Below, one piece after another: positions 1-64,000 of a stretch of 64,000 nucleotides of DNA. This stretch comes from Candidatus Brocadiia bacterium (GTDB lineage: Bacteria > Planctomycetota > Brocadiia > SM23-32). Numbering within the stretch: the first letter of the stretch is position 1; each line of letters opens with the position of its first letter. The DNA is taken from assembly GCA_046538485.1 (NCBI GenBank), contig JBKHIT010000014.1, positions 23,083-87,082 on the forward strand, written 5' to 3'. Both the position numbers and the translations under genes were made by a program. Below the pieces are notes generated by a model, which saw only the letters and a list, made by a program, of their open reading frames with translations, was not told the DNA's origin and ran no database searches.

Positions 1-5
1 AGCCG

Positions 6-3000
6 GTGTCCTCGTGGTTCTGGCTGACCGCGCTGAAAGTCGCCGTGGCGATAAGCGGCATGCTCCTTGTGGCGCCGGTCGGTCGGGCGCAGGAAAGCGT
101 GACTCTGGAACTGGACCGGTCTCAGACGGCGGTGTTGGATCCGGTGCACTGGGACGAGGTCATGGCCGGGGAACGGTACTTCGACGCGGTGCGCGCCATG
201 CTGGTGCGGTTCCCCGGAGCGGCGCAGAAGATTCACGCCCGGCTCCAGGATGGCTACGAGATTGAGAAGGCCGAACTGGTGCTGCAGTGGGAGGACCAGG
301 AAGGGTCCCGTCCTCAGCGTGGCCGTTCAGGCTGGGGCGCCGATGAGCAGTATGAGAACAACCCGGGGAAGTGGCATGTCATCGCCCGGTTGCTGCGGCG
401 GCCCTGGAGCACCGAGGATCCGGACCTCGGGCCCACTTTCAACGCGTATGTCAGGGGGCTGGGTTTCTGGAGGCGTGGAGGTGCCCGAGGCGATGGTGCC
501 GACCGGTTTGCCAAGATTTTCGGTCCCGAGCCACTGCATCCGAAAGAAGAACCGGCCGAAGAGCAGGGGGCCGGAGCCGCTCCCTCCGTCGATGATGCTC
601 TGGACGAGGACGAGGGGATGGCCGACGGGGAGGACTTGCTCCCCCAGGACGAGCCTCCGCCACCGATGGCGCGTCTGGATGTGACAGAGACCCTGGTGAA
701 TCCGGCCTACGGTGAGGGGATGGGGGAGCGTCTGCGCCGAGTGGCGGAGTGCGGATTTCAGGTGCACAAGAAGGAAATCCGCGACATGTCCTACCGCCGC
801 TTCTGGGCCTACGACTGGGCGGTGAACATCGGTTACATGCGGATCTGGATCAAGCAGCCCCGACTGGTTGTCACGCTGCGCAAAGCACCGGATGCCACCT
901 GCGAACCCCTGCCGCCCGCCGCGGACGTGACGGAGCTGGCGGAGGAGTTGCGGGCCGAGGGCGGGCGGGGGAAACCGAGCGTCTACTACTTGGAGAACCT
1001 GCCCGAACGCGCCGCCAGCCACTGGCAGCAGCCCGAGGGGATGCCCGACTGGCAGTGGGAGCGGATCGGCGACCTGCGCGCGCTGCACCGCGATCCGCAC
1101 GCGACGCAACTTGCCCTGGGACGGAGTTTCAACTGGTATTCACTTTTCGCCGGGGACCGGGAGGCCTACATGAGCGCCATGCGGGAACTCCTGCGGATGC
1201 CCCCACGCACCTGGCACGGACACCTCAGTTCGGATTTTGCACTGCTTCCTTCTGCTTACGGTGATCTGTTGTCGGAAGGCGTAATGGACCATCTTAAGCT
1301 TTACTGGAAGGCCTGGCTCCACCCGGAGGTTGAGCGGGGTTCCGGCCGGGCGGGCGAGAAAAACATCGGCGGCGGACGCCACCGCGGCGGGCCCACCTAT
1401 TTCCGCGGGTATTCCGACGGCGGCGGGACGATGAACTTCGGGCATAACGCGGTGATGGGAGCACTGCTGGGATCCCAGGTCATCGACGCTGAATATCCCC
1501 TGGAGGATGCGCGGCAGGGGCTCAATCGTCTTCTCCTCGGTCGCAATGGCCTCCGATCCGGCGCCCACCAGGAGATCGGCGACACCTACTACCAGGCGCT
1601 CTCGCTGGCTTCGCCCACAGCCATTGCTCATTTTGCCGAATCACCCACCGACCGACTCAAGGCACGCATCCACCGGGACCAGCTCCTGGAGGCCCTGATC
1701 TCAATGTACCACCCGGGTACCCGCCGGCTGACTCATCCGATGGGGCGAGGCCACTTCAAGTATCACCTCCTGCTTCAGGAGGGTCCCTACCACGCCCTGC
1801 ACACCCTCTCCCGGGAGGGAACCCTGATCCACCTGGAAGATCTGGATGAGGATCGCACCCGTCCACCTGCCACCTGGGGAAAGGTGCATGGGCTCTCAAT
1901 CCTGGGCAACGAGGCCCCGCCGATGCGCGTGGCCGTGCTCAGTCCCTGGATGGAACCTTATCTGGCCGATCCCATCTCCGCGGTCCTCGATGAGAAGACG
2001 TATCCGTGGACCGTCCACGCACGCGACTACTCGCCTGGATGCCGCGGCGGCGGCTGGCACGTCAACTACCTGAACGATCACTATGCGCTGGCGTCCCGCG
2101 ACAACGCCAACAAAAACTATGGCGTCACCTCCGTGATCGCCCAGTGGCGCCGCCGGCCCGAGCAGGTTCAGGATCTTAATGACAGCGGTCACATGTTGCC
2201 GGATTTCAGCAGCAATGACCGCTTCACCAAAAGTGCGCTGAGCATGGCCGAGTTCGGCATCGTGCAGCACAACAACAAGATGATCGCCATGAAGCGGCTG
2301 CCCAAAACGGAGAGCATCGAGCGAAATGCCGACGGAAAACCGATTCTCTCCCTGCACACCTCCGCTCTGTTGCTGGCCTTCGGCGATACCTCTGAACGAC
2401 AGGTGTGGATCAACGATGAACTGGCTGAAGAGGTTTCCGGTGCGCGCGAGGTTCCGGAAGGGGGATGGCAGAACCGCATCCGATCCGCCGGTGCCCGTGT
2501 GAGGGCTTCCGACGGTGACGTCATCACTATCCGCGACGGGGTCACCTATCTGGGCCTTATCCCCGTGACCGCCAATGCCATGAGCCGCCGCCGCGAGGTG
2601 GAAATCGCCTTCGAGCCACCGATTATGCTCATCCATAGTTACATCTACGACATGGGCCCCAAGGTTATCCGGGATGGCGTGGCCGACCTTTCCGCCGATC
2701 ATGTTCTGACTGCGGAGGAGGGGACGGACGACATGGAGGAGGTCGCCGGCTTGCTGGATGAGGGGGACGAAAAGGATGCCCGACCGGCTCCCCTGGACCT
2801 GAACACATTGCAGTCACTGAAGGATGCCCCCACTGCCGGTTTCGTCGTCGAGATGGGTGATGCGACACAGTACGAGTCCTTCGAGGCCTTCCGCCGCCAC
2901 ATGAACGAGGTGGCTCTGGAGACTTCCTGGAACGAGGAGAAGCACTATCTGGACCTGCGCTACGAGAGTGGCGAGGACGTGCTGGAGATGTCCTACGATC

Positions 3001-3479
3001 CCCGCGCTTATCCCGCCAAAAAACGTTCCATCAACGGGAAGTGGCCCTACCTCCCCCAGAAAATTATGCGCGAGTCGAACTGGGCGATCCAGGGGCGCAC
3101 CGGCGAACTTGAGAAAAACGGCGCCCGCCTGACCACCGCCGATGACCGGCACGCCTATCTGCTTGCCTCACCGGTCTCCGATCTCTATGTCGCTTATAAT
3201 CCCACCCCGCACCGGCAGCCCTGGCGTCTGACCCTGCCCGAAGGGGCGGAGCTGCGGACCGATGGTGAGGTCGGCCTTCTGCGCGTGGCCGTCCGCCGAG
3301 AGGTTAACGGTGTCTGGGTCGATCACGTGAACGAAGAGGAGGCGGAGCAGTCCGGCGGTGCAAAGGGGTTGATGCTGTTCGGTTTTGCCGAACGTCCCGA
3401 CGTTGAACTGAACGGCCGCTCCGTCCAGCCGGAAACCAGGATGATCGACGGGCGCGAGGCCTACTACGTCCCGTTCTAA
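6..3479 (+). CDS. Large exported hypothetical protein (1157 aa); true start may lie at or upstream of the window edge
   Basis: Long ORF with strong GC3 bias. N-terminal hydrophobic signal-like stretch ending VGRA|QES and two acidic low-complexity inserts. No family confidently recognised. Confidence 0.8.
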   Translation: MSSWFWLTALKVAVAISGMLLVAPVGRAQESVTLELDRSQTAVLDPVHWDEVMAGERYFDAVRAMLVRFPGAAQKIHARLQDGYEIEKAELVLQWEDQEGSRPQRGRSGWGADEQYENNPGKWHVIARLLRRPWSTEDPDLGPTFNAYVRGLGFWRRGGARGDGADRFAKIFGPEPLHPKEEPAEEQGAGAAPSVDDALDEDEGMADGEDLLPQDEPPPPMARLDVTETLVNPAYGEGMGERLRRVAECGFQVHKKEIRDMSYRRFWAYDWAVNIGYMRIWIKQPRLVVTLRKAPDATCEPLPPAADVTELAEELRAEGGRGKPSVYYLENLPERAASHWQQPEGMPDWQWERIGDLRALHRDPHATQLALGRSFNWYSLFAGDREAYMSAMRELLRMPPRTWHGHLSSDFALLPSAYGDLLSEGVMDHLKLYWKAWLHPEVERGSGRAGEKNIGGGRHRGGPTYFRGYSDGGGTMNFGHNAVMGALLGSQVIDAEYPLEDARQGLNRLLLGRNGLRSGAHQEIGDTYYQALSLASPTAIAHFAESPTDRLKARIHRDQLLEALISMYHPGTRRLTHPMGRGHFKYHLLLQEGPYHALHTLSREGTLIHLEDLDEDRTRPPATWGKVHGLSILGNEAPPMRVAVLSPWMEPYLADPISAVLDEKTYPWTVHARDYSPGCRGGGWHVNYLNDHYALASRDNANKNYGVTSVIAQWRRRPEQVQDLNDSGHMLPDFSSNDRFTKSALSMAEFGIVQHNNKMIAMKRLPKTESIERNADGKPILSLHTSALLLAFGDTSERQVWINDELAEEVSGAREVPEGGWQNRIRSAGARVRASDGDVITIRDGVTYLGLIPVTANAMSRRREVEIAFEPPIMLIHSYIYDMGPKVIRDGVADLSADHVLTAEEGTDDMEEVAGLLDEGDEKDARPAPLDLNTLQSLKDAPTAGFVVEMGDATQYESFEAFRRHMNEVALETSWNEEKHYLDLRYESGEDVLEMSYDPRAYPAKKRSINGKWPYLPQKIMRESNWAIQGRTGELEKNGARLTTADDRHAYLLASPVSDLYVAYNPTPHRQPWRLTLPEGAELRTDGEVGLLRVAVRREVNGVWVDHVNEEEAEQSGGAKGLMLFGFAERPDVELNGRSVQPETRMIDGREAYYVPF

Positions 3480-3689
3480 GTCCACGTGTTTGTTCCTCGG
3501 TGACGCGTGGAATGCCCGGTGGTGCGGTTTTCCTGTAGGCTCCAATCCCGTTTCAGTTTCAGCGAACCGCGGTGGAGTCGACGGTCATCTCGGCGCAGTG
3601 ATGCTGCTGTTCCCAGCGTTTATCTTCCAGGCGGAGCTTCTTTTTCTCCCGGCCGTGGGTGTCCAGGTCGCCGTCGATGGCGACAGGAA

Positions 3690-4058
3690 TTTCGGGATAG
3701 CGAGAGACAAATCCGTCGATTGCGCGAAACTTCGGGTCACATTGCCATGTCGGAACACATGGTCCCGGCGGCGAGCCGTCTGGTGGTAAATTGCGAAGGT
3801 GATCCGGTCACTCTCGGTTTTTTCCTTGATCCAGAGGATCAGTTGCACATACTGATGGTGAACGGAAGCCCCTGTAAATGGTCGCGGGTTAACCTGAAGG
3901 TGAATGTTGATGATGAGAAATTGTTTTATTTCGATGCCCAGCAGGAACAAGTTCGGGAGCTATGGCCGAGAAATCCCCGCAACCAGCTTGTCTCTCTTGC
4001 GCCGGGAGAGGGTCGTCTTTTCCGTGTCGGCGGCACGGGGGAAGGGCCGAATTTCTGA
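3690..4058 (+). pseudogene. C-terminal fragment of a probable glycoside-hydrolase-associated beta-sandwich protein
   Basis: Only the 3' part of ORF 3507..4058 reads as protein (…LVSLAPGEGRLFRV-type terminus). The 5' part overlaps an opposite-strand fragment (IPVAIDGDLDT…, F5/8-like). Confidence 0.4.
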
Positions 4059-4136
4059 CCGCAACGTCTCATTCCCCGGAGCCTCCACGAGGCTCTGTCT
4101 GAAAATAGGCATCTGAATTAGAACGGAAGAAATTTT

Positions 4137-5021
4137 ATGTTCATTGACATGCACGTTCATGTGTCGGAAAAACCGGAGACCCCTCGTTGCGGACAAAAGT
4201 GTTTTTCGACTCCAGAACATTTGATCCAGCGTTACGATGAAGTCGAGATTGAGAAGGGGGTGCTCCAGCCTCTGGTGAGTCCGGAAACGTACCTTCCGCA
4301 GTCGAATGAGGAGATACTGGCGATTTGTGAACGTTACCCTGATCGTTTTATACCGTTTTGTAATGTCGACCCGCGGGTGGCGACAGATGTCCCGCGGGTT
4401 TCCATCGCCGAGATTCTTGAGTATTACGCCGAGAAGGGGTGTTTTGGTGTCGGTGAGGTGACTGCGAATTTGAGCTTTCTGGACAGGAAAATGGACGATC
4501 TCTTTTCGGCTGCCGAGAATCTTGGGATGCCGCTTTGTTTTCATATCGCGGCCCAACCTGAGAATACTTATGGGATATACGATGAACCCGGTCTCCCGGG
4601 TCTTCAGCGGGCGCTGCAGTCTCACCCGGATCTGGTATTTCTGGGCCACTCCCAGCCGTTTTGGGCTGAAATGGCGGCTCTCCGTCTGCCCGGTGACCGC
4701 TATGGTTACCCGCAATATCCTGTGGATGAGGAAGGTGTGGTGCCGGAGATGATGCGGCGTTACCCCAATCTCTACGGGGATCTCTCGGCGGGTAGCGGTC
4801 ATAACGCACTGGCCCGGGACCTTGATTACGCGGTGGATTTTATTGAGGAATTTCAGGACCGACTTGTCTTCGCGACGGACATCTGTGCGCCCGATACCGG
4901 GACCCCGCTCGTAGATTTATTGTGCAATTTGAGGGATGAAAACCGTATTAGTGAGGAAGTATTTGACAAGATTGCTCGTGAAAACGCCATTAAGTTATTG
5001 GAGCTTGAATCCGATGAGTGA
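4137..5021 (+). CDS. Amidohydrolase family protein (Amidohydro_2-like TIM barrel)
   Basis: N-terminal IDMHVH metal motif, GVGE, FHI, LGH, FATD. Confidence 0.85.
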   Translation: MFIDMHVHVSEKPETPRCGQKCFSTPEHLIQRYDEVEIEKGVLQPLVSPETYLPQSNEEILAICERYPDRFIPFCNVDPRVATDVPRVSIAEILEYYAEKGCFGVGEVTANLSFLDRKMDDLFSAAENLGMPLCFHIAAQPENTYGIYDEPGLPGLQRALQSHPDLVFLGHSQPFWAEMAALRLPGDRYGYPQYPVDEEGVVPEMMRRYPNLYGDLSAGSGHNALARDLDYAVDFIEEFQDRLVFATDICAPDTGTPLVDLLCNLRDENRISEEVFDKIARENAIKLLELESDE

Positions 5022-6366
5022 ATCCACAGAGGCAAAGGTTATGGATGTTGAAAAGGAAGAACTTGCGCTTTTCGGTGGACCGAAGGCGGTGGATATCGAT
5101 CCAGAGGATATTTTTACCTGGCCGATCGTCACAGATGAAGACCGCGAGGCGGTCCTTGATGTTCTGAATCGAGGGGCGATGAGTGGCACCGACGTTACAA
5201 AGGAATTCGAGAAAGATTTTGCCGACTGGATCGGTTCGGAGTATGCCCTCGCTCATCCCAACGGCACCGCCGCCCTGAAAGCCGCCATGTGGGCCTGTGG
5301 GGTGAGAGCCGGGGACGAGATCATCTGCCCCAGCATTACCTATTGGGCCAGCGCGGTGCCGGCGCTTTCGCTGGGAGCAACCGTCAATTTCGCCGATATC
5401 GATCCCGAGACTTTGTGTATTGATCCGGATGATATCGAGCACAGAATCGGCCCGAAAACCAGAGCCATTGTGGTTGTGCATTACTGTGGTTATCCGGCCG
5501 AGATGGATCCTATTCTGGACATCGCGTCCCGCCACGATATCAGGGTCATCGAGGACAATTCCCATGCGCACGGTTCGCTCTACCACGGTAAAATGTGCGG
5601 AACGATGGGTGATATCGGGGCCATGAGCCTGATGAGCGGGAAAAGCCTGCCGATCGGGGAAGGGGGTATGATGGTGACAGATGACCGGGAGCTTTATGAG
5701 CGCTGTGTGGCCTGGGGGCACTACGAACGGACCGGCGCGCCTTCGAATTACAATCCGCCTGACAAACAGGTTGAAGATGAAGAACTGAGTCGTTTCGCCG
5801 GAGTGGCAATGGGCGGTGTAAAAAACCGGTTGAATCAAATGGCGTCGGCGATGGGACGCGTCCAGATGAAAAACTATCCGGAACGCATGGCCGAGATACA
5901 GAAAGCCATGAATCGTTTCTGGGACTTGCTGGAGGACGTGCCCGGTATGCGAGCCCATCGTTCTCCGAAGGATTCCGGTTCAACGATGGGTGGATGGTAT
6001 CACTCTCGCGGTATTTACCACGGGGAGGAACTGGGCGGACTTCCCTGCGAGCGGTTCTGCGAGGCCGTGCGCGCCGAAGGAATTAATAACTGTTATCCGG
6101 GGGCGAACTTTCCGCTTCACACCCACGAGGTATTCCATTCCGCCGATCTTTTTGGCACGGGGAAACCGACGGCTCTTTCTTTCGGTGCACGGGATGTGCG
6201 ACAGGGCGAGGGGACACTGCCTGTGGCGGAACGAATCGGCGAACTGTGTTTTGGGATCCCCTGGTTCAAACACGATCGCCCCGAGCAGATTGAGAAATAC
6301 GCGAATGCTTACAGAAAAGTGGCCGCCCAGGCCGATCGTCTGCGCGAAACCGAAGATGACGAATAG
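5014..6366 (+). CDS. DegT/DnrJ/EryC1/StrS family PLP-dependent aminotransferase
   Basis: NGTAAL, FADIDP, IEDNSHAHGS, SLMSGKSLPIGEGGM motifs. ATG at 5014 overlaps the upstream stop. Confidence 0.9.
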   Translation: MSESTEAKVMDVEKEELALFGGPKAVDIDPEDIFTWPIVTDEDREAVLDVLNRGAMSGTDVTKEFEKDFADWIGSEYALAHPNGTAALKAAMWACGVRAGDEIICPSITYWASAVPALSLGATVNFADIDPETLCIDPDDIEHRIGPKTRAIVVVHYCGYPAEMDPILDIASRHDIRVIEDNSHAHGSLYHGKMCGTMGDIGAMSLMSGKSLPIGEGGMMVTDDRELYERCVAWGHYERTGAPSNYNPPDKQVEDEELSRFAGVAMGGVKNRLNQMASAMGRVQMKNYPERMAEIQKAMNRFWDLLEDVPGMRAHRSPKDSGSTMGGWYHSRGIYHGEELGGLPCERFCEAVRAEGINNCYPGANFPLHTHEVFHSADLFGTGKPTALSFGARDVRQGEGTLPVAERIGELCFGIPWFKHDRPEQIEKYANAYRKVAAQADRLRETEDDE

Positions 6367-6513
6367 TATTTGCGGGGAATGTCTCGTGGTGCAAAACGCA
6401 CCAAAAATCAACGAGTCCCTTTGGTCTCTTCCGTCCCTTCTCCCCGCCACCCACCGCCGGGGGGAGCCGCCGCTGGTCGTTCTGCTATTTTGTTGCGAGA
6501 TCTGAGGGTTTAT

Positions 6514-6559
6514 GGACCGCGTTCTGAACTACAGCCTCCGGCTGAAGTCCAGTCCGCTC
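6514..6559. repeat. 46-bp REP-like palindromic repeat, copy 1 (inverted relative to 11023-11068)
   Basis: Reverse complement matches 11023-11068 at 42/46 positions by manual alignment. Internal hairpin CAGCC-TCC-GGCTG; intergenic. Confidence 0.75.
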
Positions 6560-6644
6560 GCGGGGATTGAGGCGGACAAACAATAACAGCCTTGGGGTGA
6601 AAAGCCGCTTCTTCAGGCTAAACCACCTTCTCATCAGTTCTCAG

Positions 6645-6744
6645 AGCCGGATTTTTGGCTGAGAAGGGTTATGAACGGTGTTCCATAAAGATTCTACTCT
6701 GATTTGGCAAGAATGGCTTCCAATTATCCGTAAAATCCGGGCTA
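6645..6744. mobile_element. ~100-bp MITE-like element, copy 1
   Basis: Ends AGCCGGATTTTTGGCTG … CAATTATCCGTAAAATCCGGGCTA form imperfect TIRs. The same two ends occur inverted at 19726-19827. Confidence 0.65.
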
Positions 6745-6989
6745 GCGTGTCCGGGATAAGCGCGGGCCAGCTCGGGGGTGGACCTCACTTCTGTCCAATC
6801 CATGAAATCTTCGCCGGCGTTGAGAAAAGGTTGTGTGGCCATTGGAAAACCGGCTGACAGCGAAAAGACGATTTTATTCATGAAAAAGAGGTCAGATCGA
6901 ATTGCAAAAGCTTGACGCGTCCCACCGTGGCGAATATGGTCGTTTGATGAGCGAGGAGCTAGCGAAATGCCTCTGAGGAGGGCCACAGT

Positions 6990-7304
6990 ATGAATCAACA
7001 GCTCGATGTGCGGCGGAATCGCTCTTTCGTTTTGTTGTCTGTTTTCTTTCTGCTGGGGGCCATCAGCTTCGGCGTCGCCGGGGAAAACGAAACCAATCCT
7101 GCCGGACATAACGCTCCGCTCAGAGCAATCGCTTACAGTCCGGACGGAGAGATGCTCGCAACGGCCGGCGAAACCGGGATTGTTAAATTATGGGACGTCC
7201 TCAGCGGCGAACTGAAGCAAAATCTCACCGGACATCAATTCTACGTCGACGATCTGGCTTTCAGCCCGGACGGAATATCCGTATCAGTCTCCGAACGGCG
7301 ATGA
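6990..7304 (+). pseudogene. Truncated exported WD40-repeat protein
   Basis: Signal peptide followed by GH…AYSPDGEMLATAGETGIVKLWD and LTGHQFYVDDLAFSPDG, then an abrupt stop after ~1.5 repeats. Confidence 0.7.
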
Positions 7305-7311
7305 TCGGTTA

Positions 7312-7677
7312 ATGTTGTTCATTGATCCGGCTTTTGAGCGCGCGCATAAACGGTTTTATGGGGCTCAGATTGGAGCGAAAGGTCTTGTCTGGTCGGCGCG
7401 TCACTGGCTGGGCGGAGATGTGGGGAGCGGGCCGATTTACGCAACGGCGGGACGGGAGGGGAAAGCCTGGACGCTTGAGGTGCGGATCCCCTGGCAGACC
7501 CTTCTGCGGGACAAAATCAACCAGAGGTATTTACCCCGACCCAAATCCGGGGACCGCATGGGTCTGAACATCGCCCGCAGCCGCTGTCAGTTGCCGTTTG
7601 AGAGATCGCTGTGGGCCGAAACATACAGCTGGGTGGCGTGGCTGCCCTGGCGGTGGGGGATCCTGCGACTGGAGTGA
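7312..7677 (+). pseudogene. C-terminal fragment of a CBM9/DOMON-like sugar-binding domain
   Basis: WTLEVRIPW…GDRMGLNIARS…W motif; no good start or RBS. Confidence 0.55.
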
Positions 7678-7909
7678 CGGGGATGGACGGCTCTACTGAC
7701 ACAAGGTCGTACCTGTTTAGCCCAGAGATACCGCTTCAAGGGTCATTGCGAGTCCATCGCGAGATGGGCAAAGCAATCTCGCCGTTCTGCCGGCCCAACA
7801 GCGAGATTGCCGCGGCGAACATAGTTCGCGCGGCCCGCCGGCACATCGCTTGAACCGTTACCCCCGGCTCCCCCGCCGGGCCGGGATCGCCCGGGGCTAC
7901 GTCTGAATC

Positions 7910-7928
7910 GGCCCTGCGGGCCTTTTTT
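7910..7928 (+). terminator. Possible rho-independent terminator
   Basis: GGCCC-TGC-GGGCC hairpin followed by a T-run. Confidence 0.5.
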
Positions 7929-7947
7929 GGAACGGCAAACGATACGC

Positions 7948-8325
7948 TTAACAGGTAATTATCTCGGTGGAAGGTCCGCCGTCGGCGGTGACGATTGTTT
8001 CTGTCTCTGCGGCTTCCGGACGCTGGCTGTCTTCGGACTGAGCCCAGTCGTCGGCCTTTTCACGGGGGGCCATGATGAGCCCGCCGACCAGAGCCGTGAA
8101 AGGCGCAACGGTCACCAGACCGAAACTACCCACAAGCGTCCGCAGGATCTCGGGCGCCACATAAACCATATTGAGGGTATTTGAGAGGGGAACGCCGCGG
8201 GCCATGAACGACATCATGAGGGTGATGTACCCCCCGGAATAGGCCAACAGGAGCGTTGTGGTCATGGTTCCCACTACCGCCCGCCCGACGTTGATGCCGG
8301 ATCCCGGGATCTGCGACCCTTCCAC
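7948..8325 (-). pseudogene. 5'-truncated YibE/F-like membrane protein
   Basis: [23 protein letters not shown]…[21 protein letters not shown] resembles the YibE/F C-terminus; N-terminal half absent. Confidence 0.7.
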
Positions 8326-8540
8326 CCCGGCTCGACTTTCGGCATATAAGATGTTGTCGGATGAACGTTAGCTGGTTTTGCGGCACCTGCGAGACATCTG
8401 TTAATCTGTGCTCAGAGGAGATTCAGCGCCCGTACCTGGCACGGGCTGTTCGATCTCTCGAAGGGTACGGATGCGCGGGGAGACAACAATCTTGATTTCA
8501 TAGGCTTATCGGAGTAGATTTTTATTGGAAGGAGATAAAT

Positions 8541-10955
8541 ATGACGAGATACGAAGGTGAACGGCTCAACCGCGTCGCATTTCCTATGGGCGGAATCGGT
8601 GCGGGCATGATCTGTCTGGAGGGAACGGGCGGTTTATCCCATGTTTCCGTCCGCCACGAACCGGAGATTTTCAACGAACCATACACCTACGCGGCAATCT
8701 GTGTGAAAGGTGAGAAAAACACCGCGCGACTGCTGGAAGGTCCACTACCCGACGTGAAAAAGTTTGGTTTCCCGGGCGCAGGCAACGGGGCCGGCGACCG
8801 CGACTACGGTTTGCCGCGCTTCCACCGGGCCGCTTTCGAAACCCGTTTCCCCTTCAGCACCGTCCAGCTGGCCGACGATAATATTCCCCTGGATGTAGAA
8901 CTGACCGGATGGAGCCCTTTCATCCCCGGCAATGCCGACGATAGCAGTCTGCCCGTCGCCGGACTTGAATATACCTTCACGAATAATACAAACAAGGTGG
9001 TCGAGAGCGTTTTTTCGTTCAACAGCCGGAATGTGATGGCGACCGGCAAGGATGGATCTTCCGTTCGGAGGACCGATAACGGTTTCGTTATGGAACAGGC
9101 TTCCAGCGAGGATCGTCCGTGGGACCAAGGAAGCCTCTTGGTGACCGTGGATGCTGAGGATGTGGGCGTAGACTGCTCCTGGTTCCGGGGGGAATGGTTT
9201 GATGCGCAGACGGTTGCCTGGGAGCAGGTGGCATCCGGCGAAGTGTTCGACCAGGACCCTCCCGCCGACGGGGCCCCAAGCCCGGGTGCCAGCCTTTATG
9301 TGCCTCTCACCCTTGAAGCCGGTGAATCGCGGACGGTCAACCTGCGATTGGCCTGGTACGTGCCGCGCTCAAACGTGCATGCGGGCGGCGGAAACTGCAG
9401 TTGTGAATCGGTGGAGTCGGAAGAATGTGATTGCTACACATCCTGGTATTCGCGAGCCTTCGACTCCATCGGCGATCTCGAAGAATACTGGTCGGCCGAA
9501 TATGACCGCATGCGTATCGAGACGAAACAGTTTACGGATTGTTTTTACGACACGACGCTTCCGGAGGAGGTTGTGGAAGCCGTCGCCGCCAATCTGACGA
9601 TCCTTAAATCCCCCACCGTCCTGCGTCAACAAGACGGGCGGATCTGGGCCTGGGAAGGATGTTGTGATAGCTCGGGATGCTGCCACGGCACCTGCACGCA
9701 CGTGTGGGATTACGCGCAGGCGCTGCCGCATCTGTTCCCCGAGCTGGAACGATCGATGCGATGGACCGATTTCCACGAGAGCCAGGATGAAAATGGGCAT
9801 CAGGCTTTCCGCACTCCGTTGCCGATCCGCGAGATGGGGCCGGATGAACACAATGGGTCGGCTGCGGCTGATGGACAGCTCGGCGGCATCATGCGGGTCT
9901 ACCGCGAGTGGCGAATCAGCGGAGACAAACAGTGGCTGACTCAGATGTGGCCGCGGGCGAAGAAAGCCATGGATTACTGCATCGAGACGTGGGATCCGGA
10001 TCGCGAAGGCGTGCTGCGGGAACCGCATCACAACACCTACGATATCGAGTTCTGGGGGCCTGACGGCATGTGCGGCAGTTTCTACGTCGGCGCGCTGGTT
10101 GCCACCGCGCGTATGGCACGAGAACTGGGCGAAGATGCTGCGGAATACGAAGAATTGGCCGATAAGGCGCGGGATTTCCTCGAAGAAGATCTCTTCAACG
10201 GCGAGTACTTCTACCAGAAGGTCCAGTGGAAAGACCTCCACGCCCCGCGTCCGGATGAGGCGGAGGAAGCGGGCGACAATTATTCACCGGAAGCGCTGGC
10301 CCTTTTGCAGGAGGAAGGTCCGAAATATCAGTACGGCACGGGATGTCTCTCGGATGGTGTGCTCGGAGCATGGCAGGGTCTGGCGTGCGGGTTGGGGGAT
10401 ATCCTGGATCGCGAGAAAGTCGAAAAACATCTGGTCTCCGTTTACCGCCACAACCTCAAATCGGATCTTTCCGATCACGCCAACCCCCAACGTCCGACGT
10501 TTGCTCTGGGAGATGAGGGCGGATTGTTGCTCTGTTCCTGGCCGCACGGGGGAAAACCAACATTGCCGTTTGTCTACAGCGACGAGGTATGGACCGGTAT
10601 CGAATACCAGGTGGCCTCGCATCTGATGATGCTGGGACGGGTGGAGGAAGGGCTGGAGATCGTGCGCACGTGCCGGGACCGCTACGATGGAACGGTTCGA
10701 AATCCCTTTAATGAATATGAATGCGGACACTGGTACGCACGCGCGATGGCGTCGTATGCGATGTTGCAGGGGCTATCCGGTGCCCGCTACGATGCTGTGG
10801 AGCGGGTGTTGTATTTGAATCCGTCAATTGAAGGCGATTTCCGCGCTTTCCTGTGCACAGAGACGGGTTATGGAACGGTGGGGATTGAGGACGGTGAACC
10901 GTTCATCGAAGTGCGAAGCGGCGAGATTGAGATCGAGCGGATTGTGCGGGGCTAA
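8541..10955 (+). CDS. GH116 family glycoside hydrolase (beta-glucosidase/glucosylceramidase-like)
   Basis: AFPMGGIGAG N-terminus, WEG…GTCTHVW, HHNTYDIEF, YSDEVWTG, NPFNEYECGHWYARAMAS; RBS AAGGAG. Confidence 0.92.
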   Translation: MTRYEGERLNRVAFPMGGIGAGMICLEGTGGLSHVSVRHEPEIFNEPYTYAAICVKGEKNTARLLEGPLPDVKKFGFPGAGNGAGDRDYGLPRFHRAAFETRFPFSTVQLADDNIPLDVELTGWSPFIPGNADDSSLPVAGLEYTFTNNTNKVVESVFSFNSRNVMATGKDGSSVRRTDNGFVMEQASSEDRPWDQGSLLVTVDAEDVGVDCSWFRGEWFDAQTVAWEQVASGEVFDQDPPADGAPSPGASLYVPLTLEAGESRTVNLRLAWYVPRSNVHAGGGNCSCESVESEECDCYTSWYSRAFDSIGDLEEYWSAEYDRMRIETKQFTDCFYDTTLPEEVVEAVAANLTILKSPTVLRQQDGRIWAWEGCCDSSGCCHGTCTHVWDYAQALPHLFPELERSMRWTDFHESQDENGHQAFRTPLPIREMGPDEHNGSAAADGQLGGIMRVYREWRISGDKQWLTQMWPRAKKAMDYCIETWDPDREGVLREPHHNTYDIEFWGPDGMCGSFYVGALVATARMARELGEDAAEYEELADKARDFLEEDLFNGEYFYQKVQWKDLHAPRPDEAEEAGDNYSPEALALLQEEGPKYQYGTGCLSDGVLGAWQGLACGLGDILDREKVEKHLVSVYRHNLKSDLSDHANPQRPTFALGDEGGLLLCSWPHGGKPTLPFVYSDEVWTGIEYQVASHLMMLGRVEEGLEIVRTCRDRYDGTVRNPFNEYECGHWYARAMASYAMLQGLSGARYDAVERVLYLNPSIEGDFRAFLCTETGYGTVGIEDGEPFIEVRSGEIEIERIVRG

Positions 10956-11022
10956 GCGGCCCCGAAACCCATTATCGTGGGCTGAAGGCCCACCTAAATC
11001 CGCTCCCCAAATACCGTATCAG

Positions 11023-11068
11023 GAGCGGACTGGACTTCAGCCTAAGGCTGGAGTTCAGAACGCGGACC
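11023..11068. repeat. 46-bp REP-like palindromic repeat, copy 2, within a hairpin-rich intergenic region (10975-11360)
   Basis: Inverted homologue of 6514-6559. Neighbouring palindromes include CCGGGCC-TGAG-GGCCCGG. Confidence 0.75.
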
Positions 11069-11515
11069 TGCAGCTCTTGAGCATTGTCCGGACTCGCAAC
11101 AACTCTCGGCTTGTGGAAACTTTCCACAATATACCCCGGCCTCACGTATCCGGGAACAACGAAAACCTGAAGCCATCTATCCGGGCCTGAGGGCCCGGTC
11201 CACAGGCTGGAGAGCCTGTGCTACGTGCGTTTGCAGCATGGCGTATTGCAGTGACAGAACTGCCGGGAAAGCGCTTCTCAGGGCCAACGGCCCGGCAGAT
11301 ATCAGCCCGGGGGGAAGAGGGCTGAAGGTCCTCGGAGCCCCGGGTTAAGGCTCGGGGCAAGCTGTCTCCGAGGTCTCGCTCCCCACGTGTTCCGTCCCAG
11401 GAAATACTCGGTGCCCTGTTCCGGTTGATCTTCCACCAAACGCTTGATAGTATCCGGTTCCTATCGACGTTTGGCTTTCTGACGACTCGCTCCTCTTTTT
11501 GCCCGGTGGATAGCT

Positions 11516-12904
11516 ATGCCTGATCTCAATACAGATCGCCCGAATATTCTTTTCCTTCACACCGATCAACACCGGTTCGACTACATGGGTTGCGCCGGTG
11601 CGGATTTTCTGAACACTCCGAATCTCGATCGGCTTGCCGAGCGCGGGATCCGGTTCAATAACTGCATGACCAACTCCCCGCTCTGCGCTCCGGCGCGGAT
11701 CGGGCTGGCGACCGGCATGCAACCAGCCCGGGTCGGGTCACTGGGCAATGATTCTTTTGTCCCGCCGGATATGACGACCTACTACATGCGACTGCGCGAT
11801 GCGGGATACAGAGTGGGGGCCGTGGGAAAATTGGATCTGGCCAAACCCGACAGTTTCAACGGACGTTACGGCGACCGACCGTGCGTCTACCAGTGGGGTT
11901 TTACCCATCCGGAGGAAATCGAGGGGAAAGTGCATTCCCTGCACCAGGATACCCCCAACGGACCCTACGGTCTGTGGCTCAAAGAAAAAGGTATGTGGGA
12001 AGATTATCGCCAGGAAGCGGTAGATCACTGGCGCGAACCGGATCGCTGGATAACGCCTTCAGAACTGCCGACCGAAACCTTCCTGGACAGTTATCAGGGA
12101 CAACGGGCGGTCGATTGGATCAATAACATCGGCGAACGATTCCCCTGGCATCTGTTCGTCACGTTCTCCGGTCCTCACGTCCCGCACGATCCGCCCCGGG
12201 AGTTCGCCGATCGGTACGAAGGCAAACCGATGCCCGAGGCCGTGCCGATTCCCGAATGGGACGACCGTCCGAATCCATCAGAAACCAAACGCGATCCAGA
12301 ATTTATCCAGCAATGCCGACGGATGTACTGCGCGTACATCGAACTGATCGATCACTGGATCGGTCGAATCCTCAATGCGCTCGAACAACGGGGATGGCTG
12401 GACGATACCTACATTTTCTTCTCGTCCGACCACGGAGAGATGCTGGGCGATCTGGGCCGATACTCCAAGAAATATCCGTATGAACCGTCTTTGCACGTGC
12501 CGCTGTTGGCCTCGGGACCGGGAATCCCCCAGGGCAAAACATCAGATGCTCTGGTCGAGACGATCGATCTGAACCCGACGATCTGCGAGCTGGCCGGTCT
12601 GCACCGTCAACCCAACATCGATGCCAGATCGCTGTGTGAAACCCTGGTCGAGCCAGCGCAAAAACACCGGGATGAAACCGTGTCGGTTATCCGCAAATGG
12701 CAGTGCGTGCGGACCGACCGCTACAAACTGGTCCATAATTTCAATACTTTCGATGAACTCTACGATCTACACGAGGATCCGGGTGAACAGCGCAATATTT
12801 ACGAGGAGATGGCCGAGAAAGATCCCGACCTGATCCGGGACCTCCGCCGTCGGATAGGACAACGACATGGGGGAGCCAGCCCCTACGGCCAGCCGCGGGG
12901 GTAG
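11516..12904 (+). CDS. Sulfatase (formylglycine-dependent, S1 family)
   Basis: PNILFLHTDQHR, LCAPAR (CxPxR), SSDHGEMLG, ELYDLHEDPGE. Confidence 0.93.
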   Translation: MPDLNTDRPNILFLHTDQHRFDYMGCAGADFLNTPNLDRLAERGIRFNNCMTNSPLCAPARIGLATGMQPARVGSLGNDSFVPPDMTTYYMRLRDAGYRVGAVGKLDLAKPDSFNGRYGDRPCVYQWGFTHPEEIEGKVHSLHQDTPNGPYGLWLKEKGMWEDYRQEAVDHWREPDRWITPSELPTETFLDSYQGQRAVDWINNIGERFPWHLFVTFSGPHVPHDPPREFADRYEGKPMPEAVPIPEWDDRPNPSETKRDPEFIQQCRRMYCAYIELIDHWIGRILNALEQRGWLDDTYIFFSSDHGEMLGDLGRYSKKYPYEPSLHVPLLASGPGIPQGKTSDALVETIDLNPTICELAGLHRQPNIDARSLCETLVEPAQKHRDETVSVIRKWQCVRTDRYKLVHNFNTFDELYDLHEDPGEQRNIYEEMAEKDPDLIRDLRRRIGQRHGGASPYGQPRG

Positions 12905-12995
12905 AAGAACCTGCGGGATGATGGGCCTGGATCAACGCGTCATGGCAAGAAGAATCCCAGAGTCCCCGGAATGATACGGAAACTTTCTGCTGGAG

Positions 12996-14513
12996 TTGGT
13001 TATGTCGGGATGTGAATACAGATTGCCGGGATGGGCCATCGCGGATCGCCCTCTTCGGTGGGGGACCGGCCGGTTGGCGATTGTCCTCACAGTATCCTTC
13101 ATGTTTTGCGTTTTCTGTGTTCCGTTACGGGCGGGGGAGAGCGCCGAGAAGAAACCAATCCCCGTCATTTTCGATACCGATATCGGCGAGGATATCGACG
13201 ATCTCTGGGCGCTGGTCTACCTGGTGCGTTCCCCGGAGATCGACGTCAAACTCATCACCACCGGTTTCACGCTGCCGGTCAAGAAAGCGAAGATCGTCGC
13301 CAAAACGCTCGGTCGGATAGGCCGAACGGATATCCCCGTCGGGGCTGGGGTCGGACGCCGAGACTATAACACGAATTACCGACCCTGGGTCGATGATTTT
13401 GACCTGAAAGACTACAAGGGGAAAGTCTACAAAGACGGTGTGGGAAAGCTTATTGAGACCGTCTATGCCGACAAAAGCGGACGGCTCAAGATAATCGCCG
13501 TCGGGCCGATGCAGACACTCGCCGGGGTGCTGAAGCGCGATCCGTCCATCGCAAAAAAAGCGGAGTTGATCGCGATGGCCGGGAATTTCAGCCATCTGGA
13601 CAAGAAAGATTCGGCTAAATTGCGCGCGGAAAGCAACGTAAGATGCAAAATCCCAGAAGCGCAAAAAGTCTTCGCGGCAAACTGGAAAAAGATCCTCGTT
13701 GCGCCCGCCGAATCGTCCCGAAGAGTTCAGCTCTTCGACGAACGCTACAAACACGTGCGCCACAGTGATGATCCCGGAGCGAAGACGATCATGGAGGTGT
13801 ATGATCTCTGGGAAGAAAACGCCAATTGGGCAAATTATGATACGAAAACTCAAAGTTCGCATTTGTACGATACCATGGCCGTCCACATGGCATGGAACAC
13901 TTCACCGTTCAAAATCGAGCCTCTGCTCATGCGAGTTACTGACAGGGGGCACACGGTCGTCGAGAAGGAAAAGGGCCACCGCGTGTTTGTGGCCCGAAAA
14001 TGGGTTGATGACGACGAACTGCGGCACTTCAAGACCGAACTCGTCCGACGGATTGCCGGTTCGCTTCCCCGAACCGGAGTTCGGCTCGGGGTGGCCGATG
14101 CCACTGCCAGCGTGAACCAGGAACAGGCCCGCAAAGTTCTCACCGGGGGAAAACTGCATCGTCAGAACAAAGCATGGTCGGCCAGGAGAACCGACAAAAA
14201 ATCGCAGTGGTTCCAGCTTGAGCTGAGTCAGCTCGCCGAGGTGCGGATGCTTAAGGTTGCCTTCGCCCATGGACGGCGCTGGCCGGAAAAAGTCGAGATC
14301 CGCACCTCCACCGATGGCAACCGGTGGCAGACGTTGTTGGATACGGTCAACAAGACGAAGACAAGTAAGTTCAAATCGTATAAGCTCAAACCGACTCGGG
14401 CTAAATACATCCGGGTGGTGGTCAAGGGGCACGGGACATGGCACGCGACGATTGTCAAAGGCGTGCGGGTGTACGGTCTTCGAGCGGAAAGACCACAAAA
14501 AACCGGCCGGTGA
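12996..14513 (+). CDS. Exported nucleoside hydrolase (IU-NH family) fused to a C-terminal F5/8 type C (CBM32-like) domain; exact start uncertain
   Basis: Hydrophobic N-terminal segment, then DTDIGEDIDD, VGPMQTLA and AESNV. C-terminal WFQLEL…STDGNRW…AKYIRV…VRVYG. Confidence 0.82.
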   Translation: MVMSGCEYRLPGWAIADRPLRWGTGRLAIVLTVSFMFCVFCVPLRAGESAEKKPIPVIFDTDIGEDIDDLWALVYLVRSPEIDVKLITTGFTLPVKKAKIVAKTLGRIGRTDIPVGAGVGRRDYNTNYRPWVDDFDLKDYKGKVYKDGVGKLIETVYADKSGRLKIIAVGPMQTLAGVLKRDPSIAKKAELIAMAGNFSHLDKKDSAKLRAESNVRCKIPEAQKVFAANWKKILVAPAESSRRVQLFDERYKHVRHSDDPGAKTIMEVYDLWEENANWANYDTKTQSSHLYDTMAVHMAWNTSPFKIEPLLMRVTDRGHTVVEKEKGHRVFVARKWVDDDELRHFKTELVRRIAGSLPRTGVRLGVADATASVNQEQARKVLTGGKLHRQNKAWSARRTDKKSQWFQLELSQLAEVRMLKVAFAHGRRWPEKVEIRTSTDGNRWQTLLDTVNKTKTSKFKSYKLKPTRAKYIRVVVKGHGTWHATIVKGVRVYGLRAERPQKTGR

Positions 14514-14546
14514 GTCCAAATGATCAAGAAACTGGATAGTGATACT

Positions 14547-15929
14547 ATGAAAAGAAAAACAAACGGGCCGGAACGTGAGACTCCCCCGAACCTTTTGTTC
14601 GTTTTCGCGGACCAGCTCGGGGCGGCGTACATGGGGTGTTACGGGCATCCGCAGGTGCAGACGCCTAATCTGGACCGCTTGGCCGGGGAGTCTGTGTTCT
14701 TCCGAAACGCCTACGCTGCAACGCCTTTGTGCACGCCTTTCCGCGGCACGCTGTTTACGGGGAGATACCCGGTGCAGACGGGAATCTGGCGCAACAGCTA
14801 CCGTATCCCGGTTTCGGAAACCACGCTGGCGGAACTGTTCAATGAGGCCGGTTACGCGACGAGTTATGTGGGCAAATGGCATCTGGCGGGACCACCCCGC
14901 AAGACGTGGGTGCCGCCGATTGAACGGGCCGGGTTCCAGGATTTCGTCGGCTGGGACTGTGGACACGTGCGGCATATCAACCAGGAGTATTTCGATGGCG
15001 ACGATCCTGAAATCCTGAAGATGCCCGGACATGAAACCGATGCGATGACCGACATCGCTCGGGAGCGGCTTCGCCGGTGTGCCGAAGGTGAAAATCCATT
15101 TTGCATGTTCGTATCCTACCAGGCGCCGCATCCATTCTGTGAGCCGCCGGATGAATACCTCGATTTGTACCGGGATCGTTCGCTTTCGTATCGACCGACC
15201 GTCGACCACGATGCCCGCTTCACGGGCTACGGCGAAGAATCCGCCGAGATGCCTGTCAGGGAATGGACCGAGCGGTATTTTGGCGAGATCAGCCATCTCG
15301 ATGCCGCCATCGGGCGTCTGCTCGGGGAACTCGAGGGTCTGGGATTCGCCGACGACACCGTGGTTGTGTTTTCATCGGATCACGGGGACATGGGCGGTTG
15401 CCGCGGATTGTTCGAGAAAGCTGTACCGTACGAGGAGGCAAGCTGGATCCCTCTGATTGTGAGGTTGCCGGGACAGGAGAAGGGCCGCGAGACGGACGCG
15501 CTGTTTTCATCTGTCGACTTTTTGCCGACACTTCTCGGTCTGTGTGAATTGCCACCGGCCGGGTCAGCGGAAGGCGTCGATTATGCTCCTTTGCTGCGTT
15601 CGGAGAGTGATGCTGAAAGACGCGAGCATTTAATCATGCAGCTTGAGGACTGGTCCTGCATTCGGTCCGGGGATATTAAACTGACGCTTGATCCTGAAGG
15701 GACAATCCCGCGGGAGCTTTATCGTCTGAGCGACGACCCGTTCGAGCAGACCAATCTCGTCGCAGAAGCCGAAGAGCAGCGAACCGTCGAAGAGCTTCAG
15801 GAAACTTACGTGAGCTGGCTGGAGGATGCCCGGACCCGCGTCGGGAACGTCGCAGAGGCGTCCATGGTGTCGCCGGCGCTACGTGAATCAGATGCCGACG
15901 CACAAGGCGGCGGGAACAAGACAATCTGA
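14547..15929 (+). CDS. Sulfatase (S1 family)
   Basis: PNLLFVFADQL, LCTPFRG (CxPxR), YVGKWHL, SSDHGDMGG. Start could be 14520 or 14547. Confidence 0.92.
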   Translation: MKRKTNGPERETPPNLLFVFADQLGAAYMGCYGHPQVQTPNLDRLAGESVFFRNAYAATPLCTPFRGTLFTGRYPVQTGIWRNSYRIPVSETTLAELFNEAGYATSYVGKWHLAGPPRKTWVPPIERAGFQDFVGWDCGHVRHINQEYFDGDDPEILKMPGHETDAMTDIARERLRRCAEGENPFCMFVSYQAPHPFCEPPDEYLDLYRDRSLSYRPTVDHDARFTGYGEESAEMPVREWTERYFGEISHLDAAIGRLLGELEGLGFADDTVVVFSSDHGDMGGCRGLFEKAVPYEEASWIPLIVRLPGQEKGRETDALFSSVDFLPTLLGLCELPPAGSAEGVDYAPLLRSESDAERREHLIMQLEDWSCIRSGDIKLTLDPEGTIPRELYRLSDDPFEQTNLVAEAEEQRTVEELQETYVSWLEDARTRVGNVAEASMVSPALRESDADAQGGGNKTI

Positions 15930-16207
15930 GGAGAGGACGATACCCGGCGCACGGCAGGGACCGACGCTCCCGGCTGGCCCCGTGAAGAGTAAAAGGAGCC
16001 ATTTGCGTTGATCAGAAATGCTGGAGTTGTTGAGAAGATGGTTTAGCCTCAAGTCCAGTTTCGCCCGCCGTTGGCAGGCTCAGCTGAACTCGAGTCTGCA
16101 GGATACGCGGTCGAGAAGCGGGGCCTGAATGCTTGAACGGGACCGTTGCAGAGGGTAAGCTCTGTATAAAGTTGCCTGTTTGATTCTGAGAAGAATAGGA
16201 GGACATT

Positions 16208-16558
16208 ATGTCTGATCTGGTTCGAGTGTCTCCAGAAGAGGCCGGTCGTGCTTGTGCCTGGTGCGGGAAGACTATAGCGGACAACACGCCGGTCTTCGGT
16301 ATGGGCGGCAAATTGAGGCCTGGCGCCGATCTGTCTGAGTTTGAGGGAGCCGGTGTTCGCATGGAACTCGTTACTGAAGACCGTAGCGTTATTGCTATTG
16401 TGCCACCACCGGACTCCGACGCTGCAAGGGATGGCTACGATTTCATGTTCATGGTTTGCTCGGAAGCCTGTGGGGCAGAACTGAAGCGCACATTGGATGC
16501 CGAACGAGAGCTGGGGGATGCGCTTTTTGAGAAGGTCAATAGAATAGAAGGTAACTGA
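16208..16558 (+). CDS. Small hypothetical protein with CxxC…CxxxC putative metal-binding motif
   Basis: RBS AGGAGG; CAWCGK…VCSEAC. Confidence 0.7.
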   Translation: MSDLVRVSPEEAGRACAWCGKTIADNTPVFGMGGKLRPGADLSEFEGAGVRMELVTEDRSVIAIVPPPDSDAARDGYDFMFMVCSEACGAELKRTLDAERELGDALFEKVNRIEGN

Positions 16559-16623
16559 GAACTCCCAACCAGCGGAAGAACGCCAAAGAAGGTTACAAAC
16601 GTTGGCGGGCAGTTGCCGGGGAC

Positions 16624-17808
16624 ATGCGCTTCAATCCACTATTGCTTTTTGTAGCCATATCTGGAGCACTGTCAATGACCGCAAATGCACAAGATTCACC
16701 CGTTAAAACGGTTGTGTTTCCCAAAGATGGGAGAACTGTCCATCGCATTCCCTCAATTGTCGTATCCACGGACGGCACGATTTTGGCATTTGCCGACAGA
16801 CGCGTGGGTTCGAGGAGCGATTGGGGCCACCGTACGGACATTGTTCTGCGCCGCAGCACGGACAACGGAGAAACGTGGCAACCGGTGCAGACGCTTTTCG
16901 GCCAGGACTCCGTCTGCGCGCACGGCGGTCCTGCGCTTGTCGACCGACAGGCGGGACGAGTCTTCAAGTTTTTCCGAAAAGCGCCAGCGGCATTCAAGAA
17001 TTCGACTGAAATGGTCAAGGCTATGGCCGAACGCGAGGAATATGTGAAATGGGTGGAGTGGGGCGCAGGGAACTACGTCTGTACGAGCGACGATGACGGC
17101 AAAAGCTGGACGGAACCGAAGCGACTGGATATAGTTCATCCCGAGATCAAAGACTTGACTCAGGTCGGGAACGGCATCCACGGAGTTCAACTTGACGACG
17201 GTACGCTGGTGATCCAGGGCGGCGGAGGTCTGCGTCGCCGTCTGCAACGCTGGGAAGACAGGTCAAAGCTGTCTTTTTTGTTGCTGAGCACGAACGGAGG
17301 GCAGACGTGGGAGATCGGCGCTCAATGGCCCGTTGCCGGTGCAATGAGGGAATTCGCTCTGGCGCCCCTTGCCGGCGGACGGCTCTATGTGAATCAGCGG
17401 GCACGGTCTTTTCGCCGCGTCGCGTGGCTGAAGGGAGTTCAAGACGAGACGGTCACCCAGCAGCCCGACAAAAACTTGATCGATCCGGGGTGTCACGCTG
17501 GTTTGGTCATGCTTCGTCAAGCCGTGGATGGCCAATCTGTCTTGCTGTTCAGCAACCCCCCGAATGTCAATCCTCATCCAGATGAATTTTATCCCGAAGG
17601 ACGTTACGGTCTCGCCCTGCGTATGAGTTTGGACGAAGGCAAAACCTGGTCGCCGGCCAGGCAACTTGAGAAAGGGCTCTCCGCCTACAGCGATCTGGCC
17701 GAGGGCCGCGATGGCACAATTTACTGTCTTTATGAAACCGGCAAGTCGTTCTACTCCGAAAATGTCACGGTGGCACGTTTTGGTATTGAGTGGTTACAGA
17801 CGGAATAG
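16624..17808 (+). CDS. Exported sialidase/neuraminidase (GH33, BNR/Asp-box)
   Basis: Signal peptide, HRIP motif, Asp-boxes STDNGETW, SDDDGKSW, STNGGQTW, SLDEGKTW, and SAYSDL…LYE. Confidence 0.9.
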   Translation: MRFNPLLLFVAISGALSMTANAQDSPVKTVVFPKDGRTVHRIPSIVVSTDGTILAFADRRVGSRSDWGHRTDIVLRRSTDNGETWQPVQTLFGQDSVCAHGGPALVDRQAGRVFKFFRKAPAAFKNSTEMVKAMAEREEYVKWVEWGAGNYVCTSDDDGKSWTEPKRLDIVHPEIKDLTQVGNGIHGVQLDDGTLVIQGGGGLRRRLQRWEDRSKLSFLLLSTNGGQTWEIGAQWPVAGAMREFALAPLAGGRLYVNQRARSFRRVAWLKGVQDETVTQQPDKNLIDPGCHAGLVMLRQAVDGQSVLLFSNPPNVNPHPDEFYPEGRYGLALRMSLDEGKTWSPARQLEKGLSAYSDLAEGRDGTIYCLYETGKSFYSENVTVARFGIEWLQTE

Positions 17809-17900
17809 GCCCTGAGGTTTTGCTGTTGCTGTATCACGGCGAAAAAAGGAGGCCAACATGCAACGGATGAGAGGAGATTCTATTTGGCCGGAGAAATAGA

Positions 17901-18443
17901 ATGAGATGTGTCACAGAACCTGAGAGGAATCTTCCTGTAATCGATGAAAAGGATGTCGTTGTGGTTGGCGCTGGACCGGCGGGGATCGGTGCCGCTATCG
18001 GTGCGGCTCGGGCCGGTGCGAGGACGCTCCTCCTGGAGCGATACGGATGTGTGGGCGGCAATATGACGGTGGGCGGTGTCCTCAATATCCGGCAGTACAC
18101 GGACGATGAAAAACAGATTATTGGTGGTGTGGCAGGAGAGCTTGCGGAGCGGATCCGTGAAAGAGGCGGCACGCGCGAGACGCCGGCTGAGGGACGCTAT
18201 GTGCGGCACGATCCGGAGATTACCAAGTATGTAGCCCAGGAGATGCTGCTGGAAGAAGGTGTGAAACTTCTTCTTCACACCGATTTCGCGGATGCTGTTG
18301 TCGAGAAGGACAAAGTGCAAGGTGTGGTTACGGAGAGCAAGTCAGGGCGGTCGGCGATTCTGGCAAACGCGCATTGTTCTATTTTCGCATCGGATGTCGC
18401 GCAGCGATTGCGGTTGCGAGAAATTTCTACCAGAATGTTATAA
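17901..18443 (+). pseudogene. 3'-truncated FAD-dependent oxidoreductase (FAD_oxidored-like)
   Basis: DVVVVGAGPAGIGAAIGAAR…LLERYGCVGG. Sequence diverges after SGRSAILA, just before the expected DATGD motif; only 180 aa. Confidence 0.75.
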
Positions 18444-18482
18444 CGATCGGGCATTTGATACTGTCTTTTCAGGAGGCGATTC

Positions 18483-19517
18483 GTGGCTGAGCGGAACTTT
18501 TCGATGATTGAATATTTCAACCGGTTGGCAGCGGAACATGTTCCCGAGATGTCTTTCCAGGGAGAGACCGAACAGGACTGGCGCGACTGGCGGGAAAAGG
18601 GGTTTCCGAAACTGAAAGAGCTGCTCGGCTCCATGCCAGAACCGGCTGAATTGAATCCGGAGGTTGTTTATGGGGTTGAAGAAAACGGTCTGACACGAGA
18701 ACGGGTTGTTATTGACACAGAAGAGCATATGTCCGTTCCCTGCGTGGTTCTAAAGCCGGTTGACATGGCCGACGATGGTGCTAACGCCGCCATCGTTTGC
18801 AGTCATGGGCACGGTTTGTACGGGAAAGAGAGCGTTACCGGAAACAGGTCTCTTGCGGAAATCGGAAACCGGATTGAGCAACATAATTACAATTATGGGG
18901 AGCAGATGGCGCGGCACGGGTATCTTACCATCTCCCCGGATTTGCGCGTTTTTGGCGAACGGTCCGATGGTGGGGATCCGTATCCCGGTCGCGATCCGTG
19001 CAACGTTCAGTTCATAAGGGGCATGATTCTCGGCGTTTATACGTTAACGCTGAATATTTTTGATATGACCCGGATTGTGGATTATCTTGAGACGCGGCCG
19101 GAGGTTGATCCTGAACATATTGGGATGATGGGGCTGAGCCAGGGGGGGACGATGACAACTTTCACCACGGCTGTAGAGCCGCGGATCAAGGCGGCCGATA
19201 TCATTGGATATATGGCAACCTGGCGGGGGATGGGCATCAAGGACGCCAATTTTTGTGGTTCGCAGGTGGTGCCTGACATCTTTCGGTATTTTGATATAGC
19301 CGACGTCGCCGGGTTCATTGCCCCACGGCCACTTCTGCTTGAGATGGGTATTCAAGATACATGTTTTCACATTGATGAGATGCTTCCGAATGCCGACCGG
19401 GTCAAGGAGATATATCGGGCGGCCGGGGCGGCCGAAGACCTTCACATGGATATCCACCCCGGGGGACATGCTTTTGCGGGGAACAAAGCATTCGATTTTT
19501 TCGATCGCTACCTGTGA
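18483..19517 (+). CDS. Alpha/beta hydrolase (dienelactone hydrolase / acetylxylan-esterase-like)
   Basis: CSHGHG, GMMGLSQGG nucleophile elbow, IAPRPLL, GGHAF; RBS AGGAGG. Confidence 0.88.
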   Translation: MAERNFSMIEYFNRLAAEHVPEMSFQGETEQDWRDWREKGFPKLKELLGSMPEPAELNPEVVYGVEENGLTRERVVIDTEEHMSVPCVVLKPVDMADDGANAAIVCSHGHGLYGKESVTGNRSLAEIGNRIEQHNYNYGEQMARHGYLTISPDLRVFGERSDGGDPYPGRDPCNVQFIRGMILGVYTLTLNIFDMTRIVDYLETRPEVDPEHIGMMGLSQGGTMTTFTTAVEPRIKAADIIGYMATWRGMGIKDANFCGSQVVPDIFRYFDIADVAGFIAPRPLLLEMGIQDTCFHIDEMLPNADRVKEIYRAAGAAEDLHMDIHPGGHAFAGNKAFDFFDRYL

Positions 19518-19548
19518 GACCAGAGCGTGCCGCCGGGCTCAGGGGTAT

Positions 19549-19576
19549 TTGACAGGGGGAGTAAAGCAGGTATAAT
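19549..19576 (+). promoter_or_regulatory. Consensus sigma70-type promoter
   Basis: TTGACA-16 nt-TATAAT. Confidence 0.55.
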
Positions 19577-19725
19577 GCCAACAAAAGCGTTGTAGAACAC
19601 CATGCTGGGTTTCAGGAGTATGGCGGATGTGTTTTGGTGCGGGGGTTGCTGCTGAAGATTAGTTATGGTTTTCGGCCAGGGGGGGCGAGCTGCGTATGGT
19701 GCCGTTGAATTCACAGAACCTACGC

Positions 19726-19827
19726 CCCCGGATTTTACGGATAATTTGGATAAACGATTGTTAAAATGAAACCGTTGTTTTTTGCCGGATATCGTTCAAA
19801 GTTCTTGCCAGCCAAAAATCCGGGCTA
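19726..19827. mobile_element. ~100-bp MITE-like element, copy 2 (opposite orientation)
   Basis: CCCGGATTTTACGGATAATTTGG … CAGCCAAAAATCCGGGCTA; both termini homologous to 6645-6744. Confidence 0.65.
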
Positions 19828-20058
19828 AAAGACGGTGGAATAGATTTGACAAGAAAAAATTTCCAGTAACAGGCTGAAGGTAGATCCCGGAAAAATTAAA
19901 ATAAACGGATTTTTCACAAACAGGATAACAACATTTCCCGATATGGCGTTGTCAGCCGTGAAATATGGGCCGTTTGGTGATATTTTGTTCTTTGGCTTAT
20001 TTTGAGGGTCCGCAGCCCGAACCAACTGTAACGACAAACTTAAATCCGAGGTGGCAAA

Positions 20059-23000
20059 ATGCAGAAGAGCCGATTTCCCTTCAGGCATATTTTTCTCGCG
20101 CACCAAATCATGTTCCGCCCCAGTTTGATGCCGCGTTTACGGCGGGGAAGAATTCTTCTGGCTGTTTTTGGACTATTTGTTTTTATCCTGTTCGCGCCGC
20201 CAAATTATGCTGCTGAAACTCCAAATTCGGCCGGTCCGGTTGCGCGGCTGGATACGCCGATATTTCGTATTCCTTTCACGAACAACCCGCCGACGATCGA
20301 CGGGCCGATGAAAGAAGGCGAGTGGCAGGATGCCTCCGCGCTATCGGGTTTTTGGTATGATTTTGCCGCTGCAAAATTCTTGTATCTGGCACCCAAAGAG
20401 ACCCAGCTTGAGGTCTATGGTGCTTACGATAAGGAAAATCTCTACATTGCATACACTTCACCTGTTTACCCGCCGGGTTCGTGGTTGAAAGCGCGCGGGC
20501 GCTTCCCTGATGTCACGCATCACCCCCGTTTTGGCATTATTTGGGACGACCACATCGAACTGGAGATACGGCCTTACCACGACAATGTCAAAGGGTTTCG
20601 CCTCGGGCTTTTCAAATGGTTTGTCAATCCGACGGGCACGGTTGCCGACCTTTATTGGTCTCAGAAGGGGGGAGAGCAGGGGAAATGGCTCTCCCAGATG
20701 AAAGCCCAGTGTAACGTAACGCCAGACCGCTGGACTCTGGAGATGGCGATTCCCCTCGAGCGACTTGTCCACGGGGCTTACGCGGGGCAGGAAAAGGATG
20801 GCGAAAAGTATGTCAAGCTTCCCCCCCCACCCGGAACCGCCTACCGGGTCTGGTTTACCCGCGGGATCGGTGGTAATGGTGGATTCTATAATGCTTTTGA
20901 CAACCACGTCTGGAATACGACGAAAACAAAAATGATTCTGGATCCCGATTGCGTCAGTTTCCAGATCAACGAGCTCGGGCCGATTATGGAAGACATTATT
21001 GATGTGCAGATGACTGTCAAAAACCACAGCAAGCGTTCGCAGACGCTGCGGTTGGGATTTTTCGCCGAGAGCGCAGCCGGGACGATCTATTCCAGTTACG
21101 AAAGCGGAAAATTGAGCGACGGGTTGCTGGAACTGGTCCCCGGTGAGGTCCGGAAAATCCGTCTGAAAAAGCCTTTCCCGGGAATCACTACGGTCGGTAA
21201 TACCCTCTGGTTCGATGTTCGCACCGCCGGTCGGCCAGCCAAACCGGTTTTCATGACGCGGCTCATTGATTTCCATTCTCAGGATGCGGATCTTATCCCC
21301 GAGGATGGGAAAGATTTCAAATCGCGCCGGCTCGACGTCATTGAAGAAGAGCTGCGTCCGCCCCGCCAGGACTTTGATTTCACATACAACTACTCGAAAT
21401 TCTCCAACCGTATCAGCGGTATTGTGGATATCGGGATCTACGGCGCCAGTAAGGAAGCAAAACGGGCTGTGGAAGCCAAACTGACGGTTCTGGATCGCAC
21501 GAAGGGTGGCGAAATCGTTACCAGCAAAAAGGAACCGTTTACAGGTAATTTCGCCTGTTTTCTTTTCGATATGCCGAAGTTGACCCCCGACCACACCTAC
21601 ACGGTCTCCGTCCTGCTTTTCGATGAGAACAAGAGGATTGTGGGGGAGGACAGATCCAATGAGTTCACTCCGGGAGGTGATTTCAAGCACGCGGAGAAAA
21701 TGAAAGAAAAAGGGCGGGAAGGGGTTGATATCGTCCCGGTCGAAGAATGGAAACACCACGAAATCGGGCTCGACGACGTTGTCTGGGAACCGTTCACCGA
21801 AATGAAAGTCGGTCCCGATGGATTTGAGACGCTCAAACATCGTTTCGATCTTGCGGACTCCGGCCTGCCGCAACAAATTTATATTAAACCGAACGCGTGG
21901 GATCTGCCCCTGGAGGAACGGGGACAGGATTCTCAATTAGAGGCTGAAGAACTGCAGAAAATCGGCAGAGGCCCGCAGCTGCGTCGCGCGATGCGCCTTG
22001 TGGTCAAGGCCGGGGACGAACGCTACCCGGCCAAAGTGACCAAAAAGGCCCGGTTGGTCAAAGAGTGGAAAAGCGAACTGGAGTATGGGTCAGAGCTCCA
22101 GGCCGGCCCGCTCAAGGTCAAACTGCGCACCCGCTACGACTGTGACGGTTCAATGCATTGTTCGCTGACATACGGTGCGGACAAGGCGGTTCAGGTGGAC
22201 GGATTTGAGTTGGTCACTGATGTGGGCGGGCCGGTTAATCTGGTGGCGAGCGGCATCTCCGGGGCCGGAATGGCCGGTTCCGATCGCTGGGAGTGCACGC
22301 TTCCGCACACAACGGGGGTGGTCTGGGATAGCGCCAATATCGAACCCCCCGACCTGTTCTACTCTCAGTTCGTCCCGTTCATCTTTTTCGGGACCGGTGA
22401 CCGTGGATTCACCTGGTATGCATCGTCGGATCGCTACTGGGAACTGGATCGAGATGGCTCCTCGATGATTCTCTCGCGCAACGCGCGCGGGGAAGTCACA
22501 TGGAGGGTAAAATTCGTCAATCATGCGAGCACCATCGAGGGACATCAGACGCTTCAGTTTCATGTGTTGACTCACCCTGCCAAACCAAAACCGAAAAATT
22601 ACAGGAAGATTTCCTGGCTTTACCGCGGGGATACCTGGGCGCTGGGGTATCAGGTTGAACCACTCGAACTGTCCGAGGAAGTTCTCAAAGAGCAATGGCG
22701 TTTTGCCGCGAGTGCGCCGGAAGATGTGCCTTTCGAGAAAGCGCATACGTGGCGGAAGGAAACCGCTCCATGGCGGCGTTTCGGGCGTTGGCGAAATGTC
22801 GGCGTGGCCCCGGGGCTGGACTATCGGTTCGAACAACGTCTGCTGTATTATTTCGAACGACAGATTCGTGTCGGTCGACGTCACGGATACTGGTGGGATG
22901 AATACTGGCCGGGGTTCGGGCGGTCGGACAATCTGGCGGAGGGTAATTCCTACCTTCGTGACCCGGAAGATGTGCGGGAGAAAGAACTCCCCTGGCAGAG

Positions 23001-23928
23001 CGGTTTCACCGGCGATCACATGCGCCGTGCCCAGAAAAGACTGGCGCGGGTCTCCGCCAAAAACAACGTTCCACAACGGCAATACCACTGGGCGAACAAC
23101 GCTGCCACCCTTTACGAATCGGTTGCCTGGGACTGCCAGCTTGTCGAAGAATGTGGGGCAGGACACCGATCTTTTGATCTCGATATCGTCACCCAGTTCC
23201 CCAGCAGTCTCTGGCGCTATGAGTCTCATCACTTTACCGGACTGGTGAGCCGTCTGGTTGCCGATCATCTGCCGACACGGGCAGGCGACGACTTGCGTCC
23301 CGAGCGCCAGTATTTTGGACGCGCGCTTCTCAATGATATCGGCGTTTGCTTCGATGGGCCTCACGGACGGTTCCATAACGTCGAACAGGGAATTCGTTTG
23401 ATCAATGAACTGACGGAATTTGGGTTTTTTGAAAGCACAGATACCGAACTGATTCCCTACTGGCGCAGCGAACATATCGTGCGGCTCGGCGAAGGCAGAC
23501 GCCAGGATTCTCATCTGTCGGCGTTGAGCGATCAGCTTCCAAGGGATCACCTCTATGTCACGGCCTACCGTCGGCCCATCGAAAAAAATGGGCAAAAGGG
23601 CTACAAAGTGCTTTTTGTGCTCATGAACGAATACGATGAACCGGTTCGCACGAAACTCCACATCCTGAAAGGCGAACGTCTTTTCGGAGGTCCCAACGAT
23701 CTACGGCTCAGCGATATGGTTTCTGAACTTTCCTTGCCGGAAGGCCTGAGCGCTGAAGATCTGGGCCGATGGGCCGGAGATGCGAAAGATACTCAGGTGC
23801 TGAAGAACCTGGAGAGCGGCGGGTTTGTCACGCGCTCCGAAGGTGACCCCGGCGAGACCTACGGCCCAATCTGGATCCCCCATCACAATTATCGCGTGTT
23901 TTACGGATATGCCCTGGCCGGAGAATGA
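20059..23928 (+). CDS. Large exported putative glycoside hydrolase (N-terminal CBM9/DOMON-like domain plus DUF6067-like region)
   Basis: TM/signal, PPTIDGPMKEGEWQDA, YDKENLY, WTLEMAIP; FFGTGDRGFTW; aromatic core GYWWDEYW. Confidence 0.7.
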   Translation: MQKSRFPFRHIFLAHQIMFRPSLMPRLRRGRILLAVFGLFVFILFAPPNYAAETPNSAGPVARLDTPIFRIPFTNNPPTIDGPMKEGEWQDASALSGFWYDFAAAKFLYLAPKETQLEVYGAYDKENLYIAYTSPVYPPGSWLKARGRFPDVTHHPRFGIIWDDHIELEIRPYHDNVKGFRLGLFKWFVNPTGTVADLYWSQKGGEQGKWLSQMKAQCNVTPDRWTLEMAIPLERLVHGAYAGQEKDGEKYVKLPPPPGTAYRVWFTRGIGGNGGFYNAFDNHVWNTTKTKMILDPDCVSFQINELGPIMEDIIDVQMTVKNHSKRSQTLRLGFFAESAAGTIYSSYESGKLSDGLLELVPGEVRKIRLKKPFPGITTVGNTLWFDVRTAGRPAKPVFMTRLIDFHSQDADLIPEDGKDFKSRRLDVIEEELRPPRQDFDFTYNYSKFSNRISGIVDIGIYGASKEAKRAVEAKLTVLDRTKGGEIVTSKKEPFTGNFACFLFDMPKLTPDHTYTVSVLLFDENKRIVGEDRSNEFTPGGDFKHAEKMKEKGREGVDIVPVEEWKHHEIGLDDVVWEPFTEMKVGPDGFETLKHRFDLADSGLPQQIYIKPNAWDLPLEERGQDSQLEAEELQKIGRGPQLRRAMRLVVKAGDERYPAKVTKKARLVKEWKSELEYGSELQAGPLKVKLRTRYDCDGSMHCSLTYGADKAVQVDGFELVTDVGGPVNLVASGISGAGMAGSDRWECTLPHTTGVVWDSANIEPPDLFYSQFVPFIFFGTGDRGFTWYASSDRYWELDRDGSSMILSRNARGEVTWRVKFVNHASTIEGHQTLQFHVLTHPAKPKPKNYRKISWLYRGDTWALGYQVEPLELSEEVLKEQWRFAASAPEDVPFEKAHTWRKETAPWRRFGRWRNVGVAPGLDYRFEQRLLYYFERQIRVGRRHGYWWDEYWPGFGRSDNLAEGNSYLRDPEDVREKELPWQSGFTGDHMRRAQKRLARVSAKNNVPQRQYHWANNAATLYESVAWDCQLVEECGAGHRSFDLDIVTQFPSSLWRYESHHFTGLVSRLVADHLPTRAGDDLRPERQYFGRALLNDIGVCFDGPHGRFHNVEQGIRLINELTEFGFFESTDTELIPYWRSEHIVRLGEGRRQDSHLSALSDQLPRDHLYVTAYRRPIEKNGQKGYKVLFVLMNEYDEPVRTKLHILKGERLFGGPNDLRLSDMVSELSLPEGLSAEDLGRWAGDAKDTQVLKNLESGGFVTRSEGDPGETYGPIWIPHHNYRVFYGYALAGE

Positions 23929-23955
23929 CTCTGTCGGCCACGAGAGGAGTGAAAA

Positions 23956-25809
23956 ATGATGAAAACTGCTAAGATCGTCCCGCTGGTGGTGTGCTTTGTT
24001 GTGGCGGTGGCCTCCGCCGCTGGCCCTCAAGCAAAGGAGCCGTTCCAACCTATCAGCGGTGAAGGGGATGCACTGGAAACCGTCAGGCATGAGTTCGCGA
24101 TCTCCGAGACGGGGCTCCCCGCTCAGATCGAAATTAAGGCTGCCAAACAGGAAATCCCCCCCGAGAAACGCAACAAGCCTCAGGAAGTCAGTGACCGTGA
24201 GCTGCTGCAGATCGGTCGCGGTAAGCAACTTCGATCTCCCATGCTCCTTCAGGCCACAGTGGAGGGAAAAGCCGCCGAAATCGACCTGAAAAAACCGGCC
24301 AAACTGACCGATGAAAATGCCGATCAGCGCACCTACAAAGCGCGATTCCAGACCGGGCCCGTTGTTGTGGATCTGACAATGCAATACCAGTGCGATGGCT
24401 CTATGATCGGCGAGATCGAATACCGCGCAAAAGGACAACGGATCGATTCCCTGGAGCTGATACTGCCGCTTTCAGGACCCGTCACACTCGCCTGGGCCGG
24501 ACCTCGACCGGGGAAAAAAGGAATCAAAAGCACGCGCGGGCTCAATCCCGCGGTCCCCGGCGACCTCGATAAAGTGGTGTGGGATAATACCTCCGATGCG
24601 AAAATGCGGGCCGCGAATGAGTCGTTCGCCGGTTACCTTTTCTTTGGCAGCCGCGACCGGGGTTTCACGTGGATTTGCCAGAATAAGAAAGGCTGGCAGA
24701 TTGATTCCTCTCAGCCGATGATGACCATGAAACGGGACGAAGCGGGGGCTCTGACCTGGCGAGCGAAATTGGTGAATCACCCGATGAATCTGAAAGGGAA
24801 ACACCGGGTCAAATTCGGGCTGATGGTTCATCCCGCCCGGCCCCGGCTGGAGGACCGACGTGAAAAACAATGGTTTCAATGGCCTGTGAAAGAGACTCCG
24901 CGACAGATCAGCCCTTTGGAGTTTTCTCTTGCTGATCGACAAAAAGCTTTCGCGGAAAAACCGGAAGTGCTCAGTGCTCTGACCGGCCCGGCTCTTGAAT
25001 CGTGCTCCCCGTATATGGAGCTGACGGGGCAAGCCGGGGCTGCGATGATATCGCCGGAGAAGGACACCGTGGATCTTTATCCGGAGCCGCTTTTTTCTGT
25101 TCTGGCCGGATCGTATACCGGCCTGACAACGCGCATTCGTCCGAACGTGCGCGAAGTCGTCGCAGCGGGTGATAATCCGGCATACGACCGCCAGATTCTG
25201 GGGCGGGCGCTGTTGCATGATATCGGCGCCTCACTTCAGGGAATGTCCCAGCCTGTGCATTACGTCAGGTTGCTGCGGATTCTGAAGGATTTCGGGTTTT
25301 TCGATGCAGCGCAGATAGAAGTCCTGCCCTACTGGCAGAATGGTGAATATGTTCGATACGGAGAACAGTATGAGAAGGAAGACGCTTTTGAAGTTACCAG
25401 CGAGAATCCTGCGTCAGGAGTGCGCGTGACGGTTTTCCGTCGTCCGCGAGACGAGGGCGGATACGAAGCGCTGTTTGTGGTTATGAACGAACGTGAAAAT
25501 GACGTGCGCCAGCGGCTGTATGTTCTGGACCCCGGTCGCATATTCGGCGGGACCAACCAGTTCGAGCTGGCGGATGCTGCAAAGGGACTTGATTTCAGCG
25601 GAGTTCCTGATGACAGCGATTGGCGGCGCGGCAAAGTGATCGGGGCTGTGAAGGGAAGGGGTAAAAAATCTCGAATGGCTCTGAAAGATCTGGAGAGTGG
25701 GGGGGCTGTGCGGGCGCCCAAAAACCAGCCGGCGGGGGCGGAGGTCTACGGTCCGCTTTTCGTAAGATCCCATAATTATCGTATACTATATGGACACGGG
25801 GGAAAATGA
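23956..25809 (+). CDS. Exported shorter paralogue of 20059..23928
   Basis: Signal peptide. Shares GLPxQIxIK, IGRGxQLR, YxCDGSM, FFGxxDRGFTW, GRALLxDIG and YGPxxxxxHNYR with the upstream gene. Confidence 0.8.
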   Translation: MMKTAKIVPLVVCFVVAVASAAGPQAKEPFQPISGEGDALETVRHEFAISETGLPAQIEIKAAKQEIPPEKRNKPQEVSDRELLQIGRGKQLRSPMLLQATVEGKAAEIDLKKPAKLTDENADQRTYKARFQTGPVVVDLTMQYQCDGSMIGEIEYRAKGQRIDSLELILPLSGPVTLAWAGPRPGKKGIKSTRGLNPAVPGDLDKVVWDNTSDAKMRAANESFAGYLFFGSRDRGFTWICQNKKGWQIDSSQPMMTMKRDEAGALTWRAKLVNHPMNLKGKHRVKFGLMVHPARPRLEDRREKQWFQWPVKETPRQISPLEFSLADRQKAFAEKPEVLSALTGPALESCSPYMELTGQAGAAMISPEKDTVDLYPEPLFSVLAGSYTGLTTRIRPNVREVVAAGDNPAYDRQILGRALLHDIGASLQGMSQPVHYVRLLRILKDFGFFDAAQIEVLPYWQNGEYVRYGEQYEKEDAFEVTSENPASGVRVTVFRRPRDEGGYEALFVVMNERENDVRQRLYVLDPGRIFGGTNQFELADAAKGLDFSGVPDDSDWRRGKVIGAVKGRGKKSRMALKDLESGGAVRAPKNQPAGAEVYGPLFVRSHNYRILYGHGGK

Positions 25810-25843
25810 TCCGGACCCATTTTTGGTGATGGAGGTAACAAAA

Positions 25844-26749
25844 ATGCAAAGAATTCTATCCTTCTGTATCGCGCTGGCTCTCTCTTGCGCTTTTCTGGCG
25901 CCGATAGCGACCCCTGCAGAGAAGGAGGAGAAGTCGGCAGAAGGAAAAATCAAAGGTCACCGCACGATTGTTCTGAAGAAAGGCGATGAGATCCCCCGGG
26001 ATTTTCATCAACGGCAGGGGCCCGCCGGGATCATCCGCCAGATCGAGCAATTTATGGAAAAGCTTCCCGAAGACCACACGGCAAAAATAGTCATCGGGAA
26101 ATTTCTCAACCAGAATTACGGGGGATACGACGACAGAATTGACCGGATGGTTATGCTTGGTCCCGATGGTAAGAAAGATGGCCTGGAGAAAACGTATGCC
26201 GGCGGGGGCGAAGGTGGGGGAGGGTTGAAACGCGAAATTCAATGGAAAGACGGCATTCGCCATGGAACGGAAAAAGTTTATTCACGTGGGCCCGGTCACG
26301 GGCTCTACGTTCAGGAGACGATCCCCTGGGTGAAAGGGAAGGTGCATGGAACGGTGCAGGTTTTTTACCCGGACGGCGAGGTGATGGCGAAAGTACCCTA
26401 CGTGCACGGGAAACAAGAAGGCGTGAGCAAAAGTTTCAGCGAGGAAGGCAAACTCACACAGGTTGTTCTTTATAAGAAGGGGAAGCGTGAGGGGAAAATG
26501 ATCCAGTACTGGCCGAAGACCGGCAAAAAGAAAAAAGTGGTCCCGTGTGAAAACGGTATGGTCGACGGCACAGCTCGTTTGTTCTACGATGATGGCACTT
26601 TAAAGGCCGAAATGCCGTTTCGCGAGGATACACTCCACGGGGTGGAGAAACGATACGACGAGGACGGCGAACTCCAACGCAAACGATATTGGCTTGATGG
26701 CGAGCTGGTCCCCGAGGGTGTTTTCAAAGATAAATACAAAAAGGATTAG
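25844..26749 (+). CDS. Exported MORN-variant/YwqK-like repeat protein
   Basis: RBS GGAGGT, signal peptide, repeated (W/Y)xxGxxHGxxxxYYxxG units. Confidence 0.85.
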   Translation: MQRILSFCIALALSCAFLAPIATPAEKEEKSAEGKIKGHRTIVLKKGDEIPRDFHQRQGPAGIIRQIEQFMEKLPEDHTAKIVIGKFLNQNYGGYDDRIDRMVMLGPDGKKDGLEKTYAGGGEGGGGLKREIQWKDGIRHGTEKVYSRGPGHGLYVQETIPWVKGKVHGTVQVFYPDGEVMAKVPYVHGKQEGVSKSFSEEGKLTQVVLYKKGKREGKMIQYWPKTGKKKKVVPCENGMVDGTARLFYDDGTLKAEMPFREDTLHGVEKRYDEDGELQRKRYWLDGELVPEGVFKDKYKKD

Positions 26750-26813
26750 AACCCGTCACCGCGGTTTTTGGCGTGTTGCGGAAAACTTTTTTGATCGCAA
26801 GTGAGGATGGTGG

Positions 26814-27827
26814 ATGGAAACAAAAATTGAACCGTCTGTTGCCGACGAATTTTCGGATTTGATCGATGCTGTCAAGCACGAAATCCACAAGGTGATCGTG
26901 GGTCAGGAACAGCTCGTCAATCAAACTCTCCAGTGCATTTTCTGCCATAATCACGCGCTCCTGATGGGGGTGCCTGGTCTGGCTAAGACATTGCTGGTGA
27001 CGACGATATCGGAGGTCATGGGGGTGAGTTTCCGGCGTATACAGTTTACCCCTGACCTGATGCCGTCGGATATCACCGGCACGGAAGTCCTGCAGGAGGA
27101 TCCGGAGAGCGGTCAGCGGGTTTTTGAGTTCGTGGAAGGGCCGCTTTTTGCTAACATGATTCTGGCGGATGAGATCAACCGGACCCCACCAAAGACGCAG
27201 GCCGCGCTTCTGGAGGCCATGCAGGAGAAGCAGGTGACGATCGGCAATACGAAATATTCGCTCAACCTCCCCTTCTTTGTGCTGGCCACTCAGAACCCGA
27301 TCGAACAGGAAGGCACGTATAATCTCCCCGAAGCCCAGCTCGACCGTTTCATGTATCTGATCAAGGTGGATTATCCCGAAACCGACGAGGAGATCGAGGT
27401 TCTTAAGCGGACAACGACAAATTATAGTGCGCAACCTGAGCAGATTATGGAAGGGGAAGATATCCTCCGTTATCAGAAAGTCATCCGCGATGTCCTCGTG
27501 CGCGATGATCTCTATGATTACGTGCTGAAACTGGTGCAGGCAACGAGGGTGGGTAAAGATTACTGTCTGCCGTATGTGGACAAATGGGTGTCCTGGGGAG
27601 CGGGACCCCGCGCGTGCCAGTATCTGCTGTTCGGTTCCAAGGCCCGGGCGTTCTTCCAGGGTCGTCCCCATATTACCACGGAAGATATTCAGGCCGTGGC
27701 GAAACCGGTTATGCGGCATCGGGTTCTGGTGAACTATGCCGCGATCTCCGAAGGATTGTCCTCCGATGACGTCGTCGAACGTATCCTTGAAGAAGTGCCG
27801 GCTCCCGGCGAAACAGTCAAAGCCTGA
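26814..27827 (+). CDS. moxR: MoxR family AAA+ ATPase
   Basis: VIVGQE, GVPGLAKT (Walker A), RIQFTPDLMPSDITG, LADEINRTPPKTQAALLEAMQE, ATQNPIEQEGTY. Confidence 0.96.
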   Translation: METKIEPSVADEFSDLIDAVKHEIHKVIVGQEQLVNQTLQCIFCHNHALLMGVPGLAKTLLVTTISEVMGVSFRRIQFTPDLMPSDITGTEVLQEDPESGQRVFEFVEGPLFANMILADEINRTPPKTQAALLEAMQEKQVTIGNTKYSLNLPFFVLATQNPIEQEGTYNLPEAQLDRFMYLIKVDYPETDEEIEVLKRTTTNYSAQPEQIMEGEDILRYQKVIRDVLVRDDLYDYVLKLVQATRVGKDYCLPYVDKWVSWGAGPRACQYLLFGSKARAFFQGRPHITTEDIQAVAKPVMRHRVLVNYAAISEGLSSDDVVERILEEVPAPGETVKA

Positions 27828-27838
27828 GAGGACTTTCC

Positions 27839-28771
27839 GTGAGCCAATCGTCACAGTCACCTGACAGCGAACCTCGTTCCTTTGAGGAGATTCTGTCTCC
27901 CGAAGCAAAGGAAAGCCTCGAACACCTCCAGCTTTTCGCCCGCCGTACAGTCGAGGGCATTCTCCACGGGATCCATACCAGCCGCCGGATCGGTGTCAGC
28001 ACTGATTTCGACCATCATAAAGAATACCAACCGGGTGACCCTCTCAAGCATATGGACTGGAAGGCTTCGGCACGGCAGGACCGGTATTACATCAAGCGGT
28101 ACGTGGAGGACACGGCCCTGACCGTCCGTTTTGTTGTGGACCGCAGCGCCTCAATGTTGCGTTCGACCGACGAGGGACCCAGCAAGTATACTCAGGCGTG
28201 CCGCGTGGCGGCTTCCCTCGCTTACCTTGTGCTGCGCGAACGCGATTCAGCCGGGCTGGTTCTGACCACCTCGGAAGAAACCCGATGGCTGCCGCCCAGC
28301 TCCCGCGGCGACCAGCTCGTTGTGTTTTTAAGCGAACTTGCCAGAAGCAAGCCCGCCGAACAGGATAGTGTGGCTACATGCCTGAGGACAATCCTCGAAC
28401 GCGGGGAGAAGAAAGGGCTGGTTGTGACGGTTTCCGACCTGATGTTTGATCCCGAACCGGCCCAGCGGCAACTGGCCAGCCTGATGGCGCAGGGCCACGA
28501 AGCCCTGGTTTTCCAGCTGAGAGATCCTACCGAAGAAGACTTTCCGTTCAACAGGTGGGTCCAGTTCGAAAACCTCGAGGACACCTCTGTCAGCCACAGG
28601 ATCGACGCGATACCGCTGAAGAAGATCTACCGGGAGGAGTATCAGAACCTCGTGGAAAACTGGCAAGGGTGGGCCAAGAAACATGGAGCCCACTTTGTGA
28701 CATTCCGGACCGACCAGCGGGTGGAAACCGCACTGTCAGAGTATCTCAGGTTCCGCGAACGGCGCGGGTAA
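27839..28771 (+). CDS. DUF58 domain protein (MoxR-associated, vWA-like)
   Basis: G.H.S…G.S.DF..HKEYQPGDPLKHMDWKASAR, VVDRSASM. Confidence 0.92.
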   Translation: MSQSSQSPDSEPRSFEEILSPEAKESLEHLQLFARRTVEGILHGIHTSRRIGVSTDFDHHKEYQPGDPLKHMDWKASARQDRYYIKRYVEDTALTVRFVVDRSASMLRSTDEGPSKYTQACRVAASLAYLVLRERDSAGLVLTTSEETRWLPPSSRGDQLVVFLSELARSKPAEQDSVATCLRTILERGEKKGLVVTVSDLMFDPEPAQRQLASLMAQGHEALVFQLRDPTEEDFPFNRWVQFENLEDTSVSHRIDAIPLKKIYREEYQNLVENWQGWAKKHGAHFVTFRTDQRVETALSEYLRFRERRG

Positions 28772-28834
28772 GAGACCGTCCGTGTGGAACCCTCAAGACC
28801 CTGACGAATCCGCCGGCCTATTTTCTGGTGACCG

Positions 28835-31006
28835 ATGAATTTCGTTAACCCAACAATTCTGTGGGCATTGCCTTTCGGGCTGATGCCTGTCATTATCTAT
28901 TACCTGATGCGTTACCGCTCGATGCGCGTTGGGTGGGGGGCGAATTATGTCCTCGAACGCGCCCTGGAACGGTTGCGGAAAAAACTCTACCTCGACCAGC
29001 TGATCTTGATCGCAATCCGTGTGCTGTCCTGTCTGCTGCTGGTGGTGGCGTTTGCCCGCCCGATATCCCGCACCGTCGGCGCCCGCATTTCGGGCAGCGG
29101 CCGTCACCATGTGATTATAGTCGATGGATCCTATAGCATGCGCGCCGGGGAAAGCGGCCAGACGCGCTGGGATCGGGCCAAAGAAACGATGAAGAAACTG
29201 GTCTCGAGCTGGGGGCGCGGGGAAAAATGGTCCCTTCTGGTTCTGGGACAATCGGGGGCCAGGGAAGATTCCCGCCGGGGAAAATGGGTTGTCGAGGAAG
29301 CAACGATCAAATCCCAACAGGATGCGATCTCGCAGATTGAGAGCCTGCAACCCGGGGAGTCAGCTTCGTCAATTCGGCGCGCTCTGCAGGACGTGCGCGA
29401 AAAATACGGAGCCGATCCCATTGATGTATATCTTTTTGCGGACGATCAGGCCAGTGCCTGGAAAGAACTCGAAGAATTCCTCGGATCGGGGCGAAACTCC
29501 ATTCTCGAAAACGAATCTGGCAAACCCGTCAGTGTCTCCTGGATTAACCCACCGCTTCGCGAGCGCACCAACCTCGCCGTTACCCAGCTGCGCCCCCCCT
29601 CAGATGTGATCCTGGCCGGTCACCCAACGAGAATCTTCGTTGCCGTGCAGAACTTCTCCTCCGAACCCGTGAACGATATCGAAGTGTCGCTGCTTCGCGG
29701 CGGCGCACACATTGGAAAAGATACCATCTCCCTGCTACCCGGCCAGACCCGATGGCTGCACATCGACGTGAAGCTGAAGACGCCCGGATCCCACGTTCTG
29801 ACGGCCCGGCTGGGCAAAGACGCGCTTGCTTTCGATAACCGGATGAGCGCGGGTATCCAGGTGCGGGAAGAGATTTCCGTCCTGGTTTTGCGCGACAAAG
29901 ACGTGACGGGCAAGTTTGAATCGGCGTGGAGTTTCCTGGAAATCGCGAAGCAAATACAGGAGATCAAAAAGGACGGTGAGCGCATCTTTCGCATGGGCCC
30001 CCTCAAGTTTGCGCTGTGCCCGGGCGAATGCCCCCCGGAAGAACTGAAAAATAGCGATATTGTTTTCCTTGACGGGGGAAAGACGGTTTCGAAGGAACTC
30101 GCCGAACGGCTCAGCCAATGGGTGAACCGCGGAGGAGGACTCGTGCTGTCGGCGGACGAGACGGTCGAGAAGGACCGCTGGAACGAAGCCTTCGGCCAGA
30201 GCGGGCTGTTACCGGGCCAGCTCGGAAAACTGCGTGCCGAGAGCCTTGGAGGAGATACGTTCCGGTCATTGTCACGGGCTCGGTTCAACTCGTCGGCTTT
30301 CCGCATTTTTGAGACCACCGACCAGGGCAATGTTTCTGATGCAAAGATCTATGCCTGGCATGAAATAGCTGCGCTTGACGAAAACGCTACCGTCCTGATG
30401 GAATATGACGACCAATCGCCTTTTGCCGTGGCCCGGCGGAAGGGCGTGGGTCGAGTTGTGCTTCTGACAGCCGGCCTGAGTGGACGCAGCAGTAACCTGG
30501 TTGTGCGCGAGTTCTACCTGCCCCTGGTTTATCGCCTTTTTGATGCGGCTGCCGCCGGAACGGTGTACCCTCGGACGGTGAGCACGGGAGAGGATCTGAA
30601 GTTGCTTTTGGAGGATCCGGAAAATCTCCGGGCTGTTACCTATCACCGGGAAGACGGGCGACCCGTCCCGCTTGAGCCTGTCGAGCGCGATGGCTCCACT
30701 GAAGTGGTGGTTGGGTCGGTTCAACACAGCGGTTCGTCCTCAATCCTTCAGGTCCGCCAGGGCGGCACCTCGCGCGTGTGGTACGGAGTTCAGGGACCGC
30801 GGGATGATTCTGATCTGCGGGCGATGGCCCCACAGCTCCGCTCCGCATTGGAAAAATCCCCCAACGTCGCCGAGGTCAGTGGCTGGGCTGAGCTGGAAGA
30901 GATTCTGAAAGAAAAAACTCGCGGATCGGAATGGCACCATTGGGTCGTAGCGGCGCTTCTGTTGCTGCTGGTCGGCGAAATGTTCGTTGAACGAAGATTT
31001 GTGTGA
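28835..31006 (+). CDS. BatA/vWA domain membrane protein
   Basis: N-terminal MNFVNPTILWAL…PVIIY (BatA-type), AFARP, IVDGSYSM (MIDAS-like), C-terminal TM. Confidence 0.85.
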   Translation: MNFVNPTILWALPFGLMPVIIYYLMRYRSMRVGWGANYVLERALERLRKKLYLDQLILIAIRVLSCLLLVVAFARPISRTVGARISGSGRHHVIIVDGSYSMRAGESGQTRWDRAKETMKKLVSSWGRGEKWSLLVLGQSGAREDSRRGKWVVEEATIKSQQDAISQIESLQPGESASSIRRALQDVREKYGADPIDVYLFADDQASAWKELEEFLGSGRNSILENESGKPVSVSWINPPLRERTNLAVTQLRPPSDVILAGHPTRIFVAVQNFSSEPVNDIEVSLLRGGAHIGKDTISLLPGQTRWLHIDVKLKTPGSHVLTARLGKDALAFDNRMSAGIQVREEISVLVLRDKDVTGKFESAWSFLEIAKQIQEIKKDGERIFRMGPLKFALCPGECPPEELKNSDIVFLDGGKTVSKELAERLSQWVNRGGGLVLSADETVEKDRWNEAFGQSGLLPGQLGKLRAESLGGDTFRSLSRARFNSSAFRIFETTDQGNVSDAKIYAWHEIAALDENATVLMEYDDQSPFAVARRKGVGRVVLLTAGLSGRSSNLVVREFYLPLVYRLFDAAAAGTVYPRTVSTGEDLKLLLEDPENLRAVTYHREDGRPVPLEPVERDGSTEVVVGSVQHSGSSSILQVRQGGTSRVWYGVQGPRDDSDLRAMAPQLRSALEKSPNVAEVSGWAELEEILKEKTRGSEWHHWVVAALLLLLVGEMFVERRFV

Positions 31007-31015
31007 GGCTATAGA

Positions 31016-33655
31016 GTGCAAGCCAGAGAAACCACCCAGTTTGTTTTGCGATTCACGGGCCCGTTTTCGCCGTTGTGGCTCGTCGTGGCCCTGCCGATTT
31101 TGCTCGGCCTGGGGTGGTACCTTTACAAAAAGCAGGTGGAAGGAGTCGGAAGGGGTACCGCAGCAGGCCTGCTCGCGATCCGTGGTGTTCTGGTCGCCGG
31201 CCTGCTGGTGCTTCTGTTCCGACCCAATCTGGTCCACCGCCGCGTCCTGGAATATCCAGGACGAATTCTGGTCGCTGTGGACGATTCGGAGAGTATCTCG
31301 ACGTCCGACAACGCCATGGATATTGGTGAAGCGCTCTACCTGGCCCGCAGTGTCAGCGGGGTGGAGGAACGCGGCGCCCTCTATCACCAGGGCGCTTCGC
31401 TCATCGGACAGGCCGTTATTCGTCTCAAGAAATTCGAGCGGTACTCCGCTGAAGCCGATAGGAATAAAGACGCGTTCTGGCGGCGGGCGGAGGCGACCCA
31501 CAAACGGGTGCGCAAACCGCTTGTGGATGCCGAGAAGTTGCTCTCAACCGCTGATTCCGAACGGAAGATTGAGCTCCAGGATCTGATCTCGGAGTTACGG
31601 GAAGATCTGTCCCGGTTTTTCCAGGGAAGTGAGCACCCCGGAAGATCGGTCTTCGAATCGTATTATTCGGCTGCCGGAGACCTTGTTGAAGAACTTTTGG
31701 AAATCCAGGGGAAGATTGACCGTGAACGTCTGAAAAATGGCCCCGAAGCCCTCCGTGAGCGGGTCAAAAAGATTCGATCCACACCACGCCTTGGTGTATT
31801 GAAGAAAGTGCTGGCCAGAGTCCCGGAAATGGCTGAAAAGTTTGCGTCCGGGCAGGGTCTGAAATTCGTCCGGCTTATGGGCGAAGACACAGTTGACGCT
31901 GAATCTTTTGCTCCCCGGAATCTGGAGACCCAGCGTGGGCGCACCGATATTCTCGGGACGCTTGAGGCTGCGGTTCGGAAAGACAGCAAATTTCCGCTTT
32001 CCGGCGTAATTCTGTTCTCGGACGGTCGCCATCTCGGAAAAGGTTCGATCGAAAATGTTGTGCAGGAATATTCCCGACGAGACGTCCCAATTTATACCGG
32101 CACGATCGGGAGCACCCGCGAACCGATTGACCTGGCCGTGCTGGAGGTTATCTCGCCGCCCTTCGCTGTGACCGATGTTGAGGCGCGTGTGAAGGTGCGT
32201 GTGAAAGCGTCTTTCAAAGAGCCTCGAAAAGTTGAATTTCGAGTTCGCCGCGGCCAGGACCAGGTCAGTTCGCGGACGATCACACTGGGCGTGGAACCAG
32301 TGGAAACAGTGGAACTGCCATTCAAACCGTCGGAGGCCGGTGTTTTCCGCTACACCGTGGAGGCCGAAGGCCCGGGCGGCGAATCGTTCCCGGTTCGCAA
32401 CAATCGCATGGATTTTGCACTCCACGTCCGATCAGAAAAAATCAGGGTTCTTCTGCTGGATTGGAAACCGCGATGGGAAACACGCTTTGCCCTCAACATC
32501 CTGCGCAGGCTCGATTACGTGGAACTGAATTCGATCATCGCAGTCGTGCAAAAAGGCGGAAAAGTTCCGCGAGGAGTGCGAAGGGGATCCTGGCCGGAAG
32601 ATGAAGCCACTCTGGCGATGTATGATCTTGTCCTGCTCGGACAAAAAAGCCGCCAAATGTTGACCGATCAAGAATGGGAAAACCTGGCGGAGTACGTCCG
32701 GGAGAACGGCGGAACGGTCGGTCTGTTGAGTCCTGATGTGTATCGGCCAGAGGGCGGATCTCGCGTCCTGCCACCGGACCTGGAGGAGGTTCTGCTGCCG
32801 GTGCGAGAAGAAACCCCGCTAGAACCGTCGACCAACTGGGATTGGAGCTCCCCCAAAGGGCTCAAAGTTGGACCAGCGGGAGTGTTCCACCCGACGACGC
32901 GGCAGCTGGCAGCTACACTTGCCCGCGGTAAAACGTCCCCTGAAGAGCTACTGGCTCCCGATTCGCTCTCCATGCTTGAAAGAGTCGGAAGTGCAGCTCC
33001 TGTTGTTGCCACCCGACTGGTGGGTAAAGGAAAGGTGTTTCTGATTGGAAACGAAAACCTTTGGAAAGCGCTCAATCCGACGATCCTCGGTGCGCATTCC
33101 AGGCTCTACGTGGGATTGGTGAGTTGGGTCATCGAAGGCGGGCCACCCGTTCCTGAAGAGGAACCAGGACTGTTCCTCGATGAGCGGAGAGGCCTTCGAA
33201 GGGATGGAATGCAGGTCTGGGTGGGTAATGCCGGCGAGAATAACGAGATCGAAGCCGTCGACGGCGATGAGGTCGTTGCCCGGGCCCGGACGTTTTCCAC
33301 TGGTTCGGCTCTGGCGCGCGCCGTATTCGATCCGGTCCCGGCACGAAATCTCTTGTTTCGACTCCGAGGCCAGCCTGAAATTGCCAGTCCAGAGGTGGTG
33401 GTGACTGAACGATACGATGAACTGTCCTATCTCGCGATGAACAAAGAGTTCCTGCAAAGGCTGGCGGACGAAACGGGCGGCGTCTGCCGTCCTTTGGTTG
33501 AGTTCGAACATTTCCTGGCCGGCCTCCAACCAAAGGAACGGGTTGAGACGAACGAACGGATCTGGCAGCTGTGGGATCTGCCATTGATATTGCTTTTTGC
33601 CGGACTTCTACTGACGATCGAATGGGTTTGGCGTAAACTTGTTGGACTCGTTTAA
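31016..33655 (+). CDS. vWA / glutamine-amidotransferase-like membrane protein of the MoxR cluster
   Basis: Two N-terminal TMs, VAVDDSESI, VILFSDG, PRWETRF, C-terminal LLTIEWVWRKLVGLV. Confidence 0.8.
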   Translation: MQARETTQFVLRFTGPFSPLWLVVALPILLGLGWYLYKKQVEGVGRGTAAGLLAIRGVLVAGLLVLLFRPNLVHRRVLEYPGRILVAVDDSESISTSDNAMDIGEALYLARSVSGVEERGALYHQGASLIGQAVIRLKKFERYSAEADRNKDAFWRRAEATHKRVRKPLVDAEKLLSTADSERKIELQDLISELREDLSRFFQGSEHPGRSVFESYYSAAGDLVEELLEIQGKIDRERLKNGPEALRERVKKIRSTPRLGVLKKVLARVPEMAEKFASGQGLKFVRLMGEDTVDAESFAPRNLETQRGRTDILGTLEAAVRKDSKFPLSGVILFSDGRHLGKGSIENVVQEYSRRDVPIYTGTIGSTREPIDLAVLEVISPPFAVTDVEARVKVRVKASFKEPRKVEFRVRRGQDQVSSRTITLGVEPVETVELPFKPSEAGVFRYTVEAEGPGGESFPVRNNRMDFALHVRSEKIRVLLLDWKPRWETRFALNILRRLDYVELNSIIAVVQKGGKVPRGVRRGSWPEDEATLAMYDLVLLGQKSRQMLTDQEWENLAEYVRENGGTVGLLSPDVYRPEGGSRVLPPDLEEVLLPVREETPLEPSTNWDWSSPKGLKVGPAGVFHPTTRQLAATLARGKTSPEELLAPDSLSMLERVGSAAPVVATRLVGKGKVFLIGNENLWKALNPTILGAHSRLYVGLVSWVIEGGPPVPEEEPGLFLDERRGLRRDGMQVWVGNAGENNEIEAVDGDEVVARARTFSTGSALARAVFDPVPARNLLFRLRGQPEIASPEVVVTERYDELSYLAMNKEFLQRLADETGGVCRPLVEFEHFLAGLQPKERVETNERIWQLWDLPLILLFAGLLLTIEWVWRKLVGLV

Positions 33656-33667
33656 CGAGGAATCCAT

Positions 33668-36600
33668 ATGGGATTTCATGTTGACCATCTGCCGAAATCG
33701 GTCGGACGGCGCCTGAAACAATACCACAGGCGTAAACGTCTGTTTTCTTTCGCACGTGTGGTGATGGGCACGCTGTTGGTTTTGGGCCTTCTGGCCCTGG
33801 TGACAATGCACATCGACCGATTTGCATTCTTATCCTGGAATACCCGCATGGCACTGGTCATCGGCACTTTCTGTGCCTCAGGAACGTACGGGACCGTTTC
33901 TCTTATCCGTTTTTTCATTCGGAAACCGAGCCCACGGCAAATAGCGTACGAACTGGAGAGCAAACTTCCCCCGGAGGTGGAGGAGAGATTTGTATCGCTT
34001 GAGGATATCCTGCGACATACCGATGAGTCGGTTCAGGACGAGGTGGGCGAAAAACTGCTGGACGATCTGAAAAATTCCGCAATCGCACAGAGCGGCGGAT
34101 TGGCTCCGGCATCGCTCGTTACCGATCGGAAAGCACGCAACCTTTTCCGGGGCTGTCTTTTCCTTGGAATTGTCTACGCCCTGTTTTTTCTCCCCCAGAG
34201 TTACGAGTTTGGGCTCATGGGCAAGCGTTTTCTTATGCCCTGGCGAAGAGATCTGCCCAAACCGAGTTTCGTTAAAATCTCGGTCTCACCCGGAAGCGCC
34301 ATCTTTTTTGTGGAACAACCGCAGGAATTTCACGAGCCCCGTGCGGGAGAGATCAAAGCGAAACTGCAAGAAACTCTCGGACGCGAAACCCAGGCAACCT
34401 TTGAAGACACATCCCTTAAAAAAATGACGGGGTGGTTTTCCCAACAGATGGGGGACAAGGTGCAGGTGAAGCTCCTGAACGGGGAATCGATTGAAGACAG
34501 GAAAGTGACGCTCGATGCTCAGGGCACGGTCCGCGAACTGCTGAGCCGACTCTGTCGTGATATGGATCTGGCGTGGACGGGTATCGGCGAGAAAAAAGTG
34601 GTTGTAGGGGCGCCTGCGAGAGTTTGGTTTTCTGGCAAAACCAACTCCCGAACGTCCGAAAAGTTCCGGCGGGAGTTGATGGAGCGATTGAGCACAAACG
34701 TGGCCCTGAACTTGCAGGATACACCCGCCCCGAAAGCGGCTGATCTTCTCGCGGAACAAGTTGACATTGACATTTCTTTTCCGTCTGAAGGATTCGAAAC
34801 CAGAACGGTCAACGTGCAAGGCCGGATGCGGGTTCAAGAGGCGCTTTTCCGAGTTGCAGAAAATACGGGGACCTTCTGGCATGTTGAACAGAATGTTGTG
34901 CGGGGGAAGGGGAGCGAACTTGTGCTTCAGGCCGAAAGCCGCGGGAGGATGCCCGCAGCAGTGAAGTGGTTGGTAGAAAAACTTGGAGGTTCCACCACTA
35001 AATGCTTTATAGCGACCCGGAATTTGAAAGAAGGGGAGTTTCACTACGGGAAAGCGGAAAAGATAGAAATGAGCCGCGTGCATCGGACGTTGTTTCTGTA
35101 TTCTGCAACAGATCTTCAGGAAAGCTTCCACTACCGTGTACGGTATGCCGATGCTCAAACAAAAATCAGGGAAGTTGAGGTCGTGAAACAACCGGAAGTG
35201 GTCGATCTGGAACTCACTCTCACACCACCCGAAAAATATACGACCGTGGAAAAAAAGGTCCTCACCCGTCCCGAAGAAGGGGTTGCTTTCCTGCGCGGCT
35301 CGAAAGTGGGGGTCTCGTTCAAAACTGACCGCCCGGTTGCCGAACGGCGGCTTGAATTCGAAGGAAGAGATGAGCCGATCGTTTTGGAAGCCGAAAGCCA
35401 TGCGAAACCGGTGCAACACGATTTCACGCTCAACGAGAAGGTCAGTTGCACGATCAATGTCGTTGACAGCCGCGGGTTTGAAAACGTCGATAAACCAACG
35501 ATTACCCTCATTCCGCGGGAGGATGAAAAACCGACCGTGCAGCTTCTCTACCCGAGCGGAAAACTCCGGAAAGTGCCCGGGGAAATCGTTCCGATGAAAG
35601 CTGTTGTGCGGGATGATTTCGGGATCGCGAAGGTCGACATCCAGTACTATCTCGACCCGGATCGAAAATCGACCGCGAGGGAAATCGATGTTCCTCTTGA
35701 GAAGAAACAGGCCCGCGAACTGGATATCACTCCGGTGCTGGATCTGGGAGAGACCGGTGCGGCCCCCGGCGACGTGCTGCTGTTGCGGCTGCAGGTGAAA
35801 GACAGCGGTGATAACTACGGCACCTCGCGCGATATATTTGTGCGGGTCGTTCCGTTCACCCGGGGAGCCAACGAACGACGCCGTATTGCTGCACTTCAGT
35901 TCTTCAGAGACGGGTTGCACCTGCTGGCCACTACCAAAGAGGCTCCGGGCAACGGCTTCGAGATTGCGGGGGACCTCTACTCTAAACTGCAAGAGATGGC
36001 AAAAGAGCATCGTGTCCCGTTGCGCGATTCTGCCTCTATGCGATCACTGCTCGAGCTGCTGGAAAAAGAACATCATTTCACGGACCAGCCCCGCCACAAG
36101 GATGATGTCAGACGGATCTACGGCATTCTTTATGCCGCCTGTGCCGCCAGCGAGGCAACCAGTGAAAGTGATGGGCAGAAACGCAGAGCTGCACTGAAGA
36201 AACTGGCTGAGGAAATTCTTCCGCCCCTCATCAACTATCGCCAGGTTAAGAACCTCACCTGGCGCTTTTTCGGCATGAAATACGAAGCCGAAAATATCGG
36301 GTCCAAACTGGAGAAATTGGCCGCCCTGGAAAAACCACCCGCCCAGGAACGAAAATCTGTCCAGCGCCGCGCTGAGCTCTACCTGACCAGTCTTCAGGAC
36401 CTCGGCGACGAGCTGATACGTTTGAGCCGACGTTCTGAGAGCCTGGCGGAGGAGAAAATCTCGCCCACAATCGGTGAGTTGAACACGGCCGGTTATTACC
36501 TGCGAATGGGGTCGCTTAAGGCCCGATCAAATTCTTGCGCCAAAGTGCGGGCGTTGATTCCCGACCTGCTGGTGATTTGCCAGCGCGCTATGCCTGTTCT

Positions 36601-38515
36601 CCAGAAGGGCGAAACCACCGCACGGACCAAACTGCGCGAAAGCTTCGGGGCTTCGTTGTCGGCCCTTTCAGGCGGACGACGCGCCTGGTTGCAGACCGAT
36701 GCGACGATGATGCACCGGAATCCGTTTGCACCTGTCTGGCCGCAGTTTCTGCGGTTCGCCCTCAGCCAAAGTTCCGGGAAAAAAGCCGAACTCGATCGGA
36801 CGTTGTTCGCGCGACTTTTCAAATCGGACTCCGAGAGAAGCTCTCTCGTGCGCCGCGAGAGCCGCGAAGCCCTGCGGATGGGATTTAGAATCCAGGCGGA
36901 AGACCTCCTGGCCCTGGAAAACGTCTCCAATATTGAGAAATCTCTCGAACTCCAGATCCTGCGCCTTGAATGGGCCGACCGGCAGGACAAAGCCGATGAA
37001 ACAGCAGCTCGATTACGCAAAAAGATCCAGAACCTGGATTTCGAAGCAGATGTTCCTCTTGCAGAACTCCGAAAACTGAAAAAAATATTTCACCCCGAGA
37101 AATCGGGAGAAACTACGTCCCCGGATAAGTTGATGCAACAGGCCCGCGAAGTGTATGTTCTGCCCGGACCTTCCGAACAAATGGCAACACTGCTGACCAG
37201 CATGGATGAGGTGGATAGCCGGCTCCAAAAAATGGCCGAAGGACTGAAAAGCGGCGAAGCCGAAACCATACGCCGTTTGCTGGATGATCTTGTCGGTGTG
37301 ATGAACCGAGAAAAACAGTTGATGGACGCTGTTTCACGCGGCTTGTGGCTCCGGTTGGCTCTCTTTGTGCCGAAATGGGAGAAAGGACGGCGGCAGGGCA
37401 AGTTGATGCTGAAAATTCGGGACATCCGAGAACGGTATGACTCGCGAATCGGTCGATCTCTGGCGATTGTTCGTCAGGCCGTGAAGGGAAATAGCGGACG
37501 GGAACTGGAGCGGACGCGTCTGCGGGCGGATATCCAGAAAATGGTTTTCATGCACAAGGCGATCAAGGGGGAATTAAAAACGATAGGTGATAAGTTCGCC
37601 GCCGGAAAGGAAATCGAGAAGGATCCGCAGAAGAAGTATCTCCTGGTCGAGGATTTCCGTCGCACCCGCGAATATGTCCGGGTCAGCGAACAGTTGATTG
37701 GGGGGACCGGTGGGCCGAAACTCGCACGGAAGTTTGTCAGGGAGTTCCCGGAAGCTGGTCTCGCACACCTGAGCGAGAACGTTGTTCTTGTGAGCGAAGC
37801 CCAACAGCATCTTGTGGAAGCGCGTGAGGCGCTTCAGGGCGATTCGCCGGACCGAAAAAAGTTTGCAAATGTGCTTTCATCTGTCCGAGAACGCATCGAG
37901 AAGTTCCAGGCTGTTGTGGACGATTCCGGCAGTGGGGACATACAGAACAGAGTCGAAAACCAGCTTCAGGAACTGATCACAAGACTCCAGAAACTTGAAC
38001 CCGAAGGCCCCGAAGGCAAAACCGATGTGAAGCGAGCCCTTTTTGAACTGGGGGAGGCTGTCCGACATATAAAAAGCGTTATGCGGGAAATCCGCTCCAT
38101 CGCCGATCGTACGCGAGAATCGGGGCCTCAGTTCCAGGGAGGGCCGGCCGGCATCTGGGATAAACAATATCAACGTGATGCTGAATTCGCCCGGGGCCGG
38201 ATTGAGAGACGAAGCCAGCGAGCGCGGGCGCTGGTGACGGCGGGCGTGCTGGAAGCCCTCAAAGAAAAACCCGATCCCGCGCTCTACGCGCAGACGCGGA
38301 ATTGGTCTTTGTTCCTGTATCGGCTTATCCGCGGGGAACTGGCCGGAGTCGGTGGCGTCGAACGTGAACAAGAGGAAGAGGATGAGGAAGCGGATCCCCA
38401 TCTCGCGTTTCTGCACCGCGAACTTAAGAAAGCGCTTCAGGCCGAAGAAATCGATTATTACCAGGCTGTCGCGCGCGAGTATCTGCAAAGCGTCCAGGAC
38501 TACCTGGAGTATTGA
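33668..38515 (+). CDS. 1615-aa membrane-anchored DUF4175-like protein (Ig-like region plus long helical tail) with an STN-like tandem insert
   Basis: Three N-terminal TMs; LTPPEKYT, DEKPTV, DDFGIA and PGDV motifs typical of the large MoxR-cluster proteins; helical C-terminus. Confidence 0.7.
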   Translation: MGFHVDHLPKSVGRRLKQYHRRKRLFSFARVVMGTLLVLGLLALVTMHIDRFAFLSWNTRMALVIGTFCASGTYGTVSLIRFFIRKPSPRQIAYELESKLPPEVEERFVSLEDILRHTDESVQDEVGEKLLDDLKNSAIAQSGGLAPASLVTDRKARNLFRGCLFLGIVYALFFLPQSYEFGLMGKRFLMPWRRDLPKPSFVKISVSPGSAIFFVEQPQEFHEPRAGEIKAKLQETLGRETQATFEDTSLKKMTGWFSQQMGDKVQVKLLNGESIEDRKVTLDAQGTVRELLSRLCRDMDLAWTGIGEKKVVVGAPARVWFSGKTNSRTSEKFRRELMERLSTNVALNLQDTPAPKAADLLAEQVDIDISFPSEGFETRTVNVQGRMRVQEALFRVAENTGTFWHVEQNVVRGKGSELVLQAESRGRMPAAVKWLVEKLGGSTTKCFIATRNLKEGEFHYGKAEKIEMSRVHRTLFLYSATDLQESFHYRVRYADAQTKIREVEVVKQPEVVDLELTLTPPEKYTTVEKKVLTRPEEGVAFLRGSKVGVSFKTDRPVAERRLEFEGRDEPIVLEAESHAKPVQHDFTLNEKVSCTINVVDSRGFENVDKPTITLIPREDEKPTVQLLYPSGKLRKVPGEIVPMKAVVRDDFGIAKVDIQYYLDPDRKSTAREIDVPLEKKQARELDITPVLDLGETGAAPGDVLLLRLQVKDSGDNYGTSRDIFVRVVPFTRGANERRRIAALQFFRDGLHLLATTKEAPGNGFEIAGDLYSKLQEMAKEHRVPLRDSASMRSLLELLEKEHHFTDQPRHKDDVRRIYGILYAACAASEATSESDGQKRRAALKKLAEEILPPLINYRQVKNLTWRFFGMKYEAENIGSKLEKLAALEKPPAQERKSVQRRAELYLTSLQDLGDELIRLSRRSESLAEEKISPTIGELNTAGYYLRMGSLKARSNSCAKVRALIPDLLVICQRAMPVLQKGETTARTKLRESFGASLSALSGGRRAWLQTDATMMHRNPFAPVWPQFLRFALSQSSGKKAELDRTLFARLFKSDSERSSLVRRESREALRMGFRIQAEDLLALENVSNIEKSLELQILRLEWADRQDKADETAARLRKKIQNLDFEADVPLAELRKLKKIFHPEKSGETTSPDKLMQQAREVYVLPGPSEQMATLLTSMDEVDSRLQKMAEGLKSGEAETIRRLLDDLVGVMNREKQLMDAVSRGLWLRLALFVPKWEKGRRQGKLMLKIRDIRERYDSRIGRSLAIVRQAVKGNSGRELERTRLRADIQKMVFMHKAIKGELKTIGDKFAAGKEIEKDPQKKYLLVEDFRRTREYVRVSEQLIGGTGGPKLARKFVREFPEAGLAHLSENVVLVSEAQQHLVEAREALQGDSPDRKKFANVLSSVRERIEKFQAVVDDSGSGDIQNRVENQLQELITRLQKLEPEGPEGKTDVKRALFELGEAVRHIKSVMREIRSIADRTRESGPQFQGGPAGIWDKQYQRDAEFARGRIERRSQRARALVTAGVLEALKEKPDPALYAQTRNWSLFLYRLIRGELAGVGGVEREQEEEDEEADPHLAFLHRELKKALQAEEIDYYQAVAREYLQSVQDYLEY

Positions 38516-38526
38516 GGACCTATCAC

Positions 38527-39678
38527 ATGAAAACGGAAACAAAAAGAAACGACGGGTGTCGGTTGACCACTGAATGGGTCTGGATGTTGACTTTCGCGGT
38601 CTCGCTGCTCGGAACCGTGGCGGGATTACAGGCGGGGGTTTCTGGAGATAAAAATAACGAAGCGCCCACCCCCGAACGGGTTCAGTCGGCCATCAAAGGC
38701 GGGTTGAATTGGCTGGCCGAGAAGCAGGTAACGGAAGGACCGAACGCGGGTAGCTGGCAGGCCCCGCGATACCCCACAGCGGCCAGCAGTTTCGCCGGAC
38801 TCGCGTTCCTGGCGAACGGTCACCTCCCGGGTAAGGGAGAATATGGCCCGACCGTCGAGAGAACCATGCGTTACGTTCAAGATAGCATGACACCCGATGG
38901 TTATCTCGGTGCTCGGGGCGATTCAATGTACGTCCATGCCATTTGCACCCTGTTTGGTCTCTCGTACATGGGGATGACCGAGGATGAGAAACACGAAAAA
39001 GAACTGGCGGAATGGGGCCGAAAAAGCATCGAACTGATTCTCCGCGCACAAAAAGTCCAGAAACGATCCGCCGAACAAGGGGGCTGGCGCTACAGCCCGT
39101 ACTCGGCCGTCAGTGATATGTCCGTGACCTCCTGGCAGCTGCTCGCTCTCCATGCGGCCCGCCAGTGCGGATATAACGTGCCGGACGAAGCATTCCAGGA
39201 TGCACTGGAGTATGTCAATGGCGGTTTCGTTGAGACTGGCGATGGAGAAGCAGGATTTGTGTATCGACCGGGAGTGAGCAAACGTCCCGAACCGGGCGTG
39301 ACGGGGGCGGCGCTGTTTGTGAAGCGAGTCCTTGAAGAAGAACTCGATCCGCGTGCCCGAAAGGGCATCAAACTGTTGCGACAACACCCACCCTCTTGGG
39401 GAGGAAAACAGTACAAGGGGTATTTCTTTTTCGGAATGTTCTATATGGAACAAGGGCTTTTCCAGGTCGGCGGTGAACCGTGGAGACAATTCTATCCGGC
39501 TGCTCAGAAAGTGCTGCTTGAAAATCAGCAAGGAGATGGACACTGGGGGTTTCCACCCGACAATAAGACCGAAAGTCGCATGGCAGGGGAGGCGTATTCC
39601 ACCGCCATGGCGGTTCTTATCCTGTCGCTGGATAAACAGTATCTGCCCATGTATCAGCGCCAGAAACGACTTTACTAA
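38527..39678 (+). CDS. Prenyltransferase/squalene-oxidase-repeat protein (terpene cyclase-like fold), exported
   Basis: GLNWLAEKQ…GSW, GLAFLANG, GGWRY…SDMSVTSWQLLAL, QQGDGHW, YSTAMAVLIL…YLPMYQR. Confidence 0.88.
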   Translation: MKTETKRNDGCRLTTEWVWMLTFAVSLLGTVAGLQAGVSGDKNNEAPTPERVQSAIKGGLNWLAEKQVTEGPNAGSWQAPRYPTAASSFAGLAFLANGHLPGKGEYGPTVERTMRYVQDSMTPDGYLGARGDSMYVHAICTLFGLSYMGMTEDEKHEKELAEWGRKSIELILRAQKVQKRSAEQGGWRYSPYSAVSDMSVTSWQLLALHAARQCGYNVPDEAFQDALEYVNGGFVETGDGEAGFVYRPGVSKRPEPGVTGAALFVKRVLEEELDPRARKGIKLLRQHPPSWGGKQYKGYFFFGMFYMEQGLFQVGGEPWRQFYPAAQKVLLENQQGDGHWGFPPDNKTESRMAGEAYSTAMAVLILSLDKQYLPMYQRQKRLY

Positions 39679-39755
39679 CCGGGCGCAAAACCTGAAAATA
39701 TACAGGGAGTTCTGAATACGTCTTCAAATCACTTTTTGGTGAGGAGACTCAGCTG

Positions 39756-40766
39756 ATGAAACGCAAAATGTCGCTTGCCATTGCCGTTATCTGTTTCGCC
39801 GCTGCTGCGGGTCTGGCCGATGGTAAATGGAAACATATTACAAAAGAAGACGGATTACCCGGTGACGAAATACAACTGCTTCTGCAGGACAAACAGGGGA
39901 AATTGTGGATCGGTACCGGCTCCGGGCTTGCGTTGCGACAGGGGGATGGCTTCAAGGTTTATCTCGAGAAAAAACGCATCTGGGATATGGTCCAGATCGA
40001 TAAGAATCGCTTTTGGATCGGGACCCGCGGAGGAGTTATGTTGCTGCAGGATGGGGAAACAAAACACCTTTTCAAAGGCCACACGGTCGCCCCCATTGTG
40101 CATTACAGGAAGAACGTCTTCTGGGCTATCGGAAAAAATCCCGGCACGCAGCGAAATATTCTTGCCGGGGGAACCACTGAAGGATGGGAACCCATAGAGC
40201 CGTTTAAAGGAAAAAAAGTAGTAGATCTTTTCCGGCAGAATGACGGGACGATCTGGGTTGCTGAAGACGGTAATGGTGTCTACCGTATCGAGCAGGATAA
40301 AGGACCCGAAGAAGCCAAACATCATCTCAGCGGATTCAATGTGACAGTCATCTCTCAGGATTCCAAAGGAGGGGTGTGGTGCGGGGTCTGGGGCCGAGGG
40401 GTCCGTGTCTTCAGGGACGGCAAATGGACGGGCCATCTTGCCGATGAAGAAACATACGTTTTCGATATCGAAGAAGACGCCGAGGGTCATGTGTGGGTGG
40501 CGACCAACTCGTCCGGGTTGTGGGAATACGACGGCAAGGATTGGGAAAGCCATCTGCGGGAAGAAGGACAGATTAACATGCTGGCCACCACTTCCGATGG
40601 GCGCGTCTGGATCAGCACCCAAATGTTGGGCGGACTGCGTTACTGGGACGGCAAGAAATGGCAGTTTGCCCTTGATAACCGACTTCCGTTTCGTTGCCTC
40701 CTTGAAACAAATAAAGGTGATGTTTGGGCGGGTTCGGTTCTGGGCGGGGTGTTCGTTCTTGAGTAA
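39756..40766 (+). CDS. Exported two-component-regulator-type beta-propeller protein
   Basis: Signal peptide; ITKEDGLPGDEI…QDKQGKLWIGT and repeated DxxGxVWxxT blades. Confidence 0.85.
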   Translation: MKRKMSLAIAVICFAAAAGLADGKWKHITKEDGLPGDEIQLLLQDKQGKLWIGTGSGLALRQGDGFKVYLEKKRIWDMVQIDKNRFWIGTRGGVMLLQDGETKHLFKGHTVAPIVHYRKNVFWAIGKNPGTQRNILAGGTTEGWEPIEPFKGKKVVDLFRQNDGTIWVAEDGNGVYRIEQDKGPEEAKHHLSGFNVTVISQDSKGGVWCGVWGRGVRVFRDGKWTGHLADEETYVFDIEEDAEGHVWVATNSSGLWEYDGKDWESHLREEGQINMLATTSDGRVWISTQMLGGLRYWDGKKWQFALDNRLPFRCLLETNKGDVWAGSVLGGVFVLE

Positions 40767-40816
40767 GTTTCGTTTTGGTTTGACATAAACATGTAGCAGA
40801 AAAATCTGCGTTGTCT

Positions 40817-40845
40817 TGACAGGCGAAGGTCTTACCTTTACATTT
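40817..40845 (+). promoter_or_regulatory. Sigma70-type promoter
   Basis: TTGACA-17 nt-TACATT upstream of the small gene at 40964. Confidence 0.45.
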
Positions 40846-40963
40846 ACAAGCGTTATTGTGGCATTTTGTCCTATTCAGCCGTGTGGTTGAGGGTACTACC
40901 AAAAGTATTGGTGGTGCCGAGTTAACACCGACTTTTGTGATAAGAGAAAGGGGTGGAGCAGGT

Positions 40964-41161
40964 ATGTATACCCTGATGAAGGTTGAGACCAGTTCGGGAA
41001 CCGTTCATATCGGATTGAGGCTGCTGAAAAATGGATCGGCTCATACGCTGTGCGGTCGCAAGCTGAATGCGGAAGTTTCGGGCGAGGACGTAAAAAAGAA
41101 GATCAATTGCAAAAGCTGCCTCAATAGCCTCAAGAACTTCGTCGAAGAGAACAATCTCTAA
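40964..41161 (+). CDS. Small putative zinc-binding protein (65 aa)
   Basis: RBS GGAG; H…CG…CKSC motif. Confidence 0.6.
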   Translation: MYTLMKVETSSGTVHIGLRLLKNGSAHTLCGRKLNAEVSGEDVKKKINCKSCLNSLKNFVEENNL

Positions 41162-41295
41162 TATTGTTTCTTCGGTGACGTTCCCCACGTCTTAAGAATA
41201 CATCTCACTGCCTGTCATTTCGGAGTGATGGGGTGGGAGGTGGTCATTTTCCAGACCGTGTCTGTGTCAGTACAATCACGACGCGGTCTTTTTAT

Positions 41296-41592
41296 TTAAT
41301 GTGTTTTCGATTGACTCGACCCTAACCCACTTAAATGGTGTGTATACACGCGAGTTTCCGGCTCATTACCTGCCATCAATTCCGAGAGTATTTTAACGGC
41401 CTTTCGTGCGAAATCATCCGGATCGTATTCCATCCGTGCCGTCGGGAAAGGATAGGAGATATCCGATCCTTTGTTGGCGTGTGTTACGACAACCGGGTAT
41501 TTTTGGACGTTTTGACGTCGAAGCCGGACCGCCAAATAGATTTTTACCAGTGTCCAGGTTTCACACATCTGATTCCCTGCTTTTAGCAACAA
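41296..41592 (-). CDS. Hypothetical protein
   Basis: Short ORF co-oriented with downstream genes; no recognised motif. Confidence 0.35.
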   Translation of the reverse strand: MLLKAGNQMCETWTLVKIYLAVRLRRQNVQKYPVVVTHANKGSDISYPFPTARMEYDPDDFARKAVKILSELMAGNEPETRVYTHHLSGLGSSQSKTH

Positions 41593-41672
41593 TTAGCCCC
41601 ACAAAGCAGTGCCGCAATAGGGTTCTTACGTTAGGGGTAATACGATGCCCTGCCCGCCCTCGGTCTCACCGG

Positions 41673-42584
41673 TTAAAGATTCGTTAGGCCGTCTTTTTCA
41701 GTAGTTTCTTCCTCATCCACCGGTGGCAATTCCGTTTCTTCTTCAGCCTCAACATTGGTCTTAGCAACTTTTGTTTCTTGCGGGGTTTCGTCATCCTTTT
41801 CACCTGGAGTTTCCTTATCTTCCCCTGCCTCTTCAGTCGTTTCCTCTTCGTCAGCTTTGCTGAGAAAATCTTTCTCTATCTGATCCTCTTCCGACGGGAT
41901 ATCGCTGGATTTGCCTGGCACTTCGTCTTCTCCCGCGAATACGTCTTCGGCATTTTTTCTCTTGCGGACCATACTCTCTATCCCATTGATACGGCTCAGG
42001 CCAGTTTCCAGCTCGGCCCGCATCTGGTCAAGCATTGCGCTGATTGAGTTGTCAAAAGATTCAAAGACGCTGGAGAGTTCACTTTTATAACCTCTGGCAA
42101 TCGCATTTTTGAATTCGTCGAGCCGGTCGAAGACTCCGGGCATTTCTCTTTCCACTTTTTGAACGTGGTTGCGGAGGGAGTCAAATTCGTTTCGCAGCTG
42201 TTCGATCTCGGCATCAGTTTTGGCGATTCTCCCCGACAACTCGGAGGACCTGTCTTCAAGCATTTCTGTCTGCCTGGAATGAAGCCCCTGAGTTCGTTCT
42301 TCCATCCCGTCCAGTTTTGTGTCCATTTTCCGATTCAGCAGGTTTTCCAGATCGTCCCTCAGATCTGAACGAAAATCCGAAATTTGGGCCTCCAGATCAT
42401 GGAGCTTTTCGCTGACATTTTTTACTTCAGTGCGAGCTTCAGCCGCAGTTGCTCGCGAGCGCGAAAGCAAGAAGAGGAAAATGATAATTATAATAAAAGC
42501 GATAGCCTCGCAGAGCAGGGGAATAAGAGTAGCCCAATCGCCCTGAGAGATCAGGTTTTGGATGTAGTCGATGGCACCTGACAT
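41673..42584 (-). CDS. Membrane-anchored coiled-coil protein with acidic tail
   Basis: RBS AAGGAGG, N-terminal TM, heptad-rich middle, E/D-rich C-terminus. Confidence 0.8.
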   Translation of the reverse strand: MSGAIDYIQNLISQGDWATLIPLLCEAIAFIIIIIFLFLLSRSRATAAEARTEVKNVSEKLHDLEAQISDFRSDLRDDLENLLNRKMDTKLDGMEERTQGLHSRQTEMLEDRSSELSGRIAKTDAEIEQLRNEFDSLRNHVQKVEREMPGVFDRLDEFKNAIARGYKSELSSVFESFDNSISAMLDQMRAELETGLSRINGIESMVRKRKNAEDVFAGEDEVPGKSSDIPSEEDQIEKDFLSKADEEETTEEAGEDKETPGEKDDETPQETKVAKTNVEAEEETELPPVDEEETTEKDGLTNL

Positions 42585-42783
42585 AGCCGCACCTCCTTGA
42601 TCAGAGATTTTAATCGCTTCCTTTGCTGCATGTTACGTTACCAATAGCGCGCTTTGAGCACAAGTCTCAGGTTTGCCGGTCACCGGCAAGGCGCAACGAT
42701 ATTCCCAGTGGAGTGTAAATTTAATTTAACGCATTGCGCCGGAGACAAGAGTAGTTCTGGTCCATAGAATTTCTAACTGCACA

Positions 42784-44226
42784 TCATTCTTTTGCACTGC
42801 TCAGTCCGTGTTTTGTCTTTTCCCAGTAGCTCGGTCGGGTTATGAGTTGCAGGAATCCTTTCCAGGCGCCGATACTGGCCAGAATCCAATAAAAAGGTAC
42901 CAGCAGGCAGTGTTTGATAAGGTCATAGTCGCCCCTTTGAAACGTTGCCAGCATCGTTGAATAAATGAACAAAAAATTGCCCAGGAACAGACAGAGCAAC
43001 CCCCAGAGGATAAGGGGGAAAGGGAAGAGTTCACTGAATGCTTCCCATCGAAAGGCAAACCACACGCTGGTGAGAAACCAATAGATAGGATTTAACAGAA
43101 GACACAAAAACGTGCCTCCCACCATCATATGGAATGCGAAAGTTTTTCTCAGCCCTAATGTTCGCAGGGATGTCAGAGGACGTCGCAGGTGGACGAGGTA
43201 GGTTTGGATATATCCTTTTGCCCACCGCGAACGTTGTCGCACCCAAAACCCCAGAGCACTGCACGCCTCTTCCCAGGTTGTAGAGTCGATGATCCGTGTC
43301 CGATATCCTTTCATGGCCAGTCGCATGCCGAGGTCGCAATCTTCGGTTACGTTATAAGGATCCCAGCCCAGCAGTTCTTTGAGTTTCTTTACTTTGAAGT
43401 GATTTGACGTGCCGCCGAGCGGTATGGGAGCTTCAAGATAGTCGAGTCCTGGTAACATAAGATCAAACCAGACGGAGTAATCGGTCGTGAACCATCGGGT
43501 CAGAATGTTCTGACGCTGGTTATAAAAGTTTAATTTTGCCTGTAGACACACTACACCGGGGCCAATTTTTCGGAAACCACAGACGGCTTTTCGAAGTTGG
43601 TCGGGTTCCGGGCGGTCTTCTGCATCATAAATCACAAGATATTTGCCGCGGGCAAGTCCGAGTCCAAGATTGCAGGCTTTAGGTTTGGTTTTGGGTTGGA
43701 CATCAGGAACGATCACGACTCGGACATAGTCTGGCAGTTCGAGACCTCGTGAGGCACGAATCGTATCGTAATCGCCTTCTTCGAGCAGGAGCAGCACATC
43801 AAGCTTGTTTTTCGGGTATTCGAGTGCTTCCAGGCCATCCAGAAGTTTTGGCAACACCTCGGCCTCTTTGTAGAGGGGGACGAGGATCGAATACACGGGG
43901 AGATCTTCCTCTCGTATCGCATCCAGTTCTTCTCTACGGAAGCTCATTTCTTTACGTGATGTTATGGAAAGGTGGATCAGGTAAGATTTGAAAGCCACCA
44001 CGACGAGGTAAAACGCGAGACAAACGCCATTTGCAGCGATGAGTGTCGTGGTCCAATCGAAAAGAGCTCCCGCAATCAGGAACGCCAGCAGACCGAAAAG
44101 GACCAATTTTTGCATACCGTTAAGCACCATAACGGCACTGAGATCGGGGTGTTGCTCCGGGAGAGCATGCATAAAGCCCCGAGCTTCTGGAGTGATTGTG
44201 GATTCGTTGGGGTGATTCTTTTCCAC
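42784..44226 (-). CDS. GT2 processive glycosyltransferase (cellulose-synthase-like superfamily)
   Basis: LVPLYKE, TKPKACN, YDAED, NVTEDCDLG, QRSRW, WEKTKHG; TMs at both ends. Confidence 0.92.
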   Translation of the reverse strand: MEKNHPNESTITPEARGFMHALPEQHPDLSAVMVLNGMQKLVLFGLLAFLIAGALFDWTTTLIAANGVCLAFYLVVVAFKSYLIHLSITSRKEMSFRREELDAIREEDLPVYSILVPLYKEAEVLPKLLDGLEALEYPKNKLDVLLLLEEGDYDTIRASRGLELPDYVRVVIVPDVQPKTKPKACNLGLGLARGKYLVIYDAEDRPEPDQLRKAVCGFRKIGPGVVCLQAKLNFYNQRQNILTRWFTTDYSVWFDLMLPGLDYLEAPIPLGGTSNHFKVKKLKELLGWDPYNVTEDCDLGMRLAMKGYRTRIIDSTTWEEACSALGFWVRQRSRWAKGYIQTYLVHLRRPLTSLRTLGLRKTFAFHMMVGGTFLCLLLNPIYWFLTSVWFAFRWEAFSELFPFPLILWGLLCLFLGNFLFIYSTMLATFQRGDYDLIKHCLLVPFYWILASIGAWKGFLQLITRPSYWEKTKHGLSSAKE

Positions 44227-44310
44227 TATCTTGCCTTTTTAGTACTGCGATGCTTTAAGCGCCGGCAGACTTTTCTCTTCTCTATGGCGCCATAAGACGA
44301 TACCGGCTCC

Positions 44311-45600
44311 CTATTTTTTACCCGGTTGCCCCTCTTGTAGCAAGGCGAGACGAGCGAAATTAAGTGCGTGACGGGTAGCACGCCCTTTAATTCTCCACCG
44401 ATCCCCCCGCAATTGCAAACGGTGTGACCAAACTTCGTCAAAGAGGCTGACGCCGACAAAAAGCAAACCGACGGGTTTCTCCGCAGTTCCTCCCGTCGGG
44501 CCTGCAATACCGGTTGTGCTGAGGCCCAGATCTGCCCCTGTTGTGTGTGCAACTCCTCTTGCCATTGACTCGGCGACCTCGGGACTGACTGCACCCAATC
44601 TTTCGATTTGTTCCGGGGGGACGCCCAGTTGGCTGATTTTCGCTTCGTTACTGTAGCTGACGACGTCGGCCAGAAGAAATTGTGAGATGCCGGGGATGTC
44701 GACCAACAAACTGCCGATTTCTCCGCCGGTACATGATTCGGCGACAGAAAGGGTGAGCTGTTTTTCTCCCAGCAAGTTGCTGACGGCCAGAGCTACTACG
44801 TTGAGGTGTTGTTCGCCCTTATCCACCCCACAAATATCTCCACCGAAACGGCGGCGGAGCTCTGTCTCGTCGCGGTCAAGTAACTGACGAGCTTCATCGG
44901 GACTTTCGGCTCGTGCTCGTAGTGAGATTGATACAACACCACCCTCAACGGTTAATCCCGCAGAAGGGTTTCTTTTTTGCTGCATCATGTCTCCGATTTC
45001 TTCGTCTACTTCAGATTCCGGAACCCCGAATAGATGTATCCGCCTGACCAGGATATATCCCTGCACTTTGTTCAGCAGGAAAGGCATGACGTATTGTTCA
45101 AACATACCTTTCATCTCGGATGGCACCCCGGGCATTGCGATAAGCATGCTTTCTCCCATGGGACAGGCAAATCCTCGTGCTGTCCCACGGTCATTTTCAA
45201 AAATCTTGGAACCGGAGGGAAACAGTGCCTGGCTCTGATGTTCCTCGGAGAGTTCGACGTCGTAGCGGTTAAGGACACTTCGAATGTGATTGAGGGATCC
45301 TTCATCAACCACCAGATCTCGTTCCGCCGCCCGTGCTACCGCCCGACGGGTTCTATCGTCAGAAGTAGGGCCCAGGCCACCGCTGAGCAATATAAGATCG
45401 CTATCTTTGGCCGCGCGCCGCAATTCTTCTTCGAGCGAAGCTTCGTCGTCGCCTATTGTAATCAGCCGGCGGATCTCAAAACCATGGTTTTGGATATGGC
45501 GTGCAATAAAGCAGGCATTTGTATCAGTTTTAGCGCCGGTGAGGAGTTCTTCACCCGTTGAGACGATAGTTGCCCGTCTGAGTTGTTGCTTTGGGGACAT
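44311..45600 (-). CDS. cinA: CinA family protein (competence/damage-inducible; NMN deamidase)
   Basis: STGEELLTG…DTNA, GGLGPTSDDRT, PGVPSEM, AESCTGG, STTGIAGPTGG…KPVG. Confidence 0.93.
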   Translation of the reverse strand: MSPKQQLRRATIVSTGEELLTGAKTDTNACFIARHIQNHGFEIRRLITIGDDEASLEEELRRAAKDSDLILLSGGLGPTSDDRTRRAVARAAERDLVVDEGSLNHIRSVLNRYDVELSEEHQSQALFPSGSKIFENDRGTARGFACPMGESMLIAMPGVPSEMKGMFEQYVMPFLLNKVQGYILVRRIHLFGVPESEVDEEIGDMMQQKRNPSAGLTVEGGVVSISLRARAESPDEARQLLDRDETELRRRFGGDICGVDKGEQHLNVVALAVSNLLGEKQLTLSVAESCTGGEIGSLLVDIPGISQFLLADVVSYSNEAKISQLGVPPEQIERLGAVSPEVAESMARGVAHTTGADLGLSTTGIAGPTGGTAEKPVGLLFVGVSLFDEVWSHRLQLRGDRWRIKGRATRHALNFARLALLQEGQPGKK

Positions 45601-45613
45601 TAAAGACCTTCTC

Positions 45614-46819
45614 TCAGTGCCCCTTTTCCGCCGTGGACGGTTCTTCGACGACACGGAAAGGCAGGAATTTCCGAGCGGCAAATTTGTCGCTATTGGAGCG
45701 AGTAACAATGGGAGATTCGCCAGGAGTGTTGTTTCCGTTATACAGACTCTTTTCGGACTGACGGCCAACCACTGAGACGCTTCCGCGGAACAACCGCAGA
45801 CGGACTTTTCCCGAGACATGCTCCTGTGTTACATCCATAAAAGCGTCGAGTGCATTGCGCAGTTGCGAGAACCAAAGGCCGTCGTAGACCAACTCAGCGT
45901 ACCACCTTGCAGCTTCTGATTTTGCCTCCAGCGTCTTGTAGTCCAGGGTCAGTTCCTCCAGAGCACTGTGAGCTTCCATCAGTGCGGTAGAGCCTGGAGC
46001 TTCATAGACTTCCCTGGATTTTTGGCCCGTGAGCCGATCTTCAATTACCTCGGCTCGTCCGATTCCGTGGCGACCGCATATTTCGTTCATCCTTTGGACA
46101 AGGGTATGCGCTGCAAGATCTTCACCGTTTACAGCGACAGGATTGCCTTTGTAAAATTCGATTACTATCTCTTCGGGTTCTTGAGGGGCAGCCATCGGAT
46201 TCGCTGTTAATCGATAAGTGTCTTCTGGCAAAGGTTCCCAGGTTCCCAGGCTGCCGTCAGCCGCAACAGCTCCTCCCCATAGGTTAGTGTCATAACTCAG
46301 CGTGGGGATAGTGCTTTCCGGAGGAACAATTCCATTTTTTTCAGCATATTTTAACGCGTCCTGTCGGCTCCGCAACGGAGGTATTTCATCGGGACGAATG
46401 ATTTCTACGTCAGCGTCGAATGCGGAGACGTTCATCTCAAAACGATGCAGATCGTTGCTTCGACTGCTGGTTCCCAGTGCCAGGTAATGGCAACCTTCCT
46501 GCCTGGCAATCCTGGTAATCACGGCGGCAATAAGCGGGCGTGCCAATGCACCGCTGAGAAGGTAACGCCTTTCGTAAATAGCCGAAGCGCGAAGAGCACG
46601 AAAAGCATAGTCACGACAGAATTCCTCGCAGCAGTCTTCGATGTGCGCTCCTGAAGCTCCGAGTGATACCGCATACTCGCCGAGCTCCCATGTCGGAGAT
46701 TGCTGCCCGATCTCGGCAATCACAGCCATGACTTTTGCTCCCCTGCGTTCCACAAGCCAGTGGAGACATACCGAGGACTGCAAACCTCCAGTGAAAGCCA
46801 ACGCCACTTTTTTATACAT
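45614..46819 (-). CDS. argG: Argininosuccinate synthase (divergent)
   Basis: KVALAFTGGLQSS, ALARPLIA, SYDTNLWG, GIGR…EDRLTGQKSREVYEAP, LVYDGLWFS. Confidence 0.85.
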   Translation of the reverse strand: MYKKVALAFTGGLQSSVCLHWLVERRGAKVMAVIAEIGQQSPTWELGEYAVSLGASGAHIEDCCEEFCRDYAFRALRASAIYERRYLLSGALARPLIAAVITRIARQEGCHYLALGTSSRSNDLHRFEMNVSAFDADVEIIRPDEIPPLRSRQDALKYAEKNGIVPPESTIPTLSYDTNLWGGAVAADGSLGTWEPLPEDTYRLTANPMAAPQEPEEIVIEFYKGNPVAVNGEDLAAHTLVQRMNEICGRHGIGRAEVIEDRLTGQKSREVYEAPGSTALMEAHSALEELTLDYKTLEAKSEAARWYAELVYDGLWFSQLRNALDAFMDVTQEHVSGKVRLRLFRGSVSVVGRQSEKSLYNGNNTPGESPIVTRSNSDKFAARKFLPFRVVEEPSTAEKGH

Positions 46820-47013
46820 GTTTTTCTCTCTGTCGTTAGCCGGTTAACCCGCCTCGCAAACCATTTACTCCACGTGAATTATAGCCAACCGTTCGCCCCG
46901 ATGGCAAATTTTGGCGAAAGAGTTATTCAATCAGGGCCCCTTTAACGTTGCTTTGAGCGTCGCCAAAAATTCAGCGCCCACATAAAATCAACAATAGGTT
47001 TGCGATCATTCAA

Positions 47014-48573
47014 TTAATGTTCTTCAGTCGAGTCTCTTGTGGAACTACTGGATGCCAGGGAAAATGCAAAAATAAGCGCTATGCCTACCCCTCTAACAAG
47101 GTAATTCGTGAAAAGACCGCCGATGGCGAAAGCAATTAAACTCCCGCGGGCCCCAAACGCTACATAATGCCCCCAATTCTCTTCATTGAACTCATGCTGA
47201 GTCCCGACCATGCGGATGAAAGCCAGAAGGACCCAGAGGAAAGCCAGTAATCCCAGGAACCCGGTTTCCGTGATCCATACTGCGTAAAAGGCGTTCCCTC
47301 CATGTTCCATCAAATCTTTTGGAGCTTTCGCAGGGCTCATATTGTAAGCTCCGAATCGTTTGTCGGAATAATAGCTTCCTATTACTCTCTGGTAATTGCC
47401 CAGCCCGTGGCCGAAAAGAGACTGTTGCGAAAATGCCAGCAAGGCCGGTTGCCATTCGATATAACGTTGCTGCCACGGACTCCGACCGCCAGATGTCAAA
47501 TCCGGAATGCCCCCGGTTTTTGCCAGATCAGGATTGGCATCGTAAAGGGGAATGATCGTCCTAAAACGATCTTCGGTCCGTCGTAACATCACTGAATCTA
47601 ACAAAATTTGTCCGGGTTTTTGCGGGGCCAGGGCAAAGATAAGTGGGAAAAATATCATCATTCCTGCCGAAGTAAGCAGGAAAGCAAATCGACTCCGGAA
47701 AAAAGATACGATGAGAACGCCGATCATCGCTGCCAGCCATAGCCCCCCGTGCAAGAGCAATAGAGCTCCGATCAGAGAGAACAAGAAAGCCCCAATACGA
47801 ACCTTTACCTCCTTTTCGTACAGGAAGATGGCCCATAGAAGAGGGAGGATGATAGTGAGCCATGCTCCGAATACATTGCGATTGCTCCGGGTCCCGATCT
47901 GTCCGTGTGGTCCACTCCGTTTGCCCGGGAAGCCAAAGGTTGCATCCAGACGCGCCGCACTTATCAAAGCTCCCCGAGACCGGCCTCCAGGTGTGGGTGG
48001 ACGCAAACGGCGATATTCCATCAGCCCCACTATCAATGCGATAGTGACGCCGGTGAAGAAGGCGACAATTATCCATTTGCGCCGACGAGGATTCTCCAGA
48101 TGATCGCGGATAAGTAGAAAAGAAACGACAAAAAGCAAACATAACTGGACAAACTCTTTCAGACCTGCTCCGATAGCCAACGGGCCCGTCCCCGCCGGAC
48201 GCGCGAATTTTAAGAAGGGCAAAAGGGAGATGAGAGCCGAAAGGATCAGCCCGAGCAGTGGGAGAGGATAGTTCTGTACCAGGGATTTTAGGCCATGACG
48301 GTACCATTTCAGAATGCCCCAACCCGCAAACGCCAGTAAAACCAGAACGTGCGAGAGCGTAAGATGAACTGCGGGGATTTTACTGGCCAGTCCGGCCCCA
48401 AAGCTCAGACCATTTGTGAGAGCTTCGGCCCACTGCCTGACAGTCATCTGGGTCGGATGAAGCACGAGAGCGACTACCAGCAGCGCGAAAGTCGCAGTGT
48501 CAGCAAAAGCAACGAAGGTCTGCTCACCGGTGGGATTTTCTTCGGTCCCTTCCGAGCTGCGCGGGGAGCTCAT
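47014..48573 (-). CDS. O-antigen ligase/polymerase-like polytopic membrane protein
   Basis: Multiple TMs, NRNVFG, FGHGLGNY, ETGFLGL. Confidence 0.7.
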   Translation of the reverse strand: MSSPRSSEGTEENPTGEQTFVAFADTATFALLVVALVLHPTQMTVRQWAEALTNGLSFGAGLASKIPAVHLTLSHVLVLLAFAGWGILKWYRHGLKSLVQNYPLPLLGLILSALISLLPFLKFARPAGTGPLAIGAGLKEFVQLCLLFVVSFLLIRDHLENPRRRKWIIVAFFTGVTIALIVGLMEYRRLRPPTPGGRSRGALISAARLDATFGFPGKRSGPHGQIGTRSNRNVFGAWLTIILPLLWAIFLYEKEVKVRIGAFLFSLIGALLLLHGGLWLAAMIGVLIVSFFRSRFAFLLTSAGMMIFFPLIFALAPQKPGQILLDSVMLRRTEDRFRTIIPLYDANPDLAKTGGIPDLTSGGRSPWQQRYIEWQPALLAFSQQSLFGHGLGNYQRVIGSYYSDKRFGAYNMSPAKAPKDLMEHGGNAFYAVWITETGFLGLLAFLWVLLAFIRMVGTQHEFNEENWGHYVAFGARGSLIAFAIGGLFTNYLVRGVGIALIFAFSLASSSSTRDSTEEH

Positions 48574-48580
48574 AATTCTG

Positions 48581-49687
48581 TCAGTTTCTTTCCTTGCCCG
48601 GGGGGCAATAATTATCGAAGACCATTACGATTTCAGCCAGATCTGCATGAACTTTGTGAAGCAGTTCAGCCAGCACATCCGGGGTGAACTCAGTGGTACG
48701 TTTACAGGCCGCAAAGGTGGTTTTTTTGCTGAATTTCAGCTTAAAGGTAGATTCCCCTTCGGTCCGCCTAAAACTTCGGGGTTTATTCTGTTGGTACCCA
48801 AGACCTTGAAGTGTTTCTTGTGCCTTCTCGGCGGCCTCCGCGTTGCCGCCGGTCCCGATAGAAGTTTTCAGCATAAGGTAATAAGAATTGGGGGTTTTGA
48901 CAATTTGGACGAGCACGGTGTAATCGCCCAGGGGATACCGCGCGTACGCATTTTTTTCTTCAAGGTCCGTGTAGCGGATAGGGAGTTTGCCGTCCGCAAA
49001 GGCCTTCCCGAGAATATCCACACTTTTTACGAGCGGCACATTCCCATAGTCGGTTTTTTCTTTTTCTTCTTTTTTCTCTTCAACCACAGCTGCTTTTTCT
49101 TCGGAGGGCTCTTCGCTTTTTGGCTCAGTGTCCTTTATCGCCTGCTCGGAGGGCGGCTCTTCAGCGACTCCGGCGGTTTCCGAAGGTAAGGCGCTCTCTT
49201 CCGCTTCGGCTTTTTCCTGAAGCTCTTCCTCTTCCAGAGCCTTTTCCATAAGTTGTGCGAACTTGGCGTGCATCTCTTCTTGGCTCGCGGACTCGGCTTC
49301 TTCCCGTCTTTTTTCCGCGAGATCCGCCTCTTCTTGTTCCTCTTCGTGCCTTTGTTTGTCGAGCCGTTCCTTTAACGCACCCTCAAGTATGTCTTCGTAC
49401 TCTCGAAAATCAGCCCGAGGGAGTTTTTCCTTCCATACCGGGAGAATGCTCTCGTAGAATTCTTTTTTGCGGTCTTTCCCCCGATCTTGAGAATCGGCGA
49501 TTCCCCGGTCAATGGCGAGACAAACCGAGTGGAAATACGTCTTCAGTTCTTCCGTCGGTTCCGCCGGTTCGAGATCTGGCGGGTTTACCAGCAGTTTATC
49601 GAAACATCTCATAAACACCGGATAAGGCACTTCTCGCTTGCCGTTGAAATATAGTTCTTGAATTGTTTCGACGGGATTTGTTTTCAT
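48581..49687 (-). CDS. Hypothetical protein with acidic central linker
   Basis: Long ORF, RBS GGAG, co-oriented with neighbours. Confidence 0.75.
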   Translation of the reverse strand: MKTNPVETIQELYFNGKREVPYPVFMRCFDKLLVNPPDLEPAEPTEELKTYFHSVCLAIDRGIADSQDRGKDRKKEFYESILPVWKEKLPRADFREYEDILEGALKERLDKQRHEEEQEEADLAEKRREEAESASQEEMHAKFAQLMEKALEEEELQEKAEAEESALPSETAGVAEEPPSEQAIKDTEPKSEEPSEEKAAVVEEKKEEKEKTDYGNVPLVKSVDILGKAFADGKLPIRYTDLEEKNAYARYPLGDYTVLVQIVKTPNSYYLMLKTSIGTGGNAEAAEKAQETLQGLGYQQNKPRSFRRTEGESTFKLKFSKKTTFAACKRTTEFTPDVLAELLHKVHADLAEIVMVFDNYCPPGKERN

Positions 49688-49838
49688 TATCCGGAACTCC
49701 CTGATCCCCTCAGACTACATTTTTTGGTTTCCTTTTGACCCACAAAATATCGGGACCTGCTTGCAAAAGCAAAAATATGTGTCTTGGCTCCAGAGATCAT
49801 CATACCTGAGATTATACAACAATCTGAGTCGTATGTCT

Positions 49839-50672
49839 TTAACGCACTTCCTCGACAAGGTTCATAAGACGCTGGCCATACTCCACATATAGGTCGAATG
49901 CCGATTTTTCTTCTCGGGCACTTTTCCCTTCGTGGATTACTGCGGCCAGATGAGGTTCGATTGAAAATCCGCCATCGTAGCCCCGTTCCAGCAGATCGGC
50001 GACGATTTCCTTAACGCGGGCGTCTCCTTCACCGCAGAAAGTGTATCGCATATCACCGTCTTCCATAATGCCGTCTTTTATATGGACATAGACGATGTGG
50101 TCCCGGACCGCCCTGTAATATTCCCAGGGATCTTGTTGATGATGCACTGGATTGCCGGTATCCCAGACCAGTTTCAGATGTGCAGAATCAACTTTCTCCA
50201 GCATTTCGAGCGTTTCGTCCGGCCCTTGCCCGGCCCATCCGTCGCAGTTTTCATGGACCAGAGTGATATCAGCTTCTTCTGCCAGGCGCGCAAGCACTTT
50301 GAGCCGCTCAATGGCTTCATCACGCCATTTTTCTTCCGGCCAGTTGGCGTTCGGATAGCTCATTGTGCGAATATACTTGCACCCCATTTCTTGCATCCGC
50401 GGAATGGCTCGCAGCAATTCTTGCCGGTCGATCTCGGGATGCGTGGTAATAGGGCGGGCCCAATTACAGAGCTGAGAACCAAAATCTGAAACGGCAAGCC
50501 CGGCAGAAGTAAGTTTATCCGCTATCTCGTCAAAAGTTTCATCACAAAGATCGGTCACGTTGACTCCATCGATATTTCTCAACTCGATGTGCTTCCAACC
50601 AAGTTGTTTTTGAGCTTTGATTTGTTCGTCGATGGATTCGCTGGCTTCATCTGCAATTCCTGAAAAAAACAT
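49839..50672 (-). CDS. Sugar phosphate isomerase/epimerase (xylose-isomerase-like TIM barrel)
   Basis: SGIADE, HENC, WDTGN, VHIKD, SIEPHL. Confidence 0.9.
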   Translation of the reverse strand: MFFSGIADEASESIDEQIKAQKQLGWKHIELRNIDGVNVTDLCDETFDEIADKLTSAGLAVSDFGSQLCNWARPITTHPEIDRQELLRAIPRMQEMGCKYIRTMSYPNANWPEEKWRDEAIERLKVLARLAEEADITLVHENCDGWAGQGPDETLEMLEKVDSAHLKLVWDTGNPVHHQQDPWEYYRAVRDHIVYVHIKDGIMEDGDMRYTFCGEGDARVKEIVADLLERGYDGGFSIEPHLAAVIHEGKSAREEKSAFDLYVEYGQRLMNLVEEVR

Positions 50673-50822
50673 TTTCGTCTCCCGTAATCGAATGGGAAAG
50701 CAGGCGTGAAATTACAACACTCTGAAACTCCAAATTATGTCGCTTTTCGCCTTAGTGTCAAGTCCCATGTTTCCAGTTCCCCGGACAATATCCCTGGATT
50801 CCGAGCGGGCAAACACACTAAA

Positions 50823-51737
50823 TTACGTGAACGGTGGAGGGCTCCCTCCGAAAAGCATTTGAAACAGAGCTCCAATGACTTCCACGTAATGGTCAAGAAT
50901 ACCACAGAGCTGCGCTCTGAAAAGAACAATCAGAACCGATGCGGACGAGAGAAAAGGGCCATAGGGCATCACATGTTCGTCTTCCAGTAACAGCAGAGGA
51001 ATCCCATAAATAAGACCGAAAAATGGGGCGATAAAAAATGCGAGAAAACTAACTTTCCAGCCGAGAAAAGCTCCCACCATGGCCATCAATTTTACATCTC
51101 CGAAGCCGATGGCTTCTTTTCCGAACAAAACCGCACCAAGAATTGCGAAAAAGATGACCAGAATCCCCCCCCCGAGTGCTCCAATCAGGGAACCTATCAG
51201 ACCGTCTAAGTGTTGCAGTCCCGTGAGTGTTTCAAATGTGTGATACGGCTGCTGGCCAACATGGAGTTCCGGCAAAAGCCCTCCCGCAATTATTCCACCG
51301 AACAGTCCGAACACGCTAATCTCGTCGGGAATGATGAAAAATTGCATGTCGACGGCACTTGAGATAACAAGCAGAGATATAAGCAGTCCCATAATGATAA
51401 GTTGTCCCGGCCCCGTGTTCTGACCGACCCCCTGGAGCAAGTATAAACCCAGAAAAAGCAGCCCGGTTAGCCCTTCGATAACCGGGTAACGGAACGAAAT
51501 GGGTTCTTCGCAGTGCCGACATCGCCCGCGAAGAATAAGAAAACTCAGGATTGGGATGTTATCAAAAGCCGCAATGGGCGTTTTGCAATGTGGGCAAAAG
51601 GAACGGTTCGGCTTGGAAATGCACAGCCCCCTCGGCAAACGCCATATACAAACATTAAGAAAACTACCAACGGCACAGCCAAGCAAGAAGAGAATGCCGG
51701 CCATCGCGAACTGCGGAATGGTTATTGCAACTATCAT
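50823..51737 (-). CDS. pilD: Prepilin peptidase (A24, PilD-like)
   Basis: GSFLNVCIWRLP, SFCPHC, DNIPILS, GRCRHC, GFGDVKL, PYGPFL. Confidence 0.93.
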   Translation of the reverse strand: MIVAITIPQFAMAGILFLLGCAVGSFLNVCIWRLPRGLCISKPNRSFCPHCKTPIAAFDNIPILSFLILRGRCRHCEEPISFRYPVIEGLTGLLFLGLYLLQGVGQNTGPGQLIIMGLLISLLVISSAVDMQFFIIPDEISVFGLFGGIIAGGLLPELHVGQQPYHTFETLTGLQHLDGLIGSLIGALGGGILVIFFAILGAVLFGKEAIGFGDVKLMAMVGAFLGWKVSFLAFFIAPFFGLIYGIPLLLLEDEHVMPYGPFLSSASVLIVLFRAQLCGILDHYVEVIGALFQMLFGGSPPPFT

Positions 51738-51934
51738 AAAGTTTCTCTATCTTTCCCCGGACAGAAAATGCTCGACAAATATCTTACCAGGGAAATCGGC
51801 ATAAGGACAACGCAGAGAAACGATTTTTGAAACTCTGGCATGTACCGGAGCGCTTTTGCCCACAAGTCGCTATTTTTTTAACCGCCGAATTGCCCCCCGA
51901 ACTGACGGAAAAATGGCCGCCTGTACACAATATG

Positions 51935-51962
51935 TTGACAAATGACTTTTTCGGCCTACAAT
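51935..51962 (+). promoter_or_regulatory. Sigma70-type promoter
   Basis: TTGACA-16 nt-TACAAT in a divergent intergenic region. Confidence 0.45.
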
Positions 51963-52065
51963 ATAATCTATCCCTCGCTTTGTGGGGAACAGCTGTGGTA
52001 TTATCGTATAAGAAGAAAGCTTATAATTTATTCTGAAAAATAAGGTTGGAAAGAAACGATAGCCC

Positions 52066-52296
52066 GTGTCAAGCGCAAACCAAGATCCCGAGCAACAGCG
52101 CCTGAAGTTGTCAATTTACGTTGAAGATGCCCTGATTCTGCTGGCGATCGTTTGTCTTTTTGTTCTCGGGATTTTTTTCCGCTCAGAACTCTGGGCTCAA
52201 TTGGTTATGATTGTTGTTCTCGGTGTAATGCTGGTGGTGTTTGGTCGGCGTCTCACGCGCGTGCATCGCGCTTTCGAGAAAGAGCAGGACCAGTAG
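52066..52296 (+). CDS. Small two-TM membrane protein
   Basis: Two hydrophobic helices; GTG start. Confidence 0.65.
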   Translation: MSSANQDPEQQRLKLSIYVEDALILLAIVCLFVLGIFFRSELWAQLVMIVVLGVMLVVFGRRLTRVHRAFEKEQDQ

Positions 52297-52348
52297 AAGC
52301 ATTCTGGTTAGCCCAACGCTCGGTGCGAAAGAAAATGGAGGCATAAAG

Positions 52349-53149
52349 ATGGTCCCGGTGGTCGGCGAGGTTGTATTCCCGACGTGGCAGGCAATTTTGT
52401 TGATTGTTCTGTGCTTTGGATCGCTGATCATTGCGCTCTATTGTCTGTTTTTTATGGTGCCTCTGAAGAGTTTTGCAAGACGCATCAACTCCTTGGGCGG
52501 CGGGATGAGAGGTATCCGGAAGCACCTTGAGGGGATAAATCAGGAAATTGATGGGCGAATTGAACAAATGCGGGACGATTTCGAGCAGCGACTTCGGGAG
52601 CAACGGGAAGAATGGGACGAATCTCTGACGTTACTCTCGAAGACAGCGAAAAATGCGGAAGCGGGCTTAAAAAAGCTTGACGCGACGACGCAAAGCCTGC
52701 AGGCGGAAATACGGGAAAGTTCCTCAGATGCGCGAAAAGTGGCCCGTAACCTTGATGATCTGAAGAAGCAGTTGTTAGAGTTGCAAGATGACTTCCAGGT
52801 GCTTGAAGATGAGCTGGAGGGGTCAGTTCGCCAGATGGTTACCGATTCTTTCCACCAACTGGAAAGTACCATTTTAAGCGCGTTGGAGTCCGTGCAGGAC
52901 GAAATGCTACGTGGCAATAGCCGCTTTCGCGGAACGTCACTGAACTCCGGGAAAAAACACTCAAATGGCTCTCGTGGGCATTACGAGCCGAAGAAGGGGA
53001 GAAAGACGAAACCTGAAGCAGACAAAATCATCTCAGCCGAACCTCTATTCGGCGAAGACATCGATGAAAAGGGGGGCGAAGACGTTGAGGAAGAGTCGAA
53101 CGAAGAAGATGCAAAAGAACCAGAAACACAGGAAGCGCCCGCAAAGTAA
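52349..53149 (+). CDS. Membrane-anchored coiled-coil protein with acidic tail
   Basis: RBS GGAGG before ATG 52349; TM, heptads, acidic C-terminus. Confidence 0.8.
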   Translation: MVPVVGEVVFPTWQAILLIVLCFGSLIIALYCLFFMVPLKSFARRINSLGGGMRGIRKHLEGINQEIDGRIEQMRDDFEQRLREQREEWDESLTLLSKTAKNAEAGLKKLDATTQSLQAEIRESSSDARKVARNLDDLKKQLLELQDDFQVLEDELEGSVRQMVTDSFHQLESTILSALESVQDEMLRGNSRFRGTSLNSGKKHSNGSRGHYEPKKGRKTKPEADKIISAEPLFGEDIDEKGGEDVEEESNEEDAKEPETQEAPAK

Positions 53150-53210
53150 AGCCATCAAACCTGCCAGTTAAGTAATACCCCTTGGGAAGACCCAGTTCAA
53201 TGAATTGAAA

Positions 53211-53393
53211 TCAGTCTTCAAAATACCGATACGCCGTGGTAGCTGTGAGGGACAGTATGGCAAAGGCAATAGCTCGGAATCCTTCATATACTTGCTCACC
53301 GGGTCCGACCTTATGGATATAATTGAAGGTCAGGATGGCAAGGGCGATGGCCAGAACGCCAATTACTATCTTTCCTATTGTTCGTCTACGCAT
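53211..53393 (-). CDS. Small two-TM membrane protein (60 aa)
   Basis: RBS GGAG, two hydrophobic segments. Confidence 0.6.
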   Translation of the reverse strand: MRRRTIGKIVIGVLAIALAILTFNYIHKVGPGEQVYEGFRAIAFAILSLTATTAYRYFED

Positions 53394-53621
53394 TACGGAT
53401 CAATCTCCCTTGTTTGCTTTCCGGGTCGGAAAAATATGGTCCGCACCCCGTGAAGGACTAAATGGAAGTTTACGTTGATGGCCCGTAAATGTCAAGTGCG
53501 GTGTTCTTTGCCGTTTTGCCCGGGCAGGCTATTTACGTCGAGAGTTTTTCGGATAAGATCATCGGGCTGCTACGCAAATCATGAAAGACGTGCTTGTAAT
53601 CGAGAAATAAGCCGGGAGTTC

Positions 53622-54473
53622 TCAGTCCAGCCCCCGTTTTTTGCAAAGCAGGAAGATAGAACGGTCAAGTTCTGTGGCATCCGAAGGCCGTTTCTGCGGG
53701 TCCTTTGACATGCAACGGAGAATAATTTTTTCGAGATCTTCCGAGCAATGATCGATGAAGTTGCTGGGCGGGGTCGGTTTCGTGTTCAAACTTTTGGTCA
53801 TACGTGCGTGTTGCGTTTCGCCCCAGAACGGTTTCTTGCCTGTAATCAGTTCATACATCACGATGCCGAGAGAATAAATATCGGCTCCCGGTTCATACTG
53901 CCAGCGTTTGATCATTTCCGGTGCCATATAGCTTGGAGTCCCAACACGGCCTTTAACGACCTTCGAACCAGCGGGTATCGTCATGCCGAAATCAATTAAT
54001 TTCACAGTTTTATCGGGCGTTAATAAAATATTGCCCAGGCAGACATCCCGGTGCACAAGACCTTTTCTGTGAATGTATGCCATGGCGCTGACAGTCTGCT
54101 CAATAATCTTTATCAGGTCGTTTTCCTGCCCTTCGTTGTTGCAACGCCCGATATAATCGCCAAGATTTGAATGAATGAATTCCATTGCGAGCCAATAATG
54201 TTTGCCGGTTCCATATTCGAGGCATTTTATAATGTTGGGATGTTCGAGTTCTTTCAGCAGTTGGCCTTCCCAACGGGCGACGGAATCATTCTCAAGCAGA
54301 CGTGCGATTTTTTCCCCCGCTTTTGTAAGGACCTTGAGAGCGACCTCCTCACCGGTTTCCGTTCGTACGCAACGGTATATGTTGGAGAAAGCCCCTTCGA
54401 AAATAGGGTCCCCGATATCATAACCGCGTATATAAAGTTCCCCGGTTAGCTTGGACAGTAACCGTTTGAACAT
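53622..54473 (-). CDS. Hanks-type Ser/Thr protein kinase (kinase domain only)
   Basis: VALK, HPNI, HRD, DFG, GTPSYMAPE, DIYSLG. Confidence 0.92.
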   Translation of the reverse strand: MFKRLLSKLTGELYIRGYDIGDPIFEGAFSNIYRCVRTETGEEVALKVLTKAGEKIARLLENDSVARWEGQLLKELEHPNIIKCLEYGTGKHYWLAMEFIHSNLGDYIGRCNNEGQENDLIKIIEQTVSAMAYIHRKGLVHRDVCLGNILLTPDKTVKLIDFGMTIPAGSKVVKGRVGTPSYMAPEMIKRWQYEPGADIYSLGIVMYELITGKKPFWGETQHARMTKSLNTKPTPPSNFIDHCSEDLEKIILRCMSKDPQKRPSDATELDRSIFLLCKKRGLD

Positions 54474-54512
54474 TCGCGCCCTTTCATCGGTCTCAGAAAT
54501 GGCGTCTCAGGA

Positions 54513-55331
54513 CTATTGCGTTTCAGTCTTTTCGTTTTCGACGATTTCTATTTCTTCCACGGGTACAGACCGCTCATTGTCATCCTCAAAGCGGACATTT
54601 ACCGTTTGCTTCAGTATCTCGTATCCGACAACGACACCATCCCCGGCCGGAGTTCTAACTCCTGTCCCGGGACGCGGAAGATTTGCTTTCAATTCTCTAT
54701 ATATCCCATTTTCATACTTCAGACAGCACTTCAGTCGACCACATCGACCGCTGATTTTGGCGGGATCAAGAGTTGACTTCTGGTTTTTGGCCACTTTCAT
54801 CGGAACCGGCTTAAGGGCCCGGAGGAATTTCCGGCAGCAAAGAGGTCGACCGCATGAACCAAACCCTCCCAGAAGCTTCGCCTCATCTCTTACACCCACC
54901 TGACGCATTTCTATCCGAGTTCGGTACCGCTTTGCAAGGTCTTTGACCAGATTTCGGAAATCAACCCGTCCGTCGGCGAGGAAGAAAAAGATAATTTTGT
55001 TGCTGCCAAACAGGTGTTCTACCTTTACAAGCTTCATGGGTAGTTCGTGATGTTCGATGAGTTCCCGGCAGACCTGAAACTCTTCCTCCTCTTTTCCCTC
55101 CTGGATTTCTTTCTGTTTGGAGGTATCTTTACGCGTCGCCCGACGCAGTATCTGCCCAGCCGGTTCTTCATCGGGAGCATTTTGCCGCGCTACAACTTTG
55201 CCCCATTCAACACCCCGCTTCGTGCGGATTATGACACAATCGCCCGGAGTTACACGTTCTTCTGAAGGGGAGAAATATTCCACCTCTCCCATAGCACCAT
55301 ATCTGATTGCGACTAATTGGTCTTCACTCAA
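54513..55331 (-). CDS. PSP1 domain protein (YaaT/RicT-like)
   Basis: RGVEWG, GRVDFRNLVKDLA, RIEMRQVGVRDEA, CGRPLCC, KISGRCGRLKCCLKYE. Confidence 0.92.
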   Translation of the reverse strand: MSEDQLVAIRYGAMGEVEYFSPSEERVTPGDCVIIRTKRGVEWGKVVARQNAPDEEPAGQILRRATRKDTSKQKEIQEGKEEEEFQVCRELIEHHELPMKLVKVEHLFGSNKIIFFFLADGRVDFRNLVKDLAKRYRTRIEMRQVGVRDEAKLLGGFGSCGRPLCCRKFLRALKPVPMKVAKNQKSTLDPAKISGRCGRLKCCLKYENGIYRELKANLPRPGTGVRTPAGDGVVVGYEILKQTVNVRFEDDNERSVPVEEIEIVENEKTETQ

Positions 55332-55477
55332 ACCGGCATTCCCGTCGTGCTCTTATTCTTGCTCTTAGGGCGGCTGTCGCCTTATACCGCTTGGCCCTAT
55401 ACCGCCGTCCGCGGCACAATCGGTGCAAAAAACCACTTCGGGGAGAGACCTGACGGCCAAATCCCCTCATTAACCAA

Positions 55478-55506
55478 ATTGTACGGCCAGTTAAGTTTTG
55501 AGTCAA
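55478..55506 (-). promoter_or_regulatory. Sigma70-type promoter for the PSP1-kinase operon
   Basis: On the minus strand, TTGACT-17 nt-TACAAT. Confidence 0.55.
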
Positions 55507-55679
55507 CTCTGTGGCCGTGATTCAGTAGAATTTATATGGGAATAAACGCAAATCTACACTGCAGTATAGCGCCTGGCAGATGTAACCAAATTCATTTTAT
55601 GTTAGTGTAAACTGCGAGTTCGAATGTGCTCAGAGTGTAGATCGACTTGGCAAATTCTACTTACTTGTGAAAGGATCTG

Positions 55680-56195
55680 ATGATGCGACCACAGCGATGT
55701 CTGATTTGTGGTGAGACTTATCTTGGCAGCGAAACCCCGGACCGTTGCCCCTATTGCGGAGTGGAAGGCCGCTTCATCGCAGAGGCCGCCGAATATGTCG
55801 ATTACGATGGCATGGAATTGAGCGAAACCTCACAGGAATTCATCCGCGAGGCCATCCAAATTGAAATGAGCAACGTGGCATTCTATAAAAGTGCAGCGGA
55901 TCAGGCCCAGAGTAAAGTTGTCCGGGCGATTTTCAAACGCGTGGGAAAACACGAAGGCGAACATCTCGAACTGCTGGCAGATCATCTCGGCGTTGAAGAA
56001 CCGGATATCGAACCCGAAAGCTGCACCGATGATGATATACTCAACATGAAACAATCCCATGACCGCGAAGATCGAGCGGTGAAGATGTATGTGCGTTTCG
56101 CCGCTGAAGCCCCCGAACCGCGTATCAAGCAGATTTTTAGCGCCATCGCCGGGATCGAACAGGAACATTACAAACTGTTCAACACGTTCCGCTGA
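55680..56195 (+). CDS. Rubrerythrin-like protein (N-terminal rubredoxin-like CxxC pair plus ferritin-like domain)
   Basis: CLICG…CPYCG, then E…FY…ExxH…E…ExxH. Confidence 0.88.
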   Translation: MMRPQRCLICGETYLGSETPDRCPYCGVEGRFIAEAAEYVDYDGMELSETSQEFIREAIQIEMSNVAFYKSAADQAQSKVVRAIFKRVGKHEGEHLELLADHLGVEEPDIEPESCTDDDILNMKQSHDREDRAVKMYVRFAAEAPEPRIKQIFSAIAGIEQEHYKLFNTFR

Positions 56196-56721
56196 TTTCC
56201 TCCAGCGCCGTGGCATAGACAGCGTAGTCGGCTTCTGTGAAAAGCACGAAACGTACGAGATCGAAACTGTCCGGATGTGCCTTGATGTGCTGAGTTACAG
56301 CCGACAGCGCAACGTGGGAGGCCTCTTCAATCGGATATCCGTATACCCCGGTGCTGATCGAAGGGAAGGCAATCTTCCTGAGGCCGTGCTCAACCGCGAC
56401 GTCGAGACTGCTCCGATATGCGCTTGCCAATAACTCGCGTTCACCGGAACCGCCATTTCTGTAACGAGGCCCAACGGTGTGGATGACATGATCTGCCGGC
56501 AGGTTGCCCGCGGTGGTGATTACCGCATCCCCGGTAGGGCATCCCCCGAGTTTGCGGCACTCTTCCATTACTTCGGGGCCGCCAGCGCGGTGAATGGCTC
56601 CATCAACGCCCCCGCCTCCACGGAGGCCGCTGTTCGCCGCGTTCACGATGGCGTTAACGTCCTGTTCGGTGATATCGCCCTGCACAAGTTCCAGTTTTGT
56701 CTCCCCGATGGGCAATTCCAA
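56179..56721 (-). CDS. Macro domain protein (O-acetyl-ADP-ribose deacetylase, YmdB-like)
   Basis: GDIT, AIVNAAN, GGGGVDGAIHRAGG, VIHTVGP, AFPSISTGVYGYP. Confidence 0.93.
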   Translation of the reverse strand: MELPIGETKLELVQGDITEQDVNAIVNAANSGLRGGGGVDGAIHRAGGPEVMEECRKLGGCPTGDAVITTAGNLPADHVIHTVGPRYRNGGSGERELLASAYRSSLDVAVEHGLRKIAFPSISTGVYGYPIEEASHVALSAVTQHIKAHPDSFDLVRFVLFTEADYAVYATALEEISGTC

Positions 56722-56776
56722 GACAAATCTCCCTGTAATTAACTGTCATGCTTTTTTCATGGAGCGGGAGCAGGGT

Positions 56777-57280
56777 TTATTCGATTTCCAGGAACATTGA
56801 ACGCGGTGCGCCGCAGATCGGGCACTCTGCCGGCGGCTCTCCCTCAACGGTATTACCACAGCCCTGGCACACCCAGAGTTTCGTTTCGGGCAAATCCTCA
56901 TTTTTCTTAACAGCGTCGACGGCCCGGTTGTACAGCATGTGATGGATCTCTTCGACTCGGCTGGCGAAATCAAAAGTTCGGCGTGCCTCCGGTTCACCTT
57001 CATCTTCGGCCACCTGGATAAACGCCGGATACATTTCTTCGAACTCATCGGCCTCTCCCTGCGCAGCCTCTTTGAGGTTTTCAAGGGTGGATTTAACTCC
57101 ACTCATGACTTCAAGGTGATTGAGCGCATGGACAGTTTCGGCAGCCGCAGCAGCTCTGAACAGGTGGGCAACCTGTTTGTACCCTTCATCTTCAGCTTTT
57201 CGAGCAAAAGCGGTGTATTTTCGGTTAGCCTGACTCTCTCCGGCGAACGCTTTCTGCAAATTATCGTCGGTCTGACTCAT
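56777..57280 (-). CDS. rbr: Rubrerythrin
   Basis: NLQKAFAGESQANRKY, AETVHA, EMYP, VEEIH, C-terminal CQGCG…CPICG; RBS GGAGG. Confidence 0.93.
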   Translation of the reverse strand: MSQTDDNLQKAFAGESQANRKYTAFARKAEDEGYKQVAHLFRAAAAAETVHALNHLEVMSGVKSTLENLKEAAQGEADEFEEMYPAFIQVAEDEGEPEARRTFDFASRVEEIHHMLYNRAVDAVKKNEDLPETKLWVCQGCGNTVEGEPPAECPICGAPRSMFLEIE

Positions 57281-57401
57281 GCAATCCTCCATTTTTTCGG
57301 GTAATACTTGAGAGTAAGCAGCAAACAGTACATTTATAATACACATGTTTTGGTGGGGCATCAAAAGTATGTTCGGCAAGTACCTCGTGGACCTGAGCCG
57401 C

Positions 57402-57430
57402 TTGTTCGCGGACAGAAGAATAGTTATAAT
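57402..57430 (+). promoter_or_regulatory. Probable tRNA promoter
   Basis: TTGTTC-17 nt-TATAAT shortly upstream of the tRNA. Confidence 0.45.
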
Positions 57431-57451
57431 CGGTATTCTCACCTGAAAGAT

Positions 57452-57529
57452 CGGGGCGTAGCGCAGCCTGGCTAGCGCGCGTGCTTTGGGAGCACGAAGT
57501 CCCGGGTTCGAATCCCGGCGCCCCGACCA
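57452..57529 (+). tRNA. tRNA-Pro(UGG)
   Basis: Acceptor stem CGGGGCG/CGCCCCG, anticodon arm CGTGC-TTTGGGA-GCACG, GGTTCGAATCC T-arm, encoded CCA. Confidence 0.97.
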
Positions 57530-58160
57530 CCCCTTCCCATTACGTAAGTCCTTATTATATATTATAATAGGGCTATTGTCGCCGCCTTCGCAAGCAGCAA
57601 CCTTGTGCTTTTGTATTGAGAATCTCGCTGGCTAAAGCACCGCGACACTCTAAAGCAACTTTCCTGTGTGGAATCTCTCCCAAAACCCCCTCAAACCCCC
57701 GATATCCGCCTCAAAACCTTAAAATCGGGCCAAATCGCGTTATAATTTAAGTGATGGGCAAAGCGCGGATTCGAGAGCCCATCCAAGCCCACGAATCCCA
57801 CTCCAAACCCCTCCCGAGATGTCCCACCATCGCAGGATCCCCCTCCGGAATGTTTTTCTTTTTCCTCCCCCCACCGAATTCTCGACATTTTGACACGCAA
57901 TACAACATTTAATGCCACCTTCTACCCGCGTGGAAAGTGCCTTTCCGGGGGCAACGAGTAGTGCAGCTGATTTCTGGAAACCGGTAGCTGTCGTCCTTCT
58001 GATCCACATCCTGGTGCGCAAGCATTACGCAGTTGGTGTGGTTCTTTTTATGTACCAATGACACGCTGACGTTCCCGGCGAACCGAGCGGTTTTTATCAC
58101 TTAACTGAGCCGATCGGGAGGCCCTGGGCGGCCTTTCTTTTTTTACGAAAGGAAGTCCAA

Positions 58161-58799
58161 ATGAGCGCTGCGACTATAAATGTAGAGCATGCTCAACGCC
58201 AATTTGTCGAAATTCTTCCCGACCTCGAAAATATTGCACATGCCGCATTTTGGAACCTAAACCCCGCCGATCGTGAGGAAGCGGTGGCCGAAACCACGGC
58301 AATGGCCTGGCAGAACTTCTTCCATTGCTGCCATGAGGATAAGTCCCCTGGAGCGTCTTCGATCGCCTATTACGCAGTAAAGAACGTCAGATCAGGTAGG
58401 CGCTTTGCAGGTTCGAGTTCAACCGACGTGATGTCGAGGAAAACCCAACAAATGGGCAGATGTCGGGTAACTCACACCGGTGCCTCAGCTGATGAGAATA
58501 CGGACGGTCCCACGGTACCGCTCATCGATCATCGGACATGGATGAGGCCTTTTCATAGGGCTCGTGTGGAACTTGATTACCCCGAGTTCCTCGATCGACC
58601 GGAGGTCACAGACCGAGAAGAGCGGGTGTTCGAAATGCTGGCCGACGGCAGGCTCGGCAAAGAGATCGCTGAGGGGCTGCAAGTATCTCAGCCCCGCGTG
58701 ACCCAGATTAAAAAGAGCCTGGCCGGGAAGATGATGGAGTTCTTTGGCCGGGGGATCTATCCGGACTATCACGCCATTAAGAACCTGAAAAAATCTTGA
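58161..58799 (+). CDS. Sigma-factor-like / C-terminal HTH DNA-binding protein
   Basis: DREEAVAE…AW region-2-like segment; C-terminal TDREERVFEMLADGRLGKEIAEGLQVSQPRVTQ HTH. Confidence 0.75.
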   Translation: MSAATINVEHAQRQFVEILPDLENIAHAAFWNLNPADREEAVAETTAMAWQNFFHCCHEDKSPGASSIAYYAVKNVRSGRRFAGSSSTDVMSRKTQQMGRCRVTHTGASADENTDGPTVPLIDHRTWMRPFHRARVELDYPEFLDRPEVTDREERVFEMLADGRLGKEIAEGLQVSQPRVTQIKKSLAGKMMEFFGRGIYPDYHAIKNLKKS

Positions 58800-58928
58800 C
58801 TTCAGGCCAATCGACTGTTACCCTCGGGGTAGCTGCCTGTCCGAAAAAAGCGTGGTGCTCCTACCAAACAATCCCCATACGCACCACGCGCTGCCGGGGA
58901 GTTGTCCCTCTCTGGCAGATGCCCCTCA

Positions 58929-58967
58929 GCGGGCGGATCTTACCCGGGTCCGCCCGCTTTTTTTTTT
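58929..58967 (+). terminator. Rho-independent terminator
   Basis: GCGGGCGGATC … GGTCCGCCCGC stem followed by 10 T. Confidence 0.75.
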
Positions 58968-59184
58968 GTTGTCTTGGGGCGAGCAGATCACGTCTTGTTG
59001 CCGCCGGAAAATCATCTCCGCCGACAGAATATTCATCGCTGGGAAAAATCCTTTGATAAACTGCTCTCACGCGGTAGACTATTAGTGTATGGATTGATTA
59101 CCATCTGATACTCAGCGTTTTTTATGGTACGGACTGCCGCAAACGCGACTGCAGCCAAATAAAGGCTGCTCGGGGAGGTTTATT

Positions 59185-59233
59185 ATGAAGCAGGCAAGGA
59201 GGCACGTAAAGACCGGATTTACGCTGATTGAGT
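59185..59233 (+). pseudogene. Type IV prepilin-like leader (5' exon) MKQARRHVKTG|FTLIE, interrupted by a group II intron
   Basis: RBS GGAGGT, ATG 59185, basic leader plus GFTLIE N-methylation motif. GTGTG begins after the first base of the next (Leu) codon. Confidence 0.85.
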
Positions 59234-60004
59234 GTGTGCCCAGTTAAGGCTGGGTAAACTTGTTGGGTGTAAGTCCCAATCGTATTAGTTTCTCATTTCG
59301 AATGCGTAGCCTGACTGCCGGAGTCGCGGAACCAACAGAACAGGGGACCGATTCCGATGCGCAGTGACAAAGTCGCGAGACGGGAAACCGCTCCAACTAG
59401 GGCGGGGACTTAAGGTCAGTCGGAGCGGCGAGGCAAACGCACAGACCGCAGGAAAACGAACATCCGAAGGCATCGCAGGAGGTATCCTGACGGAAGTTGC
59501 TGACAGAGTCAGGTGATCCGGTCACTGGCGATCCTTCGTTCGATAGGAGAAGTCCGATGCAGATGGTGAGGAAAATGGTGAGAATCAAGTTTCCGCGAGC
59601 GAAAAGCATGAAGAAGGCGCGAGCAGGAATCAAAGAGCGGGTGAAGAACATACCGCTTGGCGAGCCGCTTAAGGAGGCCATAGGCGCCCTGAACCGCAAG
59701 TTGCGGGGATGGGCGAACTACTTCCGTATAGGCAACTCCTATGAGGCCGCCCGGGAGCTGACAGCTTTTGCGTGTCAGCAACTGCGTTTGTACCTGCGCC
59801 GCCGTCGAGCTCGCAAGGACATCGTCGGTTACCGGCGATGGCCGAACGGTTTCTTCCATGAGAAAGGGCTGGAATATGTGCCGAATCTACTGTAATCCCG
59901 CGACTGCGGGACTGTCTGCGAAATCACAGCGTGGAAAGCCGGGTGGGGTCCCGCGGCCGCGGGAAGACGCACGGTTTTATCAGGGTAAGTGGACAGCCCA
60001 GTAC
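59234..60004 (+). mobile_element. Group II intron, internally deleted copy (5' domain I, maturase X-domain remnant, degenerate domain V); 3' end approximate
   Basis: 5' GUGUG, GGGU-GNRA-GUCCC hairpin and GGCAAAC…GGAAAACGAAC domain-I motifs. Maturase ORF. D5-like AAGCCG…ACGCACGGTTT at 59936-59977. Confidence 0.85.
59557..59895 (+). CDS. Group II intron maturase-specific (X/thumb, GIIM-like) domain without RT
   Basis: PRAKSMKKARAGIKE…IGALNRKLRGWANYFRIGNS…LRLYLRRR…KGL; no YADD/RT domains; AGGAG 7 nt before ATG 59557. Confidence 0.8.
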   Translation: MQMVRKMVRIKFPRAKSMKKARAGIKERVKNIPLGEPLKEAIGALNRKLRGWANYFRIGNSYEAARELTAFACQQLRLYLRRRRARKDIVGYRRWPNGFFHEKGLEYVPNLL

Positions 60005-60108
60005 GGGGGAGCATGGAAATGGAGGAGGACTTCGTTTGACTTTTTTTTTTGAATATACTATGCATATGCGCTGTCGATACGTCGACTCTTATATGAGGAG
60101 GCAGAAGA

Positions 60109-60204
60109 ATGCGTGAGTGGAAAGCAGGAAAAAGGTTGGGCTTTACTTTAATCGAACTGAAAAGGGAACACAGGGCGTTTGAACACAAAATCCGGGCTAA
60201 ATAA
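60109..60204 (+). pseudogene. Orphan prepilin-like leader MREWKAGKRLG|FTLIEL, truncated
   Basis: RBS GAGGAGG and GFTLIEL, then a charged non-pilin tail ending in the MITE-type terminus AAAATCCGGGCTA and a stop. Confidence 0.75.
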
Positions 60205-60468
60205 ACGGCGCGTTAAGCCTTGCAATACAAGAATAAGTGTACCGTAGGACGCCCAATGTCACGAACATGCCAATGTTATGATAAAAAACATCTTGTCAAG
60301 AAGATACGCCGGTTTGCCGGTTATGTGGTCCAGTCCTGAGATTATGAGCATTTCTGATTGTTGTAACTTTCTGATACTAAACGGCATGTGCCGTTTTCTT
60401 TAACCTGAGATCCCGGTTAACCGCTGTCAATATGATCCTTCCGTTAGAGTGAGAAACGAGAAAAAACA

Positions 60469-61563
60469 ATGGCTATAGGCTTTAAAGGGGAGATAGAAGA
60501 TAGAAACGAAATCAGAGCGGGGTTCATCGGATCTGGCTCTCATTCTTTCAGGAACCTTTATCCAACGTTCCAGTTTACCCCGGTGAATCTGGTTTCGGTG
60601 TCTGATCTTGACATGCGTAAAGCGGAGGCTTTCGCCGACACATTTGGTGCGAAATCGGCCTACGATGATCACGAGAGAATGCTACAAAACGAAGATCTGG
60701 ATGCGGTTTTTTGCTGCACGGGATACGATAATCAGGGACGACCGATCTATCCTCAACTCGCCGTGGATTGCCTTCGTGCGGGTTGCCACGTCTGGACTGA
60801 AAAGCCCCCGGCGGCGTCCTGTACTGACATAATTCAGATGCAGGAGGCCAGTAAAACATCGGGGAAAAATGTCGTCGTTGGCATGAAGAAAATGTTTTTC
60901 CCGGCGAACGAAAAAGCGCGTGAGCTTATGAATTCCGATGATTTTGGTCGTCCCCATCTTGTCACGATTCAGTATCCCCAGAATATCCCGGAAGTCGAGG
61001 AATTCCGGCAATATTTTGAAAACGGAGTGTCCAACTCCGTTGTGTTTTTTCTTGGTCACCTCTGTCATCCAGCCTCCCTTATGGTTTACTTGCTCGGCAT
61101 GCCGGAATCACTCTATTACGAACGTAGCGAGCCAGGAGGTGGTCTGGCTACTTTTCAGTTCGATTCCGGGGCGCTGGCATCAATCGCTTTCACAAGTGGT
61201 GCTTCATCAAACGGTGGTATGGAGCGCACGATGATCGTGGCCCACAACGGGCGACACATATCGGTGGAAAACAATGTACGCGTGACACTACATCGCCTTC
61301 CTTCGCTGGGATACGGTGACGTCCCGGATTACTATCAGGGAAGTTCAGACGAAACCTCCGCCTCCTGGGAACCCGAATGGTCACTCGGGCAGCTTTATAA
61401 TAAAGGTCTCTTCCTGTTGGGCTACTACAACGAGATCAACGAGTTTGCCCAGTCTATACTTGAAGAACGTCCCCCGGCGAAAGGAACACTCGAACAGGCC
61501 TGGCAGGTAACCCGTATCTTTGAAGGATTTGCTGAAGGACCGGGCAAAGTCATATCACTGTAA
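60469..61563 (+). CDS. Gfo/Idh/MocA family oxidoreductase
   Basis: IRAGFIGSG, LDAV, HVWTEKP. Confidence 0.9.
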   Translation: MAIGFKGEIEDRNEIRAGFIGSGSHSFRNLYPTFQFTPVNLVSVSDLDMRKAEAFADTFGAKSAYDDHERMLQNEDLDAVFCCTGYDNQGRPIYPQLAVDCLRAGCHVWTEKPPAASCTDIIQMQEASKTSGKNVVVGMKKMFFPANEKARELMNSDDFGRPHLVTIQYPQNIPEVEEFRQYFENGVSNSVVFFLGHLCHPASLMVYLLGMPESLYYERSEPGGGLATFQFDSGALASIAFTSGASSNGGMERTMIVAHNGRHISVENNVRVTLHRLPSLGYGDVPDYYQGSSDETSASWEPEWSLGQLYNKGLFLLGYYNEINEFAQSILEERPPAKGTLEQAWQVTRIFEGFAEGPGKVISL

Positions 61564-61607
61564 GGGGAAACAATGGATGCCCCATCTGAAAAAACAAGGA
61601 GCTACTT

Positions 61608-61970
61608 ATGAAGGAAGCGAAAGTCCTGCGTGCAAGAGAGTGCGAGAAAATCGATGCGGACTGGGGCGCTCTTACCTGGTTTGCCAGTGGTGAACTGGGG
61701 AACTGCGATGAGATGACAGTGGGCAAATGCGTGATCAAACCCGATTGCGCCAATCCGGTCCACCGGCATCCGGCATGTTCTGAGGTGCTGGTGGTGTGCC
61801 AGGGTCGGATCGCCCACAGCATCGAAAACGGCGAGGAGGTTGAACTGGGAGAAGGCGATGTCATCACAATCCCCAGGGGAATGCCGCATAACGCCCGGAA
61901 TATATCCAACCAGGATGCCGTTTTGCAAATTGCCTTCTCATCCGCTGATCGCAGGGCGGAGGGCGAGTGA
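61608..61970 (+). CDS. Cupin domain protein
   Basis: HRHPACSE…GDVITIPRGMPHN; RBS AGGAG. Confidence 0.9.
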   Translation: MKEAKVLRARECEKIDADWGALTWFASGELGNCDEMTVGKCVIKPDCANPVHRHPACSEVLVVCQGRIAHSIENGEEVELGEGDVITIPRGMPHNARNISNQDAVLQIAFSSADRRAEGE

Positions 61971-61971
61971 C

Positions 61972-62727
61972 ATGAGAGCCTGTCAGATTGCTGTGAGCCC
62001 GTGTTCAAATCCTGAAATGAATCTGGACGAAGTGCTCAGCGCCTATTCCTCTCTTGGATATAGTAAATTCGAGGTCTTTACTTCGTGGGCCAGTAGTGCA
62101 GTTGATTATCATCGTTCCCCGGATGTTTATCTGGAAAAGGGATGTCGGTTTGACATGAATTTTACGTCAATGCACCTCCCACCGGTCAGTGCCGAATGCC
62201 CTGAAGCTACGCTGCAGGAAGCGTATACTGCAGCACAGTTTGCCGAGGCGATTGGCGTGGAGGTTGTTCTATACAAAGCTTCGGATCGATCAACCTACAT
62301 CGAAGCTGCTGAACCGTTTCTGAATGTGGTCGAAAATCTTTCTGTTATCCCCGTTATTCAGAACCACTACGGGACTCCGCTGAGCACCCTCGATGATGTG
62401 AAAGAGGTGTTTGAGGCGATTGGTGACCCGCGTTTGTATTCGCTCCTTGAGGTGGGACACTTTCATTCCGCGGGGGTGACCTGGCGAGAGGCGGCAGAGT
62501 ATCTGGGGGACTCCATTGCACTGGTACATATCAAGGACCAGATCGGACAGCAATCGGTGCCGTTCGGGAAGGGAGAGATCGACCTCCCCGGCTTATTCAA
62601 CTATCTGGACGACCGGGACTACAGGGGCCGTTACGTGGTGGAGATGGAAGTAACGGATGATGAGAATACGCTTTACTACCTGGAACAGGCACGTCATTAT
62701 GTTATGGAATTCTGTGAGGAGATGTAA
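61972..62727 (+). CDS. Sugar phosphate isomerase/epimerase TIM barrel
   Basis: QNH, EVGHF, VHIKD, VPFGKGEID, VVEME; ATG immediately after the cupin stop. Confidence 0.88.
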   Translation: MRACQIAVSPCSNPEMNLDEVLSAYSSLGYSKFEVFTSWASSAVDYHRSPDVYLEKGCRFDMNFTSMHLPPVSAECPEATLQEAYTAAQFAEAIGVEVVLYKASDRSTYIEAAEPFLNVVENLSVIPVIQNHYGTPLSTLDDVKEVFEAIGDPRLYSLLEVGHFHSAGVTWREAAEYLGDSIALVHIKDQIGQQSVPFGKGEIDLPGLFNYLDDRDYRGRYVVEMEVTDDENTLYYLEQARHYVMEFCEEM

Positions 62728-63707
62728 TGAACAGCGATCCGAGAATTGCCATTGTTGGTGCAGGCAGTCTGTCGACCCGGCGCATCTATCCTTATATTGG
62801 CGCTGCCGGCGGGGAGTTGGTGGGCGTGTGCGACCTCGATATCGAAAAGGCCGAGTGCAATGCGCGTCGGTTTGGTGGACGCGTCTATACTGATCTGGAG
62901 AACATGCTGGAGGAGGAACAGCCGGACGGGGTTATCATCTGCATCGGCCCGGAACAACATGCGGAACTGGCGCCCGTTGTGATGAACAGGGGGTTTCCAG
63001 TGTACACTGAGAAGCCACCGGCCGCGTCGGCCACAGCGGCGCTGGAAGTGGCACGCGTATCCGAACAGACGGGAACGCTGTGTACCACGGCGTTTAAAAA
63101 ACGTTATAATAATGCCTATTCCCGTGCAAAAGAATGGTTGAAAGGTTTTGACCCGCTGTCTCGGTATTCCATTTCCGTCGACTACGCGTCAGCCCAGTAT
63201 GATAACGATTCCCCCCGTTCGCTTTTTTTGCTTGATTTCGCCATTCACGTGATCGATCTGATTGGTTTCCTTTTTGGAGATGTGGATCGAGTGTTTGCCG
63301 TTTCAAAGGGGCTGGATGCCTATGCCGTGAGTCTGAAGTTTGCCACCGGCTCCGTGGGGAGTCTCAATTTGAATTGTGGACGCTCCTTCTCCGTGCCCAC
63401 CGAAGAGGTGGAGATTACGGTGGAAGACGGTAATTTCATGACCATCCATAATTCTTCCTGCTGGCGTATTACCGAGGACGGGCAACCGGGCGAGTGGTAC
63501 GAGCCCCCCACTTTTGTTAGTGCCGGGGACAGTGGCAACAATACGGGCCATATGGCGGAAATCGTGGATTTTATGGAGGCCATTCAGCAGGGACGAACCA
63601 CCCGGTCGAATATTTACGAGAGCTACAAGAGCATGGTCCTGTACGAGGCGATCGCTGAGTCAGCGAGAAAAGGTATACCCGTGGATGTGGAATATGCGTC
63701 ATTGTGA
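62727..63707 (+). CDS. Gfo/Idh/MocA family oxidoreductase
   Basis: RIAIVGAG, PDGV, VYTEKP, DFAIHVID; start overlaps the upstream stop. Confidence 0.9.
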   Translation: MNSDPRIAIVGAGSLSTRRIYPYIGAAGGELVGVCDLDIEKAECNARRFGGRVYTDLENMLEEEQPDGVIICIGPEQHAELAPVVMNRGFPVYTEKPPAASATAALEVARVSEQTGTLCTTAFKKRYNNAYSRAKEWLKGFDPLSRYSISVDYASAQYDNDSPRSLFLLDFAIHVIDLIGFLFGDVDRVFAVSKGLDAYAVSLKFATGSVGSLNLNCGRSFSVPTEEVEITVEDGNFMTIHNSSCWRITEDGQPGEWYEPPTFVSAGDSGNNTGHMAEIVDFMEAIQQGRTTRSNIYESYKSMVLYEAIAESARKGIPVDVEYASL

Positions 63708-63718
63708 AAGGTGCTACG

Positions 63719-63782
63719 GTGAATAGTTATAGTGTCACGAACACATCAGATCAAAGTAAAAGCGCTTTTACGCTCATTGAAC
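63719..63782 (+). pseudogene. Prepilin-like leader (5' exon) MNSYSVTNTSDQSKSA|FTLIE, interrupted by group II intron copy 2
   Basis: GAAAGG RBS, GTG start just after the Gfo stop, AFTLIE. GTGTG begins after the first base (C) of the Leu codon. Confidence 0.8.
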
Positions 63783-64000
63783 GTGTGCTCAGATAAGGCT
63801 GGGTAAACTTGCTGGGTGAGAGTCCCAGTCGCATTAGTTTCTCATTTCGAATGCGTAGCCCGACTGCCGGAGTCGCGGAACCAACAGAACAGGGGACCGA
63901 TTCCGATGCGCAGTGACAAAGTCGCGAGACGGGAAACCGCTCCAACTAGGGCGGGGACTTAAGGTCAGTCGGAGCGGCGAGGCAAACGCACAGACCGCAG
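63783..64000 (+). mobile_element. Group II intron copy 2, 5' end (runs off the window)
   Basis: 218 nt align without gaps to 59234-59451 with 8 substitutions (manual alignment). Confidence 0.88.

Follow-up and report, generated by a model that had tools for sequence, protein, structure and literature searches.

Group II introns at the prepilin cleavage/methylation motif, with a likeness of the target site in domain VI

The window, that is, the whole 64,000-nt stretch of Candidatus Brocadiia DNA that was analysed, carries two elements on the forward strand that start with GTGTG, each one base after codons for F-T-L-I-E, the cleavage/methylation motif of prepilin-type proteins. The preliminary description had placed the starts of two near-identical elements at 59234 and 63783, and comparison bore this out, with 96.3% identity across 218 nt; copy 2 is then cut off by the contig end, which coincides with the window end. 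The features are as follows.

59172–59178, + strand: RBS of the first host leader, GGGGAGG, by sequence inspection; the ATG at 59185 starts 6 nt on
59185–59233, + strand: 5' exon 1, leader MKQARRHVKTG, then FTLIE and T (base 1 of the Leu codon)
59234–60157, + strand: group II intron copy 1, 924 nt, from its GTGTG start, a sub-threshold RF02003 match and similarity to the full-length copy C44
59538–59544, + strand: EBS1, GTTCGAT, in a hairpin loop, from alignment and pairing with 5' exons
59557–59895, + strand: remnant IEP ORF with only the GIIM (maturase X) domain (PF08388, Pfam E 5e-12)
59936–59977, + strand: aberrant domain V, by comparison with D5 of C44 and L011
59978–60157, + strand: expanded domain VI, homologous in layout to L011, L093, L101, L103, L114 and L115
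60158–60204, + strand: post-intron sequence with no prepilin 3' exon, KREHRAFEHKIRAK and then a stop
63719–63782, + strand: 5' exon 2, GTG-start leader NSYSVTNTSDQSKSA, then FTLIE and C
63783–64000, + strand: group II intron copy 2, the 5' 218 nt up to the contig end, by similarity to copy 1

The first junction reads TTT ACG CTG ATT GAG T at 59218–59233, followed by GTGTG from 59234, and the second TTT ACG CTC ATT GAA C at 63767–63782, followed by GTGTG from 63783. The suspicion of misassembly raised at the outset was not borne out, as Logan unitigs of run X1 cross both junctions with 0 differences (58930–59263 and 59805–63917, respectively); these unitigs are an independent build by a different assembler, from reads that are not independent of the assembly if X1 is, as is probable, the sample of origin. 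No terminator-like hairpin adjoins either junction, and the only terminator-like site upstream of the first (58928–58958) is 275 nt off.

Copy 1 had been presented as an intron insertion, which holds for its 5' junction and not for its integrity. Compared with the full-length G000:C44 (2067 nt), to which it is 80–82% identical on either side of a 1.3-kb gap, it is missing ~1.3 kb comprising the 3' part of D1, D2, D3 and the RT domain, and no prepilin 3' exon follows it. The deletion breakpoint is 59578/59579, within the remnant IEP ORF. An identical deletion is carried by C120:50-565, and the depth of the unitig across the deletion junction in run X1 (56 vs ~30 in the flanks) fits two copies; at 59578, X1 contigs of depth 170 run on into full-length intron sequence. 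The D5-like hairpin has a GC-rich palindrome inserted in its upper helix, and D6 closes more weakly than in other copies, with a 3-bp basal helix and a 2-nt bulge in the MFE fold. Judged by its sequence, copy 1 is probably a dead, non-autonomous deletion derivative. Its D6 contains a T-run (60041–60050), the RBS GAGGAGG (60095–60101) and an ATG at 60109, from which the leader MREWKAGKRLG is followed by FTLIE and C up to the intron end at 60157. The third FTLIE leader of the region (60109–60157) is this domain VI itself, and ORF 60109–60204 spans both the leader and the sequence past the intron end. The sequence from 60186 on resembles another dispersed repeat.

The full-length copy, C44:128384-126318, lies inside a 202-kb contig. 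Its 5' exon ends with ...RTGFTLIE, its 3' exon begins with the hydrophobic LVVIAIIAIL..., and its IEP contains RVT_1 (Pfam E 1.6e-41) and GIIM (E 3.7e-11), two domains shared by more than 120 IEP relatives at 53–88% identity. The IEP is ~425 aa long and has no En domain, ~790 nt of the intron being non-ORF RNA, and its closest solved relatives are IIC RTs (7uim, E 4e-61; GsI-IIC 6ar1, E 9e-58). GTGTG, which fits GUGYG, was present at 14/14 family 5' ends and in two contig-cut copies. Domain V (~34 nt, with AGC triad and 2-nt bulge) was found in C44, L011, L093, L101, L103, L114, L115 and G148:C496. Group II identity had been argued from the GTGTG start, the X-domain ORF and D5; the first two stand, and in copy 1 D5 is present in aberrant form. 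The proposed Infernal search with Rfam group II models returned no match at gathering score. Below threshold, RF02003 aligned to 59261–59456 (39.2 bits vs 49, E 2e-6) and to 63810–64000, cut at its 3' side; overall, RF02003 scored 31.8–39.2 (vs 49) and RF00029 31.3–33.6 (vs 40), with E values of 1e-3 to 2e-6. The RF00029 alignment of C44 (33.6 bits, threshold 40) stops exactly at the predicted 3' end. Because all anatomical features are present, we read these scores as those of a divergent lineage. The multiple near-identical copies at distinct sites suggest that it splices and retrohomes.

The insertion point was constant across the family. At all 14 5' junctions preceded by 16 nt or more of sequence, GTGTG begins one base after the motif codons, between bases 1 and 2 of the Leu codon following F-T-L-I-E; eight of these are in this genome (G000) and six in other genomes or metagenome contigs (G024:C151, L011, L088, L101, L103 and G148:C260, the last with FTLVE). 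L093 and G148:C496, cut by contig ends 4 and 6 nt upstream of the junction, are consistent with this rule. The position after the first Leu base, remarked on for the window pair, is therefore that of the family, and the scatter of copies over unrelated sites that would speak against such targeting did not materialise. Insertion falls in the sixth codon of the mature-protein motif, 11–16 codons past the start, and not beside an initiation or termination codon. Although FTLIE-coding 15-mers number only 144 among ~10.4 million strand positions of G000, 8/8 intron 5' ends in that genome lie exactly one base after one. The impression that the two leaders are alike only in the motif was upheld more widely, the 100 nt upstream of the 16-nt motif showing a mean identity of 0.56 vs 0.55 for shuffled sequence (28 pairs from the 8 G000 junctions).

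This placement was not shared by the introns used for comparison: 0/12 unrelated introns with the same 5' search pattern followed FTLIE, 0/76 other IEP loci had an FTLIE junction, and 0/10 loci of an IEP clade at 44–49% identity from the same phylum contained codons for FTL[IV]E. Alleles with an empty site were not found, which counts against the explanation we prefer. The target family comprises ~130 paralogs in the genome, which also encodes two Peptidase_A24 genes, and prepilin-type genes often stand in tandem, 0.9–1.1 kb apart. The L123 ORF scored 35.3 bits with TIGR02532 (cut-off 16.3) and 34.5 with PF07963 (cut-off 21.2), the L125 ORF 35.3 and 39.6 bits, both above cut-off, and the L011 ORF 22.1 and 21.7 bits. 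The DUF1559 type, given earlier as an example of such genes, is represented by L011 (PF07596, 40.5 bits vs a cut-off of 23.3); another target gene scored below the cut-off. Literature searches found no published account of intron targeting to the prepilin motif, in agreement with the earlier remark that none was known.

Alignment of the lineages revealed a hairpin whose stem covaries between lineages and whose loop GUUCGAU (EBS1) pairs with UYGARY, with a G·U wobble at each synonymous position. No other position pairs 6/6 with each of the 12 5' exons tested, which represent 7 lineages; the runner-up scores 4.9 (mean 2.25, s.d. 0.99). In two copies with a variant target the loop has changed to match, to GUUCGAC in G148:C260, where it faces G at −7, and to GUUCUAU in G148:C496, where it faces A at −5. 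This unique match and the double covariation identify the EBS1–IBS1 pair, formed by a D1 loop and the end of the 5' exon. The Ile codon ATA was found at 0/13 sites occupied by GUUCGAU-type introns vs 41/130 unoccupied sites. For EBS2, the best candidate pairs at 5.1 of 7 positions and the runners-up at 4.8, which does not allow a confident choice. Specificity would come mainly from the 6–7-nt pairing of EBS1 with the Ile-Glu-Leu codons (A-U-Y-G-A-R-Y); since the synonymous third positions face an intron G or U, wobble would let one intron use most paralogs. The proposal that the intron lands in the prepilin motif of a large family of paralogs is supported by the 14 junctions and by this pairing.

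Domain VI ends in a likeness of this motif. Its 3' strand encodes F-T-L-I-E, followed by C, in the reading frame of the 3' exon in 8/10 copies, and 8/10 copies contain an in-frame ATG; where coding lineages differ in their FTLIE codons, the changes are all synonymous. Six copies (seven with the contig-cut L093) have a D6 loop insert of 170–210 nt with a strong RBS. All six complete expanded inserts contain an SD-like core (AGGAGG/GGAGG(T)) 6–9 nt before the in-frame ATG, followed by a basic leader, and the ORFs that fuse the D6 leader to the 3' exon score as prepilin-type N-terminal domain proteins (TIGR02532, 35.3 bits vs 16.3; PF07963, 34.5 vs 21.2). Unconstrained MFE folding of nine copies, including those with 170–210-nt inserts, gave a common structure, with a basal helix of 5 bp, an A bulged at −8, an upper helix of 7–11 bp and an AC 3' end, and with compensatory changes at −3, −5, −10, −12 and −13. 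At five contig ends the 3' part of the intron is identical as far as ...GAAC, and the sequences differ from there on. Two compact-D6 lineages, C44 (GFLLIV) and G148:C496 (GFSLIE), have no in-frame start or exact FTLIE and preserve the D6 helix by compensatory changes; the feature conserved family-wide is therefore the RNA helix with its target mimicry, not the leader. A sigma-70-type scan called promoters in 2/6 expanded inserts (L114 and L093) and none in the D6 of the window copy, L011, L101 or L103.

Metagenome contigs L101 and L103 contain head-to-tail intron pairs, in which ...TTAATCGAAC is joined directly to GTGTG, and in a unitig of an RNA library 22 nt from the D6 3' end run straight into the start of the intron. 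L101 and L103 may be repeat-induced chimeras through the shared leader. Four C73 paralogs retain an in-frame remnant of 63 nt, in which an SD-like AGGA and an ATG precede a leader that closes with GFTLIE; one of the four has a native motif upstream that has degenerated to VTLTE, and an intact motif derived from the intron.

We consider it likely that a bacterial group II lineage, with an IEP comprising RT and maturase and no endonuclease, retrohomes into DNA encoding the prepilin cleavage/methylation motif and mimics that target in D6. In most copies the D6 3' strand, which runs along the upper helix and past the bulged branch A up to the 3' splice site, repeats the target, (G/R/K/E)-F-T-L-I-E plus C, so that the junction of intron 3' end and 3' exon would again be a complete homing site, at which new copies could stack head to tail and spare further genes. 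In most lineages D6 adds an in-frame ATG, and the expanded D6 has a strong RBS too and in some cases a promoter-like motif. An invaded gene could then be translated unspliced, as replacement leader, FTLIE and mature protein, and prepilin peptidase would cut off whatever precedes the motif. Each insertion would rebuild the landing site and may also give the broken gene a replacement leader. Several observations count against this explanation: Rfam scores stay below gathering level, the two compact-D6 lineages have neither start nor exact motif, promoters were called in only 2/6 expanded inserts, the stacked contigs may be chimeric, copy 1 has no prepilin 3' exon, and EBS2 has no clear candidate. 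Moreover, in the predicted fold the D6 ATG and SD sit within helix, and the D6 end of the high-copy lineage, AUAGAAC, has one mismatch to its presumed own EBS1.

More tentatively, D6 could be a portable gene front end, made up of promoter-like element, RBS, start and FTLIE leader, through which copies in arrays express themselves. Were this so, insertion would be phenotypically silent without splicing, because prepilin peptidase trims anything upstream of the motif; each copy would rebuild its own homing site; in head-to-tail arrays a copy would be transcribed from the D6 promoter of its upstream neighbour, and a retroelement that normally relies on host promoters would gain its own expression unit.

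A possible but doubtful alternative is plain site-specific homing, with the D6 likeness an RNA-level or historical by-product, such as a captured 5' exon frozen by pairing; the in-frame leaders would be unused, and host genes would rely on splicing or be lost. That C44 and G148:C496 hold the helix without FTLIE coding or in-frame ATG fits this reading, as does the negative promoter scan in 4/6 expanded inserts, and with ~130 paralogs the loss of one gene may be cheap. Against it speak the combination of SD-like core, in-frame ATG and basic leader in 6/6 complete expanded D6, the purely synonymous variation within FTLIE among coding lineages, and the persistence of four in-frame 63-nt remnants, one of them with an intact intron-derived motif beside a decayed native one.

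It is unlikely that the mimic acts at the RNA level, its tail AUCGAAC pairing with the intron's own EBS1 GUUCGAU and so either masking the RNP up to its encounter with a target or offering the 3' end as a pseudo-5' exon, which would favour full-length circles, with tandem copies and leaders as side effects. The last 7 nt are indeed complementary to EBS1 in the expanded lineages, and also in G148:C496 through a joint change of the two (GUUCUAU, AUAGAAC), but the high-copy lineage and C44 show 1–2 mismatches. The RNA-library unitig joins the exact 3' and 5' ends as a full-length circle would; tandem DNA copies give the same junction and are seen in DNA contigs, and contigs of that library cannot separate RNA from DNA.

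Very unlikely, in our view, is truncation right after D5, the promoter, RBS and leader downstream belonging to a native prepilin gene that comes next. The frequent tandem arrangement of these genes would allow it, and the G024:C151 5' exon is ~85% identical to the L114 "D6" leader, as native paralogs would be. Such an origin is at odds with five copies that are identical to ...GAAC and diverge exactly there, with the helix that the strand just past D5 forms with the FTLIE codons throughout the lineages, which shows compensatory changes and an A bulged at −8, and with the unit-length contig L093, which has the motif at both ends; it also demands deletion of the invaded gene's entire mature-protein part every time. 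Collapsed or chimeric repeats are the least probable source of the junctions, and scarcely credible. In their favour, the assembly, a MAG, is in 143 contigs and 88% complete, the body of the high-copy intron is missing from the bin, and 6/8 of this genome's 5' junctions, five of the 3' junctions and the second window copy are at contig ends. Against them, the sequence flanking each junction is unique, both junctions of the window are crossed by unitigs, C44 is complete within its contig, and junctions of this type are found again in other genomes and samples.

The retrohoming lineage with a D6 mimic that we favour resembles the Avi.groEL and EcKTE56.groEL introns, whose insertion, in the portion of PMC12584367 available (which cites Michel et al. 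2007, Biochimie), turns the groEL stop UAA into UAG and leaves the ORF intact unspliced. As described there, both kinds of lineage are bound to one exact position in a conserved coding context, and terminal intron bases rebuild a translation signal of the host gene (PMC12584367). Within that partial account, the groEL introns occupy a single housekeeping gene, whereas the target here is an internal protein motif of ~130 paralogous genes; the signal rebuilt here, unlike theirs, is at the intron 3' end, a whole D6-encoded leader with cleavage motif; and the IEP here, set against theirs, has no En domain and IIC-type RTs as closest solved relatives. The IIB1 start/stop-codon lineage (groEL-type), which is also marked by a large subdomain Ia at the base of D1, inserts at or beside an initiation or termination codon, and the present family does not insert there.

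C.te.I1, which undergoes alternative splicing in a Clostridium tetani S-layer gene, likewise involves a surface-protein gene with several coding outcomes, including from the unspliced transcript, according to the accessible part of PMC3919590. In that same part it is a single locus with alternative 5' splice sites, and D6 target mimic, paralog-family targeting and replacement leader do not figure (PMC3919590). With Thermosynechococcus-type proliferating introns, twintrons and side-by-side organellar introns, as far as covered by the available sections of PMC2882425 and PMC8393795, the family shares many near-identical copies, RT-less deletion derivatives, and introns adjoining or invading introns. 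Stacking here would rest on a homing site that each intron carries at its own 3' end, whereas in those systems, on the same partial accounts, it rests on a chance target inside another intron.

Group IIC introns insert after terminator or attC hairpins. The family is like them in its closest solved IEPs (IIC RTs), in the length of ~425 aa without En and in being multi-copy in genomes. Its 6–7-bp EBS1–IBS1 pairing exceeds the short IIC pairing stated in the portion of PMC12584367 available. Its coding-leader 5' exons, this longer pairing, the lack of a terminator-like hairpin at either junction and the ~790 nt of non-ORF RNA depart from the group IIC pattern.

Phages and islands that integrate into tRNA genes bring a substitute for the gene end that they displace. 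The likeness to the present family is that the displaced part of the target is duplicated and the gene stays whole. Those elements use DNA recombination by an integrase and replace the 3' end, whereas here a retroelement would replace the 5' end, with a duplicate that, unlike theirs, doubles as a helix of the catalytic RNA.

Two GTGTG elements had been placed after FTLIE, the prepilin cleavage/methylation motif, in the preliminary description, and both were recovered with the starts it gave. The relevant features of the window, and a full-length copy elsewhere in the genome under study (G000), are as follows.

Introns and associated genes
59234–60157: intron copy 1, GTGTG at 59234 preceded directly by TTT ACG CTG ATT GAG T
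59557–59895: ORF of copy 1, whose sole match is GIIM, the maturase domain of group II introns (E 5e-12)
63783 to the contig end: intron copy 2, GTGTG at 63783 preceded directly by TTT ACG CTC ATT GAA C
~51000–51386 (G000:C20:74082–74468), minus strand: Peptidase_A24 homologue (prepilin peptidase), 56 bits, above cut-off
Contig C44, 128384–126318, minus strand: full-length intron, 2067 nt

The window spans G000:C20:23083–87082, and its last base is the end of its contig, which stops inside copy 2; the 5' 218 nt that are present share 96.3% identity with copy 1. Rfam gave no intron match in the window at gathering score; sub-threshold RF02003 alignments covered 59261–59456 (E 2e-6) and 63810–64000 (E 4e-5). 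The C44 copy encodes a 424-aa intron-encoded protein (IEP) with RVT_1 and GIIM domains and without an endonuclease domain. Its domain 5 (D5) contains the AGC triad. In D6 the A at −8 is bulged, and the intron terminates in AC, exactly where a sub-threshold RF00029 alignment stops. The 5' exon ends in ...RTGFTLIE plus T, and the 3' exon begins TG CTG GTG GTC..., which supplies the rest of the Leu codon and leads into an LVVIAIIAIL... helix. Judged by distances to solved IEPs, the C44 protein lies nearest to IIC-type RTs (7uim, 4e-61; 6ar1, 9e-58); the 5' exons here, however, are coding leaders without an adjacent hairpin, and EBS1, the D1 loop pairing with the 5' exon end, is long.

Copy 1 is a deletion derivative: at 59578/59579 it has lost ~1.3 kb, comprising the remainder of D1, D2, D3 and the RT, and it has a damaged D5 and weak D6 closure. 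Contigs from sequencing run X1, probably the sample of origin, run on at 59578 into full-length intron sequence at depth 170. The deletion-specific unitig has a depth of 56 against ~30 in its flanks, which matches two copies, on C20 and C120. Over the shared 5' part of the intron, X1 depth is 196–288 and suggests roughly 6–9 copies in the sample. No empty-site allele was seen among read-derived contigs aligned to the window, because no contig joins across either intron; X2, X3 and X11 leave parts of the window without cover. RNA-library depth over the intron 5' part was 721–1169, a figure not usable as an expression measure. Immediately downstream of 60157 there is no prepilin body. Another dispersed repeat, with 15 or more copies across the genome, is present in part at 60186–60410; where complete, it has inverted termini of the ...GCCCGGATTTTACGGATAATTGG... 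/ ...AAAATCCGGGCTAAAAAAACGGCGC... type, resembling MITE or IS ends, and it may have replaced the 3' exon of copy 1. Between the two intron-bearing leaders, translations inspected by eye suggest a four-gene sugar-type cluster (60469–63707) of two Gfo/Idh/MocA-like oxidoreductases, one cupin-like protein and one TIM-barrel isomerase-like protein, and the second prepilin leader begins 12 nt past its last stop codon.

BLAST of copy 1 against the whole assembly returned eight 5' ends, each exactly one base past (G/A)-F-T-L-I-E codons. The same junction was found beyond this genome, once with the motif F-T-L-V-E.

Intron 5' junctions one base past the prepilin motif
G000: two in the window; C44 (complete copy); C56, C54, C38, C49 and C42 (contig ends)
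G024:C151: in a relative
L011: closest IEP locus in the species-genome collection (72% IEP identity)
L088, L101, L103: three metagenome contigs
G148:C260: motif F-T-L-V-E, genome of another family in the same phylum

All 14 intron 5' ends that have 16 nt or more of preceding sequence show this junction; two further contigs, which break off 4 and 6 nt upstream of the intron, agree with it. Flanks upstream of the motif are unrelated (mean pairwise identity 0.56, versus 0.55 in shuffles). Among controls, the introns at 12 other loci with the 5' search pattern were unrelated, as were their insertion sites; the FTLIE junction was absent from the remaining 76 loci of the IEP locus search; and the FTL[IV]E codon site occurred at 0 of 10 loci of another IEP clade (44–49% identity, same phylum). 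The earlier proposal that an intron lineage uses the prepilin motif as its landing site holds for every testable 5' junction across several genomes and metagenome contigs. Potential targets abound in G000, which has 144 FTLIE-coding 15-mers, 130 of them running on into a hydrophobic prepilin helix. As a separate observation, introns of a sister IEP clade in that phylum (46–49% identity) begin GTGCGTCCTGA (or GTGTGTCC) right after ...CATG at 7 of 10 loci (L129, L130, L131, L133, L134, L135 and L136, from genomes G404, G410, G483, G158, G507, G370 and G510); this clade, too, may have specialised on one kind of site, possibly the start codon.

In an alignment of nine intron copies from seven lineages, the EBS1 hairpin stem covaries (UCCU/AGGA, CCUU/AAGG, CCCU/AGGG, CCCC/GGGG), and its loop holds GUUCGAU in all nine (window 59538–59544). 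In a pairing scan of all columns, this loop alone scored 6/6 with all 12 tested 5' exons (next 4.9; mean 2.25, sd 0.99). Intron G, U and G stand opposite the wobble positions of the Ile, Glu and Leu codons, and therefore C/U and A/G alternatives both pair. Variant copies confirm, at the sequence level, the predicted pairing: GUUCGAC faces GTC GAG C in G148:C260, and GUUCUAU faces (A)TA GAG C in G148:C496. Consistent with EBS1 pairing, none of the 13 sites in which a GUUCGAU-type intron resides has ATA-Ile, versus 41 of 130 unoccupied sites. For EBS2, a column-wise complementarity scan gave UUAAGGU, ~125 nt upstream of EBS1, as the best candidate (5.1/7; runners-up 4.8). Targeting of the prepilin motif is real and mechanistically explained.

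The intron also ends in a copy of its target. Five contig ends (C99, C140, C143, C118 and C138) share an identical stretch up to ...GGC TTC ACT CTA ATA GAA C and then split at once into different prepilin bodies of 62–76% mutual identity; the shared stretch is homologous to D6 of C44 and G148:C496. Nine of ten copies have a common D6 fold, with a 2-nt linker past D5, a 5-bp basal helix, the A bulge at −8, an upper helix of 7–11 bp and an unpaired AC, and compensatory changes at −3, −5, −10, −12 and −13. The exception is window copy 1, with a closure of 3 bp only and a 2-nt bulge. Read in the frame of the 3' exon, the D6 3' strand encodes the motif or a variant of it.

Peptides encoded by the D6 3' strand in the frame of the 3' exon
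GFTLIE: high-copy lineage (compact D6, 3' ends at the five contig ends) and window copy 1
RFTLIE: L011/L093, L103
KFTLIE: L114, L115
EFTLIE: L101
GFSLIE: G148:C496
GFLLIV: C44

Codon degeneracy puts the chance of FTLIE codons at a fixed position at ~3e-7. The mimicry of the target by D6 is genuine and built into the intron's structure.

In six copies (L011, L101, L103, L114, L115 and window copy 1) the D6 loop carries 170–210 extra nt. L093, nearly a duplicate of L011 with the same insert, stops 2 nt before the 3' end, and L088 and L116 are cut and stand outside this count. The insert contains a T-run, a TATAAT-like hexamer and an RBS of the AAGGAGGT type, and a basic leader follows its in-frame ATG; minimum free energy folding of the entire segment retained D6 helix closure, which is weaker in the window copy. 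The compact D6 of the high-copy lineage likewise has an in-frame ATG (MRLWRRG-FTLIE) with GGGGTGA upstream. When the natural unspliced ORFs were scanned for domains, D6 leader plus 3' exon scored as proteins with a prepilin-type N-terminal domain. A promoter scan of the inserts called TTTGCA-18-TATAAT in L114 and L093 only, and none in the window copy, L011, L101 or L103. The T-run varies from 7 to 12 T among L011 (2254–2262), L093, L101, L103, L114 and the window copy (60041–60050), so that the hexamer of TTGC type and that of TATAAT type lie 15 to 19 nt apart; this variation resembles slipped-strand phase variation. The lineage appears to compensate for insertion damage by encoding the gene end that it displaces anew, within a catalytic helix.

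A re-created target would also admit a further intron. L101 and L103 are head-to-tail pairs, running from the IEP C-terminus through D5 and expanded D6 with leader to ...TTAATCGAAC and the GTGTG of a second copy. Both being metagenome contigs, a chimera joined through shared leader k-mers is conceivable; both halves of each are confirmed by alignment to L011. The 5' exon of G024:C151 is ~85% identical to the L114 D6 leader. In an RNA-library unitig from another study, the final 22 nt of the compact D6 are fused to the 5' end of the intron; either a tandem copy or a full-length circle could give this join. We infer, with good support, that D6 would both replace the lost leader and underlie tandem growth.

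Four paralogs on C73 (36580 and 32067, plus strand; 27781 and 39049, minus-strand-oriented) contain a 63-nt in-frame insert between the native leader-FTLIE-C and the 3' exon encoding the mature prepilin body. It reads LPFD(G/R)LRTMRKREDAG and then a second motif (GFTLIE), and its last 45 nt are similar to the end of expanded D6 that carries RBS, ATG and leader. By Pfam and NCBIfam alike, the methylation motif is assigned to the second FTLIE, the one derived from the intron; the fourth copy retains this FTLIE intact, its native motif having decayed to VTLTE. The insert looks like an intron remnant reduced to its D6 leader. Its presence in four paralogs may be due to conversion, duplication or recurrent deletion, and in the genomes searched the 63 nt were found in G000 only. 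Short-distance double-FTLIE sites on C11, C80 and C112 were rejected as remnants, being truncated gene fragments beside intact genes. Separately, leader-FTLIE stubs followed by unrelated sequence, neither prepilin body nor intron, occur at G000:C7 (minus-oriented, 84046) and G000:C112:39538, and the region of the motif seems prone to breakage in general.

G000 has two Peptidase_A24 genes, one in the window, 8 kb from the intron-bearing leaders, and one at G000:C60:26112–26444. DNA searches of 61 relatives, 132 class genomes and 401 phylum genomes found the family only in G000, G024 and G148 (two of the 132 class genomes and one more among the 401 of the phylum), and a pattern scan of viral contigs gave 0 matches. 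Protein searches returned more than 120 clusters with 53–88% IEP identity, most on ~2-kb contigs, as expected for a repeat that forms a contig by itself. The bin lacks the body of the high-copy intron, and only X1 loose ends show its existence. About 170 of 286 G000 contig ends fall in one similarity cluster, and because the assembly often breaks at a prepilin N-terminus or an intron end, the prepilin family and the intron are a main cause of fragmentation of this metagenome-assembled genome; the intron family explains prepilin-gene breaks in assemblies of such genomes.

In the literature searched, no group II intron was reported from a prepilin, pseudopilin or DUF1559 gene, and none of the matches listed described a leader encoded by D6; there was nothing relevant on group II introns with type IV pilin insertion sites or Planctomycetes retrohoming, and no such targeting by multicopy introns at conserved motifs of paralogs or through tandem/twintron IBS1. 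The D6 segment provides a natural example of triple constraint on one RNA, which is at once ribozyme helix, homing-site mimic and coding sequence. It suggests a cost-free route of tandem proliferation, with an intron-borne promoter possible, while the G/U-rich guide, which lets the intron tolerate synonymous target variation, suggests a natural design for targetrons against gene families. Survival of bacterial group II introns is attributed mainly to gene avoidance (PMC12584367); the FTLIE-targeting lineage does the opposite, exploiting motif codons conserved across more than 100 paralogs. The closest known concept is the IIB1 start/stop-codon lineage, in which insertion at the groEL stop codon restores a stop (PMC12584367).

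Follow-up and report, generated by a model that had tools for sequence, protein, structure and literature searches.

Background

RmInt1 of Sinorhizobium meliloti is reportedly a mobile group II intron that homes into multi-copy ISRm2011-2. Exon recognition of the IIB type, combined with reverse transcriptases (RTs) lacking an endonuclease domain, occurs among mobile bacterial group II introns, of which RmInt1 is one example. Group IIC introns have an EBS1 of 3-4 nt and no EBS2, and they insert after terminator or attC hairpins. Some homing endonucleases tolerate variation at the third codon position of conserved genes. The group II intron at the groEL stop codon of Azotobacter is said to have ends adapted to the reading frame of its host gene. 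An alternatively spliced group II intron is reported from Clostridium tetani (PMC3919590, PMC4024640). Its ends likewise suit the frame of the gene that it occupies.

The window analyzed here is a stretch of 64,000 nt from a Candidatus Brocadiia bacterium, and it carries two copies of a group II intron family, each placed in a prepilin-type leader. Our main reading, to which we assign a probability of roughly 0.85, is that a hairpin in the first copy represents the EBS1 stem-loop (Id3) of an intron family that retrohomes into the Ile-Glu-Leu codons of prepilin leaders. The family resembles RmInt1-type introns in several respects: EBS1 lies in the final hairpin of domain I and base-pairs with some 7 nt of 5' exon sequence, a candidate EBS2 would lie roughly 60 nt upstream and leave a single exon base unpaired between IBS2 and IBS1, the RT has RVT_1 and maturase domains and no endonuclease domain, and the target is multi-copy. 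Unlike those introns, it targets the coding sequence of a protein motif in a family of more than 100 paralogous genes rather than a mobile element; its guide has G or U opposite each synonymous site, and the 3' strand of domain VI (DVI) re-encodes the exon motif. With group IIC it shares a small RT without an endonuclease domain and a similar 5' GUGUGCCC start. The RT is nearest in the PDB to IIC enzymes (7uim, E = 4e-61; 6ar1, E = 9e-58), compared with E = 9e-49 for a IIB RT and E = 2e-42 for LtrA. However, the covarying 7-bp EBS1 and the location of the sites within coding motifs, with no requirement for an upstream hairpin, are unlike group IIC. Like the homing endonucleases mentioned above, the intron appears to recognize what protein selection holds constant and to ignore synonymous positions, but it would do so by RNA-DNA wobble in a ribozyme guide and not by degenerate protein-DNA contacts. 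As in the C. tetani and Azotobacter introns, the ends fit the reading frame of the host gene and gene products would still be made; the difference is that the severed N-terminal signal is re-encoded in DVI and that the intron's own homing site would be recreated at the 3' junction.

Intron copies in the window

All features are given on the forward (+) strand. The 5' exon of copy 1 (59185..59233), as read from the sequence, comprises a start codon, the prepilin-type leader MKQARRHVKTGFTLIE and the first base of a Leu codon. Copy 1 itself (59234..60157, 924 nt) begins with GTGTG, the 5' end found at all 26 junctions examined, including 59234 and 63783, and is a derivative from which the RT, DII and DIII have been deleted. 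When it is aligned to a 2067-nt copy elsewhere (G000:C44:128384-126318), the similarity leaves out positions 323-1631 of the longer copy. The corresponding junction lies at 59578..59583, where the DII loop is fused to the coding region of the maturase domain. Contigs from public sequencing runs leave copy 1 at 59578, some of them continuing into DII on the far side of the junction and others into RT-ORF sequence on the near side, and this divergence points to the existence of undeleted copies. Contig depth from Logan gives neither a regional ranking nor a copy number, and parts of the window without cover in runs X2, X3 and X11 were not counted as absence. The remnant intron ORF (59497..59895) retains only the maturase (X) domain (Pfam GIIM, 45.6 bits). 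Domain V (59938..59977) is aberrant compared with that of relatives, with a palindromic insertion in place of the upper helix and one mutated base pair; one contig of run X3 has a normal DV from 59948. DVI (59978..60157) contains an insertion of about 150 nt, and its 5' basal strand is damaged. Copy 1 has probably lost splicing, and its loop is a fossil of the guide mechanism because the window copy is a decayed member of the family. We set the 3' end at 60157 from the DVI pairing and the 3' boundary of the intron family. An end near 60059 (..GAATATAC) was dropped, since the family DVI pairing and five identical 3' junctions place the end after GAAC.

The 5' exon of copy 2 (63704..63782) has a leader ending in SAFTLIE and an IBS1, ATTGAAC, at 63776-63782. 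Only the 5' part of this copy (63783..64000) falls within the window. It begins with GTGTG, matches copy 1 at 96% identity over its first 218 nt, and leaves the contig before EBS1 is reached.

Exon recognition by the hairpin loop

The sequence-only reading had described a hairpin at 59532-59548 of copy 1 and proposed its loop as EBS1. The letters are exactly as described: TCCT (59532-59535), tc, GTTCGAT (59538-59544) and AGGA (59545-59548). GUUCGAU pairs over all 7 nt with the IBS1 of copy 1, ATTGAGT (59227..59233), using three G-U pairs, with ATTGAAC of copy 2 using one, and with ATCGAAC at 60151-60157 using none, as had been stated. The hairpin forms the upper tier of an Id3-like structure (59527..59554) in which stems 59527-59529/59552-59554 and 59532-59535/59545-59548 carry a 9-nt loop. 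This is the final two-tier hairpin of domain I, located just 5' of DII, and its loop covaries with the exon end, which supports the assignment as EBS1. Positions 59538-59544 showed no differences among the public-run contig rows listed. As a 7-mer, GTTCGAT is by itself not rare. A stem, GCATCG/CGATGC, that would close off the EBS region is present in part of the family only and was set aside.

Across 11 copies from nine sources, 75 of 76 cells pair when EBS1 is compared with the last 7 exon bases, a value matched by only 2 of 500 shuffles, and sliding the EBS1 register by 1-3 columns lowers the pairing to 16-41%. Three changes are two-sided: A-U to G-C in L098, where a Val codon, GTC, occurs with GUUCGAC; C-G to A-U in L103, where the Ile codon ATA occurs with GUUCUAU; and A-U to G-C in L166, where GAG occurs with GCUCGAU. 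The stems covary as well. In the family alignment pairing of the upper 4-bp stem reaches 100% and includes three compensatory pairs, and the lower 3-bp stem varies among AU (4), GC (4), CG (2) and GU (1). A further genome, G047, contains two intron subfamilies, defined by their 5' ends, that are split perfectly by target site. Members of the first lie at GTCGARC in 6 of 6 cases, the matching EBS1 GTTCGAC being that seen in L098, and those of the second at (A/G)TAGAGC in 3 of 3, with the matching GTTCTAT seen in L103.

No convincing EBS2 had been recognized previously. A candidate does exist at 59479..59485 (alignment A1, columns 359-365), reading GAGGTAT here and AAGGTAA in most relatives, and it would pair with a candidate IBS2, TTACGCT, at 59219..59225 (exon positions -15 to -9). 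It is statistically weak, and covariation does not support it. Over the whole family 57 of 70 cells pair, compared with 21-49% in slid registers, but 114 of 500 shuffles do at least as well. The candidate pairs at 4 of 7 positions in copy 1 and at 7 of 7 in L147, L166 and L184B, with one compensatory change, in L166. Another possible EBS2, GGTGTAA at position 33 of the intron, was set aside, as its 7/7 pairing is confined to the window copy and the sequence lacks conservation.

Target range and synonymous codons

All eight insertion sites in this genome lie within the prepilin leader motif GFTLIE|L, which is common to more than 100 pilin-like (N_methyl/DUF1559) genes per genome. The targets fit the prepilin-type N-terminal cleavage/methylation models TIGR02532 and PF07963, GFxxxE followed by a hydrophobic helix. 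In the proposed mechanism EBS1, 5'-GUUCGAU-3', makes seven pairs with the last exon bases AUY GAR Y, and the cut separates the initial base of the Leu codon from the invariant U of YUN. The G, U and G of EBS1 face the synonymous sites, so that a single guide pairs with all eight ATY-GAR-Y spellings through wobble; its pairing with ATA is incomplete.

The distribution of insertions agrees with the predicted logo ATYGARY at 8 of 8 sites in this genome (six spellings, 0-3 G-U pairs each) and at 5 of 5 complete sites of relatives carrying GUUCGAT. The guide pairs 7/7 with 100 of the 142 genuine copies of the motif, compared with 26 of 142 by Watson-Crick pairing alone. G-U cells in the alignment number 13, all of them at the three synonymous positions and none at the remaining four. 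The exception proposed for ATA-Ile is borne out in direction, with 0 of 37 ATA sites occupied, but the avoidance is not significant (P = 0.055 for 8 of 8 occupied sites being pairable when drawn from 100 pairable motifs among 142). A relative lineage found at ATA/GTA sites has GUUCUAU in place of GUUCGAU. We infer from copy 1, the fragment C120 and the public-run contig rows listed that the EBS1 of the multi-copy variant, which lies outside the assembly, is GUUCGAU.

The earlier description of a codon-degenerate guide holds for wobble pairing with all eight ATY-GAR-Y spellings. This breadth may be a by-product rather than design, GUUCGAU also being the exact complement of ATCGAAC. It is possible, although we consider it unlikely, that the loop is EBS1 and the codon degeneracy is incidental, the guide being the complement of an ancestral or commonest ATCGAAC in introns of a class that tolerates G-U pairs and mismatches. 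The complement of C, A and C automatically gives G, U and G. ATCGAAC and ATAGAAC are jointly the most frequent spellings (26 each of 142); ATCGAAC accounts for 3 of the 8 occupied sites and also forms the 3' tail in several members of the family. At the wobble positions EBS1 has A in L184B and C in L166, the latter opposite GAG, which makes L166 a specialized, non-wobble guide. However, GUUCGAU is retained where the flank of the same copy has T or G, giving the 13 G-U cells, and replacement by A or C is seen there only in L166. The other 5 occupied sites bear 1-3 G-U pairs, roughly in proportion to spelling abundance. Moreover, the guide has changed where targets shifted to ATA or GTC, and the loop therefore evolves under target pressure. 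The G and U of the guide may have been selected for breadth, and wobble sites would presumably be hit at the same efficiency as perfect ones.

Domain VI and the 3' end of the intron

The perfect match at 60151-60157 had been assigned to a third leader. The pairing is real, but the segment (60109-60157) is most likely the 3' strand of the intron's own DVI and not an independent gene start; it is probably the 3' end of copy 1. In the family, the DVI 3' strand and the 2-nt tail encode (G)FTLIE in frame with exon 2. The same strand and tail in copy 1, GGCTTTACTTTAATCGAAC (60139..60157), copy the leader codons G-F-T-L-I-E, and a Shine-Dalgarno-like GAGGAGG with an ATG inside DVI (60095..60111) opens MREWKAGKRLGFTLIE.

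Five contigs open with the same 48-54 nt, ending GGCTTCACTCTAATAGAAC, and right after the next T they split into five different pilin bodies. Their identical tail includes an in-frame ATG in the DVI loop (MRLWRRG|FTLIE), and its fold (-31.8 kcal/mol, z = -7.4) is that of a canonical DVI, which has a bulged A and ends in 2 unpaired nt. Among seven DVIs, six have 12-13 of 13 positions paired, with compensatory changes. Each of the 7 tails ends in AC and has a bulged A at -8, and the helix is intact in 6 of 7. DV/DVI of L166 matches RF00029 at 43.5 bits (gathering score 40), the match ending exactly at the inferred 3' splice site, and the first base of exon 2 is T in every natural junction. Products read from the DVI-loop ATG match TIGR02532 at 35.1 and 35.3 bits (cut-off 16.3), with the GFxxxE part of the match encoded by the intron, and N_methyl at 34 bits. 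The product of L011 matches TIGR02532 at 22.1 bits and N_methyl at 21.7 bits, and also DUF1559. The DVI 3' strand and tail re-encode (G)FTLIE in frame with exon 2, and the DVI loop provides a start codon as well in several lineages; the interrupted gene may accordingly retain a functional leader without splicing of the intron. We infer that the internal DVI start is translated.

Alternatively, the segment at 60109-60157 and its counterpart in L011 could be the promoter, UTR and leader of a neighboring host pilin gene. A deletion would have taken the 3' half of DVI together with the remainder of the first gene, and the leader would not be intron-borne. This origin is improbable in our judgment, but several observations speak for it. 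The upstream exon region and the downstream UTR/leader of L011 resemble diverged duplicates (both ..AGGACAATG..ATGCGTAA..), each with TTGAC..TATAAT 5' of it; in L089 roughly 650 nt separate an intron fragment from the intact pilin gene that follows it; run X3 has contigs that match 60109-60158, differ upstream and continue into pilin bodies; and no pilin body lies behind the 3' end of copy 1. Against a host leader, the DVI 5' strand of L011, GAGGTGA, complements TCACCTT of the distal leader, with a compensatory difference from relatives. The DVI interiors of the window and L011 (144-147 nt) align with a score of 16, compared with -8.2 +/- 5.2 for shuffled sequences, none of 1000 of which reach it, and the two insertions are nearly the same length (177 and 180 nt). 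In members with a compact DVI, the strand encoding GFTLIE is demonstrably within the repeated element.

With in-frame coding, intron boundaries, pairing, covariation and site spectrum as observed, we offer tentatively, at somewhat less than even odds, a broader proposal that both ends of the intron are co-adapted to one protein motif, through a wobble-tolerant EBS1 at the 5' end and DVI serving as coding sequence at the 3' end. Whatever its synonymous codons, Ile-Glu-Leu would serve as a homing site in over 100 paralogous prepilin leaders, and DVI would give a start codon, in some lineages a Shine-Dalgarno sequence, and RRG|FTLIE read in the frame of exon 2. Even unspliced, the transcript of an invaded gene would yield a cleavable prepilin. 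The 3' junction would remake a homing site and so account for the head-to-tail intron pairs found in two metagenome contigs.

Distribution of the family and independence of insertions

The full-length sister copy (C44) encodes a 424-aa RT/maturase that matches TIGR04416 at 415 bits (cut-off 300) and contains RVT_1 and GIIM domains, without an endonuclease domain. At Rfam gathering thresholds only a tRNA was matched in the whole window. The nearest described domain I-IV model is RF02003 (group-II-D1D4-4), which scores 39.2 bits at 59261-59456, 41.3 bits in L166 and 37.1 bits in L011, all under its gathering score of 49; by the Rfam threshold the introns are not members of that family. Relatives found through the RT mostly belong to other intron classes, and a domain I match by nhmmer was obtained only in L011 and, weakly, in L018. 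The Victivallales loci are IIC-like introns sited after terminators, and IIC-like insertions after terminator hairpins were found in L019, L022, L031 and L034. A 16-mer scan of metagenomes returned 119 stretches, of which 7 are family members; the same kind of scan of viral contigs returned 7 stretches, none of them family members. At order level the intron was present in 2 of 32 genomes, G000 included. Of 401 genomes sampled across the phylum, 6 had matches at E <= 0.001, four of these being matches of 25-42 nt. The genome of L011 holds that single copy only. In literature listings and the opening parts of abstracts, no intron in prepilin, pilin or DUF1559 genes turned up.

The insertions are independent, as a comparison of their flanks and ends shows. 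The 60 nt upstream are 31% identical (ungapped), compared with 97% identity over the first 42 intron bases (21 pairs), and six of seven intron 5' ends are identical over 42 nt. It is very improbable that the shared position reflects duplication of an already interrupted pilin gene instead of repeated homing, which would make the site spectrum uninformative about tolerance. The targets are indeed paralogues of one large family, but their flanks beyond the motif are unrelated, the intron 5' ends are nearly identical, and five 3' junctions combine an identical intron tail with differing exon-2 codons. Hardly credible is the notion that the complementarity is coincidental, with the real EBS1 located elsewhere or recognition left to the intron-encoded protein: the small hairpin is no more stable than shuffled sequence (z = +0.78 against 200 shuffles) and the Rfam domain I match is partial and sub-threshold, but the loop is the sole 7-mer of domain I that pairs 7/7 with its own exon end in 9 of 10 copies (the exception, L184B, reaches 6/7, with one A-A mismatch to its flank), and the three two-sided changes and the partition of subfamilies by target also contradict chance.

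Conclusion

By the usual description, group II introns keep away from host genes or need splicing to be harmless. The family described here appears to follow a different route. Its targeting stretch is kept constant by protein selection across a huge paralogue family, wobble pairing lifts the number of sites open to the guide from 26 to 100 in this genome, and a replacement for the severed coding sequence is apparently carried by the intron family itself. The guide provides a natural example of degenerate-guide rules and bears on the design of retargeted introns, and DVI offers a testable case of an RNA helix doubling as an N-terminal coding region. The introns also explain assembly breaks at leader motifs in these pilin-rich bacteria. 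If both ends are indeed adapted to the same motif, a ribozyme helix would be under simultaneous selection for RNA structure and protein coding, and the retroelement would be phenotypically silent by design.

The hairpin and the intron that contains it

The hairpin described in the sequence-only reading is present as given, with TCCT at 59532-59535, tc, GTTCGAT at 59538-59544 and AGGA at 59545-59548, and the element containing it is a member of a group II intron family. The first copy in the window (G000:C20:23083-87082 in the coordinates of its own genome assembly, G000) starts with GTGTG at 59234 on the forward strand, with the hairpin 298 nt further in, and is immediately preceded by ATG..GGA TTT ACG CTG ATT GAG T, which codes for MKQARRHVKTGFTLIE. 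The second copy, on the same strand, begins at 63783, directly after ..TTT ACG CTC ATT GAA C, and is cut off by the contig end. At Rfam gathering thresholds a tRNA alone was found in the window and the intron was not called; at relaxed thresholds the group II domain I-IV model, RF02003, matches 59261-59456 at 39.2 bits (gathering score 49).

A sister copy on contig C44 is 2067 nt long and 80-82% identical to the window intron. Its 424 aa ORF, with RVT_1 and GIIM domains but no endonuclease domain, matches TIGR04416 (group II RT/maturase) at 415 bits (cut-off 300); the nearest solved structures to the RT are those of IIC-type RTs (7uim, 4e-61; 6ar1, 9e-58). The window intron lacks positions 323-1631 of the C44 copy, that is, half of domain II (DII), the whole of DIII and the RT domain, and the maturase domain is the sole part of the ORF left. 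Compared with the DV of relatives, that of window copy 1 has a palindromic insertion, in which a perfect palindrome (CCCGCGG/CCGCGGG, 59950-59967) replaces the usual upper helix and tetraloop, and the basal stem of DVI is damaged. Together, the deletion, the insertion and the damaged stem indicate that window copy 1 is a decayed member of the family. Contigs from public sequencing runs that align to the window continue into a normal DV at 59948 and, at 59578, into sequence of DII or of the RT ORF, and undeleted copies are therefore present in such samples; this evidence consists of contigs only, whose depth is not readable as copy number. The RT-deleted intron also occurs as a fragment truncated at both ends (G000:C120:1-565, from intron position ~143 to just beyond the ORF stop), and because this fragment has the internal deletion junction of the window copy, the deleted form is present at two places. 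The sequence CCCGCGACTGCGGGAC at 59897-59912, distinct from the DV palindrome, recurs beside an unrelated repeat common to contigs C74 and C120.

Identification of EBS1 and a candidate EBS2

By itself the hairpin is thermodynamically unremarkable (z = +0.78), and the case for its loop as the guide segment EBS1 rests on covariation. Relatives came from locus L011 (RT 72% identical), from genomes G029 and G047, and from a conserved 16-mer that picked out 119 metagenome stretches, seven of them family members; 16 exon bases and domain I were aligned for 11 copies. The loop is the sole domain I 7-mer that pairs 7/7 with its own exon end in 9 of 10 copies. Throughout the alignment 75 of the 76 EBS1/IBS1 cells are paired, the single exception being an A-A in copy L184B; this pairing was reached by 2 of 500 shuffles, and slid registers gave 16-41%. 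Two-sided changes occur in three of the seven pairs, one each in L098 (exon end GTCGAGC with loop GTTCGAC), L103 (TAGAGC with GTTCTAT) and L166 (ATCGAGC with GCTCGAT). The upper stem of the hairpin is 100% paired in the alignment, with three compensatory pairs, and the lower 3-bp stem covaries (AU 4, GC 4, CG 2, GU 1), so the hairpin has two tiers and is the final stem-loop in domain I, in the position of Id3. Nine junctions in G047 divide by variants of the intron 5' end, the first variant lying in 6/6 cases at GTCGAGC (five) or GTCGAAC and the other in 3/3 at ATAGAGC, GTAGAGC or ?TAGAGC. Exon-end and stem covariation, the near-complete pairing and this split of targets all support the original proposal that the loop is EBS1.

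No convincing EBS2 had been recognized from the sequence alone. We found a conserved AAGGUAA ~60 nt upstream of EBS1 (GAGGTAT in the window, 59479-59485, forward strand) that can pair with UUACUUU (exon positions -15 to -9), so that a single exon base stays free between this stretch and IBS1. All 7 positions are paired in L147, L166 and L184B, and L166 shows one compensatory change. The alignment as a whole has 57 of 70 cells paired, against 21-49% in slid registers, but 114 of 500 shuffles were as good; AAGGUAA is a candidate EBS2, no more.

Insertion sites and wobble at synonymous positions

The G000 assembly has eight 5' junctions, of which five lie at contig ends, and all eight follow F-T-L-I-E codons. 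Their 7-mers (ATTGAGT, ATTGAAC, ATCGAAC three times, ATTGAGC, ATCGAGC and ATTGAAT) comprise six spellings, every one of which fits the IBS1 logo ATYGARY that had been predicted. The Leu codon is divided by the splice point after its first base, so the first exon-2 base is an invariant T. The insertions are independent of each other: in the seven window-type copies (21 pairs) identity is 31% over the 60 nt that precede the motif but 97% over the first 42 intron bases. Assembly breaks in G000 cluster at the leader motif.

The assembly has 148 F-T-L-[IV]-E coding motifs, of which six are intron-borne, leaving 142 genuine ones. GUUCGAU pairs 7/7 with 100 of these if G-U is allowed, and with 26 by Watson-Crick pairing alone. 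The eight occupied sites are all among the 100 (hypergeometric P = 0.055), and none of 37 ATA sites is occupied; the trend agrees with the suggestion that ATA-Ile is excepted, but the enrichment is not significant.

G-U cells of the EBS1/IBS1 helix are confined (13/13) to the three columns opposite synonymous positions, namely -1 (Y), -2 (R) and -5 (third base of the Ile codon), with none at the other four. Lineages with T or G in their own flank at these positions retain G or U in the guide. The pattern agrees with the proposed "codon-degenerate guide", which would recognise the motif and not a single spelling of it. GUUCGAU is also simply the complement of the spelling ATCGAAC, which ties as the commonest, and the L166 guide has a specialised C; adaptive design of the guide is plausible.

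The intron 3' end and domain VI

A canonical DVI follows DV in C44, L166, L184 (two introns) and L216. In these, the DVI 3' strand and tail read GGC TTT ACT TTA ATC GAA C or a near variant, which codes for (G)F(T/S/L)LI(E/V) and shares the reading frame of exon 2 (..LLVVIAII..). Pairing extends to 12-13 of 13 positions in 6/7 DVIs, a bulged A at -8 and an AC tail are found in 7/7 tails, and changes are compensatory, as in UA -> GC for Ile codons ATA or ATC. An RF00029 match in L166 (43.5 bits, gathering 40) stops exactly at the inferred 3' end. Five G000 contigs (C99:1-51, C140:1-51, C143:1-54 and, on the reverse strand, the ends of C118 and C138; loci L242-L244) share an identical initial 48-54 nt ending ..GGCTTCACTCTAATAGAAC and, right behind the T that follows, split into the bodies of five different prepilin-type genes; this is the decisive evidence for the intron 3' end.

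The shared segment folds as a compact DVI (-31.8 kcal/mol, z = -7.4). From an in-frame ATG in its loop it reads MRLWRRG/FTLIE (boundary G|F), and with exon 2 MRLWRRGFTLIELLVV..; products from this ATG score 35 bits against TIGR02532 (cut-off 16.3) and 34 bits against N_methyl, with the GFxxxE half of the match coded by the intron. The exon-2 frame is open through DV and DVI, over 60-315 nt, in all five introns with a visible 3' end, with start codons at most 14 codons from the G/F boundary. Rescue of the leader by the intron-coded DVI strand is plausible.

ATCGAAC at 60151-60157 had been read as part of a third leader. It lies in the window DVI 3' strand (60139-60157, forward), with GAGGAGG and ATG ahead at 60095-60111. 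L011 is arranged like window positions 60095-60157, and its frame runs on into a DUF1559/N_methyl protein; the DVI interiors of the two are similar (score reached by 0 of 1000 shuffles), and in L011 the 5' strand of DVI is matched by the distal strand of the same copy. We therefore read the third leader as probably the intron's own 3' end (probability roughly 0.7). In a less likely alternative, a deletion would have moved the leader of a host gene alongside; the upstream and downstream leader regions of L011 are indeed alike, and no pilin body follows 60157 in the window copy. Locus L089:1259-2300 (G029:C151) has a leader exon (..EFTLIE) and domain I only, with an intact pilin-like gene ~650 nt on, a layout resembling the leader-intron-leader order of the window and L011.

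Tandem introns and other arrangements

A homing site is predicted to arise anew where the intron tail meets exon 2. Introns lie head to tail with no exon between in L216 (81-408) and L184 (reverse strand, 1-1423), the latter a full-length intron followed by an ORF-less derivative of ~870 nt that retains DI-DIII, DV and DVI; L166 also has an ORF-less derivative, ~840 nt long. In a metatranscriptome contig from the RNA run X11, 22 nt of intron 3' tail (ending ..ATAGAAC) are joined straight to the intron's first base (59234), which could be a tandem copy or its transcript, or a full-length intron circle. Domain I contigs of X11 have depth figures far above those of the ORF part, though contig depths cannot rank regions. 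At L107:2290-3008 an unrelated group II intron that has an RT ORF of its own seemingly splits the DVI of a family member, making a twintron.

Relation to other group II introns

The pilin-leader family shares its parts and the EBS1-IBS1 principle with standard group II introns. Within the listings and abstract openings covered by our literature search, no published counterpart was found for the pilin-leader target, the systematic G/U opposite synonymous sites or the leader-re-encoding DVI. More distant RT relatives in Victivallales/Lentisphaerae (L019, L022, L031, L034) are IIC-like introns that begin directly after GC-rich terminator hairpins and a T-run. RT relatives in Cardinium (L013, L014) and Terriglobia (L018), 42-56% identical, seemingly lie within IS256-type transposase genes beside conserved ..C..H codons, upstream of the RT match. 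If this is true, a multi-copy gene would again have a related intron within one of its conserved motifs.
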